Source of the DNA: Balanoglossus misakiensis
Taxonomy: Eukaryota > Animalia > Hemichordata
Assembly (NCBI GenBank): GCA_040954595.2
Contig: CM082596.2
Coordinates: 3,145,039-3,209,038 of the forward strand
Direction of reading: 5' to 3'
Length of the DNA: 64,000 bases
Notes under the pieces: model-generated
Databases searched by the model: none
What the model was told of the DNA's origin: nothing
Seen by the model: the letters and a program-made list of their open reading frames with translations, nothing else
Shown here: positions 1-64,000 of the stretch, piece after piece
Numbering within the stretch: the first letter of the stretch is position 1
Layout: every line of letters begins with the position of its first letter
Program-made: the position numbers and the translations under genes

Positions 1-1849
1 ACACACCGTCGATCGGCTTGTATGGCGATTTAAATTGCAATCAGTGACTGGTGCCATCTGCCTCATGAAACAACACTAATTAATCATCCACTGATTGCGC
101 CAAATGAAATCTTATATAAGACTAGTTTTGCGATAAATATTTTACGTAGGTTTTTTTCTCTCTCTTCAACATGGAAATATATATACATATACACTATATC
201 ATTATACAGAATGTTGGGTCACCGTTCCCTGCTTATCGACCTTACTTGTTCAGTGACGTACAGGTCTTCAGATGGTGCATGTTTACTACGCGCAGCGGTT
301 GCATCGAGCAGTATTGCCACCGTTGGCTTTAGTGGGACACGTCATATACACGATCTCACAATATGGTCCAGGGGATTTATAATACAAATAATCCATTCGT
401 CATATGCCAATGTCGGTTATTCTATAAACGATCATTTATATTTGAACACACTTTATCCTGTCGGCGCGTTTCATGTGACGTTTCTACGTTCTGTAGCTGA
501 AGCGTAAGCAATACGGAAATGACGTGTTTCAAGTCTTCCATATAGATCCGCCTGGGTCACAAAGGGAATTCGCATCAACACACACATTCACCGCTCGCTT
601 TCCCATTTAGATGTCTACAAAAGATTATCTTTCTCCGTCACATGTCACATCGACTCTTCCCAGACTGTATGGCACTCAGAAAGACTGGATCACATATAGA
701 AAAATCCAGATTGCATGGCTGGCTTCGAACGCACATTCCGTTGCTGTGCCAATAGAGCAGGTCCTTTCTGATTTCAAAAAGCACACCGTATGTTAGCAGC
801 TTTAACACTTGCCCCCTTTGCTTGGCAGACCCCTCCATCAAAGGGTGTCGAAAGTAACATCGACAAACCTCACGAAACAGACAATCGATATGTGATAATA
901 TCTACTCTGTTATGACAGATGCCAACACCTGGGTAAGACAGTTTATAATTATGCATATTGGTACGTCATATCAGACACGTTCCCATGACTGAAAGATTTG
1001 TCCTGATACTCGCATCGACGTATGATAACATACTTGTATATGCATATCTGTATATTCATAACTTGGTCATCTGGCATATGTTCAACAGGCAGTAATTCCA
1101 GCGTACATAACGCCACATTTTGCCGTTGAAGTGAATACAGATTACTGACAGGCGGAAGACCCGGGTTTCTCACAATAGATAGCAGATACTGCAAGTACTC
1201 TTATTCGTATCACGAAGCAATTGCCACCCAATTCAGATTTAATGCGCGATACGTGTGCATTAAGCGGAGTTTTAATCAAAAATAACGCGGTCAACGTTAT
1301 CTTTTCGTTGCCTTTATACACTATGTCAGTATAAAGACTAAAATGTTCGTCTCGCAATGGGAGGAACCCCATCTTGTTGGTACTTCTGGGAGATATCAGG
1401 TTGTTTGGTAACCAATGGCAACCGAAGCTGTGGATGCTCAACTATATATGCACCGCCTCTAGTTCTGTGCACAATGGGTTTGACGTGATTTCCACTGCGA
1501 TCATTTTATGGGCTTTTGTTTGTCGTTGATGCTCCTCCGCATTTCATGGTTTACATGTACTACGATCCGATCTCTTTTACCATATGCAGTAACGCCCAAG
1601 GCGAGGATGCGCAGCGTGTCACGCGTGACGCCATTACGGAATTAGCATGCATATAAACCATGCACTGCAGTATGGATGACAAACAAGTACATCGACTGTT
1701 GTGTGCACCAACTGGGATGAGAGAAAACAGCGCCAACGGCACTGAGCGTACGACTGACACATTTAAGAGAAGCCTTTTCGATAAAATGTGTTTGAAGAAA
1801 TTGGTGAAAGGTGTGGTGTTCATGTTGAGAGTTGTATGTATGTATTGAT

Positions 1850-1957
1850 GAACGAACGAACGAACGAACGAACGAACGAACGAACGAACGAACGAATGAA
1901 TGAATGAATGAATGAATGAATGAATGAATGAATGAATGAATGAATGAATGAATGAAT
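1850..1957. repeat. Compound tetranucleotide microsatellite (GAAC)11(GAAT)16
   Basis: Read directly from the sequence; it produces the spurious HSFI/RSFV ORFs at 1560..1988 and 1820..2092. Confidence 0.97.
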
Positions 1958-2263
1958 GCGTTTTACATTTCTCTGGTCGACTGAGCACGTATTAAAAATA
2001 CTGCCTGGTGTCGTCGAGGTACTTTTTGTCGCTGATGCAAATACAAAATAAGTCATATCAACTAATTGGGTAGGGCGATACAGGACTTGCATTGTTTAGC
2101 TTATGTGTTTATTAATATACTCGCCCGGATGTGTCAGGTAGGAGCTACCTGGTAATTTCTTTTTTAAGTGAAAATAAACGCACTGACGCAAGTTGCCTTA
2201 CGGTTACCTCTTTGTGCCATTGTAATGTGTAAATGGAAATATAATGTCAAACATTTGTCTTAC

Positions 2264-2870
2264 CGGTGAGGGACGGTGTCCACGGGGAGTACACACGTAA
2301 TCAGTTGATATAGTGATGCGTTTCTGCACGCAACGGTGGTTGTGGTGAAAATGTGTCGGCAGTGCTGTTCTTTTCGCGCACGGTCGTCAGCATTCACAAT
2401 CTCGGTATCCGAGACTCCTAGGCCTCCGGGCCGTACACATAGGCTGCAGCACGTACGTACGCCCGAGTCAATATTCTCCGCTTTTCCGAAAAACTGGGCA
2501 GAATTCGACGGGTGAAAATTTCAACCACACAAGCGCCAGTCGCTAGTTGGTATTCTGTCGCAAAAGCCGTTTAATCAATCGCCATCAGTGAGTAGCGCAT
2601 CCGAGTAGGCTACAGTATTCGGAAAGATGGTTACGAGGACTCCCTAGGCGGGCGGGAAAAGCAGAAGGCGAGGGGCGAGCTGTTGTTAGAATCTGTATCA
2701 ACGTACCGCGAGAGATATTCCACATGATTGTAATACAGGTTTTCGCGTCCTTCGACAGTCGAGTCACCCCTCCTTCCTACTTATTTATCATGGATTCCGT
2801 ACTTGATATTAACGACCCCACTTTTTGAAATACCGTTCGAGCACGCGGAGTGTTTCCCGGGCAACGCTTG
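2264..2870 (-). promoter_or_regulatory. Putative CpG-rich promoter and non-coding first exon of a minus-strand gene running off the left edge
   Basis: Locally CpG-rich, with a GC box (gggcggg, ~2650) and a strong minus-strand donor CCG|GTAAGA (plus-strand tcttaccgg at 2258-2266). No long ORF leads into the donor. Confidence 0.35.
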
Positions 2871-5056
2871 TGAATTGTGTGCAAATAAAACTGACATGTT
2901 TGTCAAATAATCAGCGAGGCTATTAATCTTTCTTGGTGTGTTGAAAAAAATCATTTTCAATGAAGCGCTAATGTCTGCAGTTGCAATTTAATCGTACAGT
3001 CGTGCACTGTTCAATTGTACAACATGAGAGCCGTCTTCTTAATCGCCTGGTGCAACATAGCCTTGCATTATCCTCCATTTTCTTGGCTCAGCAAAGGTGA
3101 AGCTGGTAAGATGAAGGCAAGACAAGGCTATGCGCAATCACAGCCTTTTGAGGAACTGTGGCACAATACACATTGTCTTTTTGAGAGGAAAACATACTTC
3201 TCGAATCACGTTTTCCAATGGAGCAAAATAATTATAATTTATTTTATTTTGAGTCAAATATTCCGAGTTATAACCTGTGCTGTACTCTCCAAAAAGTGAT
3301 CTTCCCAAGATGTCTATCTCTTGTGGACTTGGTGCACACTTGTTGATTGCTTGTTGGTTCATGTTATTGGCCTGTTAATCCTCGAATACCTCAGGAGGGA
3401 AGTTTTCAACTACACCATCATTTTGGACCACTGAGAAGTGATATTTGACGTTTTGACGCAATTTCGAAGCAATGAGGCCTCGGAGATACATGCTTGTCCC
3501 AATTCTACCGCAAGGCTGCGCTGTGCTATGAAACGGCTATTAACAGAGTATAGAATGCGAGCGGAGCGACAAGACTGTTCAGGAACCAGCCTCGGGTCGT
3601 TACTCGACTAACCCATTGATAGAGGGCGATACATTCATAGTCATGATCAAGTCATGTATTCACAGGCAATGAAATCACTGTCACTCCGGCGAAAAGTACA
3701 CTTTATTAATAAGTTTTTATACCTTAATTATAAGCCTGCTGTATTTTATATGTCAATTTGAACCTGTTGCGTTCATATTTTTGTCATCAACGTACGTAAG
3801 ATAGCAAGATACGTGGTGCGGATTTTTGAGGCGTGTTTTCGCGCTGTCAGATTCCGTTAGGGACTATGACACAGGTAAACTGTCATCACCCGAAATAGAG
3901 AATCATACTGTATTCGTATTTCTTATAGCCAAGAACTTTACCTCGACCGACTCTGGCCGCTGGACAAACGTCGCCCTCTATAGTTCGATATGCATGCCAT
4001 GGTTATCACGTTGATAGCGGCAACATCACAGATTTAATCGTTAAAATATATCCCGTTTTGTGTTCTCAAATATTAAAACATAGACGACGCAAGATTTAAT
4101 TTGATTCACCACAAAACAACATTAGTTAGGTTGACTATTTCACAACTTCTTGATCGACCTTATTGGTACAACATGGTCGCAATTGTAAGCAATTCAAAGT
4201 GATACTAGCGCATTGCATTATCCAAATGATATGATGCGTGAAATATCAGTACAGGTGCCTAACAAAACGATGAAAATTAAAAAGAAAACGAAACTGATAC
4301 ATCGGCTTGGTGGAAAGTGAAACTTTATGACTTATAAATGGGAATAAATGTTTTCCGCGAGTCGCCAAGGGGGCACAATAAGTCTTGAGATATTTTTGGT
4401 TATTTTAAGTGATGAAGAATTTTTCAAAGGATTACAAAATGGACTTAAGCACCAAACTGAAACAAGTGGTGTTAATTAGTGACTGTAAAAGCCCAATAGA
4501 TTAGCCCTAAAAGAAAATTTACATGCAAATTCGGCAGAGTCAGTCTGACTTATTCCCTATAGACGCCATCTTGTTCCGAGGAATACTAAACTGCCTTTTT
4601 ATCCGGTGATCTCTCAAATGAGAAATCTGAAGGTGAATAGGTTTGATTACTAACATCAGCATAAACAGCAGTTTCTCAGTGGCAGCTTTTTATCGATACG
4701 AGTTTTCAACGATGGGCCTAACAATGCAAACATGAATGAGTATGAATGGATGGAGGCTTTCCAATCGAACAATACAAAAGCTCAATCAAGAACAGCCGAA
4801 CAATAGACTTCATCATCTCTTCTTAGGCGAAACAGGGCCCATAACCTTCAAATTTTATGTGGTAACCTGTAAAAGAGATACCGATTTTCAAGTTCCACGC
4901 GGAAATTTGCATTAGCATTGCAAGGCTTGTCGCTAAGGCCCGTGACCAGCAGATGCAGATGACAATGTGTGAGATGATGATGAGAGAGAAACCATGTTCA
5001 TATGTCCCATATAGCACGCCCCCAGCGTTTACTACAATGTAAACATTAATTTTTAT

Positions 5057-5184
5057 CAAGATGGCGGATGCTGGGGTTGCTGTCAATTTGGCGATGTGAA
5101 ATTTATTTGGTTTTCTTCCGAAAATGAAGTGCAAAGGCTTCTGAAAATGTACACAAGGAAGACAATGCCCCAGCTGATCCACCG
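5057..5184 (+). promoter_or_regulatory. Putative promoter and non-coding first exon of the zinc-finger gene
   Basis: YY1-type motif CAAGATGGCGG at 5057-5067 and a consensus donor CCG|GTAAGT at 5184/5185. The next obvious coding exon on + starts after the acceptor tttctctttttttcatacag at 26941-26960. Linking the two is inference. Confidence 0.5.
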
Positions 5185-8066
5185 GTAAGTTTTTTCTCTC
5201 TCGCCTTCCTCTCTACCGTGTATGAAGTTCACCTGTTTCGCCGGCTCCTATTCAAATCTGACAAAAGGGTATATGTCAAAATGAGGTCGTGCGATATGAA
5301 AGATCGCAACTTGCAGCGAAAAGGCACTTTTTCATGAAGCGAAAGATGAAAGCTAACACTCCATACATGTTTATAGAGTACCACGATGTTAGCGCACCGT
5401 CTGGTTGTCCTAATTTGTATGAACGCGTGTTTTTTTTTTTATTTTTTAAGCAAAATATTCTTCTAATTCTGGGGCTTTCTGGTTCAGCTGCGTCGCTATA
5501 ATAATTGCCCTTTCAGCGTTGCCTTTGCAGCCATTTGCAAGAAAATTAAATTATGCGTTTGAAATATAGTCTTCTCGCACAAGCGTATTAGAGGCGCAAA
5601 TTATACGCCAATGCAACGCTTGTTTCCTCCGATACTAAATACAGTTTGGTGCGCGCTTCTGATGAGCAATCTGAGCGAGGCCTCAGTGGACTTCGGCTGT
5701 ATCATAAATAAATACCAGCCAGAGAATTTTTGAAATTCTTTCGAATTTTACACTTGTATGATATAGTGCTATAGGCTTTGAAGTGGCCAAGGGTTGCGAT
5801 GTGCTCATTTACTGTCCGTAAAGAAAGAAGTTGCATCATTACTTCACGTTATGTAAATATTCTTGCAGAGCTTTCCTGGTGTGCTAACAGCAAAGCCTTG
5901 TTGTAAGTTTCACAAGTATGCAATTGCCTTTTTTGACCAAGAGAAATAAATCATTTAAACATGTTGCAATGAACTCACAGTTGACATAAATATTTTTAAA
6001 TGAGGTCAGTATATTTTATTGAACATTTTTCTGCCTAAGATCATTATTAACAGGTGTACAATTTAAGTAAAATTAAAAATAAAAGTTTATTTTATAAACT
6101 TGAACAGTATGTACAGCTTTAACTGATGTGTGAAATGTATTAGAAAATACATTGTATATAAATTTATGTCTATTTCAGACACACTGAAGGTGATATTTAT
6201 CCATATTTTAAAGTGTAATTAAATTTTAAATTAGCTATCATACTCAAAATAATTATTTTCTAAAGAAGTTAAATTTCATATAATAGCTTAGTATAACATG
6301 TAAAATAAGACAAAAAATAGTAATAACGAAAAAAATGAAAATAAGGTGTCGCTTTTTTCTCAGAGTTGGACATTGATTGATACAGTGCTTTAACATCATT
6401 AATATTTCATTTTTCAATAATGTGAATTTTTTATAAGAGTTCGAATGTTCCATTATTAAATGTGAATAGTTTTAACTAGGCCAAGGTACTCTCCGGGTGT
6501 TCATTTTCATTGTTTTTCTTTTCTCGTTAGAAAAAAAATGCAGACAAAACCTAATGAATTTAAATTGTATGAAATCCCCATTGAAAAAAAATTCTCTAAA
6601 TTTAAATGTAAATGTGGACTTTCATTGTGTGTTGAGATTCTTTGTTTGCCTGTATTTTAATTTTGTTGAAAACCTGTAACGAGCGAGTGGGGTCCCTATT
6701 CACTCTAATTCAAGTGACTGTATTTTAATTTTCTATTCTTTTGGGAATATTCAAAGCCTTTCAATTTGACTATATTAAATGTATCACAATAGCTAGCCAA
6801 TTTCATTATCTACAAAGCTTCATACATTTAAAATAGTCTACATTTTGTGAAATAAAACGAGTCACAGATGCAGTCACTTTTTATCATTTTTTTCCAGAAA
6901 AAGTTGTAATAAACAAATTTTGAATTTGAGAAATTTTGCCGAAAATGTCAGTTTTGCTTAAATCATTTCGAGGTGTTGTTTTGGAGACTTTAGAAATTTT
7001 GTTGTAATTGCTTTACAAATAGAGGAAACTCATTCAAATTTTACTCATCAAATGGAATCTTGTCACCCTCTTAATGTGGTCTGAGTGGATCAGTCCCATT
7101 GTCCCCACCCCTTCAATTGTCCAAGTGTCCCCCACACTGTAAATGGATTAGTCCCATTGTTTCCCCTCCACCACCACTGTACACACACAACATATCAGGG
7201 TACAGCTGGCTATACCAGAACACTTTAAAACATTTCCCCAGTTCTTGAACTTTACCACTAAGATGTCACTACTCGGTGGGAGCACTGTTTAGAGTATCAT
7301 TCCCTGGAATTCATAGTCCAGCAGAAATAAAATAAAATTCATGGCCACTGTTAACATTTCACATTCCCCAAATCCGCGGTTTATTTTATCGTAAAATGCG
7401 ACCGAGTTTTCTGCCGGGGGAATGGGGAACTTAGGGTGTAGAAAAGAGTGTGATGATTTGCTAAATAAAAGTCACCTCAGAGCCAAAAAAAGTCACTTGA
7501 ATTTTTATACTACAAGAGAAAAAGTGATCATGTACTCCGTTGGCAAAACTTTGAAGTTAGATCACATCATACAAGAATTTGTCTTTATATCTGGCTGTGT
7601 TTTTCAGCAGAATCTCAGAAGCCCAATTGAATCTGTGTACCTTCATGTAGGACATTTTTCAGCCAAATCACACAAATGCAAAGTTAGAGCCCGGTGTACG
7701 TAAGTCAACCGTCTGAAATGTTCCGACATCTTTCACGGAATGCGGCACAGGTAGACATTTAGGAGTTGTATGTCTTCACTTGCTGCCAGTTCGCTGTTGA
7801 CGTGATTGCCGATTCTACTGCAGAAATCCTTCGTGATTGTTTTGGCCGGTTCGAGCAGTGGGCCAATTACTCCTAACCTTCCATTCCTGACTTTGCTGTC
7901 ATACGGTACTCGGTGTTTGCAGTAAACAGCTGTCAAATTCTCTGGTCACTGATACTATTGTATGAGATACACTCTCGTATTGGTAGTCAACAACTCAGGT
8001 AATGTAGTTAATACACACTTATGTGGGTCATAGCCACTGCAGAAAGCCTCATTAGAATATGCTTTA

Positions 8067-8127
8067 ATTTTTCATTAAGGTAGTATGTGCCTTGAAAATC
8101 AAGGCACATACTACCTTAATGAAAAAT
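8067..8127. repeat. Perfect 29-bp inverted repeat with a 3-nt loop
   Basis: atttttcattaaggtagtatgtgccttga (8067-8095), AAA, then tcaaggcacatactaccttaatgaaaaat (8099-8127), an exact reverse complement. Confidence 0.95.
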
Positions 8128-9690
8128 ATTGAAATGCTGAATATTCAGCTACCAGCCTTAGGAGTGCAGTATGAAATTGATGAGAAAATGGCCGGGAGGT
8201 AGTTTGGATCTTAGAATCCGTGATTGTTGTTTATGTGCAGTCAGGAATCTAAGTCAGTCATTTCCATAATACTCCCCAATCATTCCTGGAAAATGATGCT
8301 TTCACAGATGAGGCATGCAGCATAATGGCCATAAGGCAGAAGCCTGTTTGAAGAAAAACAAGTCACTATACTCTAGCATTGTACCTATAATCTTTGAGAA
8401 AGTCCAACCAGTTGACACTTGAGGATTCAAGATTTTGTTCTACGAATACCTGAGATTGAAACTTGCATTCTTTGGTCGTAAAACCCCACACCTCTCCGGA
8501 AAACGTCCATTACCCGAGAGATCCATCTCCATGAATCTGAAACAAAAGATGATCAGGAATGCCGGCTTTAATTTAAGAGGGTGACATAAAAGGATTTTAA
8601 GAGAATAGATTCGTAGTCGCACAGATAATGCGCCTCAATTTGTATTTTATTAGATGGCCTTGACCTTGAACTTTAAGTTCTGTTCAGCCCACTTGCAGAT
8701 TTCCCCAAGTCATCACTTGGCCTTGATGTATTACCTGGGCCGATTTGTATGATTAATGTTCATGTTGAGATTTGCACAAAAATCTGTTGCTCTTTCGGTT
8801 TTCTATAAGAATACTCATTTCATGATTGACCACAAAGAGGCGGGCGTACACAGAGAGATATAGTGAGTGTTGAGGTGTACTGTATCAAAGTATGCAAATA
8901 AAACAGTAAAATTAATAATTATATTAAAACATAGCAGTAAATATGAATACATACATAGTTAATTGTAGCTTTTTTTTAAATATTGCTACGTAATGATCAG
9001 GTCACATGTCAAGAAATGGGGCTGCAGTAGATTGCTTGTATCCGTTCATCTCAGTCACTGGTGCTCTTGTCTGCCGAACTCTCCATCCATCACTCTTTGT
9101 CTAACCAATGTTTATATCTTAATTAAATTTCTGACGTATAAAAGTACATGTAATGCAGAAATTGAGGCCACCGATGCTATTAAACTTTGATCTTTGCTGG
9201 TTTTTTCAGCCAAGTCACTCCGCATTATGCCTTTCCTAATTATTAGTAAGGGAAGGATTTCTTGACTTTCTCAGAACAAATATAGAGTCGCACATTATTT
9301 GAAATATTCTGATGTTTAAAAAATAAAACGCTGGCGATTTATGAGTGAAATCAGACGAGTTGTATTATAAAATGTGGCCGTGGCATCATTGAGAAATTGA
9401 GATTCATGAAAACAGTTGCTTTCTGAAAGATTAATTGTTCTATTTTGTTTCTTACAAACACTGAACACCTGTGGATTGTAAATGAACATTTATTAGTGCG
9501 TTTTTGATTTTCTTCTCGTGAATTTAGTAGAGTGTGGAGTGAAAGGTATTGTATGTACCTTCTCTTTGTTTGGCTTAAATGGCATTGCGAGATTGAATTT
9601 TTTTTTCAATATTGGAGTTCTGTGGCAAAAATGGATAGTGGACTGATCATGACAGAATCCTGTTCTTGTTGAAAATGTTCAAGATGATAT

Positions 9691-9692
<2 letters not shown>

Positions 9693-9730
<38 letters not shown>

Positions 9731-9758
9731 CCATCACCATCATCATCATCATCATCAT
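9693..9758. repeat. (CAT)n microsatellite with CAC interruptions
   Basis: Read directly from the sequence. Confidence 0.95.
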
Positions 9759-10978
9759 TTTTGGTGGGTTATGTTAGAATTGCCTCCCAACCCCAAAAAG
9801 ATAAAGTACGTCTGAAGAGAACATTTCAGTAAATTTGTTTTCTATTATAGATTTCAGGAAAGTTGCGGCAGTGAGTGTGAAAGATTAATGAATTAATCTC
9901 AAGAAGATTACTGACTCACACAGGAAGATTAACTTGTCTTGTGAACCTATACCCAACTCACATTCACTCGTGTCTTTGAAAGTAGGATTAATGGGATACC
10001 CATATGGACTGACTGACCAAGTGTGATGTGTAACTGTAAGTGAAGTAGCCTTTTTCCCCCCTTCTCAAATCAGTATTTAAGGCTTATGGTCAGTGATGCA
10101 TTGCATATATGTTGTAGCCAATCAGGTGGCGGTCTTAGCATGGTGCGGCCAATTAGAAATGGCCCTGATGTTTATTAGAAAAAAAAAGAGAGAATCTTTT
10201 CATCCATGCTAGAACAGTGCCTGTATATATTTACATGTACGTAACATTCTTTCATTTCATAATCTTCCGTAATTTATGAGGGTGACAGAAACAAAATCCT
10301 GATCGTGTAAATCACAGTGTTTTTTTCTTCCCGATCTCTTGGCAAGGATTTTTTTGCGATTGGAACTTCAGCCTGCCTGTCTCCTGCATTGCAATCAGTG
10401 TAGGTTTGGAGAAATTCAAGAAAGATATTTTATGGCTTCATTTGGAATGACCTGGGCAGATCAGGGGATGGGAATTTTTTGATTATCTTCTACTTGTAAG
10501 GTCTTTTGCTGTTAAAAAAAATGATGTCACACATACCTCATGCTCTTTATTGCTGTGCTGGGCAACTTACGCTCACATGCATTTCTGGGAAGTAAAACAA
10601 ACTTCAAATCTGTTCAGTGTAAGCTCTTTGTCACTTTCCAGTCTGCACTGAAGCTTTTCCTTTAAAAACTGGAATAATTTTTGTCGCTTTCGTGATCTCG
10701 TTTCCACAGAAATCATGGTCCAGTCCATTTGCGTGTAATTGTCGGTAAGTCGCAGTCCTTTTGTTGTGTGTTCCTGTAAAAGGGACAAGTAGCGTTCAAT
10801 TTCAAGAAAGTCTTGAAATTTGAAACGTTATGTCGTGTACTTTTGTTCATGCAGAGGCTGTCACTGAAAGTCAGTGAACAAGCCTCGATTGATTCTTTGA
10901 GAATATCACCCAGCAAGCCTTAGCAGAGTAATGGCCTTGTCATTAACTCTTGCAAAAATTTGACAGCAGTGCATTTAC

Positions 10979-11970
10979 CAGTCAGGACGTAAGTGGGGTA
11001 ATTAAACAGCAGGGGATCATGCAATGCAAACACTTGAACTGGCCAGTAACGTTTGAATTGCTCATTTGCATACAGTTTTTCAACTTTTTTCACAACGAAA
11101 GTTAAGCAACTTGCAACCCATTTCTGACAATTATTTCACCCCAGGCACATTACTGGTACTATGAGTGTACTACATGTGATTTTTCATGAAGTTTTATCGA
11201 GAAGAATTTCTTTACTTCCACTGACAAAATTGTGATCACGAAATTCAAAGTGACCTTGAAGTTAAAAAATCAAAAAAAAAATATCAGCCATACCCACACA
11301 AAAATTAACCCCCTCAGGTTTTAGAAACATTATTAAACTCCTCTATTCATAATTTTGACATGAATATATCCATGCCGAGAGTCAAGGACCACAATTTACA
11401 GTGCCATAGGTCAGTCCTGAGAAGTCAGTCAGCGTGGGTAGTGTATAGACTCCGTATGTAATATGCTAATGAGAGATAACGACGCGTTGAAAAGGAAGCC
11501 ATTACGTCATGGGTTAACATGCGTTGACCTACTTCAATGCATACACATATGGCAAACACGGCTGTACTCGTCGATGGCGAAGGCAATTTTTACACCGTCA
11601 TTACTCCACAACGGAGCGGCTCACACTATTATAATTTCACGGTAACTTAGTTCAATATCTTCCTAACCTACCCAATTTTTTTCAAGACAAGAAATCTTTG
11701 CCGAGAGTCAAGGACCACAATTTAAACCAACATACCGAAACTGTCTTTCTCGGGAACGCGTCGTTAAAACTTCACAAAAAATCATCCTATCATTGACTAT
11801 GGTGTTTCATACACGTCTTAGAAAAATGGGTGCACTACGATCACTTGTAGTACCGAAAATCTCCGTTTGAAAATTTTTCGAACTGGCCGTAACTGCCACT
11901 CAGCGACGTTCACATTCAAATAGATCTCTTTGATCTCACCGCCGTAATTACCCCACTTACGTCCTGACTG
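10979..11970. mobile_element. Non-autonomous DNA transposon (MITE), ~990 bp, Tc1/mariner-like ends
   Basis: Perfect 26-bp terminal inverted repeats: cagtcaggacgtaagtggggtaatta (10979-11004) and taattaccccacttacgtcctgactg (11945-11970). Ends are CAGT...ACTG, with TA immediately right and TAC immediately left. No transposase ORF. Internal 26-bp direct repeat at 11373-11398 and 11699-11724. Confidence 0.8.
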
Positions 11971-14900
11971 TACTACTTAAATTTGACATTTGTTGATCTA
12001 AATATATCCATCAAATATGCATCAGAACAAGCAAAAAGTCATGGAATTATCATACAAAATTGAGTCGTGACTTTTATATTTTTCGGTCGGTGTATGCACC
12101 ATCTCTGTGTGAAGTGTTTATACTTGTAATGTTTGTACATTCTCCTGGCGGTATTGGTGGAAAATTCCCCCAGGGTTATCAGTCATGTAACCCACACTGC
12201 ATTTGTGTGTTGAAAGTGACCTGAAAAGAATTAATATCATACAAGTCAGTGACAGAGAATCCAATCGCTAAAGGTCAATATTGACAAAAAATTCTTATTT
12301 TCTGAGAAATGCATTGAAGTTGGTTCGACTCTGATTTCAGGTGACTTTCACCAACAAAAATTTGAAAAAAAAAATGATTTACTGATATCAGTAGTTGCTG
12401 ATCAATATTATTTAAAATTCAGACAAGCAACCTCCTGTCGGTACACTTAGAATAATAATGATTTTTCGTTTAATATGAGCTCATCTGGTATCAATCTTGC
12501 ATGTCCAGAAATTTGCACTGTCAGATCTGAGATTCCCCTGAGGTCCACGTACGTCCATTAACTTGTTAATTGATTGCCTGACTAGAGCCTGAAATCTTTG
12601 CAGGACGTAACCCCCTGGCTGTGATATGAACCGAAGCCGAGCTCTTGATCATGACTGTGCGACCCCCAGTGTTGCGTTGTAACTAGGTCACAGTGGGGAT
12701 CATAATTATATAGATCTGTGACTGGCCTTTTCGTGGCTGTCACAGATAAAGAAATAGATACTGTAGTATCAATGAAGTTGACGTGTTGAGTGCGTAATAA
12801 GTGGGCACAGATTTCTAGTTCTTGTTGCAAACTATAGTGGCCCATTTCTAGTATATGTCAGGATTCCGTGGGTGGTTTTTGGCCTTTATTGCCGGTGTGT
12901 ACTTGACGAAAGAAAAATCTCAAAAGTTTATTATCAGTCGTGTCTTAACATTCCTTGTACACCTGTTCAACATCTCTGTAACCTTGGTATTGTATATTAG
13001 CAGAGCGTAAATTATTTAATTGGTTGAGTGAGTTGATTTTCGACCAGAATTACCTTTGCGTAACTCTGTGGGTCTTTATAAAGAAAGGGGGACTAAAAAT
13101 ATCTGAACACACTAAAAGATGAAAGAAAATATAAAAAAATAAAATAAAAATATGTAGAAATTCATTTCCAGAATTTCACATGGCTGACTGTTGTCATGGT
13201 TACATTTGTATACTCTGTGTTAAAACAAACACACCCAGTGGTGTGAAATTAAAATTTCATTGAATGCACATTTGGTGATGGATGCGTTGTTTAGGTTGCG
13301 CTGTGTGTGATTAACGTCACAGCATTGAGAAGGTGGCATTTGCATTTTCACCGTGAATTTGGCGCAGGCAGGGTAAATTGACAGATAAGATTCCAGGCCA
13401 GATTGGAGGCGCAAAAATTCAGTCAATATTATCCGTGTCTTAGTGATACCTGAAGTGCAATATAACACACCCCATTGTTAGTGATCCCTTTCAACAGATC
13501 TCAAAACAAGATCAGTTCTCCCCGCGTGAAAGCTGTTCAACTTTTCACACAAAGGTGTGAATTAGTCGACAGAAATGCATTGAGTGCTAATAAAAATGTT
13601 CATTCCATTCAAAATCAAAACCTGAAATGAACAGGGGAGACGTCACCAGAGTTGGCATTGATGTTAATCTAGTCCGTGGCCTAATTTCATTTGTAAAGGC
13701 GAAAAAGATTTTAAAAGCCAGAAAGCAGGAATGTGTAATTTGGAGCACATCTGCAATACGTGCTTCCGTTGTCGTAAAACGCATGAGAAATATCAATAAA
13801 ATTGCAGAAATAGATATTAGTGGTCAAGGTCAGATTACAGAAAAATGAAGATAAATAGATTTTGATATTAAAAATGTATCACTTCTAATTGGTTGCTTGG
13901 AATGACTCATGCCACAGATTTTGTGCTAAAGAGATTCAACAGTGTCTTCATCCTTGAAAGTCAATTACTCCTTGAACTAATTCTACAGTTGGCATAGAAC
14001 TTGAATTTGCAGTGAAGATTTGACTTGCATATTAAACGCAAAGACAAAATTGCATAGGAAGACGTCCATCTCTCTGTGTCTCTCGCTTTCACACGCTCTG
14101 TCTCTCTCTCTCACTTAAAGAAAAACTTGCAAACTGGTAATGAAGCAAGTAAACAATAAAAAAGAACGCTTTAAAAATGTATGTGAAATTGAATTTAAAC
14201 CTCAGATTTCCATAAAAACAGAAGAAGGCAGGAGTACCCCACTGGCCACTTTTGGTGGTCTGTGACCTTATGGAGGGATCTTTGTGGATGAACAGCTCTC
14301 ATATTATTTCCACTTTACAGAGGGATAGGCACATCGCAACCGTTGAATGCACAGGACAAGCGGCCTGCCATTGATCATCATATGGCCAGGCTGAAAAGAA
14401 ACAGGGGATTACCGATATTACACATTCACTTGGAAGATTTGGCGAATGAAAGGAGATTATTTACACTCTCGGAGAACGCCAGTCGTGATAAATTGAGTCT
14501 ATTAATTTTCATTCAGAAACTTATTTGTTTGTCAAGCGAGGTGGCTTGGTTGATTGAACGTCTCCGAGTTGCCGTCGCTGAGGGTCAGGGTACGATACCC
14601 GTCGCATCTTGATGCGAAACACGCCAGACTTGTAAGGGTTTAAACCTGTCTCCTCAAGTTTTCCTGGTTGCCAGTAAAAAATGTATACTGCCCTCATAGG
14701 TGTGCATATAATTATCGATACTGGCTTCTCCAATTCACTGGGCTCATGAACGAAACCCCAAAATGTGATTAACACCAGTGTTTGGTTTGTTAAACACCGA
14801 TTAAAATGATGGGTTGCTGTGGTGTGTACGTGTTAAATGCTTTGTTGTTGATGACAATAGAATTTGTGCCCCACCAGTTATTCAACTGTTCGCAGTAACA

Positions 14901-17900
14901 ATGCAAGTCATCAGATATATATATCACAAACACGCTGGAAAAAATGATCAAGATTTTCTGTAATGGTTAGTGGGTGCCCCTGGCCAGCTGTATATAAGTT
15001 AATGTAGCTATATTAAGACTGTCCTCATTTACTTAGTTGCTAGACATCAGAATTGAAATGTTTTGATGCAGAAAATTGCACTTATTGCAAAAAATATGCA
15101 TGGCTTTAATTAGATTATCCGAGTGTAATACTCACCATTAATACACGTAAAGTAGCCAGTAACTCACGTCATTGATTTTCTGAGGAGATTTTACGAGCCA
15201 AGCAGGGTCGTTTTAGTTTACGCAAGCAGTTCATCATGCGTGATATAGAGTGAAGTAAAAGTCAACTGTGGTATGGTTCTGTCATGGCTGGACTAATCAT
15301 GGTTTAACTGTGTGTGTATACGAGTTAATTGTGGAGGTAATTGTTGCTCCAAATTTCAAATGATATGTTAACAACCACTATATAAAAATGAACGATCATC
15401 TGCATTCATTGCGACAGCATGATACATACATGATGATATATATATATGAACCAATACCACACGTAGGCAGAGCTAAACTGAATCACTTTTCACCACTTTT
15501 CCACCACTGGTGAGCTGATTTTATTATTTCAGAATATTTTATTTATATATGGTGGTAGTTTTTCCTTTTATTACAGAACACTGACACACTAAATAATAAT
15601 TTCAGTGTGTTTTTCTAATCATTTGGGGTGACTGCATGTATTTTAATTTTTTTTCAGGGCTTTTTATACGAGACATGGCAAGCGTATTTTGAGCTGAAGT
15701 TTCTGCCGTATTCCGCTGTATATATGTATGTACGTAGTCGTACTGAAAAAAAACACAGGTATATATAACCTTAAATACATCATCATTATCTGCTATACTT
15801 TCTGTGTGTAACGGTGCCTGTATGTTCTAAGGCACTTCAACAAGTCAATCCACAGCCTACAACATAACAGTCCACAAAAATTACACCGATATTGCGCATA
15901 TAATGGCCGTTGTCAAGTGCATTACCAGAGAAGAAACCATATTCAGAGATACCTGGAGGGTCGTGTGCTTGCGTCGTACAGTAATAAAACAGAATGAGGC
16001 CACGTGGGGGTCAATTCCATTGAAATTAAGTTGATCGAAAGTTTTCACGCTTGTCACTTTCGTAATTGTAATACAGGTTGACTGAAGCCAGAGGAATTGA
16101 GTTCACTCAACTGATCAATCAATAAATTAATCAATCAATCAATCAGGGAACAGATCAATTAATTGTATTAACCAATCTCTCGGCCTTAAAAGACCATCAG
16201 TCACTGTATCTTTCGACTGAGTGGTCTCGCTAGTGGTTATTCGACCATTCAGTGAACGGAAGAAACTCACAGGCAAAACATGAATGTTCACTCCCTGCAA
16301 TAATGAAAAAGTATCTTTTTCTCATGATGGCTTTTCGACCGACTAATGCTAGATAGTGTGGCCTATCATCGAAGAATTCAAACACCTACTTACATACATG
16401 TATGCAAGCTCTTATGGTATTGATGGAGAGCAAAATATTTTTTATTCAAATGCCTAATATTTCCTCTGTGCAGTGTTAGTATGCAAGTTATCAATATAAT
16501 GTTGAAATATGAGCTGGCCATGAGTTGTGTAGGAGTATGGCCTACTCATGTTACAAATGAAAACTGTACTTGATTAACACACGCACAATTAAGTGTTTAT
16601 TTCTCTGATCAGTAGTGCGTTGCGAAAGCCGAACGCTGTGATTAAAAATATGCGCGGTTGGAGTGTTTGTGTTGCAAGGATTGTATTTAGTGGTGACTTT
16701 TCTGTGTCGACAAACATCTCGTTGACCTCAGCGGTTGATAAAATATATCTGACAATATCCTCTCGTTAATGCTGCAATCAATTTCCAAAAGTGAAGTTGG
16801 GCGACGGCTTAATGAGGCGTAGGCCTCACAGATGAGGGAATTCAACTTTCCCGCTCCAATAACTTTGCCGCCTTATCCTTGACTGTCGCGTCTCACACAC
16901 AGGTGCTGCGGCAACGTACATGTACATACAGCGAGCGTAGCAAGGTGCCCATTACGGCATATCTAAGGCTTGCTTAGCATCCGGTCAGCCACAGAGAGAG
17001 AGAGAGAGAGAAAAATCCATTAGCCGACCGAGTTGCTGATTTTTTCATGTCAGCATTTTTTTTTCGTAATGCACAGCTGCTTGATAATTGCAGGCATTCT
17101 CATTAAATGTGGCTGCAACCTGCAGTTTAATTGGGTAATTCAGATAAAAGATTAATTCCGAAAACAGCGAAAAAACATCAGTTTCGTACATAGCCTGATA
17201 ACTAGAATACATTTTGATGGTCAGTTAAGTTTCCCACCAAGATGTATTGCCTATGAAACATGCGCCAACTTGTGTGCAAAATCTGGTGAAAGTCGGGTGT
17301 AAACTGCAGTGCCACCTTAATACGTACAACACATAAAAGTAATATTTAGCTTTTTATAGCTGACAGCAATATTTAATTAACAATAGCTCAACCCAAATTC
17401 ACTATGGGTGCTTAAAATAACAGTTGAAAATGTGGTACAAACAATCATCCAACCTCTTCGGTCAAGGCTTTTGAATTATTGTTCAATGCGTCGCTATTCA
17501 CCTGTCATGTATATCTACTTTTAAAAATTCTTGAATGTTGATCTAATTTGTAATAAAACAAGGGAGGTACAGCCGGCTGGTTTTCCTCCAAATAAGTACT
17601 ATACTTGAGATAAAGTCAACACTTTTATGTGGGTGTTTGATATTGTACATACAAAACTAATCAATTTTAAGTGTACACACATGCTAAACAAATTTTTATT
17701 AAATGAAACAGCTTTTGAATGTTTCATCGTTGTATTTAGTTGGGTTCACTGTATTGATTATTTCTCTGTGCATAACGGTAGAGAAAAACCTGATTTATAT
17801 ATGCTTAGTCAGAAATTGAAAAGTTTTCTTTCAGAAGAAGAGATGTGTATTTTGCAAAGCAAATAGCGAATTCAGTGCGCATGGAAATTTATATTTGCTT

Positions 17901-20900
17901 ATTTTAGCGTGTGGCTATTTCACTACTAGAAGCACATCGTGGACACTTGTGTTTTGATTTTGATGTACAAACATCAAGTTCTGATGCAGTTTAATTTAAG
18001 ATTTTTTTTCCGATTGCAGGCTAAGCGAAATGCTCGCAATGAAAAAGTGGCAGTGTGATAGATACATGTTCATTTATATGTAAAAGTACCAATTTTCGTG
18101 GTCGTTCTAGGCTTTACTTCACAACCACAAATTAGTCTGGGGCACTGATGTGGTTAAAAATGGATATCAAATTTGGTTTTTAAAAGAAATATGGCAAGCA
18201 GTGTTTCGTTTTGGAAAAATAAATTATTCAAGCGCATGTTTCAATGTTCGGTCCCTATAAGAAGTAAACTTTGGTTGACTCCCTGTTGATTTCAGTGGGT
18301 ATAGATGGAATCATCCACAGGAAAACGGGTGAGAAGGCTAAGAGGGAAAGATATGACCTTTTGAATAATGTTTTGCCCTGTGAACACATGAAAAAATCAT
18401 AATTTGGAAGCCGTCTTGTATTGCATGTCAATTGATGCAGGCTTATTGAAAATGTATATTTTTGATGAGCTGATTTGCTATGAATTATTTAATAAAGAAA
18501 CTTCGGAGTTTAACAGGAACATGCATTAAATATTGAAAACGGCGTGTTTGGGTAATGCCTGTAATTATTGGCGTACGGCAGGCTAGCGGCTTTCATCGGG
18601 GTGGATATGCAATTCACCAGTTTGCCCCAAACTCCAATGAAGGGAAAAATATCAAATTTGCGAGAAAGCATCCCTAATTATGCTGAAAATTGGTCTTTTC
18701 AAATTGGCTTTTCACTCTGGATTAGCGGACTGACGTCGACGGTGATATTTAAGAAATCAGTTTTATTGTGCGAGTGTTGTTGTGGAAAATCATATTTTAT
18801 TCGGAGGTAGCTCCTGCACTGCTCATTGGCTGCTTGCCCTGATCGAATATTCTTTAATAATCTTTCAATTTCCTCTAATGCTTTCAACCAATTTCAATAT
18901 CGGCAATCCCTAATTTCATAATGGAAAAAGCTATTAAATTTAATATAGAATTTCATCTTTCTTTCCAAATGCAATTTAATTCCTTCCTTTTTCCCTAAAT
19001 TTAATAATTGGCTTTTTGTTATGAAATTTATTTGGCCATGAAATTTTATTGAAAGTAGAAATGCAGGCAGGCTTGCTGAGTAATATAATATGATCGCTTT
19101 TTATTGAAGCTCGTATTGGTTGGTTGAAAGAGAGCAAGCCGTTTCTTACGTTTAATCCCGCGGACGCATTTGCGCTGTGCATGCAGCTGGGCTTCTTCTC
19201 AAGCGGAGTAAAGGTAATTTCACTTTCCGTCACTCAATGTTTGCCTCAGAGTTGTAATCTGCTCTAATGCATGGATTTTGCCGTATTTGACAGTGATAAG
19301 GTTAAAAGTACATGCTTTGAGTTTGCTTTTCGGGGGGCTCGTTTTTCAGGTTTTCACGTCATCCCTCCTCTTTTTCTCTCCCCCCGTTCCCCCCCCCCTC
19401 TTCCCCCGATCCAATTAGATTGTATCCGTACAAGTGACATCGCTACAGGCTTCGCCCTGTATTGACCGGTTTCAAATCATTGTCCCGCTCTGACAACGGC
19501 AAAACATGATCCATGCGTCTGTCTCGCAGGTAATTTTCAGCCTGGGAGCGTGATAAACAACCTTTTGTCGTATCGTGTACGCGGGTGCACTTCTTTGAAC
19601 ATTCACACTGCCTCAGCACAGATCGTGACTTTTCCTAATCCTGTAGTCTGTGTGATATCGGTTTGGAAGTCAACTGGATGACTTCTGTGCACATTATATT
19701 TTCAGGTCAATGCCATATGGCATAATTAAAGAGGAGTCTGCCATACTGTCTATTATGTGTGGCGTATGTATATTCTATTGGGAAACTGTGACACTTGTAA
19801 TTTCCACTGAAAGAAAAATTTCAAATTGTTTGTTCCTGGAATATCATTGTAATGATTTTCTGCTTGGGCAGGAAATGGGAACGTTCCCCACAAGTTTGAT
19901 ATCACTGTAAAAATAGGCGATCTTGTCACAGATACTATGCAGTAGCTATATGAACAAGGATGGTAGTAAAAGCAAATAGCTATCAGTAAGTGGACTGAAT
20001 TTTACATTTTATCATTTTTGTAAATCTACTGTTAACTCGACATAACTTAAAAAATATCAAGGAATGTACTTTGGCAAGCAACAGAAACCAGAGATCAGAG
20101 TGAAAGATTGATAGGGCTCTGTATTAACAATCAATCGGTTCATGTTCAGTTTCAGTTTCATGTTTATTGTTGTTTGATACAGTTTCACATTAATCAGATG
20201 ACGAGGAAAAGTTTCGGTTGAGCTTTGTTAGAAGTTCAGTATTTTTCATTTCCTGACGTTTCTAAGTAAAGGTTGGTTATTCAGTGTCCGGGATGGTCTT
20301 TCCATCATGAAATAACGTGTTTTTGACGAGAGAAAAAATCACTGAATCATGCATGTGTATGTAGGCAAGTTTGCAAAGAGCTGAGTCAGTTTATAAACCA
20401 GGGTTGAAAGGCTTATTCTCCGGAAGATGTTGAGGTAAATCTAGCTGTGTCACTTAACTGCTTCAAATTATTTTCTTGCCTGTTTTCCCATGTATTGAGA
20501 TGGTGCCAGTTTTTCTGCAAGGTGATCTTTGTTGGGGGTAAGGAGAATCACAGTTGGTTAATATGTTTAATGTGAACTCATAACGAGGAAAAATTTCCTT
20601 CATATTGATTTGGGATGCCAAACCGTCTTGGCAGAGGTCGCGGCTATCATGTGAATACACACTGATAGCATTAATGTATGTTTCATGAATTTGAAGGGTA
20701 TGTGTGTGCGTTATGTACCGTATGTTATCTGCATTTCAATTATGATGTGCCATTCGAAAACTGTTTATACTTGACAGATCTGTAATTAAAATGTTTGCTG
20801 GTATCTATAGCTTCAGTCAACCACTTGAATGGAAGAAATCATAAAAACCTGTGAACATACACCAGTTGCTGCTCTCTAGCTGTTTTTTCCCCTCAGTATT

Positions 20901-23900
20901 GCCATGGCAACTTTCTTCACCATTGCCATAGCAACAATTTTGCCATTTCCTGGTCTAACTATGACTTCCTCGAACCTTGACAGAACTTTGGAGGTTTTTT
21001 TTTTTAAATCAGAACAGTTTCTTTAGTCCCTTTGGTGTTCAGTTTATAGACAGGTTTTACTGTACGTGATACATTTAAAACGATTGGCATACACTGCAAA
21101 GATTGAGCAGAAGACTATTTTGGTTCAAGATTCTTTGCATAGTGAAGGGGCTATTTTTGTACAATCTGAAGAAACCACTGTAAATCTTTTTCCAACTTTC
21201 GTGACAGATGATGCGTTATAATACATGGACAGTTTATATATACACACACCCTGAAAGGTATAAATGTTGATTTATTAGAGTATATGTCTGAAATCTAGTT
21301 TGACGTCTCTGCTATAGCGGGAATAGCCCCTTTACTGTGATACTGCCAGGGCCCCAGGGGGCTGGAGACATTAACCTAGATTTTATGTGGACTTCGGGGA
21401 TCTTACTTTTAAACGCGTGTAGCACTGCAGCTCTATTAAATGGAAATCGACATTAAGGAGAGAGAAATGCTTTCTGGCTGTCTTTCAAACGTTTTGCCAC
21501 CGGTCAACAAGTAGACCAACATGTTGCTATTCAAGTGAAATTTCAATCGTGGATATATAGTTTGCGTAAAAGTACAGTCACCCAGTTTCGGAGCGCGCGG
21601 TTTAATCGGTTGCAATCACAGCTATTCAGCAGGCATTTATAAAGCAACTTGAGTCTGTGCGTAGGATATCGTTTTTCTGTAAATCACTCAGTGCTGGGAT
21701 AAGGTGGCCGTAAGTTGGAAATATGCAAGTGGGACAGAGAGGGCATATATCTTTTGGCTGATTTTTGTTTGCGCCACTCTGCTTTCTGGAACATGTGGGA
21801 TGATATCGGCTGATTGACATCACTCCTTCATTAACCCAGATTGTTTGCTGAGGTTAATACTCCCATGAACACCCAGTCTTATAGGTTTGTTTCGCGCTCA
21901 TTGGCAGGATAGAGTCTAGAGATTTGATGTGTAAAGCAGAACAGGGAAAGTATTTTCTAACAAGAAACAGAAAAATGTCAGATTTGGTAGCAATTTTATT
22001 GTCTCTCAAGCAAATAATGGGTAATTGTGCCAAATTTGTATAAAATAGAATGAGTAATAAATTGAAGGGCAATGTAGACCCGGGGTTATATCAATTGATG
22101 TACCAGTTATTAGCTAAATTGGTTTGTACCCAATAAGAACATTATTTAAGTTCGATGCTGGAGGTCAGCAAGACCAAAGGGACAGTAGAAAAATCTTGTG
22201 TTTCCTTGGAGATATGCATCAGATTCCATTAACGTAGAAAGGCACACTTCTGAGAATTATGCATGTCCGGGGGAGTTGTACATATATTGGAATCCTTGGT
22301 CTGAGGGGATCGTGTACCCTCAAGACTCCTGGAAAAAACATGGAAAATCGTGGAATCTGAAATGACTTCTGGGAAGTAGTTGAAAGTCCTGGAAAAATGA
22401 ATTTACTCCTGGAATTTTTCAGAAAATGTATGCAGCTACGTGTAAGCGGTACCACAAAAGAAAGACCCAAGGTGTATAATTTGTGACCATAGGGGTTGTA
22501 TGCCTACACATATGTGTATCAGTCTGGTGACCCCAGGGGCAGTGTTTGCAGCCATAGGGGTGATACACCTAACATGTACATTGACATTTTGTATCAAATC
22601 TGATAACCTCTGGGTTAGTGCATTTCTCTCTCGAATAACCCAGGGGGTCAGCACACCTATTAGTGAAGAGTGACTGTAAGGGTATAGCACCCACCACATG
22701 TATTAGTCTACTTTTGCCCTAGGGGCCACACCCCTATTAGTCCGGAGTGACCCAAGAGGTGGTACATGCACATGTTAGGATTGGAGGAAATCCCAGGGCC
22801 AGTGCAATATCTGACCCTGGTTAAGTTGGTCGAAAACTTCATAGCAACATTTCATGTCACTATTAAAATGATGAAAATCGCAAAGAACTCAATACTATAT
22901 ATCAAAAGGGGTAAAAAATAGATTATAAATGTACTCAGATCTGTTACAGCCTGTTGATCGAAACAGTCCAAATATGAGGCCATGAAATGTAAAGGATAAT
23001 TTTTAAGTGTGTTTGGAATGGTTTTCATTTGAGCCAGAGTTACAGAACTCATTCAGGATTCTCGAAAATTCCCAGAATTTTGTACGAGAAGTGTCGGTTT
23101 CCACTTATCCCCAACTCGGTGCCGTTAAGCGAGACGTCTCAGCGGTGAAGCCAGCACTTTAATGACTCTTACTTGATTGTGTGCAGTGCCGCACAAATAA
23201 GTGCTGTACAACCACCGCATTTGCTCTCTGAGAAAAGAAAAATACATGTACTTGTACCCAAATAAGGTCAGTGTATGATAATATCAATTCTGCCCTGAGG
23301 TTACTGACAAGAATCTCCATTATGAAACCTATACTGTGTTCGCTCGGTTCCTGAATTTAATTCGAAAATCCCCATATTTCCCTGAATTTCAGTTTAGTAT
23401 TACAAGTCTCGGAAAACTGCCTTGCTTTCGGCTCAGACATAGATTTATAGTGATAAATGACCTTCATATTTTTAATTTTATGAAAATTTCATGATGTGAG
23501 TAATTCTTCTAAGATATATTGTTCAAATTAATTGGCACACAGTACATGTAGGTGACGTGCTTTGTATGATAAAGTTTCATTTGTCAGATTATGTACGTTA
23601 TGAAATATGATCAGATTTCAGTGGGCATAGATAGGAATTTTCCAACCGTTTTGGCTATATGAAAATTAGTTTTCAAACAATGTAATTTCTGTATAGTAGT
23701 GATATCTTTTTGCTGGATTTTTCGGCCACAAAAATATGGTCCAATTTTTTCTCACTCCAAAGCAGGAGAACCCTCTGCTGTTCTTTCCCATTCCAGCACT
23801 TGTCTCACCTCCTCCTGGATTGTGCCGGTTGCTTTTCAGCTCAGCTCCATCCTATCCCTGCTGAGGAAATAATGTGTAAAGATGACACTTCTGATGTGTT

Positions 23901-26900
23901 ACGAAGTTGGTTTTGCATCTGAATGTTCTTTAAGCCACATGTGTGAAAAAAAATTATATTCATTAGTTTGCTTTGATGAAATGTTCTGCTTTCAAAAAGA
24001 GTGTTTAATTGGAAAATTCGTGTCCGGTTGGTTGAAAAGAAGAAGGGAATAGGCCTCAGATGACGTGATTCAATACAAACTGGAAGAGTTAATTATCTCA
24101 GCAAATGGAGAGTCATGTCTCAAAAGATTGAACAATCTTTGACAAGTGAAGATGAATTTTCTATCGCAAAATTTGAGCAATTTCACGTTACTCGTCAAAG
24201 CCCTGAGTCTGAATTATTTCTGATATTCTCCGTGACCAGTCATGAGATATTTGAAAATGTTTTCCTTACACTCTCAAACACTGCCTTTGCAATAGACTTT
24301 TTTTTGAAAAAGTCGAAAAATTAACAAAAATAATATTGATCTACGTTGGAGAGTTCTGACGCTGTAACAATAACACCCGTGATGTTTTGACATTTTCTCC
24401 CAAGTCAGATTTACGCTCCCCAACAAACCACCCGTAACTTAATTTGAAAATAATTGAATTAGCATGCAAATGTCTGAAATTACGAAAATGTTATTACGGA
24501 AAATTTACTTGTCAGTTTAGCCATTGATTTATAATAGAGTTTTTTCGTCACTCAATTTTCGCATGCAAAGCTCGCCTGTTTTACTCTTGTCGTTACCTTT
24601 TGTTCTTTGACTTTCATTCAACCATGAAAGAATGGTTTGATTGACACTGCTGCCAGAAAGCTTCAATTGCATTGAGTTTTTTAATTGACTGGAAATAATC
24701 AGCATCTAGGATTTCTATAATTCTTTTTGTGTGAATGACTTATAAAACGCAATCAGAAGAATGAGGGGAAAAAAATCACCTCTTGATTAAAATTAAATTA
24801 ATTATTAAAGTTGAACCACAAATAAAATGACGTTTTCCTGTCATGAAGCTGCAGTTAATGAATAATTGAGCCAAGTGCAAGGATATGGGGATGCATATTT
24901 TAAGAGTTGCTGTCAAAGATATGAAATGTGCTGTAAATCAATATCCAATTTATTAAATAACAAAGCTGGGCGTTGCTTTGAAATCGTGCGAGACATCAGG
25001 AATACTGCCACCAAGGCAGTACACCCCACATTCTTTTGTTTGTGACATTCTCCAGTCGTCTGCATTGCGCAGTGACGGGTGACTCAAAATACACAGATGT
25101 GATCACAAGCCCAGTGTAATTTTTGAATCTGAAATCAGTTGTCAGTTTTAATATATTGAAGTAATTGAAATATAGAAACAACTTTCTCCTTCAGTGCACG
25201 TCAGATTTGGCCCCCGAAGGTCATGTACCGGTATAATGCACAGATGCGTCACAGTTCACGACTGCAAAATGGAATTGCTATATCTCTAGTGGCAAGAAAA
25301 TCTAGGTTTGCGTTACACTGTAGTGTGATTGCACTTTTACTGTTTATTCTGGGTTTCTAATGGCTTCTTGTCATGACGTGACACCAATAATGAACTCAAT
25401 TCTCGCATTGCGCATTCGCCGCACAAAAGAATTGTGCATCAGTTTTGTAAGCCACTTTTTTTCGAAACAGAACACTGCACTGTACGAGCGCAGGAATGAA
25501 AACTCTATTACAAAAAAAAATCATTTCAAATGGAGATTGCTGATCTCTCTTTTACGCTGTACGCGGAATAAAAATCAGAAATTAGGGCAGAGTTCTAATT
25601 TAATTAAAATGTTGGAACAGTAATCAGTCCTTTTGTTGTGTGGCCACACTGAATCTAAGAATTGCAATTACTTTTTTTCACAAAGTGTTCCTTATTTAAG
25701 TTGGCAGGTCAACAGATTAATGTAATATTTTTTCCAACTAAAGATAGATGTGCCTCGAGATGCCTGGTCACAATTATATAAAGTGGAGGGAAATTATGGG
25801 ACCATGGCATCTGTGTTATGTTTTTGGCGTCAGAAATCTTTGGTATTGCATATAAATTGCACATCTGTTTTCTCTTTAATGATCATGAAATAATGGTGGG
25901 CTGTGGGTGGATGGATCTAGAATTCAAACAATCAAATTTTGTCATCCTTTTTCTCCTTAAATGTGGAACGTCAATTTGTCATCCTTTCTGTAAAATCGCA
26001 TCCATCACCCCTATTTCACAGTAGATGGTTCTACCATACCATTGAAAAACAATACGGTAGAACCATGTTGTAGTGGTGGGTGGGTTAAGTGTAGGAATAC
26101 ATCTTCAGTTTTGAGGAGGTAAAAAATCCATATTGTAATGTATTCTCGGCTCCGTCATTTAATTTGTTTTGACAAAAATTTCTAGAATGGCAGTTACACA
26201 GTCTGCAAAACAGATCAATATATTGATTCTCTTCACAAAGGAATTGAATCCTAAAATTAATACATAATATAAAAATAAAATGGGTTTTTAGAATATTTGT
26301 AGATTTTAATATTTTTGCATACAGGTCAGGATTGAAAATGGCCTGATCAATTTATAGACAAATGTAGGATATGCAGGCATAATGTGATAAAAGAATTGCT
26401 AAAAATATATGCTATAGCAGTTTTTATCAATTTTTTTTTTTTTTTTTAAATAGGCTATCTATTGTATTTCTGCTCACTGAGCAAATGCATCGTAGTTTCG
26501 AAAATGAGGTCTTGAAATTGGCAATTAAATTTTGAAATTCATCAGAAATGCTGGCTGTTCACCAAACTGATTGGGTGATAAAGCGGGACTTGTCAACTCT
26601 GATACTGCATTTGATGTGTTTCTTTTAAGAGGGTGATGTCTTTGTTAAGAATTGATGCAACAGATGTATGCCACTGGGACTTGTAAGCTTTTATTGTGAG
26701 TGTGCTATCTGATAAAAAAGGTGTTTAAAGTCACAAATGATGAAAAGCGCCTGTACATTCAGCCGTGAAGTGTGAGTTCTTAAATACAGTCACTGGAAAA
26801 CACTAGTGTGACCTCATGAACAGGCCTAAAAAACCTATTTTCATGATCTGTGAAACGTGTAGGAGTCGGTGTAAAATTTCCCGTTGCTCAGATCCCAGTT

Positions 26901-27036
26901 TCACCTATGATTCATACATACAACGTATCTAAAGGTCAAATTTCTCTTTTTTTCATACAGGACTTAGAGGCACATCAGGTCTTAATGTAATCTGAACCGA
27001 AGAAGAAGAAAAAAAGCTCATCCGAGAAGAGTCGCC

Positions 27037-29253
27037 ATGGAGACGAACACTGCCAATCAAGCGAGTAATAAGTCAACTGGGAGTAATGAGGAAATGAAGA
27101 TCTCTGTGGGACGTGAGGAATTGAAACAGACCGTGTGTCTGCTGGCCTGCAGTCTCGGCGAGAGTGAAGTCAACAAAAAAGATGAAGCCATACTTGACGC
27201 TATTCACAGACTTAATCGTATTATAACTCAGGGAGACAAAATGATTCAGTTTGCTTCACCGTCCCAGCCGGGGCCTTCACCTCAAGAGAGCGACGGGCCG
27301 AAGCCGGAGACCGACGTCCCAACGGACAGTCCGATGAGCGACATGACAGCCGACGAGTTGTCAGGGCAACTGCAGAATCCCGCCCGTCCTGGGGTCACTA
27401 TGGTAACCAAAAACGGAGAGATAATGGAGGAGATGCTTCTGGAATGCTATAATGGATCGGACGACACCGACTTGGAGGACTATTATGGGGTACAACCTGA
27501 GAGTCGGGAGAGTCTGACGGCGCAACAGAGCAAGCTGTCACACAGCATCAACTTGCCACCGACTATGAGTAACGGCATCGGATTGACAAGGGGAATGGTG
27601 AGCGGGATCATGCATCCCCTCAAGATGTCCAGCCTGTCACGGAGGAAACACGAGAGACAGACTTTCACGTGTTACAAGTGCAAGGAGAGGATTGTCTGCG
27701 TGACAAACTTTGAGAAGCACATGATGGAGGCTCACAACATCGGAAAGCCCTGGGAGTGTCGCTTCTGTCCCGGTAGGCGCTTCCACCGACTCATTCTGCT
27801 GGAGCACCACTACAACACCATGCACAAGAACAATGGGGAGGGGCGTCGCAAGTACACCCAGAGGCAGTTCATTTGCGACGTCTGCCACGAGGTCGTCACG
27901 TACGTGTCCAAGTTCGAGGCCCACATGCTGGAGAAGCACGGCGTACGGAAGCCGTGGAGGTGCGATCAGTGCGTGAACTACGCGGCCGCCACCTACCACC
28001 TCTACATGTGGCACGTCCAACAGTACCACCCGAACATCACCAAGCACCACCTGGAGATCAGCACCGTGGTGAACAACACCGTCAACATCAACAGTACTGG
28101 ACCTCAGAGCCTGGTCGCCGCCGCCCCCGTGCTGGTCCCGCAGCGTCCCACCCTCCCCGTCACCCTGCCGGCCAACCAGCCGCGCAGTGTCGAAAGTGAA
28201 GCCAAGAACACCGAAGAAGCCGTGATGAAGAGTGCAGACAACATGCCTGGCAGTGCATCGTTGGAAACAGTTTCCGGAGAAGAAAAGGGGTCAGAGATCA
28301 AAGATGCTAAAGTCGTGCTTGCGGAGCCAGTGCTGCTTGCAGCCTCAGTGGCTCAACCACAGGTTCCTCAGGATGAGGAAAAGAATGACGGCGAAGAAGA
28401 TGAAGAAGAAGACGAAGAAGATGAGGGTGAAGGCGAACTGATGATTGCTGAAGATAAAGAGATGGATTTTGCAGACCCAGAGAGACCAGATGATGAGATG
28501 CCCATGATGAAAACCGAGGCAACAGAGACTTCCATGCCACAGAGTCAGAGTCTTGAAAAGATTGAACTGAATGAATGCAGTCCGCAAAACCTGGTTGTCA
28601 AACGGGAACCCAACTGGGAGGATGAAGCCAGCGAGGACTCTGGTTGCCAGGGGGAGGAAAATAACCCCGGCGACGGGGCTAATGGCAACCACGCGGTGCC
28701 GAGAAGAAGCTCGGTGGAGCTGGAGATGGAGGACAGTCAAGACGAGAACCGGATGGCGTTCATGCCGAACTACCCGCGGAAGTACACCATACGGCGGTTC
28801 ATCTGTGAACTGTGCGGCGTGGAGATCCGACACACGGCCAAGTACGAGCGTCACATGTTCGAGATGCACAACGTCACCATGCCCTACAAGTGTAACAAGT
28901 GCTCAGGGAAACGCTTCATGAGGCTCATCCAGCTGCAGGTGCACGAGGACAAGATGCACAGCCACAAACCGGTGGAGACGCGCCGCAAGTGGACGCAGCG
29001 CCAGTTCCAGTGCCCCATCTGCCGCGAGAAGATCACCTACGTGGCCAAGTACCAGCAGCACATGATCCTGGAGCACGGCGTCATGCGCATGTTCGACTGT
29101 CGCGTCTGCGGCCACGCCATGGGACACTATCACCAGTACCAGGATCACATGAGAACATATCATCCCAACGCCAGCGTCCGTCACTACTCGGAGACAGAGT
29201 CGCTCACTAACAGCGGCAGTGCTACGGGTCAAAATAGCGACGATGGCACTTAA
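27037..29253 (+). CDS. C2H2 zinc-finger protein, 738 aa, 8 fingers in two clusters, single coding exon
   Basis: Long ORF with Kozak context gccATGG, downstream of the acceptor at 26960. Eight CxxC...HxxxxH motifs (e.g. FTCYKC...FEKHMMEAH, WECRFC...LEHHYNTMH, FICDVC...EAHMLEKH, FQCPIC...QQHMILEH) separated by an acidic low-complexity linker. Confidence 0.93.
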   Translation: METNTANQASNKSTGSNEEMKISVGREELKQTVCLLACSLGESEVNKKDEAILDAIHRLNRIITQGDKMIQFASPSQPGPSPQESDGPKPETDVPTDSPMSDMTADELSGQLQNPARPGVTMVTKNGEIMEEMLLECYNGSDDTDLEDYYGVQPESRESLTAQQSKLSHSINLPPTMSNGIGLTRGMVSGIMHPLKMSSLSRRKHERQTFTCYKCKERIVCVTNFEKHMMEAHNIGKPWECRFCPGRRFHRLILLEHHYNTMHKNNGEGRRKYTQRQFICDVCHEVVTYVSKFEAHMLEKHGVRKPWRCDQCVNYAAATYHLYMWHVQQYHPNITKHHLEISTVVNNTVNINSTGPQSLVAAAPVLVPQRPTLPVTLPANQPRSVESEAKNTEEAVMKSADNMPGSASLETVSGEEKGSEIKDAKVVLAEPVLLAASVAQPQVPQDEEKNDGEEDEEEDEEDEGEGELMIAEDKEMDFADPERPDDEMPMMKTEATETSMPQSQSLEKIELNECSPQNLVVKREPNWEDEASEDSGCQGEENNPGDGANGNHAVPRRSSVELEMEDSQDENRMAFMPNYPRKYTIRRFICELCGVEIRHTAKYERHMFEMHNVTMPYKCNKCSGKRFMRLIQLQVHEDKMHSHKPVETRRKWTQRQFQCPICREKITYVAKYQQHMILEHGVMRMFDCRVCGHAMGHYHQYQDHMRTYHPNASVRHYSETESLTNSGSATGQNSDDGT

Positions 29254-32200
29254 ATCGAAAATCAAGCAAGGAAGTAGAAACCAAGAAAATATCTCAAAAC
29301 TCCAAAAATTTAAAACCGAACACAAATAGTTGCATATCAGACAAATATTGAACTTTTATGGTATTCTGGTTTTTTTTATCTGAGAACATTTTCCTATGCT
29401 GCAGACACTGGATTATAACAGTATGGCCACAGCATCTTGTATATGAGAATTATATTTTGTCAAAACCTCGCATTCAGGTGGAATTATTTATAGAGGTCGA
29501 GGGCAATATTTAAGACCAAAAGTCAGACTGAGTGCATTCTCAATTTTGTCACAGGTTCTGAACATCTCATAGGCCAGTGTCTGATGGCAGACATTAACAG
29601 GTTTGTCCCCCAAGTGGCCTATTTCAGATAGATTGGACTTCTTGTGGCTGATCAGGAGAAATTAACTCTTCCTTCTCATAAAAAAACAAGAGAAACCTGG
29701 TGAAGTGGATAGATCACTGATCAAAAAACTTATTATTAAGTTTTCATATTTTGCCCAATTAATTACCCTCATGGAAAAGAGTACCCATGCAAGTGTGGTT
29801 GGTGATGATGTGGTTTCCATCAAATATGCCATGAAGGTGTTTTACGATCAGGTCTGTTCATCATGCACTCTGTATGATAAACATTGTCACGTTTCATATT
29901 ATTTAATACTTCTGTGAAGTTTATTTCCTTGCAGAATCATTTTGACCTTTTCCACACAAACCTTTGACCCATAAAAAAGACCTCTTCCTTTTATTTTTGG
30001 TAAAATCCTACTTTCAGAGTTTTTTCATAATTTATCACATTTGTTTTATACTTTTATCTTTCAATTCTTGTAACCAAGATTTGAAATTTAATTACAGAAT
30101 AATTTACGAACTGTTGGCGCAATTATAAATCCTATGTTTTCTGATCCCAATTTTCAAAACATGCTGCACTTTCACAGTCATTTGGATTCTTTCAGTCCAC
30201 ATTTGTCTTCTTTTTCGGAAAAAAAAGTCTTCTATTATAATCGTAGCGGTAAATTGTAGCGTGAATAGTCAATTTGAACCGTGTGAGTGTGAAAAGCTGG
30301 ATTGTCGTGATTTCAGTAGAGCAGTGTCAATGAAGTTACATGGACAAATCTTTGATGTTTTACTCGTAAAAAAGTACTATTAGTGTTTTGTCTGTATCAG
30401 TAGGGATAGTGTGCCACTTTCTCGCGGCACAGAATTATGTAAACCACACCGCATTTAGTCTGGAATGTTTAATTAACCCTGTGAATTGCCATTGGTTCAA
30501 TTTAATCATGTGGTCTCCAAGTCTGTATTCTGATTGGTGTGTTACTTGAATGTGTTAATTAGACACTGTAATCTCTAGCATCTTATTGGCCAGATCCATA
30601 ACGACATATAAGGTGTGATAAAATATAAGATGTATATTTCCTAAGACAGGAGTTTGTGTGATATTTAACTCCTTGACTAAATTTACCTCAGTTTTCCACA
30701 AAAAAGAGAGAGATGGAGACAGTACTTTCTTCATCTATTTATATGTCTATCTTTATGTTCATAATATCACTATGAACAATAGATGTTTTAAGTCTATATA
30801 GTCTTTCAAATATTTAATCTTAGATATCTATACATTTTGTGACTTTTGTAACGTGTTCATATACTGGTATATCCCAAGGTTTGTTCCTAGAGAAATATTA
30901 CCGCACCTTTGTGTTGTACAGCTTGTTTTGTAAAGGACTCTGCTTTTGCGGTATTTCTTTTTTTCGGGACTGCATCATTACACGTGCATTGCAGCTGAGC
31001 TTTGAGTTTTTCTGATGATTGGGAACAGACGGATGTTCGGTCACATATGTCCTCTCATGATTTATGGTGTTTTCATGTAGACATTGGCTCATCAGACAGC
31101 TGTTATCTGTTCCTAAAAGCATACAATTTTCAGACAGAATCACTCGTAAAAGTTTATACTTTAGTGAGGGTGGCATGACATCATGCGCCTTTTGTCTGTG
31201 TTCATGTTTCAAGGCAGAGATCTGTAGTTCTGTATCCAGACAGTTGATAGTATCTATCAGTGATTGGTCGAGAACCACCACAAAATTTACAGGCATGTAT
31301 CTATCTGTGATTGGTGAAGAACTGTCACATGGCATATCACCATGACGATATATGCATGTCAGTATGGTCCATTCACAGTTTCAAACATGTGCACTGTGAA
31401 CAAAACTTTAATATAACTGTGAAATTCATGTATGTAATTCTACCTTTTACATATGAGAAACCAAAAGGAATGTTCAGAGCTCAGCTACAACTGCACTTAG
31501 GGTTTAATTAATACCTGGCCTGATGGGTAGGGGCCCAGGTCTTGAGTACTGTATCACAGGGACCTATCTAACATGCTTCTTATACCCTGCCCCCAAACAG
31601 TGACAAACACAACACTTATGAATAGACTGTGACTTATTAGATCTATTGATATGAATGTGGAAAAGGAAAGGTATTTCATGGAAAGCCTTGACATTTCCTC
31701 CTACAAAATATTTGAAATTGTAACCCGATGAACCTGCATAATATTTATTACAGTTGATGAATCTGTTCATGGGTCACCTAGAGAAATGGGTTTATAGTCA
31801 TCACGATTAACATGTCAAGTTGGATTTGCATTCATGGCAAGATATCTCGCTTGTGATGATAGGGATCTAATAATATTGTAAATCACGAGTCACTTTTATA
31901 TTAAAAAGTGTCGCGTTTGTCACGTTTGGTGGTGCGTTCCCACAAATCAAACTGCAGACTCCACGGCCCTCGTTTTCTAGCAGATTGGCAAGCCGAGTGG
32001 AAAATAACTTTCGTCCAAAAAATGCTGGCATTAGCTGTATTGCAAGGCGATGGTGAATTTGATAAGTGATGATCTCTTGACAGGGGGCAATAATTCTTAC
32101 TACATAAGGGGGAGGTTTCACTGCAGTCAGAGAGATCTATGTCATCGGAGGTTTTTTTGTGACCTCTTGCAAAACAGTGGGTTGTCTCCATCTTTGTAAT

Positions 32201-35200
32201 GATTCATAAAACACACAACCATAGCATAGGAGATGATAAATTTAGATATAAAAAACATTACATTGCTCTGACGAAAGTAAGAAAATTTTATCTTAATTTT
32301 CCACCCAGTTGTCTGGTGTCTCAATTCAAGAGATATTTTAAATGTGTTTTCTGTTGTGATAATAGCTTTGCGAACAAAATGGTATCGTAGTCAGATAGCG
32401 TTGTTAATGAGCACAGTTTACAGCCACATAAATCTTGCCCTGTTGCCATGGCAGCAAGTGCAGTATCTTTGTGCGTGGGTTAATGGTTGTGTTAACTGTA
32501 TGTGGAAAGTCTTGAGGAAAAGAAGTTGTCTTATGCTGCAACATGATTTAGATTTGGGGCATGCCAACCCCTGTTGTAATGATTTAGAGCAGATGAATTT
32601 TGCAGAGCACCTTTGAAGAAAATCAGTCATCCATATTTCTTCCGGCTAGGATATTAAAATGGTTCAAACAAATTGCAGAATAGAAATTCTATAAATACAT
32701 GACATAAGGTCATGTTCTTTGCTGGATAGATACAATTGCCATTTTTCATGAAATGAACCTGTTTTCACCCATCGCACATACATACTGTGCTTGCTGTCTC
32801 TCACATTGAAATAAAAAAATAATAATAAAAAAACACCCTGAATGTACAGTTAATTAGTAACCATTGTCTTTGCCATCAAGTTGATGTATTTATTTAATTA
32901 CTGAGTGTAATGTAATTGATGTTGGCAGTATATATGTTATTGTACAAAACACAACTAAGTTATTGAAAAATTTAATAGATATAGAACCAAGAGTCTGTTA
33001 TTGTCAAATTTTAATTTACATTTTGTACTAGTGCCATGTATTTTAACAATATTTATAACTCAATTTATACTTATAGTGGTTGGACTATTTATTTGATATT
33101 TATATGGTTTCTTCAATGTTTTAGGACCATTTATTCTGTCTCACTTCATATATATACTGGTACATAACCAAGAATGCCATATGTAAAGCTGCATTGACTG
33201 TATACAGTACATACTTGAGTTTGCTTTGTGTAATCTTTCAAAAGCGTTTTTAAGGTCCTTATTTCAGTGATGCATAGAATGATCTGTGCGCATCTTCCAT
33301 GAACCTTTGTGTGGATTCCAAGCCTGTGGGATTGTGTACTTTTCCGAGTGGCATGCTTCTTCTCACTTCAGTGGGAAAGAAATCATGCGGAAAAATCGCT
33401 GGAGTTAGGTGATGTGTACACGCGAGCAGTCTGGATCGAGGGCATGGTGAACTTGTCAAACATTCTGATTTCTTGCATGATTGATGGCCGTAGGAAATGA
33501 AAGTGGCCGTAGTGACTTTTAAATTGGAAAGAGTTAGTGGCGTGGAACGAATTTTGTTTTCCATCAAGGGAGGATGATGGCAATCGAAGCTTCAGAGGCA
33601 CAATATTCGATTAGAAAACAGAAAGTAGGTGGCCACTGCAACAGGCAATGTATATGATTGTGCTTGACTTGTTAGAACTGTTTCACCACCCTCTTTTGGT
33701 CTCTGGTTTGAAGTTTAGAACTGGGCCTCTCAGATCATTCGGATGCCTTCTTAGAATTTAGCAAGACATGGCTTGGAACTCCAAAGGTTCATGAGAAGTC
33801 TAACTTTGCAGATAAAGACAGGAAAGCTTAGTTTTATTCCCAGTGTAATGTACAGAATGCCATGGCAGTTTTGGGCTGTTGCAACTATCTTTCACATACA
33901 TGTATCTGTGGTAAAAAAGCTCACTGTTTGTATTTATCTACCAGATGGGATTGATGAATGTCCACGAGATAAATTCAAGAAATCCTTAACCCCAGGAAAA
34001 AAATCATAAAATACTTTAACAGCACGTTTTTGTGAGAGTTCAACTATACTGGTTACCACTGTGCGTGGTATTTGCCAACTTTAAATCTCATTAATCAGAG
34101 ACAAGAGGTAAAACATACCCATAAATTGCACATCTCGAAACATTTTTGACTGCATATTTTGTATGATTTATAGTAATACAAAAATGTATCTGTTCAAGTT
34201 ATTCATGTGAAGTCTTAAACACATTTCCATGCAGACAGAACACTTTGAAATTTGAAGTTAAGTCTGGAAAATTCAGATTGACACCACTTGCTGTGATTTT
34301 CTTGCTTGTAATGTGAAAGATGATGCAACAGCCCAGATTCTGTGTCTCATTAAGTAACTTAGAGTAATACATGTGCCTATTGCAAAGTCAAGTCCATTAG
34401 ATTGCAATAGGCACATGTGAATACTCACAGAACGTGCATTCTTGTGAGCATTATCGCGTCTTTGAGAACACCACAAAATGTATACATTATGCTGCTTTTT
34501 AATGTTTTAAAATGAGTAGTACTTTCTGAGAACAACTCCTTCCACCAGTCGGAATCTTTTTACAAATTCTCTTGCGGTCTGATTGACAAAGCCCCTGGAC
34601 TCTGTGATTTTGATGCAATAACAGGTTCTGTTATTAGCAAAGTTTCATTTAAACAATGAATTGACTTTTTCACTTTAGCAGTATAGAATATAAGAATCTC
34701 CATGATATTCTCATCCCCCTCAGATATACAGTGTTCACCAAAGCAACCATGATAATTATTGCCTGAGCCACGATTATTATGTGGCTATGCAGCTCAGGTG
34801 CAGGGAGAAGTTTGCTTTGGAAGCCTTGATCCACAGATTACAAAAATAACCGTCCATCACAAGAAAAAGAATCAGTTAAAGTCAAAATTTCAGAGTATCG
34901 TCTCACTAGAATTGAGCATCATATTCTTCAGGGGCTCTTTATATTTTTTTTCTGTCCAGAGTGAGAAACAAGTTTGCAGGAATGGAAGTTTTGTCAAACA
35001 GATTATAGATGTTTTAGTAGTTCTAGAGCTTCCAACTATATTTATTTGATGTGTTTTGTAATTTGGTAACAAACGTATCATTTACCAGAATTGACTGCGA
35101 GATAATATTATACCAGATAATTCATGGGTCTTTCCATATCACTCTGTCATTTTGAACTGATTAGTCAAATCATCCTTTAATATTTGGAACAGTCTTTAAG

Positions 35201-35295
35201 TCCCTGTTTCATCACATCAGCCCAGAAAATCCTGACTGTATCCATTACATGTATTTTTTTTTAAGTTTAAAAGTTTTTCTCTGCTTCCAGATTAA

Positions 35296-35352
35296 GCATC
35301 GCCCTCTAGAGTCAAGTTCGTATTTGTAAGTGTGTCCTCTAGAGGGCGATGC
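35296..35352. repeat. 16-bp inverted repeat whose arms resemble CTCF core motifs
   Basis: gcatcgccctctagag (35296-35311) and ctctagagggcgatgc (35337-35352) are exact reverse complements. The CTCF resemblance is by eye only. Confidence 0.6.
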
Positions 35353-35616
35353 CATGTTCAGTGCATTCGCTTCCAAGTTTTGTTACCTTAATACATGAAG
35401 TTGAAATTTCCCAAACTCATACATGAAGATATTTTTATTCAGTTGTTTTCTTTTATGTTTGTATTTCACATCAGATTGATTTCCTGTCAACCGTCAGCAT
35501 GATGAATGTTGTGACTAGTTGATTGTGCAATTTCTACTTTCGATTACATGCATTGTCAAGTATGGATGGATTTTTATCAATAAACAAACTCAGTATACAC
35601 CACACAAAAATCTATT

Positions 35617-35998
35617 GAGGTTCTTACGTTTTACAGCCCAAAAAGTTAAAAAAATAATTGAGGTTCTAGCTTACAAAGTCATAGTTTTAGTTGATGCGAT
35701 GATAATTTGTCATTTTTAATTAACAGTTATCGTAATTTATCTCTCCGATATCATCAAGGTTCTTAAATACGATTTTATACGCGTGGCCGAGGTTCTTAAC
35801 AAAAGTCGAGGTTCTTACGTTTTACAGCCCAAAAAGTTTACAAAGTCTTAATTACCGAAAAATCGTGGTTCTTACGTTATTCAGCCTACAAAGTCAAAAA
35901 TTTTCAAGGTTCTAGCTTACAAAGTCATAGTTTTAGTCGATGCGATGATAATTTCCCATTATTAATTAACAGTTATCGTAATTTATCTCTCCGATATC
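35617..35998. repeat. Imperfect tandem duplication directly upstream of PTPN23
   Basis: gaggttcttacgttttacagcccaaaaagtt occurs at ~35617 and ~35808. A ~90-bp block aggttctagcttacaaagtcatag...ctccgatatc occurs at ~35661-35751 and ~35907-35998. Confidence 0.85.
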
Positions 35999-36000
35999 TC

Positions 36001-36032
<32 letters not shown>

Positions 36033-36094
36033 CCTTCGAACTCTCTCTACTTCACTCTCGAATTTTCTCACGGGAAGGTTACCCATGACGTCAT
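36001..36094 (+). promoter_or_regulatory. PTPN23 proximal promoter: (GAT)10 tract and full CRE palindrome
   Basis: (GAT)10 at 36001-36030; ATGACGTCAT at 36085-36094, about 25 bp upstream of the ATG. Confidence 0.5.
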
Positions 36095-36118
36095 TCCGCG
36101 AGACTTCAACCAACCAAG

Positions 36119-46023
<9,905 letters not shown>

Positions 46024-47608
46024 ACTTACCATTCATTCTATTATAATTGTGAGTAACCCCCACTTTTATATTCTCTTTACAAGAACCCTGGAAATTTACA
46101 TTATATTAAACAAAATTCTAGGGACAGATGAATTTATGCATTACAAAAAAATAGATTTTTTTAAAGCGTAATTATTCGTTGAGCAAATTGAAAATGATTT
46201 ACATATACCTACTGACAATTAATCACCAGAATTTAGAAAAATCACCTTTATTTTGTTGCTTGTAACTTTGCGTACACAAGTTGAATCTATGGTTCTGTAA
46301 AGCGAAGCATTAGTCACAAGATACTTGCAGCTTAATATTCTCCAGAACAAAATGATATCTCATACTTATCCATGACACGCCATAGAAGACTAACTTATAC
46401 ATATGAACGCTTAAAATTACAAGGCCACCTATGCAAATCTAGCCACGCAAGGATAGTTGAGCTCTTGCCAATCACAGATTTTCTATTGTGGCCATGTGAA
46501 AAAGTGCTCCACCACAGTGTGATTGGTGCCCTCTTGATAAAAAAGATCTAGACACTCATGGTATCAGATTATTTTCATTTTATATTTTATATGTTTATTG
46601 AAATTTGATTTTTGTATACTCAGTATTTTTTGCTGTGTTAGCCTTGTTTAGCATCAAACTGCAATTTATGATTTTGATCAAGATACTGGGCGCTATCTCA
46701 AATCAAGAAGTCCCAAAATTTTAACCAGACATGATAAAAAATATGTGGCTCCCATATTCAAGAAGACAGGATTGTGACTACCATATACAAGTTAGAATGA
46801 AAACTAAAACGTAGTTTGAAAAATACCGAGTTTCTTATTATTTGGCATTACATTTATGCATGTAAGTACTTAAATTGTAACTCAGCATAAGTTTTTTACT
46901 GGTGGGTTATAATCTTTGATCATTATGCCATGTTCTCCTTTTGTGTGGGTCCAGTTATGGCTAATATTTTGCTTTATGTTATAAACATCACTAGTGAAAC
47001 AAAAAATCACTACTTTTAAATGGATGTATTCTGGTCGTCGGAACAACTATTTATTTGTTTGTTTACCTTAGTGATGACGTGTAGTCAGAATAAATGTCAC
47101 TAGTTGGTGATGGCATGAAAGGGTCATGCTTCTCTCAGCATTCTCCAACCAGATTTGGATTCCGGATTGAATGTCACAGGCAAACACTAATGCAATGATT
47201 TTCATCTTTACCAAAAGTCATTTCTTCCCAAAATGTGTAAATACCAAAGAGCACTTGGAACTCTTCTATATTGTGACATTATTGCTGTACGTGCTTGTAA
47301 TATGTACATGGCATAACTGGATGTCAACAAATTTTCAAATAACTGTTCTATGAGAAGAGTTATTCTTCAACCATTAAAATAATCCATTCAAATTAAATAG
47401 CATATGTCTAGTTCACAGCACTTTTTCCTCTATCTACATAACTTTTATGTAAATAACACTCTTTTTTGGATGTCTGTACTTGTTATTAGAAAACCAGTCT
47501 GAAGTAGTGACATTTGTTTCTATGTGCAGTCACAATTTGTTTGCTCCTATAACATCTTGCGTACTTCTGTGAAAACGTGCAATATGTATTTCCTAATTAC
47601 TATATGAT

Positions 47609-47625
47609 AATAAAGTCTTAATAAA
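47609..47625 (+). terminator. Tandem AATAAA polyadenylation signals, probable end of the PTPN23 3' UTR
   Basis: AATAAA at 47609-47614 and 47620-47625, followed by a GT/T-rich stretch (~47655-47665). This gives a ~1.6 kb UTR ending close to the convergent gene's stop at 47717. Confidence 0.6.
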
Positions 47626-47716
47626 AAAGATATGAATCCTTACTGAAGTTACATTGTCTTTTTTATGAAATGCATAACATTTTTGGGATGAAACGTTATA
47701 ATAACAATCCCTGCGT

Positions 47717-49652
47717 TTACTCCACAAATTCGTCAGGTTCATCGAAGTATAAATCATATCTCAAAGTCGATTGCAAAACTGGAGTCAGTTCAATCCCATG
47801 TCGGACTCCCAGTTGGGCTATTTTTCTTTTTATTTCTTCATTCGCCTTTGTGAGAATATCCAACATATGAAACCTGCCACACAATCTCTCCAGAGCCTGG
47901 ATAACTGTCCGCAAATAGCTAATTGAGCGCCCCCTAGAGCCAGTTTCACGTGGTAAGTGCGCATAGCCGAGGAGAAAATCAGCCTCGTTCGGGATGACGT
48001 CTATAGATGTCATCAGAGTTAGTAAGTCGTCATCTGCTGGTGTAACCGATGACGGTTCTCCGCGGGGCCCGTAATCGTCAATCGGACGTGTCTCTACCAG
48101 AAAGACCTTTGGTTTTCCGGCCAAATTTGTGGAATTCGCCTCGGCGAATATTTCCGTGAGATTCCGAAAACTGACGCCTACTCCATCCACGCCCATCAGT
48201 CGGCCAAAAGTTCCTTGGGAGAGGATGCATACGAGAAGGCAGTCGTGGAAAGAGTGGTCTTCGAGATTCAAGTTTCTCAACGAGCCGATCAGATCCAGCG
48301 ATGTTAAGTTTTTCATCACTCTGACGCTGAAGCCCATGCTGGAAAGTATACTGCGAATAATGCCTGAAATAAATGAAAACAATGTAATGTACAAAACACG
48401 AGTTACATCTGCCCCCTCTCCATCTACATCTCCACATGCGCATATTGAACAAAGTCTGCAAAAAGTCATGCTAAACGTATAATAGACTCGCAAAAATAAC
48501 GCGATTTCATACACAGAACACGCCTGCTTATTTAGAACATGTACATGAACTTTAATACACACTCAAACTGTGAGTACTTTAGGCCTTAGAGATGTACGTA
48601 GCCTGGGCCTCCGGGGATTGTGGAGTTAAAGGTCAATGACCTGACGTGACCTTACACCCCATAAACACCGTCACGTGATCACTTCTGCAGACATACACGT
48701 CCCTGCAAAGTTGCTTGTTTTCACATACAAGTCCGTGGTACTCACCTAATTCGGACCGGAAGACATCACCGCTAGACTTGGCATCAGATTCACTGTCATA
48801 TTCGTAATTATAGACTATCACAGCCGCGCCACACGGATGGCTGTCCATCGTATAGCACGGAACTTGGGAACCGGACTGCCATTCTCGCATCTCCATTCTC
48901 CCGTTCTTCGTCCGAGCTGAGTCGACCGTCCGTTCCAGTTTTTGGATCGCTGGAATCCCCTTCTGTATCGCGTCTTGATACTCCGTGATAAGCAAGTTCT
49001 CTTCGAAGTGGACATCTTTCAAGCCGCCCAAGTTACTGCACAGAGAAGCAGGTAAGATCCTCAAACGATTTTCTTCCACGCGAAGTTCTTCTAGCCCTTT
49101 CATTTCCCCCAGCGTGTACGGGAGCCAGTCCAACTTATTGTTGTTCAGCCACAATACCTTCAGGTTCTTCATTTTTCCAATTCCCCTCGGTAAACTGGTT
49201 AGTCCGTTGTTGCTCAGGAATAGCTTTTCCAGCCCTTGCATGTCGGTGCTCAGCAGGCTGTCGGGGAATTCTGTGAACTTGTTGTCTGATACGTCCAGGT
49301 AACGGAGTTTTGATAACCGACCTATCGAAGCTGGTAGCGTCTTCAGCCTATTGGTCCCCAAGTAAAGCCTCACCAGTTCCCCCAGTCCCGAAACGACGTC
49401 GGGAAATTCCTCAAAGTGATTGTTTTCCAAGAATAACCATCTCAGTTTGTCTAGTTTGGATACGTCACTGGGAAGTGATTTTAAGCGATTGACGTTCAAG
49501 TTCATCCACTGTAGTTCTGTCAGGGTGCACACCTGTAGTGGTAGGCTTGTGAGGTTACGGTAATTCAGATCCACGCGGAGATCGTACGCTTTTCCCCGGT
49601 AAGGGTTGATGTTCAGAGCCGTCAGTTCTCGCTCTATCTTAGCCTTGGTCAT
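47717..49652 (-). CDS. LRR-caspase fusion protein with a catalytically dead caspase-8-like domain, ~517 aa, 2 coding exons
   Basis: Exons 49652-48746 (donor G|GTGAGT) and 48363-47717 (acceptor atttcag) join in frame. The N-terminus has about 8-9 LxxLxLxxNxLxxLP repeats. The C-terminus has caspase motifs YTMDSHPCGAAVIVYN, MGFSVRVMKNLT, DCLLVCILSQG, LAGKPKVFLVETR, IPNEADFLLG and STLRYDLYF. A short upstream exon near 50010-50050 is possible. Confidence 0.9.
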
Positions 49653-50647
49653 CTTTGGGTCGGATCGAAGAGGAAGGGTGCAGTGAAATCGCGAGATCAA
49701 ATGCGACTAAAACATTCAATGAGAAATAACATTTGCGCTTTTAGTCTTTGTCAATCGGACACCTGTAGGAGCCTAAACTCGTGTACGTGCTCTGAATCAA
49801 CAAAGCATCTCTATTAGCCTATCGATTATTGCAGCGTTGTGGTCCATTCAAATTCGCGACGTCTTCTCAAACTATTCAAAATTCTTAACAATTGAACGAG
49901 TTCGTTTCTTTGCAGTTTCCCCACATTCATGGTGGTAACAGAAGGATTCTGTCTTGTAAATCTCTGTATTTCTCAAAAAAGCCCAACAATATCACAGACG
50001 GAAACGTACATTGAGAGTAGAGATACAGGTTTCAGTGATCATTCTCTGACAGACCCTACCTCTTTGCTTGCACGTTTATAAAATGGTGTCCCTCCCGATC
50101 AAAGCGGGAATCGTTGTTTTCAAGCACAGTATCTTTGTACGCGAGTTTCTTACTGTTCATCAGCATGCCATCTGTACGTTTCAGGGAGCGACTGTAATGA
50201 CTATTCCAGGAAAGAGACAGCGAGCAAACAATATGTATACGTAGCCATATCTACTTAAAAACCAAGGAGCGCATGCGTTTGAATATTGACAACTTTTAAT
50301 TCTGCTGAGGCATAGTTATGTAATAGGTCTAAAAGACTAAAGGGCTCCAACACTGACAGATCTGAGAAAATGAAATATCACATATTCAGTTCCTGTTGTA
50401 CTAAGGTCATTTTAGGAGAAGCGCTTCTGACTATGGTACCCCGTGACAGACGTAACATGTAAACTTTGCGTATTTAAAACGTCAGGCAACGTAAATAGAC
50501 TGTGCACGGCCTAATACATGTATTAGAACTGTATACTGTTTGGTGTCTTAATCTTGGTAAATACTAGTTCATTTAATTCTCCGTGTAAATGTGCGCGTCT
50601 CAACTTTCCGTTGCCAGGACAAACACCACTCCACTGTAAGTTCATGT

Positions 50648-52847
50648 TCATTTCCGCTTGAATCCTGAATGAGTGAGAGAAAATACCAAAAGTTTATATA
50701 ATTTTACTTTTGGTCACTACAGACAGGGTAAACTCGAGTTTTGATGACATGTTCATTGTTCTGTTTAATTATTTTAAAAAGAGATAAATGCTTAACTTAA
50801 ACAAAATTAATTTAACGCATTGTGTCTCGGACCCACCTCTGGCGGACGACGGCTGGAAGACGTACATTGCGTACAGGGTCATAAGGAAGTTGTCGTTCAT
50901 GTACGCCTGTATATGGTCCTTGTGGAGTGAAATTTGTTCTTCAGAGAGACAGATATCCTGGTTCATTAGGTCTTCCATCTTTCCCCACGCCTTGGGGAAA
51001 GTTTTCTCAGTGTAACTCGTGGGCCGCGGTTGGATGAGCGGCAAAACCCTGGCGTTTGAACTCAAAGTGATGCCAAGTTTTTCTGTAGGAAAATGAAGAT
51101 CATGAGATACTATAGATTTCTTGAAATTGTGCGCTAAGATGACACAAATTTACTGAAATGAAGATTTCCGGGTTTTCAGTCGTGATAACTGGTGAGCCGG
51201 CTTTTGTGCTGTTCGTATAAAAGCTCTTGGAAAAACATGGCCACCTATTTCACCCACAAAACTTCCGCCAACTTCTAGGCCAATAGACCAAAAATCGCCA
51301 ATCTCATGTGTTTCACTCTCGTATACCAATCCAATCTTAGAAACATGCCAACCCCCTACCCGTTTTCCCGGGTAAAAGTTTTTCCTCATAATTTGAGAAA
51401 CGTGTAGTATGATAACAATTATAATGTCAGTCTTTTTGACATCTGTCGAGCTAATCACTTTCGGTTATAAAATAACCAAAGTACACCCACCCAACTGCCG
51501 TGTCAAATGTATGCCTATCCTGTCCTCGTTATCGATCACCTTGGCAAAACAGTCCTCGCAGTGACAGAGGAGAATGACTCTGTCGAATTTTGGAAACCGG
51601 TTGAACCACAGCATCCGGGCTATTTTGACACAGTAAAGATTGAACATGTTGTCGACCCCGTAGCTTCTCAGCGTCTTGGCTTGGAGGGCGTCCTCCGCCG
51701 TATGCGACCCCGCCCCTTCGCAGAGTTGCAAGGTGGGGAACCCGTTGACGAAATACGTCTGGATGCTGGCGAGCTCGCTCTGTCTGCTGCTGTCTGCGGA
51801 AAATAAAGGCCTGGACACTTCCACGGTGAAGTGTCGATCCCACTGGATTACCCGGTTCGCCAGGAACGGGTTGCAGTGGAGATCTTCCTTCGCGTCACCT
51901 CTCTGTCCGATAACTAGGACGTTTGAGTCTCGCCCTGTCCGCAGCGTTCCCCACGGACTCGGTATCAGCGGCAATTTCATAAGATAGTCCTCAATACAGT
52001 CTACCTGGTCCGAGTTGAATTCTTCAAATACGGAAAATATCCGACGATCCTTGGCCAGTTTCAAGGCCCACTTATCTCCGAATTTCCACTGTTTTAGCCA
52101 AATGTCGGCGATGACCTTGTCTTTCATATGTCTGGATTTTCGGTCACCGTATATTACGATCAGTATTGAACCTGAAATATTAAATTTGTGGGTTAAAGGT
52201 CGTGTAGAGAGCAGTGGGAGACAGAGAACATTTTTATTTTAATTTTAATTTTAAGCAATCATCCTTCTATGACCACCAACTTAATATGCCCTGTCTTTGT
52301 CAGGCCCTTTGCACTTGCTTCGGGGAATGCAAAACAAGTTTTTCTGATTGCAGTAGGCAAATACGATAAATTACCAGAGCTCGATAGGTTTGGTATTTCC
52401 GTCATGGCGAGACAAGACGGAAGTAAAACGATGGATTTTCTTGTGGATGGGGCAAATGATTCGGCAGAAGTGTGACCAGACATTTTTTGTGTCTAATCTG
52501 CCTCTGGTTTGAATGACAGGGAGTATACCTTTTGGCTTGGTCGATGTCCGATGCAACATGTCTAGCTCCTGCCTGTGGTCGATACTTCTGTCACGTCTCT
52601 CGGGTCTCAGACAGACCCGGCTTTGCCTGGCGTCGATGACAACGACCGCTGTGGACGTGGCGTACCTGGCCAGCGTTGTTGCGCGCTGTTTCTCGTCCGC
52701 GGCTCGGAAGCTATCTACCGTTGTCATGCCGTTCAAGTTCTCGTTTCCTTCGACCACCGCTTCCAGCAAAGCTTTCACGTTTTCTTCGGCGGCTTTCTGG
52801 AAGGATTTCAGTTTCGCAAACACGAAAATTCGGTGTCTTTCCGCCAT
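50648..52847 (-). CDS. Uncharacterised protein, paralog A: TIR-like alpha/beta N-domain plus degenerate IFI44-like P-loop domain, ~420 aa, 4 exons
   Basis: Exons 52847-52529, 52171-51491, 51082-50837 and 50664-50648, with all phase-1 GT-AG introns at positions matching paralog B. It shares long motifs with B (VVVIDARQSRVCL, TSTKPKGSIL, LWFNRFPKFD, NARVLPL). The last exon (GFKRK*) is the least certain; read-through to 50769 is the alternative. Domain names are inference. Confidence 0.8.
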
Positions 52848-54037
52848 TCTTTGAGTGTGTACGTCTCTTCTACCCTCTAGCGTAGACCCTGGGTTTCTAC
52901 GTAGAACCCGGATCGTGTCACACACACACTCACTGTTCCAAGACGAACTGAAACCGTTTGCTTATTTTAGTCTGGTAACTAGTTGGACATTGAATTCCTG
53001 TCAAAGTTTACAGCACAAGCATATACGCATAAACGCTTTCTCTTGAAGAGCACATTAAATCATATATCGCCTTCTGTGACTTGTGTCATTAGAAAAAATT
53101 AATCAGGTACGTGCTGCCTCCCGTAACCATAGACATGACAGAATTAACATGCAGCTTTAGGCTGCCGGACAGATTCCAATAAATCATATGGAACAATAAT
53201 TGATCATTGGTTGATAACCATAACAGTTGTTTTTGGTATAGGCGCAAACAACGCCTTCTTATCTGCCAAGCGAAATAACTGCAAGGCACTTGAAACGCCG
53301 TTCATTTCTGTGTAACCATGCATGTATGTACATTTTCTGTAAGGAGAATCAGCTTTCTGTCAACGACACGATAAGAACATTTTATCATATTAATCATATA
53401 TTGACTCTTGCTGTAAATAATATTTTCGCAACCCGACCTTATTGATTGACATATTTCTATAGTAAACGTTCATTACGCTATCTGAAGGAAAACTTTCTTT
53501 CCGAGTCTACGAACTGCCTGTATGTCCGCCTGTAAAATAGAACCCCTATAGGGTGACATCTTCACCTCGGTTTACCGCATGAATAGGTTCAAGCCCCTGG
53601 GTCCATGCACACAATAAAGCAACCAGGTCAAAAAAGTAGTCGCTATACAGCTGACATATCTTTGCCCGTTAGAGAGAGCTATAGTTAATCGAAACATTAA
53701 AAACTTTGCTTTACAGTCAAGTAAAAAAGAAATACTTTGAAAATACACCTCGCTGAAACACCCCATGTCAGAAACCTATATCGGACCTTCTAGGTTACTT
53801 TAAAGATATCATATTTTTGACGTCACGAGATATTTTGGGCCAAGATACCAGTGGCAAATACAATTCCCGAGCATTTGGACTATGGACGATTACTGATAGT
53901 TTAACAATCACTGGGTAAATGTTGGCTGGAGTGGAACTTTGGTCGCATTAAGTGGCCTGCTTCTCGCACAAAAGGACTGTGTTTAGCTAAATATAACGTA
54001 TGGGTCAATTTTCCACTGCACCGCACCTTGATGATCG

Positions 54038-54047
54038 GGGGATTTCC
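54038..54047 (+). promoter_or_regulatory. Consensus NF-kB site GGGGATTTCC upstream of the IFI44-like ATG
   Basis: Exact GGGRNWYYCC match about 75 bp upstream of ATG 54122, in the divergent region between paralog A and the IFI44-like gene. It is a short motif and could be chance. Confidence 0.35.
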
Positions 54048-54121
54048 TTGTCTAATTCGAGGTGATTAGATCCTGTTCTATTCATGGTTAGACGCGGTTG
54101 CGGACTCGCGATATTTTAAAC

Positions 54122-56481
54122 ATGAGTCGTCACAGTGCTCCAGTGCTACCAGCGAAGATGAGCGAATCAGGGATATACGTGACGATGAGGGGGTTCCACG
54201 CAGCGGGTTCGGGACTGCCCATGTACGTGCGCTACGCCAGGGGCGACCCAGTTGCGATTCGCGTCGATTGCCACGAGGACGATACCATACACGACCTGGC
54301 CAAGAAGCTGATCCTCCGCTCGAAGGATTTCGGGCTGGACCTGGCCGGGATCAGGCTCAGGGAAGGCAACGTGGCCGTATACATACTCGGGAAAGACGGC
54401 GTCGTGCTCCCGGGGAGAGACAAGCTGTCGCCGAGGAAGCTTCTTAAAGAAGTACAAGAGTACGACTTGGAATTTGAAACAGGTGAGAATAGTGTTGTAT
54501 CATCATTACACGGACAGACACTTTATAAACATTTTACAGCAAAGCATTTCTGTGTTCAACATTTCACATATACTGGCCACTGACAAAAATCTGAGGGGGA
54601 GGGGCAAACATGACAAAACAAGTACAGTATGTCCGTTTATTCTTGTGCAAACTTTTCTGATACATACATACTGGTATGAACTGTAATTATTTCCGTGTGT
54701 GCGCACTGAAACCTATGCATCTCTTGCTGTTTACAGATTTATGCGATGTGGTCGTCACCCACGCCGAGACCAGCGCCGTCTTCCCGTGCATCAAGACAGA
54801 GACGTTCGGTGACCTGGCGCGGAAGATAGAGACCAGAATTGCGGCTTTCAACTTCCAGGAGACGTATTTGATTGAACTGAGGGGGCAGCTCAAGACGGGC
54901 AAGTTGAGAATTTCAGAATATTCCGCCGTTGGCCGCAAGAGTAAAGTGATCAGCCTGACAAGAAGGATCGGGGATGTGGGCGACAGGAAGTTTTCTTTCT
55001 TCGTAGAGCAACCGAAGAAAGCCATTACTTGTGGTAAGTTGGTCACCACCAGTTCGAATCAAAATGATCAGCCTGGATGCATTTGCGGGTGTCCAGAATG
55101 TAAAATAATGTCAACCCATTGAATTTCGGTCGGAAGATATTTATAGTGTCTTTATATAACTTGACAAAGGAAATACAAATAACTGAAAAAAAAATCTAAG
55201 TGAGGGGGCGAGTTAGTCTTGTTTCAACCGGTCACATAAGCCTTTAACCCCCTCCCCCAATAAATGACACGTCATTTACCGAAATTGCATTCTTTATTGC
55301 AGCTGATATCAAGGAAAACCTGTGTGGGCAAAACGTAGTTTTCTTTGGTCCCCCTGGCAACGGTAAATCATCGACGATAAACACATTTGCCAAGGTAAGC
55401 TACTAAGTATTTCCGCATATGATCTCAGAATTCGTCACCTTCGGTCGGACTTTTTAGCGACGCGTGGGGGCGCGCAACAGCAGACTCAGGGAAAACGTGA
55501 ATATGGTGTTGATATTGTATGGATCGTGTTGAAATACCATTATATGTTTATAATTGACGCCTTTGTCATATAGAAATATTCATATGGGAGATACTACATA
55601 CTGTATACTCTCGAGTCCATTAGCTGAAATTGGATAAATTCAATGCCTGTCTTGGCAGACTTTCCAGAAGTTGACGATATGTGAATTCTTCGAAATGTCA
55701 TGCCTCGTAATAATCCGATTTTTTGCCTTTCTGGCTTTGTTTTAGGCTTTAGGTGGAGTCTATCGCCCTCTGGCAAATACCTATCAATTACGCGGCCCTG
55801 GCACTAAAGTATTCAAACCGTACACATTCACAGTCGAGGAGAAATCGTTCTCTCTCTGCGACGTGCCCGGTGCGGCTTTCCAAACCAGTGACGATTATGA
55901 CCCCACCAAATTCATCCAAAGGATTCTCGACGGCAAACTGCCCGCCGAAAAGCCCCTGGACTACAAGCACAAGTTCTACAAGCGCGGTTTTGGAAAAGCC
56001 CATTGCATCGTGTACATCCACAAATGGGACGCAGAGTTGGACGAACTTCACAGGTTTTTAGTCGATGAGGCCGCTGTACGAGGTGAGATGTTTTAGGATA
56101 ATTTGGGGCTGTGTGGTTTTTATGCAAAACGCAAATTGAAATACGAAGACTTTTATCTAAGGATGAAAATGATTTCATGCCTCATCGTCTTTTTCCATAG
56201 GAAGCGGTATTCCAGTGGTTGTCATAGTGACTCATATCGACCTCGCCCCAGACGACCCCGACCTTATCGCCGAGAAATGCGATCAGCTGGCCGAGATCAT
56301 GGGTATTGACGTCGCAAATGTGTTCACCGTATCGAACTTTGACCACGAGGCATCACACGAAGACCAACTGAGGGATGCGCATGCTCTGCAGTTGCTCCAC
56401 AAGATCCTGGCGTCGGCGAAGTCTTTCTGTGACAGAGGAAAGGTCAAAGTGACCGCAAAGGTCAGAGCGGCCGATAAATGA
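54122..56481 (+). CDS. IFI44-like P-loop GTPase with two N-terminal ubiquitin-like domains, ~455 aa, 5 coding exons
   Basis: Exons 54122-54482, 54737-55033, 55303-55394, 55746-56082 and 56201-56481 join in frame. Motifs: G1 NVVFFGPPGNGKSSTINT, G2 GPGT, G3 LCDVPG, ILDGKLP, HCIVYI, G4 IPVVVIVTHID, and VFTVSNF...DAHALQLLHKIL, which together fit the IFI44/IFI44L pattern. AATAAA at 57024-57029. Confidence 0.85.
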
Positions 56482-58071
56482 CCCGCGTGCTGTCACCGTA
56501 GCGACAGCTGAAACAGATAGAGACTGACACCATATAGAAAAAGGGGTGTTTTCTACCTGGATGTGCTTACAGGTACCCGAGAACGAGTCTTGACCACTAC
56601 GCCCCCGGACTCGGTCAGTTCTCGGGTACCTCAGTATGGATGTGGTGATCACTTAGAACCCTTTTCCTAAATGTGTGGACATTGTACATTAACATTTTCA
56701 TTCATTTACAACACACGCATGGCGATTTTTTATCTATTGCAACAGGTTACACTAGGTCAGATACCACGTGATAAACTAGCAGAGCGAGATAATGATGGCC
56801 ACGAGTACTTTGACAAATAGTTCACTTAACAAGCAAACACGTTTGATTGATGGACTGTTGCATGTTATGACCTATTGCATGGGTCGTTCAATTCCATCCA
56901 GTACGGGTACACCTCGCTTTAGACCAATCAGTACTCGTAATCCTGTATTTTTGTACATAGCAGCTTTTACCAAAGAAGATAGACAGTACGGTATTTAAGA
57001 AACATTGATTTGCGGTATCCTTTAATAAAATGAGTTTTGCATCTGTCGTTTGTGTGGGGCTGACATGATTTGTACTGTTTGAACGGCCTGCAGGGACGTA
57101 TATTTTCCTGCATGTTGTTACGTCTGCGTCGATAAGTGTAGCACAGTCTCATATATCGTGTATCATATGCTGCTGCTGAGATATGTCCGTTATCATCATG
57201 TCCACGAGTTGCTTGGCAACTGGTCACGTGACAGTCGCAGTCTCCAGTCGAATCTCCCGGCGATGTCGTTTATTGACAAGATTCGATGAGTACATTGTCG
57301 GCTTCTCCCATAAAATTTATATTTCAACAGTAAAATGATAACATTTATGTTCAAAATACATGTACACGAATATGCATGCGTTAATGTCATGCGGCTGTTT
57401 TGCATTCCGGTACTTTGCGATGTAAAAACACCTGCAAAGCGAAACTGGGCAACAATATTGACATGCTTGATTAATTGGGTTAGTATGAAATAATTGAACC
57501 AAGCTTTTGTGCCATGGCCGGCCGTCTAATAAGAGAGAAACAAAAGACTATTGCTTTTGTTCAGTTTCACAAATTCCTAAATTACACAGAATAATCAGAC
57601 GCCGAGTTTTAGGCTCAATAAGACACACATATCTGGTCTTGGTTAACTGAATTATTTATTCGCCTTTCGGTTCACTGGTTCCATCTCATGCCTTCTTGGA
57701 AGACGCACGTTCATTGCTGCTGCCGCGCATCTGACAAACCTACGGTTGCCATGGACACATTTTCTTTGGAGTGATGCCAAAAGTGGTTAATACCAACACC
57801 GCACACGCTAAATTTTGTATTATTTAAATGACATACTGTATAGTAAAGTAAAGGGCAGCCACCATGCTATCCACAGTCGTGAAGGCACGCTGATATTTAT
57901 ATGCGCACTGTGGTCCATTTTTAGAGAGCGAAAATAGAACGAGTTCGCATTCTTTACGGTGGCTGCTGATCTAAATTTAAAACAGGGTCATTATCACACG
58001 CTGTAAAACAAAGAAAACATACAGAAAAGTCCACAATTATTGTCATGATGATAATATTCACAGAATGACCA

Positions 58072-58779
58072 TCATTTCCCGCTGAGGTACTGCTTTATCG
58101 CGGCCGCTCCGTTCCTACACACATCCATCGGGGGGTTCTCCATCGGGTTGCCGTCCACCATGATCTTCTTCAGCTTGGGGAGTTTCGTTATGGCGCTCGG
58201 CAGCTCGGAGATGTTGTTGTCCTGCGCCCAGATCTCTTCCAGTTGCGGCATGCTGGCGATGCAGTCGGGAAGGGCCGTCAGCTGGTTGTCGTTCACGACC
58301 AAGACCTTGAGGCACCGCAGGCTGGCGAGGTTCTCCGGCAGCTCCGTGAGTTTGTTGTGGCGCATGTAAAGCTCCTCGATTTCGGAGCCGCTCAGCGCCT
58401 CCGGGAATTCCTCGAATTCGTTGCTGTCCAGCCAGAGCTCACGGAGGTTCAGCAAACGGGAGATGTTCCGCGGCAGTGACCTCAGCCGGTTTCCCCGCAG
58501 GTCCAACACCCTCAGCTCGCGCAACTCACAGACGACTTCTGGTATCTCCTCCAGACCGTTCTCGCTGAACGTGAGGCTCTCCAGCCGCTTGAGATGCACG
58601 ACATCATTCGGCACGTCCACAATGTTGTTTCCCTTTAAACTGAGGCCCATTAAATTCCTCTGTCCGTAGACTGCCTTCGGGATGACTGTGAGCCGCGAGT
58701 TGTCCAGGTCGACACACACGCCGAGGTCTCCCTGGTTGTTGATGAACGGCTCAAAGAACAGCTTGTGTCCATCAGACAT
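58072..58779 (-). CDS. Stand-alone intracellular leucine-rich-repeat protein, 235 aa, intronless CDS
   Basis: ORF with about 8 LRRs (e.g. LRVLDLRGNRLRSLP, LRELWLDSNEFEEFP, LKVLVVNDNQLTALP) and C-cap GNPMENPPMDVCRNGAAAIKQYL. GC-rich codon usage; no signal peptide or TM segment is apparent. Confidence 0.92.
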   Translation of the reverse strand: MSDGHKLFFEPFINNQGDLGVCVDLDNSRLTVIPKAVYGQRNLMGLSLKGNNIVDVPNDVVHLKRLESLTFSENGLEEIPEVVCELRELRVLDLRGNRLRSLPRNISRLLNLRELWLDSNEFEEFPEALSGSEIEELYMRHNKLTELPENLASLRCLKVLVVNDNQLTALPDCIASMPQLEEIWAQDNNISELPSAITKLPKLKKIMVDGNPMENPPMDVCRNGAAAIKQYLSGK

Positions 58780-59124
58780 TTTGAGCTGATTTTCTCCTCC
58801 AAGCCCGTTTTATGATTGATAGAGCGCGTTGTTCTGGCTCTCTCCAGCACCTGTTGGTGACGATGTGCGCACAAAATAATAACGAGCCTCTTGCTTGAAG
58901 TTGAAACCAACCGATGTCCTGGATGCGATGATGTATTCCTGACAAGTTGGGTCTTCTCGGAGATCCACGTTGCAAATGCTGTTCTCGCACGTCTTATCAG
59001 CGCTCAAATTATCGCGTCACCAAAATCAGCATAAAATTGTGTCCCGTACTCTAGAAGGTGTGGTCATGATATAAAAGTCATTATTTTGTGCTCCGACATC
59101 TCCACTCTTTAAAAAAAAACGCCT

Positions 59125-59170
59125 GATATATATCCCAACACGATGTCACTTTCACTTGTCGGTTTCACGC
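59125..59170 (-). promoter_or_regulatory. IRF-element-like AAGTGAAAGTG next to a TATA-like tract upstream of the LRR gene
   Basis: Plus-strand cactttcactt at 59147-59157, a further GAAACC half-site at ~59161-59166, and gatatatatc at ~59125-59134. Confidence 0.35.
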
Positions 59171-61002
59171 GCAGTCTCACAAACGTCTAAATGCTGCACA
59201 CAAATTCGGTTTCAACCCCAGCGCTTGAACTTTGCGACACAGACAGATAATATCAGGCAGAGTCCGACACTGCTGACACATTTATGGGATTGATGATGTG
59301 TAACACGCGGAGGCCTCGCAAACTGACCCCAACCCGATCAGAGTTATGTTAATATGTCAGCCAACAAACGCTAAACCGTTAATTCAATGACCTCCTAATG
59401 GATGACCGAGCACGTATACGTGTTAATGGTCCAATGGAATTGTAGGAAATGAAATTTGTAAATGTGGTCCGTTCTGACAAAATTGACGGCTGTGATTCTA
59501 ATATTTCGAGAAGTTCATGGTGCCATTTTAATCATTTCCCCATCAAATCGAAAATAAACATACTCGATGTGAAAGGGACTCAAATGATACGGGCACGAAC
59601 GTATTACATGTACACCTTCTATGAAACCGCGATTTTCCAATTATTAAATGTTTGAAAACGACAGTGTAATCTCACTAATGAATATTTTAGTAAGTATTCG
59701 TGCATGTACTTATACCGGCCTCAGTATTACTCTATTACACTACTTACTAGACCTGATGGTATCTCGACAGGTATGGTTACACGCTCCTGCGCGGGGAACA
59801 TGCGCATTGTATGATGTCAGAAAGCCACAACATATTATGGAGTCGTTTACATGTTTCCATAGAAACGTACAGCAAATTAATGATGGAAGATGTAGGAGCA
59901 AAGTGAGTATTTCTTTTACGACACATTAATTTAGTTTTATGACATGAGTAATCTCATTCGGAACCAAGTCGTTTTTCTGCGGATATTTTTAATTTTTATA
60001 TCCCATGGCATGACGAAAAATTCTTACGAGATTCACGAGCTTTTCCGCTTAGTTTTTATATCAGTGCAGGACGTTATTATATATTAGCTGGAATATGTAG
60101 CCAAAACATCTGTACCACCAGAATGCGGAAACTTGTAAATTGTGGATAGTCGTCCATCGATGTGAATTGAATTGTGATTGCAGTCGTTTCGCATATACCT
60201 GTACAACATAAATAAGCTGTCAGTAATACATGTAACGGCCTCGTTGATCCATGTATGTTCATGATGTTATACCTGTATCTTGCAGTAATTAGTTATTCAA
60301 TTATTCATGTGACGTAATAGTACTTACCTTCAATTGGTTGATCTTAATTATATGCAAACCACCTGGAAGTTTCATTTGACCAATGAACACAAGCTAATCT
60401 GGCACTATGATGTAGTTGCTGATATAAAAGGACATTGTGCATAAAATTGGTCAGTTCACCTCTGTAGCCAGACCGGCCACACACGTTGGAACTGACATGT
60501 ATTTGTTCCATTTCAGGTTAGTTTCCTTGTACCTTATTATCTGTTGCTTGAAGCTTTGTATTTTGGTGCATTCTACCGACTCATTTCAGCACAAGTAATT
60601 GGTGTCTTGAACTTGCGTCAATTTTCCAATTGTATTTCTGTATTTTTCACTTGCATGAATTTTGGTGTATTCTGTTGGAGGTGAACTCCCATACATGTGT
60701 GTAATTTAGCAGTTCACCTCTGTAGCCAGACCGGCATAACATACTGTATATGGCAATAACCTCAATAATGTTAGAAGTGAATGATGACACCACGATATGC
60801 AGTCTATTCCCTTCAATGCAAGTCTGATCTTTCTTCAATGTTTGTCGCTGATGGCGCCTCATGTGCCTGTGTACGCAGGGGTTGCATAGGGCCGTTTGTT
60901 GATAGACATGTTAACGATGGCCAATCTTCGGTCATCTCGGGACGATGACAATAGCGCCACCGTATAAACCACAGTTAACTTCTTACAAAGCCGGACTCCG
61001 AA

Positions 61003-63127
61003 ATGGGGGATGTGCAATGCGTACTTGTTTTCGCTAAGCTCGTTTCTTTTCAAAAAGCGGCAAAACGAGTTCGTTCTCTCCTCGAACAAGTGGTCGAGGA
61101 TGACGACCAACTGAACGGAAAGGTGATTGTCAAGAAATATAAAGGCGGAGACAAGTGGCCCACCGATGACTTCGCTACCACCACGGTCGTCGTCGTAATC
61201 GACGCCAGACAAAGTCGTGTTTGTCTCGTCCAATCGAGGCGAGACAGCAGTATTGACCACAGGGCAGAATTGGACATGCTTTATAAGACATCCACAAAAC
61301 CAAAAGGTAAATGTTTAAATACACAGATATTTTTATAGCAAAGTTTTCGATCTGCAGCTTTATTATCTGGCCAGATAGCCCAAACTTTTGATTGCGCGTG
61401 TGCTGCAATTTCTAAATTATTTTAAGTGCAGTGTTTGTATGTATTCGATCTCGAAGGGTGTTGCTATCAACGACCTTTGATTTTATGTCATCGCCCCTTT
61501 GCTTTTTCTGTTGTACTAGCAGCGTGCTTTTAGTATTAACTGTTGATTTTGAAAAATACAACACAGCTTTTTATTTTATTTTATTTTATTTTTATCAAAG
61601 GTTCAATTTTGGTTGTTATATACGGAGATAGCCAATCTGAAAATATGAGTGACGACAAGCTGGTCGCCGACAAGTGGATTCAAACTTGGAAATTCAATGA
61701 CAAAGTGGCGCAGACTCTCGTTCAGCGCAGTAGACTATTTTCCATATCGGACAATTTTAACGCAAAACAGGTGGCAGTCATTGTGGACTATTTGTACAAG
61801 TTACCACTGATTCCGATTCATGCCCCGGACTCCAACGTTCTGGTCATCGGAAAGAGAGACCCGCTGACGGAAGAAGCTGCAGAACTCCGCCGCGACCCGT
61901 TTCTCACCGATCACATCGTTCAGCACGAGCGTCAGTTTACCGTCCAGGAATCGAAGTACATCTCGCTCGTTCACGGACAATGTGACGACGCAAACGGCCA
62001 CCTGAGAACATACTTCGTCGACGACCTCGCAACGCCGAAGGTCTGCGATCTACCTGACGGACAAGAGATTAATTTGCTCACCACTAAAGACTTTAAGGAC
62101 TACGGAATTGATAACATGATGGATTTTCACATTGTCCAGGTGCCTCGTGTGCTCTGGTTCAACCGATTTCCAAAATTCGACCAAGTTCTACTGGTACCTC
62201 ACTGTGGCGTCTGTTTCTGTAGACTGACCGCGGAACAAGATCGCATTGGACAGCACCTCAAGTCAGCACTAAGTAGGTATAACAAACGTCCCGAATGTTG
62301 TAACTTTGAAAATTAAGAATGTTATTAGCCATAAACTTTTATCCACGATTAACCCGAAGATGACGAATTCTTAAAGGAAGCTCGTGCTTTTTTATAGCCG
62401 AGTACAGTACAAAAATAGGCCATAGGCTAAAGTAGACTTCTAAGTCGCCCTACTTATCAATGTTTATTGAAATAATTCATTCAGCTATTATCGTTAGCCA
62501 TTAGGCCATCACTAACACGATTGTCAATTTATTCTCAGGTAAACTTGGCATTCAGCTGAGCCCCAACGCCAGGGTGCTACCATTAATGACAACTGGCTGT
62601 CAAGAGCCCTCAGTCAGAACGAAGGCTTTGGCATTTGTAGACGACGCAATTGAAAAGGATGCAAATCTGACTGACGAGTCCAAAACCGCTCTCAAAAGAC
62701 AACTTGGGTGTTTTAGCGAGGACGACAGTTTTATCTGGGACTTGTATACGATGCATATGTACAACTTCCAGCCAGGTCAGTTGAATATTCATCGGCTTTC
62801 ATATACGAAACACTAGTTTTTTCAAACCCGACATGTCCGAATACGAGAGACTTGAACAAAGTACTCTGTACACGTCTGCATTGGTAGAAACCTTTAATCC
62901 TTGCAAAATTGTTAACATTTTTCTCTGACCAACTCTTTAAACTGCTGAGAAACGTCAACCGCAAAGTGTTTTTCATTATGAGACGCTGGTAATTTTGTCT
63001 TTCAGGACTAAAACCAAAAGAGCATCGACTGGACACTCAATCAGCCTCTACAGATCAAAAGGGACATGGACAGAGAAAAGAAGAATCAAATCTGCACAGT
63101 GAAGATTGTTCACTACCTATGGCATAG
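61003..63127 (+). CDS. Uncharacterised protein, paralog B: TIR-like alpha/beta N-domain plus degenerate IFI44-like P-loop domain, ~444 aa, 4 exons
   Basis: Exons 61003-61306, 61601-62272, 62539-62775 and 63006-63127, with phase-1 GT-AG introns and continuous frame. AATAAA at 63175-63180. Colinear with paralog A. Confidence 0.83.
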
Positions 63128-64000
63128 TGGAGGGACCCCGGTTGAGCAGACTTACAGACGTACACGCCCTATTGAATAAACGAACGTGTTTACCTTAGAA
63201 CTAACATTCTACGACATAGGAAGTTTCTTAACGAGATTTTAACGACAGCATTAAACGACATCAAAAATGAGTTGGGGATCTTTATCGGGGATTTTAGAAT
63301 GGCCGAGATGTGCAGGGTCGAACTGTTGCAGGTTTTTATTAATGACTGTGTGTTACCATTGTTATGGACTCTATCTAGGACTGAATTTATGCCTCGAAGA
63401 GCGTCGGCGCACCTAATGTATTTTGACTCAGCGTAATAAAGTATGGGCGCTTCACCATTGGTAAGCACCAACGCCCAAAATTCTACATCGCCTTGTCCGT
63501 CTTTGTCTCTCTCTCTCTGCTTTTGGGTCTGTACTTAATACTCTCGCAAAAACATTGCAATCGACGTGTGTTAAACCAATGTGCATTAAAAATACTTCAC
63601 TATATGTATCCGTCATTCAAAATATTTATGTTTCAGTTGATTGGTTATTCGTTTATTTATTTTTGCTTGGCTTTGATATTTGTATTTACTAGTCAATGTT
63701 ATTATACATTTACTATACATAAAGACAAAAAAGACATAAAAATAAAACTCTGGTTTTTTTTTCTCTCCGATGTATTATGTTTGTGAAATTTCCATGGATA
63801 TGAACTACAACACATATGTGTGTACACACTCTTTAAATGTCATATATGTCAGTTAACGAATCAATCAATCAATCGAATAATTAAATAAGTGATATTTTCT
63901 TAGTACACTAGTCTAGAGAAATTAGCTACAAAGTCAAACCATGCATGTGATTTCGGACGGGTTTACAAACGGTCACATTGAAAGTATTGTTATTTTTTTG

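Follow-up and report, generated by a model that had tools for sequence, protein, structure and literature searches.

Whether genes of different structural families lying side by side in an animal genome act in a common defence, or share only their position, is the question raised by a block of five genes at positions 47717..63127 of a 64,000-nucleotide stretch of the genome of the hemichordate Balanoglossus misakiensis (the whole stretch is referred to below as the window). The initial annotation regarded this block as one co-regulated innate-immune module, composed of an LRR-pseudocaspase, two TIR-like/pseudo-GTPase paralogs, an IFI44-like GTPase with two ubiquitin-like domains, and a stand-alone LRR protein. 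In this work, we compare the gene models, domains, relatives and base composition of the block with those expected of such a module and of its alternatives.

Lineage-specific expansions of immune genes with shuffled architectures are known in sessile marine invertebrates, hemichordates included, as described in passages of PMC8195603, and in hemichordates, a deuterostome phylum, the response to dsRNA involves many genes that model species have no orthologs of, according to the available text of PMC10210618. The block resembles the former expansions, TRADD-N proteins among them, in its shuffled LRR, caspase, GTPase and ubiquitin modules, in the tandem expansion of one of its families, and in its occurrence in hemichordates; it differs in that its three architectures and the family of the two paralogs (A and B) do not appear in the available text of PMC8195603. 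No description of the block’s fusion architectures or of the A/B family was found in the open literature, subscription journals lying outside this search, and the genome paper of the related species Ptychodera flava contains no passage that mentions caspase, GTPase or leucine.

Layout and gene models of the block

The genes are arranged in the order LRR-pseudocaspase (minus strand), A (minus), the IFI44-like GTPase, here called G (plus), stand-alone LRR (minus) and B (plus). Spliced models with open frames confirmed that all five are intact and that their order, strands and span are those initially given. The models contain 2, 4, 5, 1 and 4 exons, respectively, and encode 517, about 450, 455, 234 and about 444 amino acids, with no internal stop in any of the five frames; all 11 introns are GT-AG, the models having been built from splice sites. 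Gaps between neighbouring genes measure 0.6-2.2 kb. The two head-to-head pairs, A with G and the stand-alone LRR with B, were likewise recovered, with ATG-to-ATG gaps of 1274 and 2223 bases. Upstream of the block lie a zinc-finger gene and a BRO1-ALIX-phosphatase gene (PTPN23-like, at approximately 35-46 kb), the latter convergent with the LRR-pseudocaspase gene.

A tblastn search with three P. flava orthologs recovered all modelled exons of the LRR-pseudocaspase and G genes, as well as the first three exons of A and of B. It gave no ortholog support for the last exon of either gene (50255-50361 in A, 63006-63127 in B), and the P. flava model of A stops a few residues past the exon-3 donor. 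The orthologs, together with a pN much lower than pS, rule out pseudogenes or chance open reading frames. Also ruled out is the origin of the block by inverted duplication of a single LRR-plus-A unit, since the relative orientations differ and the LRRs are only 31% alike.

A dead caspase, an IFI44-like GTPase and a lone LRR protein

The LRR-pseudocaspase gene (47717..49652, minus strand; exons 49652-48746 and 48363-47717) encodes eight LRR motifs followed by a caspase-8-like domain. Its naming proved correct: Pfam detects both LRR and Peptidase_C14 (E 2.5e-19, 70.3 bits against a Pfam cut-off of 21.4), and the catalytic dyad is substituted, His to Gln and Cys to Thr, in the window protein and in its P. 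flava ortholog (XP_070570358.1, 515 aa, 72% identical over 517 columns) alike, while a bird caspase-8 row in the same alignment retains both residues. The protein thus lacks the dyad of an active caspase. A search with the caspase exon returned 33 homologs longer than 376 aa among 1725 candidates, headed by the P. flava LRR-caspase (75% identical); the remaining 32 are caspase-8-like proteins, 27-36% identical, and the P. flava ortholog is the only one of the 33 to carry LRRs. No DED was found in exon 1, where only LRR families matched, or in the ortholog’s Pfam list. A caspase domain that is 75% conserved, with its dyad lost in two species, indicates a maintained dead enzyme. The closest analogue is cFLIP-L, which has no catalytic activity: the block protein’s caspase domain, nearest to caspase-8 (up to 35% identity), is without the catalytic dyad, but LRRs stand where cFLIP has tandem DEDs. 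The block caspase was probably inactivated independently and is probably not a cFLIP ortholog.

Gene G (54122..56481, plus strand; exons 54122-54482, 54737-55033, 55303-55394, 55746-56082 and 56201-56481) encodes two N-terminal domains of one exon each, followed by a GTPase domain with Walker A, DxxG and TxxD motifs in its sequence. Its designation as IFI44-like is borne out by Pfam, by these motifs and by Atlas leads, in which IFI44-named clusters stand at feature rank 3 (0.89) and make up 5 of the 10 structure rows (TM by query 0.46-0.51). The protein can therefore be assigned an IFI44-type GTPase domain, placed by cluster leads and motifs rather than by alignment to a named IFI44; a PDB sequence search gave matches at the Walker-A level only. 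Among 345 candidates from an exon-4 search, the one longer homolog is the P. flava ortholog (XP_070570359.1, 464 aa, 64% identical over the full length). The proposed pair of ubiquitin-like domains holds in part. Domain 2 (residues 117-218 of the ortholog) is predicted by modelling to adopt a beta-grasp fold with a ubiquitin-like match; domain 1 (residues 15-118) is unfolded in a low-confidence single-sequence model of the ortholog (pLDDT 40) and may be ubiquitin-like by virtue of a 28-column similarity to domain 2 (E 0.02). Many IFI44 clusters have an N-terminal TLDc or Ig domain; G instead has its two one-exon domains, at least one of them apparently ubiquitin-like, and the ortholog gave no Pfam match to TLD/TLDc at E 0.05. 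In the passages available, an IFI44 homolog is described as poly(I:C)-induced in two cnidarians (PMC13319465), and human IFI44 as either restricting RSV or damping IFN signalling (PMC7459546, PMC6712396), with the GTP-binding region dispensable for RSV restriction by IFI44/IFI44L (PMC7459546).

The stand-alone LRR gene (58072..58779, minus strand) also corresponds to its first description, being a single exon whose 234-residue product matches Pfam LRR. The protein shares 31% identity with the LRR region of the P. flava LRR-caspase, and its exact sequence is absent from the protein collection searched.

Paralogs A and B and their enteropneust family

Genes A (50255..52847, minus strand; exons 52847-52529, 52171-51491, 51082-50837 and an uncertain last exon 50361-50255) and B (61003..63127, plus strand; exons 61003-61306, 61601-62272, 62539-62775 and an uncertain last exon 63006-63127) have intron positions in common, all of phase 1. 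They are 44% identical in exon 2, with pN 0.34 against a saturated pS of 0.75 over 397 codons. The P. flava ortholog of A (XP_070571198.1) is 64% identical to A and 45% identical to B. An ortholog of B itself was found neither by an exon-2 profile search nor by an alignment-based one; the latter yielded only 6 proteins, 1 of them new, so this absence is weak evidence. The exon-2 profile retrieved 37 clusters among 1.84 billion representatives, and the 30 whose names were looked up are all enteropneust: 17 from P. flava, 12 from Glandiceps talaboti and 1 from Saccoglossus kowalevskii, where LOC100379020 is a relative. In a quick tree of 37 rows, built after leaving out three fragments, B is sister to A plus A’s ortholog (SH-aLRT 94), which places the A/B split before the species split; other supports around A and B are 97 and, with P0036, 98. 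Most of the family resides elsewhere, since 13 of the 17 named P. flava members are on another chromosome of 40.3 Mb, 8 of these within 37 consecutive accessions (XP_070533631-667), and 11 of the 12 Glandiceps members share one 24.6-Mb chromosome. A and B together form an outlying branch of this family, which is kept mostly in its own tandem array on another chromosome and is thus not tied to the partners of A and B in the block.

The initial description of these paralogs as a TIR-like domain plus a pseudo-GTPase was not supported as stated. The model of A’s ortholog (pLDDT 87, pTM 0.88) predicts two alpha/beta domains and a helical tail. Domain 1 resembles GTPase folds best: of the 50 structures ranked highest for it, 48 are by their titles P-loop NTPase domains, with ROC as the best match, tied with other G domains, while the single TIR stands at rank 47 with an rmsd of 5.5. 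For domain 2 no structural match appears in the lists, whose entries are taken up by domain 1. Foldseek of the A model against the PDB had a best E of 1e-3 at TM 0.12, with GTPases among the leads, and nothing under E 0.001 against a viral library; a PDB sequence search with the A/B profile returned one match, at E 0.26. The Walker A motif GxxxxGK[ST] occurs in 0 of 40 family rows, so that, judging by sequence, A and B are not expected to be active P-loop GTPases. The same lack of any Walker A, together with the lack of a detectable sequence link to G, separates them from IRG proteins (GMS/GKS) and GIMAPs. LRR genes adjoining genes whose domain 1 matches ROC best recall Roco proteins (LRRK1/2 and bacterial Roco); in the block, however, the genes are separate, without P-loop or COR match, and ROC is tied with other G domains.

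An alternative view of domain 1, compatible with any role of the block as a whole, is that it is a divergent enzyme of the TIR superfamily (TIR/SEFIR/nucleoside-deoxyribosyltransferase-like), which would cleave NAD+ or a nucleotide via Glu98 and make A and B signal-producing or cell-killing effectors. We regard this as doubtful. Domain 1 does resemble TIR/SEFIR in being an alpha/beta fold with parallel strands and in having a conserved Glu on the helix that follows strand 3; this residue, Glu98, is kept in 37 of 39 rows, its equivalence to the TIR catalytic Glu being suggested by secondary structure only. Yet approximately 20 residues separate strand 3 from the Glu helix in A and B, the structural match is weaker than that to GTPases, and no TIR was matched in Pfam, PADLOC or NCBIfam, PADLOC giving 3 weak single-member matches among 39. 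Profile comparisons were uninformative, and the fold check left the domain naming unconfirmed. With hhalign, domain 1 against 29 bacterial TIR_2 sequences reached a probability of 0.7%, a value also attained in 1 of the 25 shuffles, and G against EngA, taken as positive control, itself gave just 2-3%; under the same weak control, domain 2 had no profile match to G or EngA, and comparisons of the A/B domains with G, caspase, the 29 TIR_2, 28 EngA-type and 12 NDT-like sequences produced nothing credible. An NDT-like match, although scoring above all shuffles, was rejected as out of register, aligning the last strand-helix unit with the first. None of the tools used tied A and B to an immune family.

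Linkage, base composition and the nature of the block

Linkage in related genomes, proposed initially as a check, is seen in P. flava for three of the genes at the level of the chromosome. The orthologs of the LRR-pseudocaspase, G and A all lie on one contig of 44,037,996 bases and retain the same architectures at 64-72% protein identity; adjacency is read from accession numbers, and B contributes no ortholog to the comparison. Since the LRR-pseudocaspase and G orthologs bear consecutive RefSeq accessions (XP_070570358.1 and XP_070570359.1), they appear to be near neighbours. The accession of the A ortholog is 840 away, and, accession order being only loosely positional, such a gap says little.

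The block (47717..63127) is not depleted in CpG (o/e 1.02) and adjoins, across a sharp border, the depleted body of the PTPN23-like gene, a housekeeping neighbour (0.48). Tile medians are 1.01 and 0.46 (31 against 22 tiles of 500 bases; Mann-Whitney p 1.3e-7, the tiles not being independent), all five coding regions range from 0.94 to 1.13 against 0.41-0.64 for PTPN23 exons, and GpC o/e is about 1.0 in both. A high CpG o/e is expected wherever a gene escapes germ-line methylation and is not specific to immune genes. In oyster, according to the available text of PMC2996979, o/e is low in genes of DNA/RNA metabolism and the cell cycle and high in signalling and adhesion genes. By this pattern, the block genes are unlikely to be constitutive housekeeping genes, which does not in itself demonstrate immunity. 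In the A-G divergent intergenic region (52848..54121, 1274 bases), one NF-kB-consensus-like 10-mer lies at 54038-54047, about 75 bases before the ATG of G; such a site was reached by about 5% of 300 shuffles, an uncorrected p from one of 16 motif-region tests in the block. The window contains 4 such 10-mers, 3 of them in the block, where 2 fall in coding exons. Counts of ISRE, IRF-E and GAS did not pass p 0.05 in any of the four intergenic regions, and a control region had an IRF-E excess of its own (7 against 2.4).

We tentatively favour, with slightly less than even confidence, the view that the block is an old, lineage-specific and inducible cytosolic defence neighbourhood, whose members share regulation but act separately, without forming a single complex. 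The A-G pair, and perhaps the rest, would be turned on by an immune signal, for which NF-kB, acting via the site before G, is a candidate. G would then bind GTP and, in the manner of IFI44, either act as a restriction factor or apply a feedback brake, while its ubiquitin-like domains would provide docking or turnover modules. By analogy with cFLIP, the LRR-pseudocaspase may pair with an apical caspase and set a death threshold, the LRRs taking the place of the DEDs as recruitment module, and the lone LRR protein could be a binding or decoy subunit. Domain 1 of A and B, a GTPase-shaped sheet without P-loop, may bind or turn over a nucleotide-type ligand in its conserved polar pocket, and polar residues of this domain are indeed near-invariant across the family.

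It is rather unlikely, though a serious alternative, that the genes are passive neighbours, lineage-specific genes that collected next to PTPN23, where the DNA is dynamic and unmethylated, and remained linked by descent without shared regulation or function. The outlying position of the A/B clade away from its main array would fit such a history, as would the missing B ortholog, the low identity of the two LRR regions and the weak motif evidence, and short-range order may persist between related acorn worms without selection. Against it, all five genes resemble immune or death-signalling genes or belong to a fast-diversifying family; they are closely packed, with two divergent pairs and one sharply bordered CpG state, and three orthologs still share a chromosome despite their protein divergence. 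The integrated module originally envisaged, here revised, would place all products in one pathway in which LRRs sense, the pseudocaspase gates death, and A and B, as P-loop-less GTPase-fold partners, restrain G as GMS IRGs restrain GKS IRGs, the head-to-head LRR and B resembling a split Roco protein; we consider it improbable. Comparably improbable is a non-immune role in developmental or regenerative cell death, or in a stress response of a restricted tissue. Caspase regulators and LRR proteins are not specific to immunity, and the oyster data (PMC2996979) link high CpG o/e to signalling and adhesion genes as well, but dsRNA induction of IFI44 homologs is described from cnidarians to mammals in the passages available, and a family that expands in tandem and diverges fast, as A/B does, would be typical of conflict genes. 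The most far-reaching version, also improbable, is an animal defence island organised much like an operon and conserved among acorn worms, with an NF-kB-driven A-G pair, A and B as new nucleotide-processing enzymes (a TIR-like catalytic Glu on a sheet of GTPase shape) that are coupled to an IFI44 GTPase with two ubiquitin domains, and LRR sensors with an LRR-tethered dead caspase setting the death threshold. If true, animals would have in A and B a further class of immune effector, new to science, its paralogs numbering in the dozens and some of them anchored in the membrane.

The block offers three testable architectures: a dead caspase carrying LRRs and not DEDs, an IFI44-type GTPase in which apparently ubiquitin-like domains replace TLDc, and the A/B family, which is unnamed, has expanded and shows a conserved pocket. 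Co-induction and conservation of the block would make it an unusual example, for an animal, of an immune cluster drawn from several gene families; failing such evidence, it represents a further case of immune domain shuffling in invertebrates. The unnamed A/B family is the part most worth pursuing, and if its members are enzymes, they would constitute a new immune effector family.

Genes and repeats upstream of the five-gene block

Upstream of the block lies a PTPN23/HD-PTP-like gene (window about 35000-46023, + strand), which comprises BRO1, an ALIX V domain, a long proline-rich exon, and a phosphatase domain, and whose gene body is CpG-depleted. This gene and the LRR-pseudocaspase gene are convergent, with ~1.7 kb between the end of the former and the stop codon of the latter. 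A long, single-exon C2H2 zinc-finger ORF of 755 codons is located at 26986-29250 (+). No long ORF was found in window 1-26000, a region containing seven IRF-E-like motifs versus 2.4 expected (40 shuffles). Two long microsatellites, of trinucleotide and tetranucleotide types, were seen as low-complexity ORFs, one within a PTPN23-like intron (about 37600-37900) and the other at about 1700-1900.

Non-coding motifs within the block

STAT-consensus-like palindromes are present 550 bases upstream of the LRR-pseudocaspase ATG (50204-50212) and between the IFI44-like GTPase gene and the stand-alone LRR gene (57693-57701); their occurrence is no higher than chance. The region between the LRR gene and paralog B carries a 33-base direct repeat (60445-60477 and 60703-60735; copies 91% identical).

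The family of paralogs A and B

On the 40.3-Mb chromosome of Ptychodera flava, at least eight genes of the family fall among 37 consecutive accessions (XP_070533631-XP_070533667) and probably form a tandem array; the 24.6-Mb chromosome of Glandiceps talaboti likely carries a counterpart. In domain 2, a Cys (residue 261 of the P. flava ortholog of A) and a His-Cys-x-x-Cys motif (314-318), conserved in 30-34 of 35-37 rows, could constitute a metal site.

Some relatives, including P0048 and P0054, contain an LDL-receptor class A domain or else repeats of the Kazal type; these extra domains possibly stem from fused gene models. Since such domains occur in some members and 12 of 38 have a membrane-like segment at the C-terminus, these sequence features suggest that the family may be partly membrane-anchored.

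Follow-up and report, generated by a model that had tools for sequence, protein, structure and literature searches.

What does a caspase fold do once it has lost its catalytic residues and carries an LRR domain where a death-fold prodomain would be expected? Most of what is known about pseudo-caspases comes from vertebrate cFLIP, and a gene of the hemichordate acorn worm Balanoglossus misakiensis raises this question outside the vertebrates. The gene lies in a stretch of 64,000 nucleotides, here called the window (assembly GCA_040954595.2, contig CM082596.2, positions 3,145,039 to 3,209,038 of the forward strand), in which all coordinates below are counted. It is on the minus strand and has two coding exons, 49652-48746 and 48363-47717, separated by a predicted phase 1 intron of 382 nt (GT..AG, 48364..48745) with canonical splice sites (GT donor at 48745-48744, AG acceptor at 48365-48364). 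The predicted 48746/48363 splice yields 1554 nt, that is 517 amino acids and a stop codon, without internal stops, so that the reading frame is intact, as an earlier, sequence-only reading of this DNA had stated. Exon 1 (48746..49652, residues 1-302), whose start agrees with that of the Ptychodera flava protein P0001, opens with the ATG and encodes the LRR domain (48978..49586; about nine LRRs, with eight repeats defined by motif and a further strand at the N-terminal end), a helical cap, a linker and the beginning of the caspase domain, with strand 1 of the fold and the degenerate Arg179 loop. Exon 2 (47717..48363, residues 303-517) encodes the remaining pseudo-caspase domain and the stop codon. 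Pfam scans assigned exon 1 to LRR families (E 2e-25) and exon 2 to Peptidase_C14 (E 2.5e-19; 70.3 bits versus a curated cutoff of 21.4), and found LRRs only, without a DED, in front of the caspase domain of the window protein and of 7 orthologs. The proposal of the sequence-only reading, a pseudo-caspase in which an LRR substitutes for the death-fold prodomain, is supported, and the protein is conserved.

The SHG and QACxG motifs of an active caspase are both replaced. Gln352 occupies the position of the catalytic His (codon CAA at 48215-48217, motif SQG), and ETRPI stands for QACxG (codons GAG ACA CGT CCG ATT at 48094-48080), with Arg395 (48086-48088) in the position of the catalytic Cys; both substitutions had been read correctly. 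The S1-pocket residues Arg179, Gln283 and Arg341 are represented by K292, E393 and R446, which sit in degenerate loops. The S1 arginines had been called unrecognizable and the motifs around them are indeed gone, but K292 and R446 (Arg446 at 47933..47935, in the Arg341 column, with altered loop length) still align with the two Arg columns. The best database matches of the caspase domain are caspase-8, in line with its earlier description as caspase-8-like; a caspase-8 ancestry is one of the two placements compatible with the trees described below.

The surroundings of the gene were also inspected. Tail-to-tail with it lies a gene of several exons, one of them long and Pro/Gln-rich, that encodes BRO1 and tyrosine-phosphatase domains (36846-46023, plus strand); we take it to be PTPN23/HD-PTP-like, and its region includes a long low-complexity tract of GAT/ATG-type repeats (37556-37971). 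A multi-exon P-loop GTPase gene (54121-56481, plus strand; Walker A near 55340-55370) is presumably IFI44-like, and one-by-one Pfam scans of three of its exons were negative. A single-exon LRR-only gene (58072-58779, minus strand) shares 35% identity with the LRR domain of the pseudo-caspase (212 residues) and falls near the LRRs of LRR-caspases in the LRR tree, with weak support. An unknown multi-exon gene occurs twice, in opposite orientations (50769-52961, minus strand, and 60979-62816, plus strand); the largest exons of the two copies are 42% identical over 234 residues, and no convincing Pfam match was obtained. Finally, a 755-codon open frame (26986-29253, plus strand) contains two C2H2-like zinc-finger clusters with a weak Pfam match.

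A sequence search over 1.84 billion representatives, of which we considered the best 150 of 1605 matches (20 of the 150 named), ranked at the top P0001, the LRR and caspase protein P0034 of Patiria miniata and the fragment P0035. A profile made from these three was used for the next search, in which 7995 candidates passed E<=1e-40. P0001 (XP_070570358.1, 515 amino acids) matches the window protein end to end, with 372 of 512 residues identical, and is colinear with it across the exon junction. Full-length fused orthologs were found in at least seven echinoderm species of four classes (Patiria, Acanthaster, Asterias, Apostichopus, Lytechinus, Anneissia and Antedon), covering sea stars, sea urchins, sea cucumbers and feather stars, and they are 36-40% identical to P0001 over 97-98% of its length. 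Among the matches listed, each species is represented by one 90%-identity cluster, with no sign of expansion; the Patiria cluster consists of two near-identical entries on separate contigs. Neither the best 150 of 1605 matches (20 of them named) nor the matches listed from the 7995 candidates at E<=1e-40 included a dead LRR-caspase from chordates, Saccoglossus or Glandiceps. The database labels on family members (Ras GEF-like, caspase-2-like, RGA4-like) are wrong. The catalytic Cys is absent from all 11 family sequences that have a caspase domain, being Arg in the window protein, Asn in P. flava and Leu in the other nine, and the residues at the His site are Q, Q, R, R, R, H, K, Y, T, K and H, so that the catalytic His is retained in only 2 of the 11. 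The sequence-only reading had pointed out that GAG, ACA and CGT are each a single first-position change away from CAG, GCA and TGT, which is literally true but says nothing about when activity was lost, because a single change per codon also separates them from the echinoderm QIL, and the Asn of P. flava is two changes from Cys. A recent inactivation through three single changes was therefore rejected, the codons fitting QIL equally well and the dead family being old.

Alternatively, the locus might be a pseudogene in decay, or two adjacent genes might have been joined by accident in splicing. In a protein-level neutral simulation, the window sequence was mutated until it differed by 140 residues, its distance from P. 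flava; none of the 2000 runs remained stop-free (0/2000), and the observed fraction of conservative changes (0.48) exceeded the simulated maximum (0.41). The open frame, the canonical splice sites, the colinear P. flava protein and the fused full-length orthologs in at least seven echinoderm species speak against decay and mis-splicing alike, which leaves this alternative hardly credible. We rejected the pseudogene on orthologs, open frame and simulation; decay, which the sequence-only reading had named as a possible refutation, is excluded by the orthologs and the simulation. Since sea stars, urchins, cucumbers and feather stars have kept the same dead protein, it is likely an old regulator of cell-death proteases and not a broken gene. 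A caspase fold with lost catalytic residues in a gene under constraint places the protein in the functional class of pseudo-caspases, with inactivity being predicted.

To place the family, 203 caspase domains were extracted from 195 proteins. A quick tree contained 132 rows, omitting near-duplicates, tandem-caspase models and short rows, and a careful maximum-likelihood tree was built from 52 hand-picked rows that do not include cFLIP. In the 52-row tree the ten dead sequences formed one clade (99/97), which splits into hemichordates and echinoderms, and then into crinoids and the remaining echinoderms. The LRR halves gave the same clade (99/98) in a 30-row tree. The agreement between the two trees indicates that the fusion of LRR and caspase is older than the hemichordate-echinoderm split, which dates to more than 500 million years ago, and the recovery of both domains as one clade argues for an old ambulacrarian pseudo-caspase, against a decaying pseudogene or a recent loss. 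Most simply, the loss of the Cys would also predate the split; two separate losses are conceivable, and the two phyla carry different residues. Long branches are present in the trees of the dead clade. Its nearest branches were active hemichordate LRR-caspases, with weak support in both the caspase tree (91/71) and the LRR tree (91/83), and a union of the dead clade with four caspase-8-like (DED) rows was not rejected (p-AU 0.247). We infer that the dead family arose by duplication of an active LRR-caspase before the hemichordate-echinoderm split, and its origin would be independent of that of cFLIP, a sequence that the trees do not contain.

Which surfaces the family has kept was analyzed in 9 full-length orthologs. 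The three substrate-groove loops contained no invariant position (0/19, 0/14 and 0/13), and neither did the intersubunit linker (0/30), which means that there is no conserved cleavage Asp. By contrast with these loops, 6 of 14 positions were invariant in the C-terminal strand (47744..47785), which we take from established caspase structure to be the dimer-interface strand, 7 of 12 in strand 5, and 15 of 36 in the segment of helix A, strand 2 and helix B, presumably the outer edge of the domain, away from the dimer interface, according to established caspase topology. Fifteen positions do not vary within the family although they do among 117 active caspase domains, and 10 of them fell in residues 302-337 (10/24 versus 5/71 elsewhere, the region having been picked post hoc). 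This family-specific patch (R306, S307, R317, M319, S324, L325, D326, I328, R332 and E337) maps to 48260..48355. In the LRR domain, the faces of which were assigned by motif register and not from coordinates, identity to echinoderm orthologs was found at 119 of 224 concave but at 97 of 448 convex positions, with lower values for the concave positions of active LRR-caspases (34/183) and unrelated LRRs (62/484); invariant positions numbered 10 of 32 on the concave and 1 of 64 on the convex face. From the sequences, this points to a fixed ligand of whatever nature on the concave face.

This pattern of unconstrained active-site loops beside a conserved dimer strand, outer surface and concave face argues against a decoy that absorbs pathogen caspase inhibitors, the other function that the sequence-only reading had offered and one that we consider very unlikely. 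According to the available part of PMC3597564, substrate-mimicking inhibitors dock on Arg179, Arg341, His237 and Trp340, which is the region left unconstrained in the dead family, and the conserved new surface has no counterpart among active caspases. The two hemichordate proteins do have basic residues at both S1 Arg columns (Lys292 and Arg446 in the window protein, Arg at both in P. flava), but both arginines have been lost in 7 of 7 echinoderms. A decoy could also draw on the predicted retention of the caspase fold and on inhibitors that bind outside the active site, of which XIAP BIR3 at the dimer interface is an example in the same excerpt (PMC3597564). The same pattern speaks against a fast-evolving pathogen sensor. 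A sensing switch, in which the LRR would bind a conserved microbial or damage ligand and open the protein so that the dead domain activates or releases a caspase, could accommodate the conserved concave face, which fits an invariant ligand, and the LRR-only gene, the P-loop GTPase and the duplicated unknown gene in the neighborhood. LRRs-caspase proteins were moreover proposed, as a proposal and not a test, to link recognition directly to apoptosis (PMC2575513, available in part). With concave residues that are conserved and not diversified, and a single 90%-identity cluster per species without expansion among the matches listed, we regard this switch as improbable.

The structure of P0001 was predicted by AlphaFold2 with 58 sequences (pLDDT 89.8, pTM 0.87). 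The model predicts an intact caspase fold and suggests that the two domains are held in a defined arrangement as one rigid unit; this unit rests on one model, since the ESM Atlas model had a pTM of 0.54 and an AlphaFold2 model with 6 sequences a pLDDT of 62.6 and a pTM of 0.46. When the LRR half and the caspase half of P0001 were modeled as a complex, without alignments, the scores were 0.03 and 0.00, which we count neither for nor against any reading. Of 48,161 PDB representatives, the best match to the caspase fold was c-FLIPL (3h13_A, Z 25.0, rmsd 2.1, 201 aligned residues), which lies within 1 Z of three active caspases (pro-Sf-caspase-1, caspase-8 and caspase-9, 24.6-24.1) and has the lowest rmsd of these tied matches. 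A shared fold is no proof of function. In a PDB search restricted to p10, cFLIP was absent from the 60 matches listed of 110. The closest LRR folds were Rsu1 and a flagellar protein, and also SHOC2. None of the PDB chains among the matches listed spanned both domains (highest query TM 0.42), and ESM Atlas gave structure matches to the LRR domain only (TM by query <0.5) and no usable feature match.

These data can be read as those of a scaffold that works away from active caspases, a homodimerizing dead platform whose concave face and outer patch would bind host proteins of other pathways, or each other. The clustering of 10 of the 15 family-specific positions in one segment, the conserved concave face, the protein-binding scaffolds among the nearest LRR folds (Rsu1 and SHOC2) and the predicted rigidity would all suit such a platform, which we consider possible, at appreciably less than an even chance. 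The two weaker models lend the rigid unit little backing, and the pseudo-caspases described in the accessible parts of PMC7586951, PMC11121540 and PMC3141678 act on active paralogs. The scaffold nevertheless comes a close second, because the distinctive conservation lies off the dimer strand and echinoderms have no active LRR-caspase among the matches listed.

The best explanation, which we hold tentatively and at slightly under an even chance, is a cFLIP-like dimerizing regulator, the half of the earlier proposal that survives where its decoy half does not. Through the dimer strand that it has kept, the dead domain would form a dimer with an active initiator caspase and tune that enzyme. The LRR would replace DED recruitment and likely set where or when this happens; its ligand would be a host protein that is itself conserved, or the outer patch of the same molecule. 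Both the dimerization and an active caspase as the partner are inferred. The architecture, the family-wide loss of the Cys, the single origin and the three conserved surfaces read from sequence argue for such a regulator, and so do precedents in the literature available to us in part: cFLIP acts as a heterodimer (PMC7586951), and an Aedes decoy enhances its own paralog (cited in PMC3141678). Several features sit less well with it. The conserved dimer strand fits a homodimer equally and also belongs to the core sheet, most of the family-specific conservation is on the outer face, where a pure heterodimer model does not explain it, the linker has no conserved Asp, and the sister link to active LRR-caspases is weak (91/71; 91/83). 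cFLIP is recruited by DEDs (PMC7586951, same excerpt), which the window protein does not have. Because the six active LRR-caspases among the matches listed are all hemichordate, echinoderms may need another partner. In its most specific form, which we think unlikely, the regulator would be a second, independent and older cFLIP-type switch, Ambulacraria-wide and ligand-gated, with the LRR clamping the protein's own outer surface and, once released, letting it pair with and retune an initiator caspase without a death fold.

By sequence comparison the dead LRR-caspase is real and old, while its mechanism is so far a proposal. Its presence in two phyla suggests that the caspase fold has a conserved task, so far unstudied, that needs no proteolysis, and that caspases can be controlled without recruitment through a death fold; sea star and sea urchin embryos are direct test systems. 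It also offers a way into the proposal of 2008 (PMC2575513, consulted text) that sensing and cell death are connected by LRR-caspases.

How does the family compare with known systems? The order of domains by itself is not new, which qualifies the novelty that the sequence-only reading had seen. Amphioxus LRRs-caspase proteins, compared here by description only, have the same order, with LRRs joined directly to the caspase domain, but according to the available text of Zhang et al. 2008 (PMC2575513) QACXG is intact in every one of them and activity is likely, whereas the window protein does not keep this motif. Six active LRR-caspases with LRR and Peptidase_C14 domains were found in hemichordates, P0046 and P0087 (Glandiceps), P0056, P0084 and P0167 (P. 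flava) and P0072 (Saccoglossus), and they keep SHG and QAC[QR] and differ in their concave LRR residues (34/183); all are database entries that are so far unstudied. Of these, P0056 and P0167, together with the related short caspase P0058, are on a contig of 44,037,996 bases, the same size as that of P0001; other caspase fusions outside the death fold were ankyrin-caspase and caspase-AIG1 GTPase proteins (P0063, P0081, P0134 and P0047). The dead family itself was not found described in echinoderms or hemichordates in a full-text literature that covers few subscription papers, and the accessible parts of PMC8195603 and PMC2246300 do not mention it; a 2006 survey of sea-urchin apoptosis genes may list the gene. 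The window gene encodes a protein that shares with cFLIP-L (CFLAR) the caspase fold, the replacement of both catalytic residues and the dimer strand. cFLIP-L has tandem DEDs where the dead LRR-caspase has LRRs, and it is a vertebrate protein, whereas the dead LRR-caspase belongs to Ambulacraria and has no conserved linker Asp. cFLIP conserves R315, Y360 and L413, as given with its other features in the available parts of PMC7586951 and PMC11121540, whereas the dead family is unfixed at its His (Q/R/H/K/Y/T) and Cys (R/N/L) sites; against this Arg/Tyr/Leu triad the window protein has Gln and Arg, and none of the 11 sequences has Tyr at the Cys site. Membership of cFLIP was therefore rejected, there being neither DEDs nor the conserved triad. 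The insect caspase-like decoys and caspase-12 are likewise dead or near-dead paralogs, thought to modulate active caspases (PMC11121540 and PMC3141678, in the parts available). They have no LRR. Their range is presumably narrower than that of the dead LRR-caspase, which spans two phyla.
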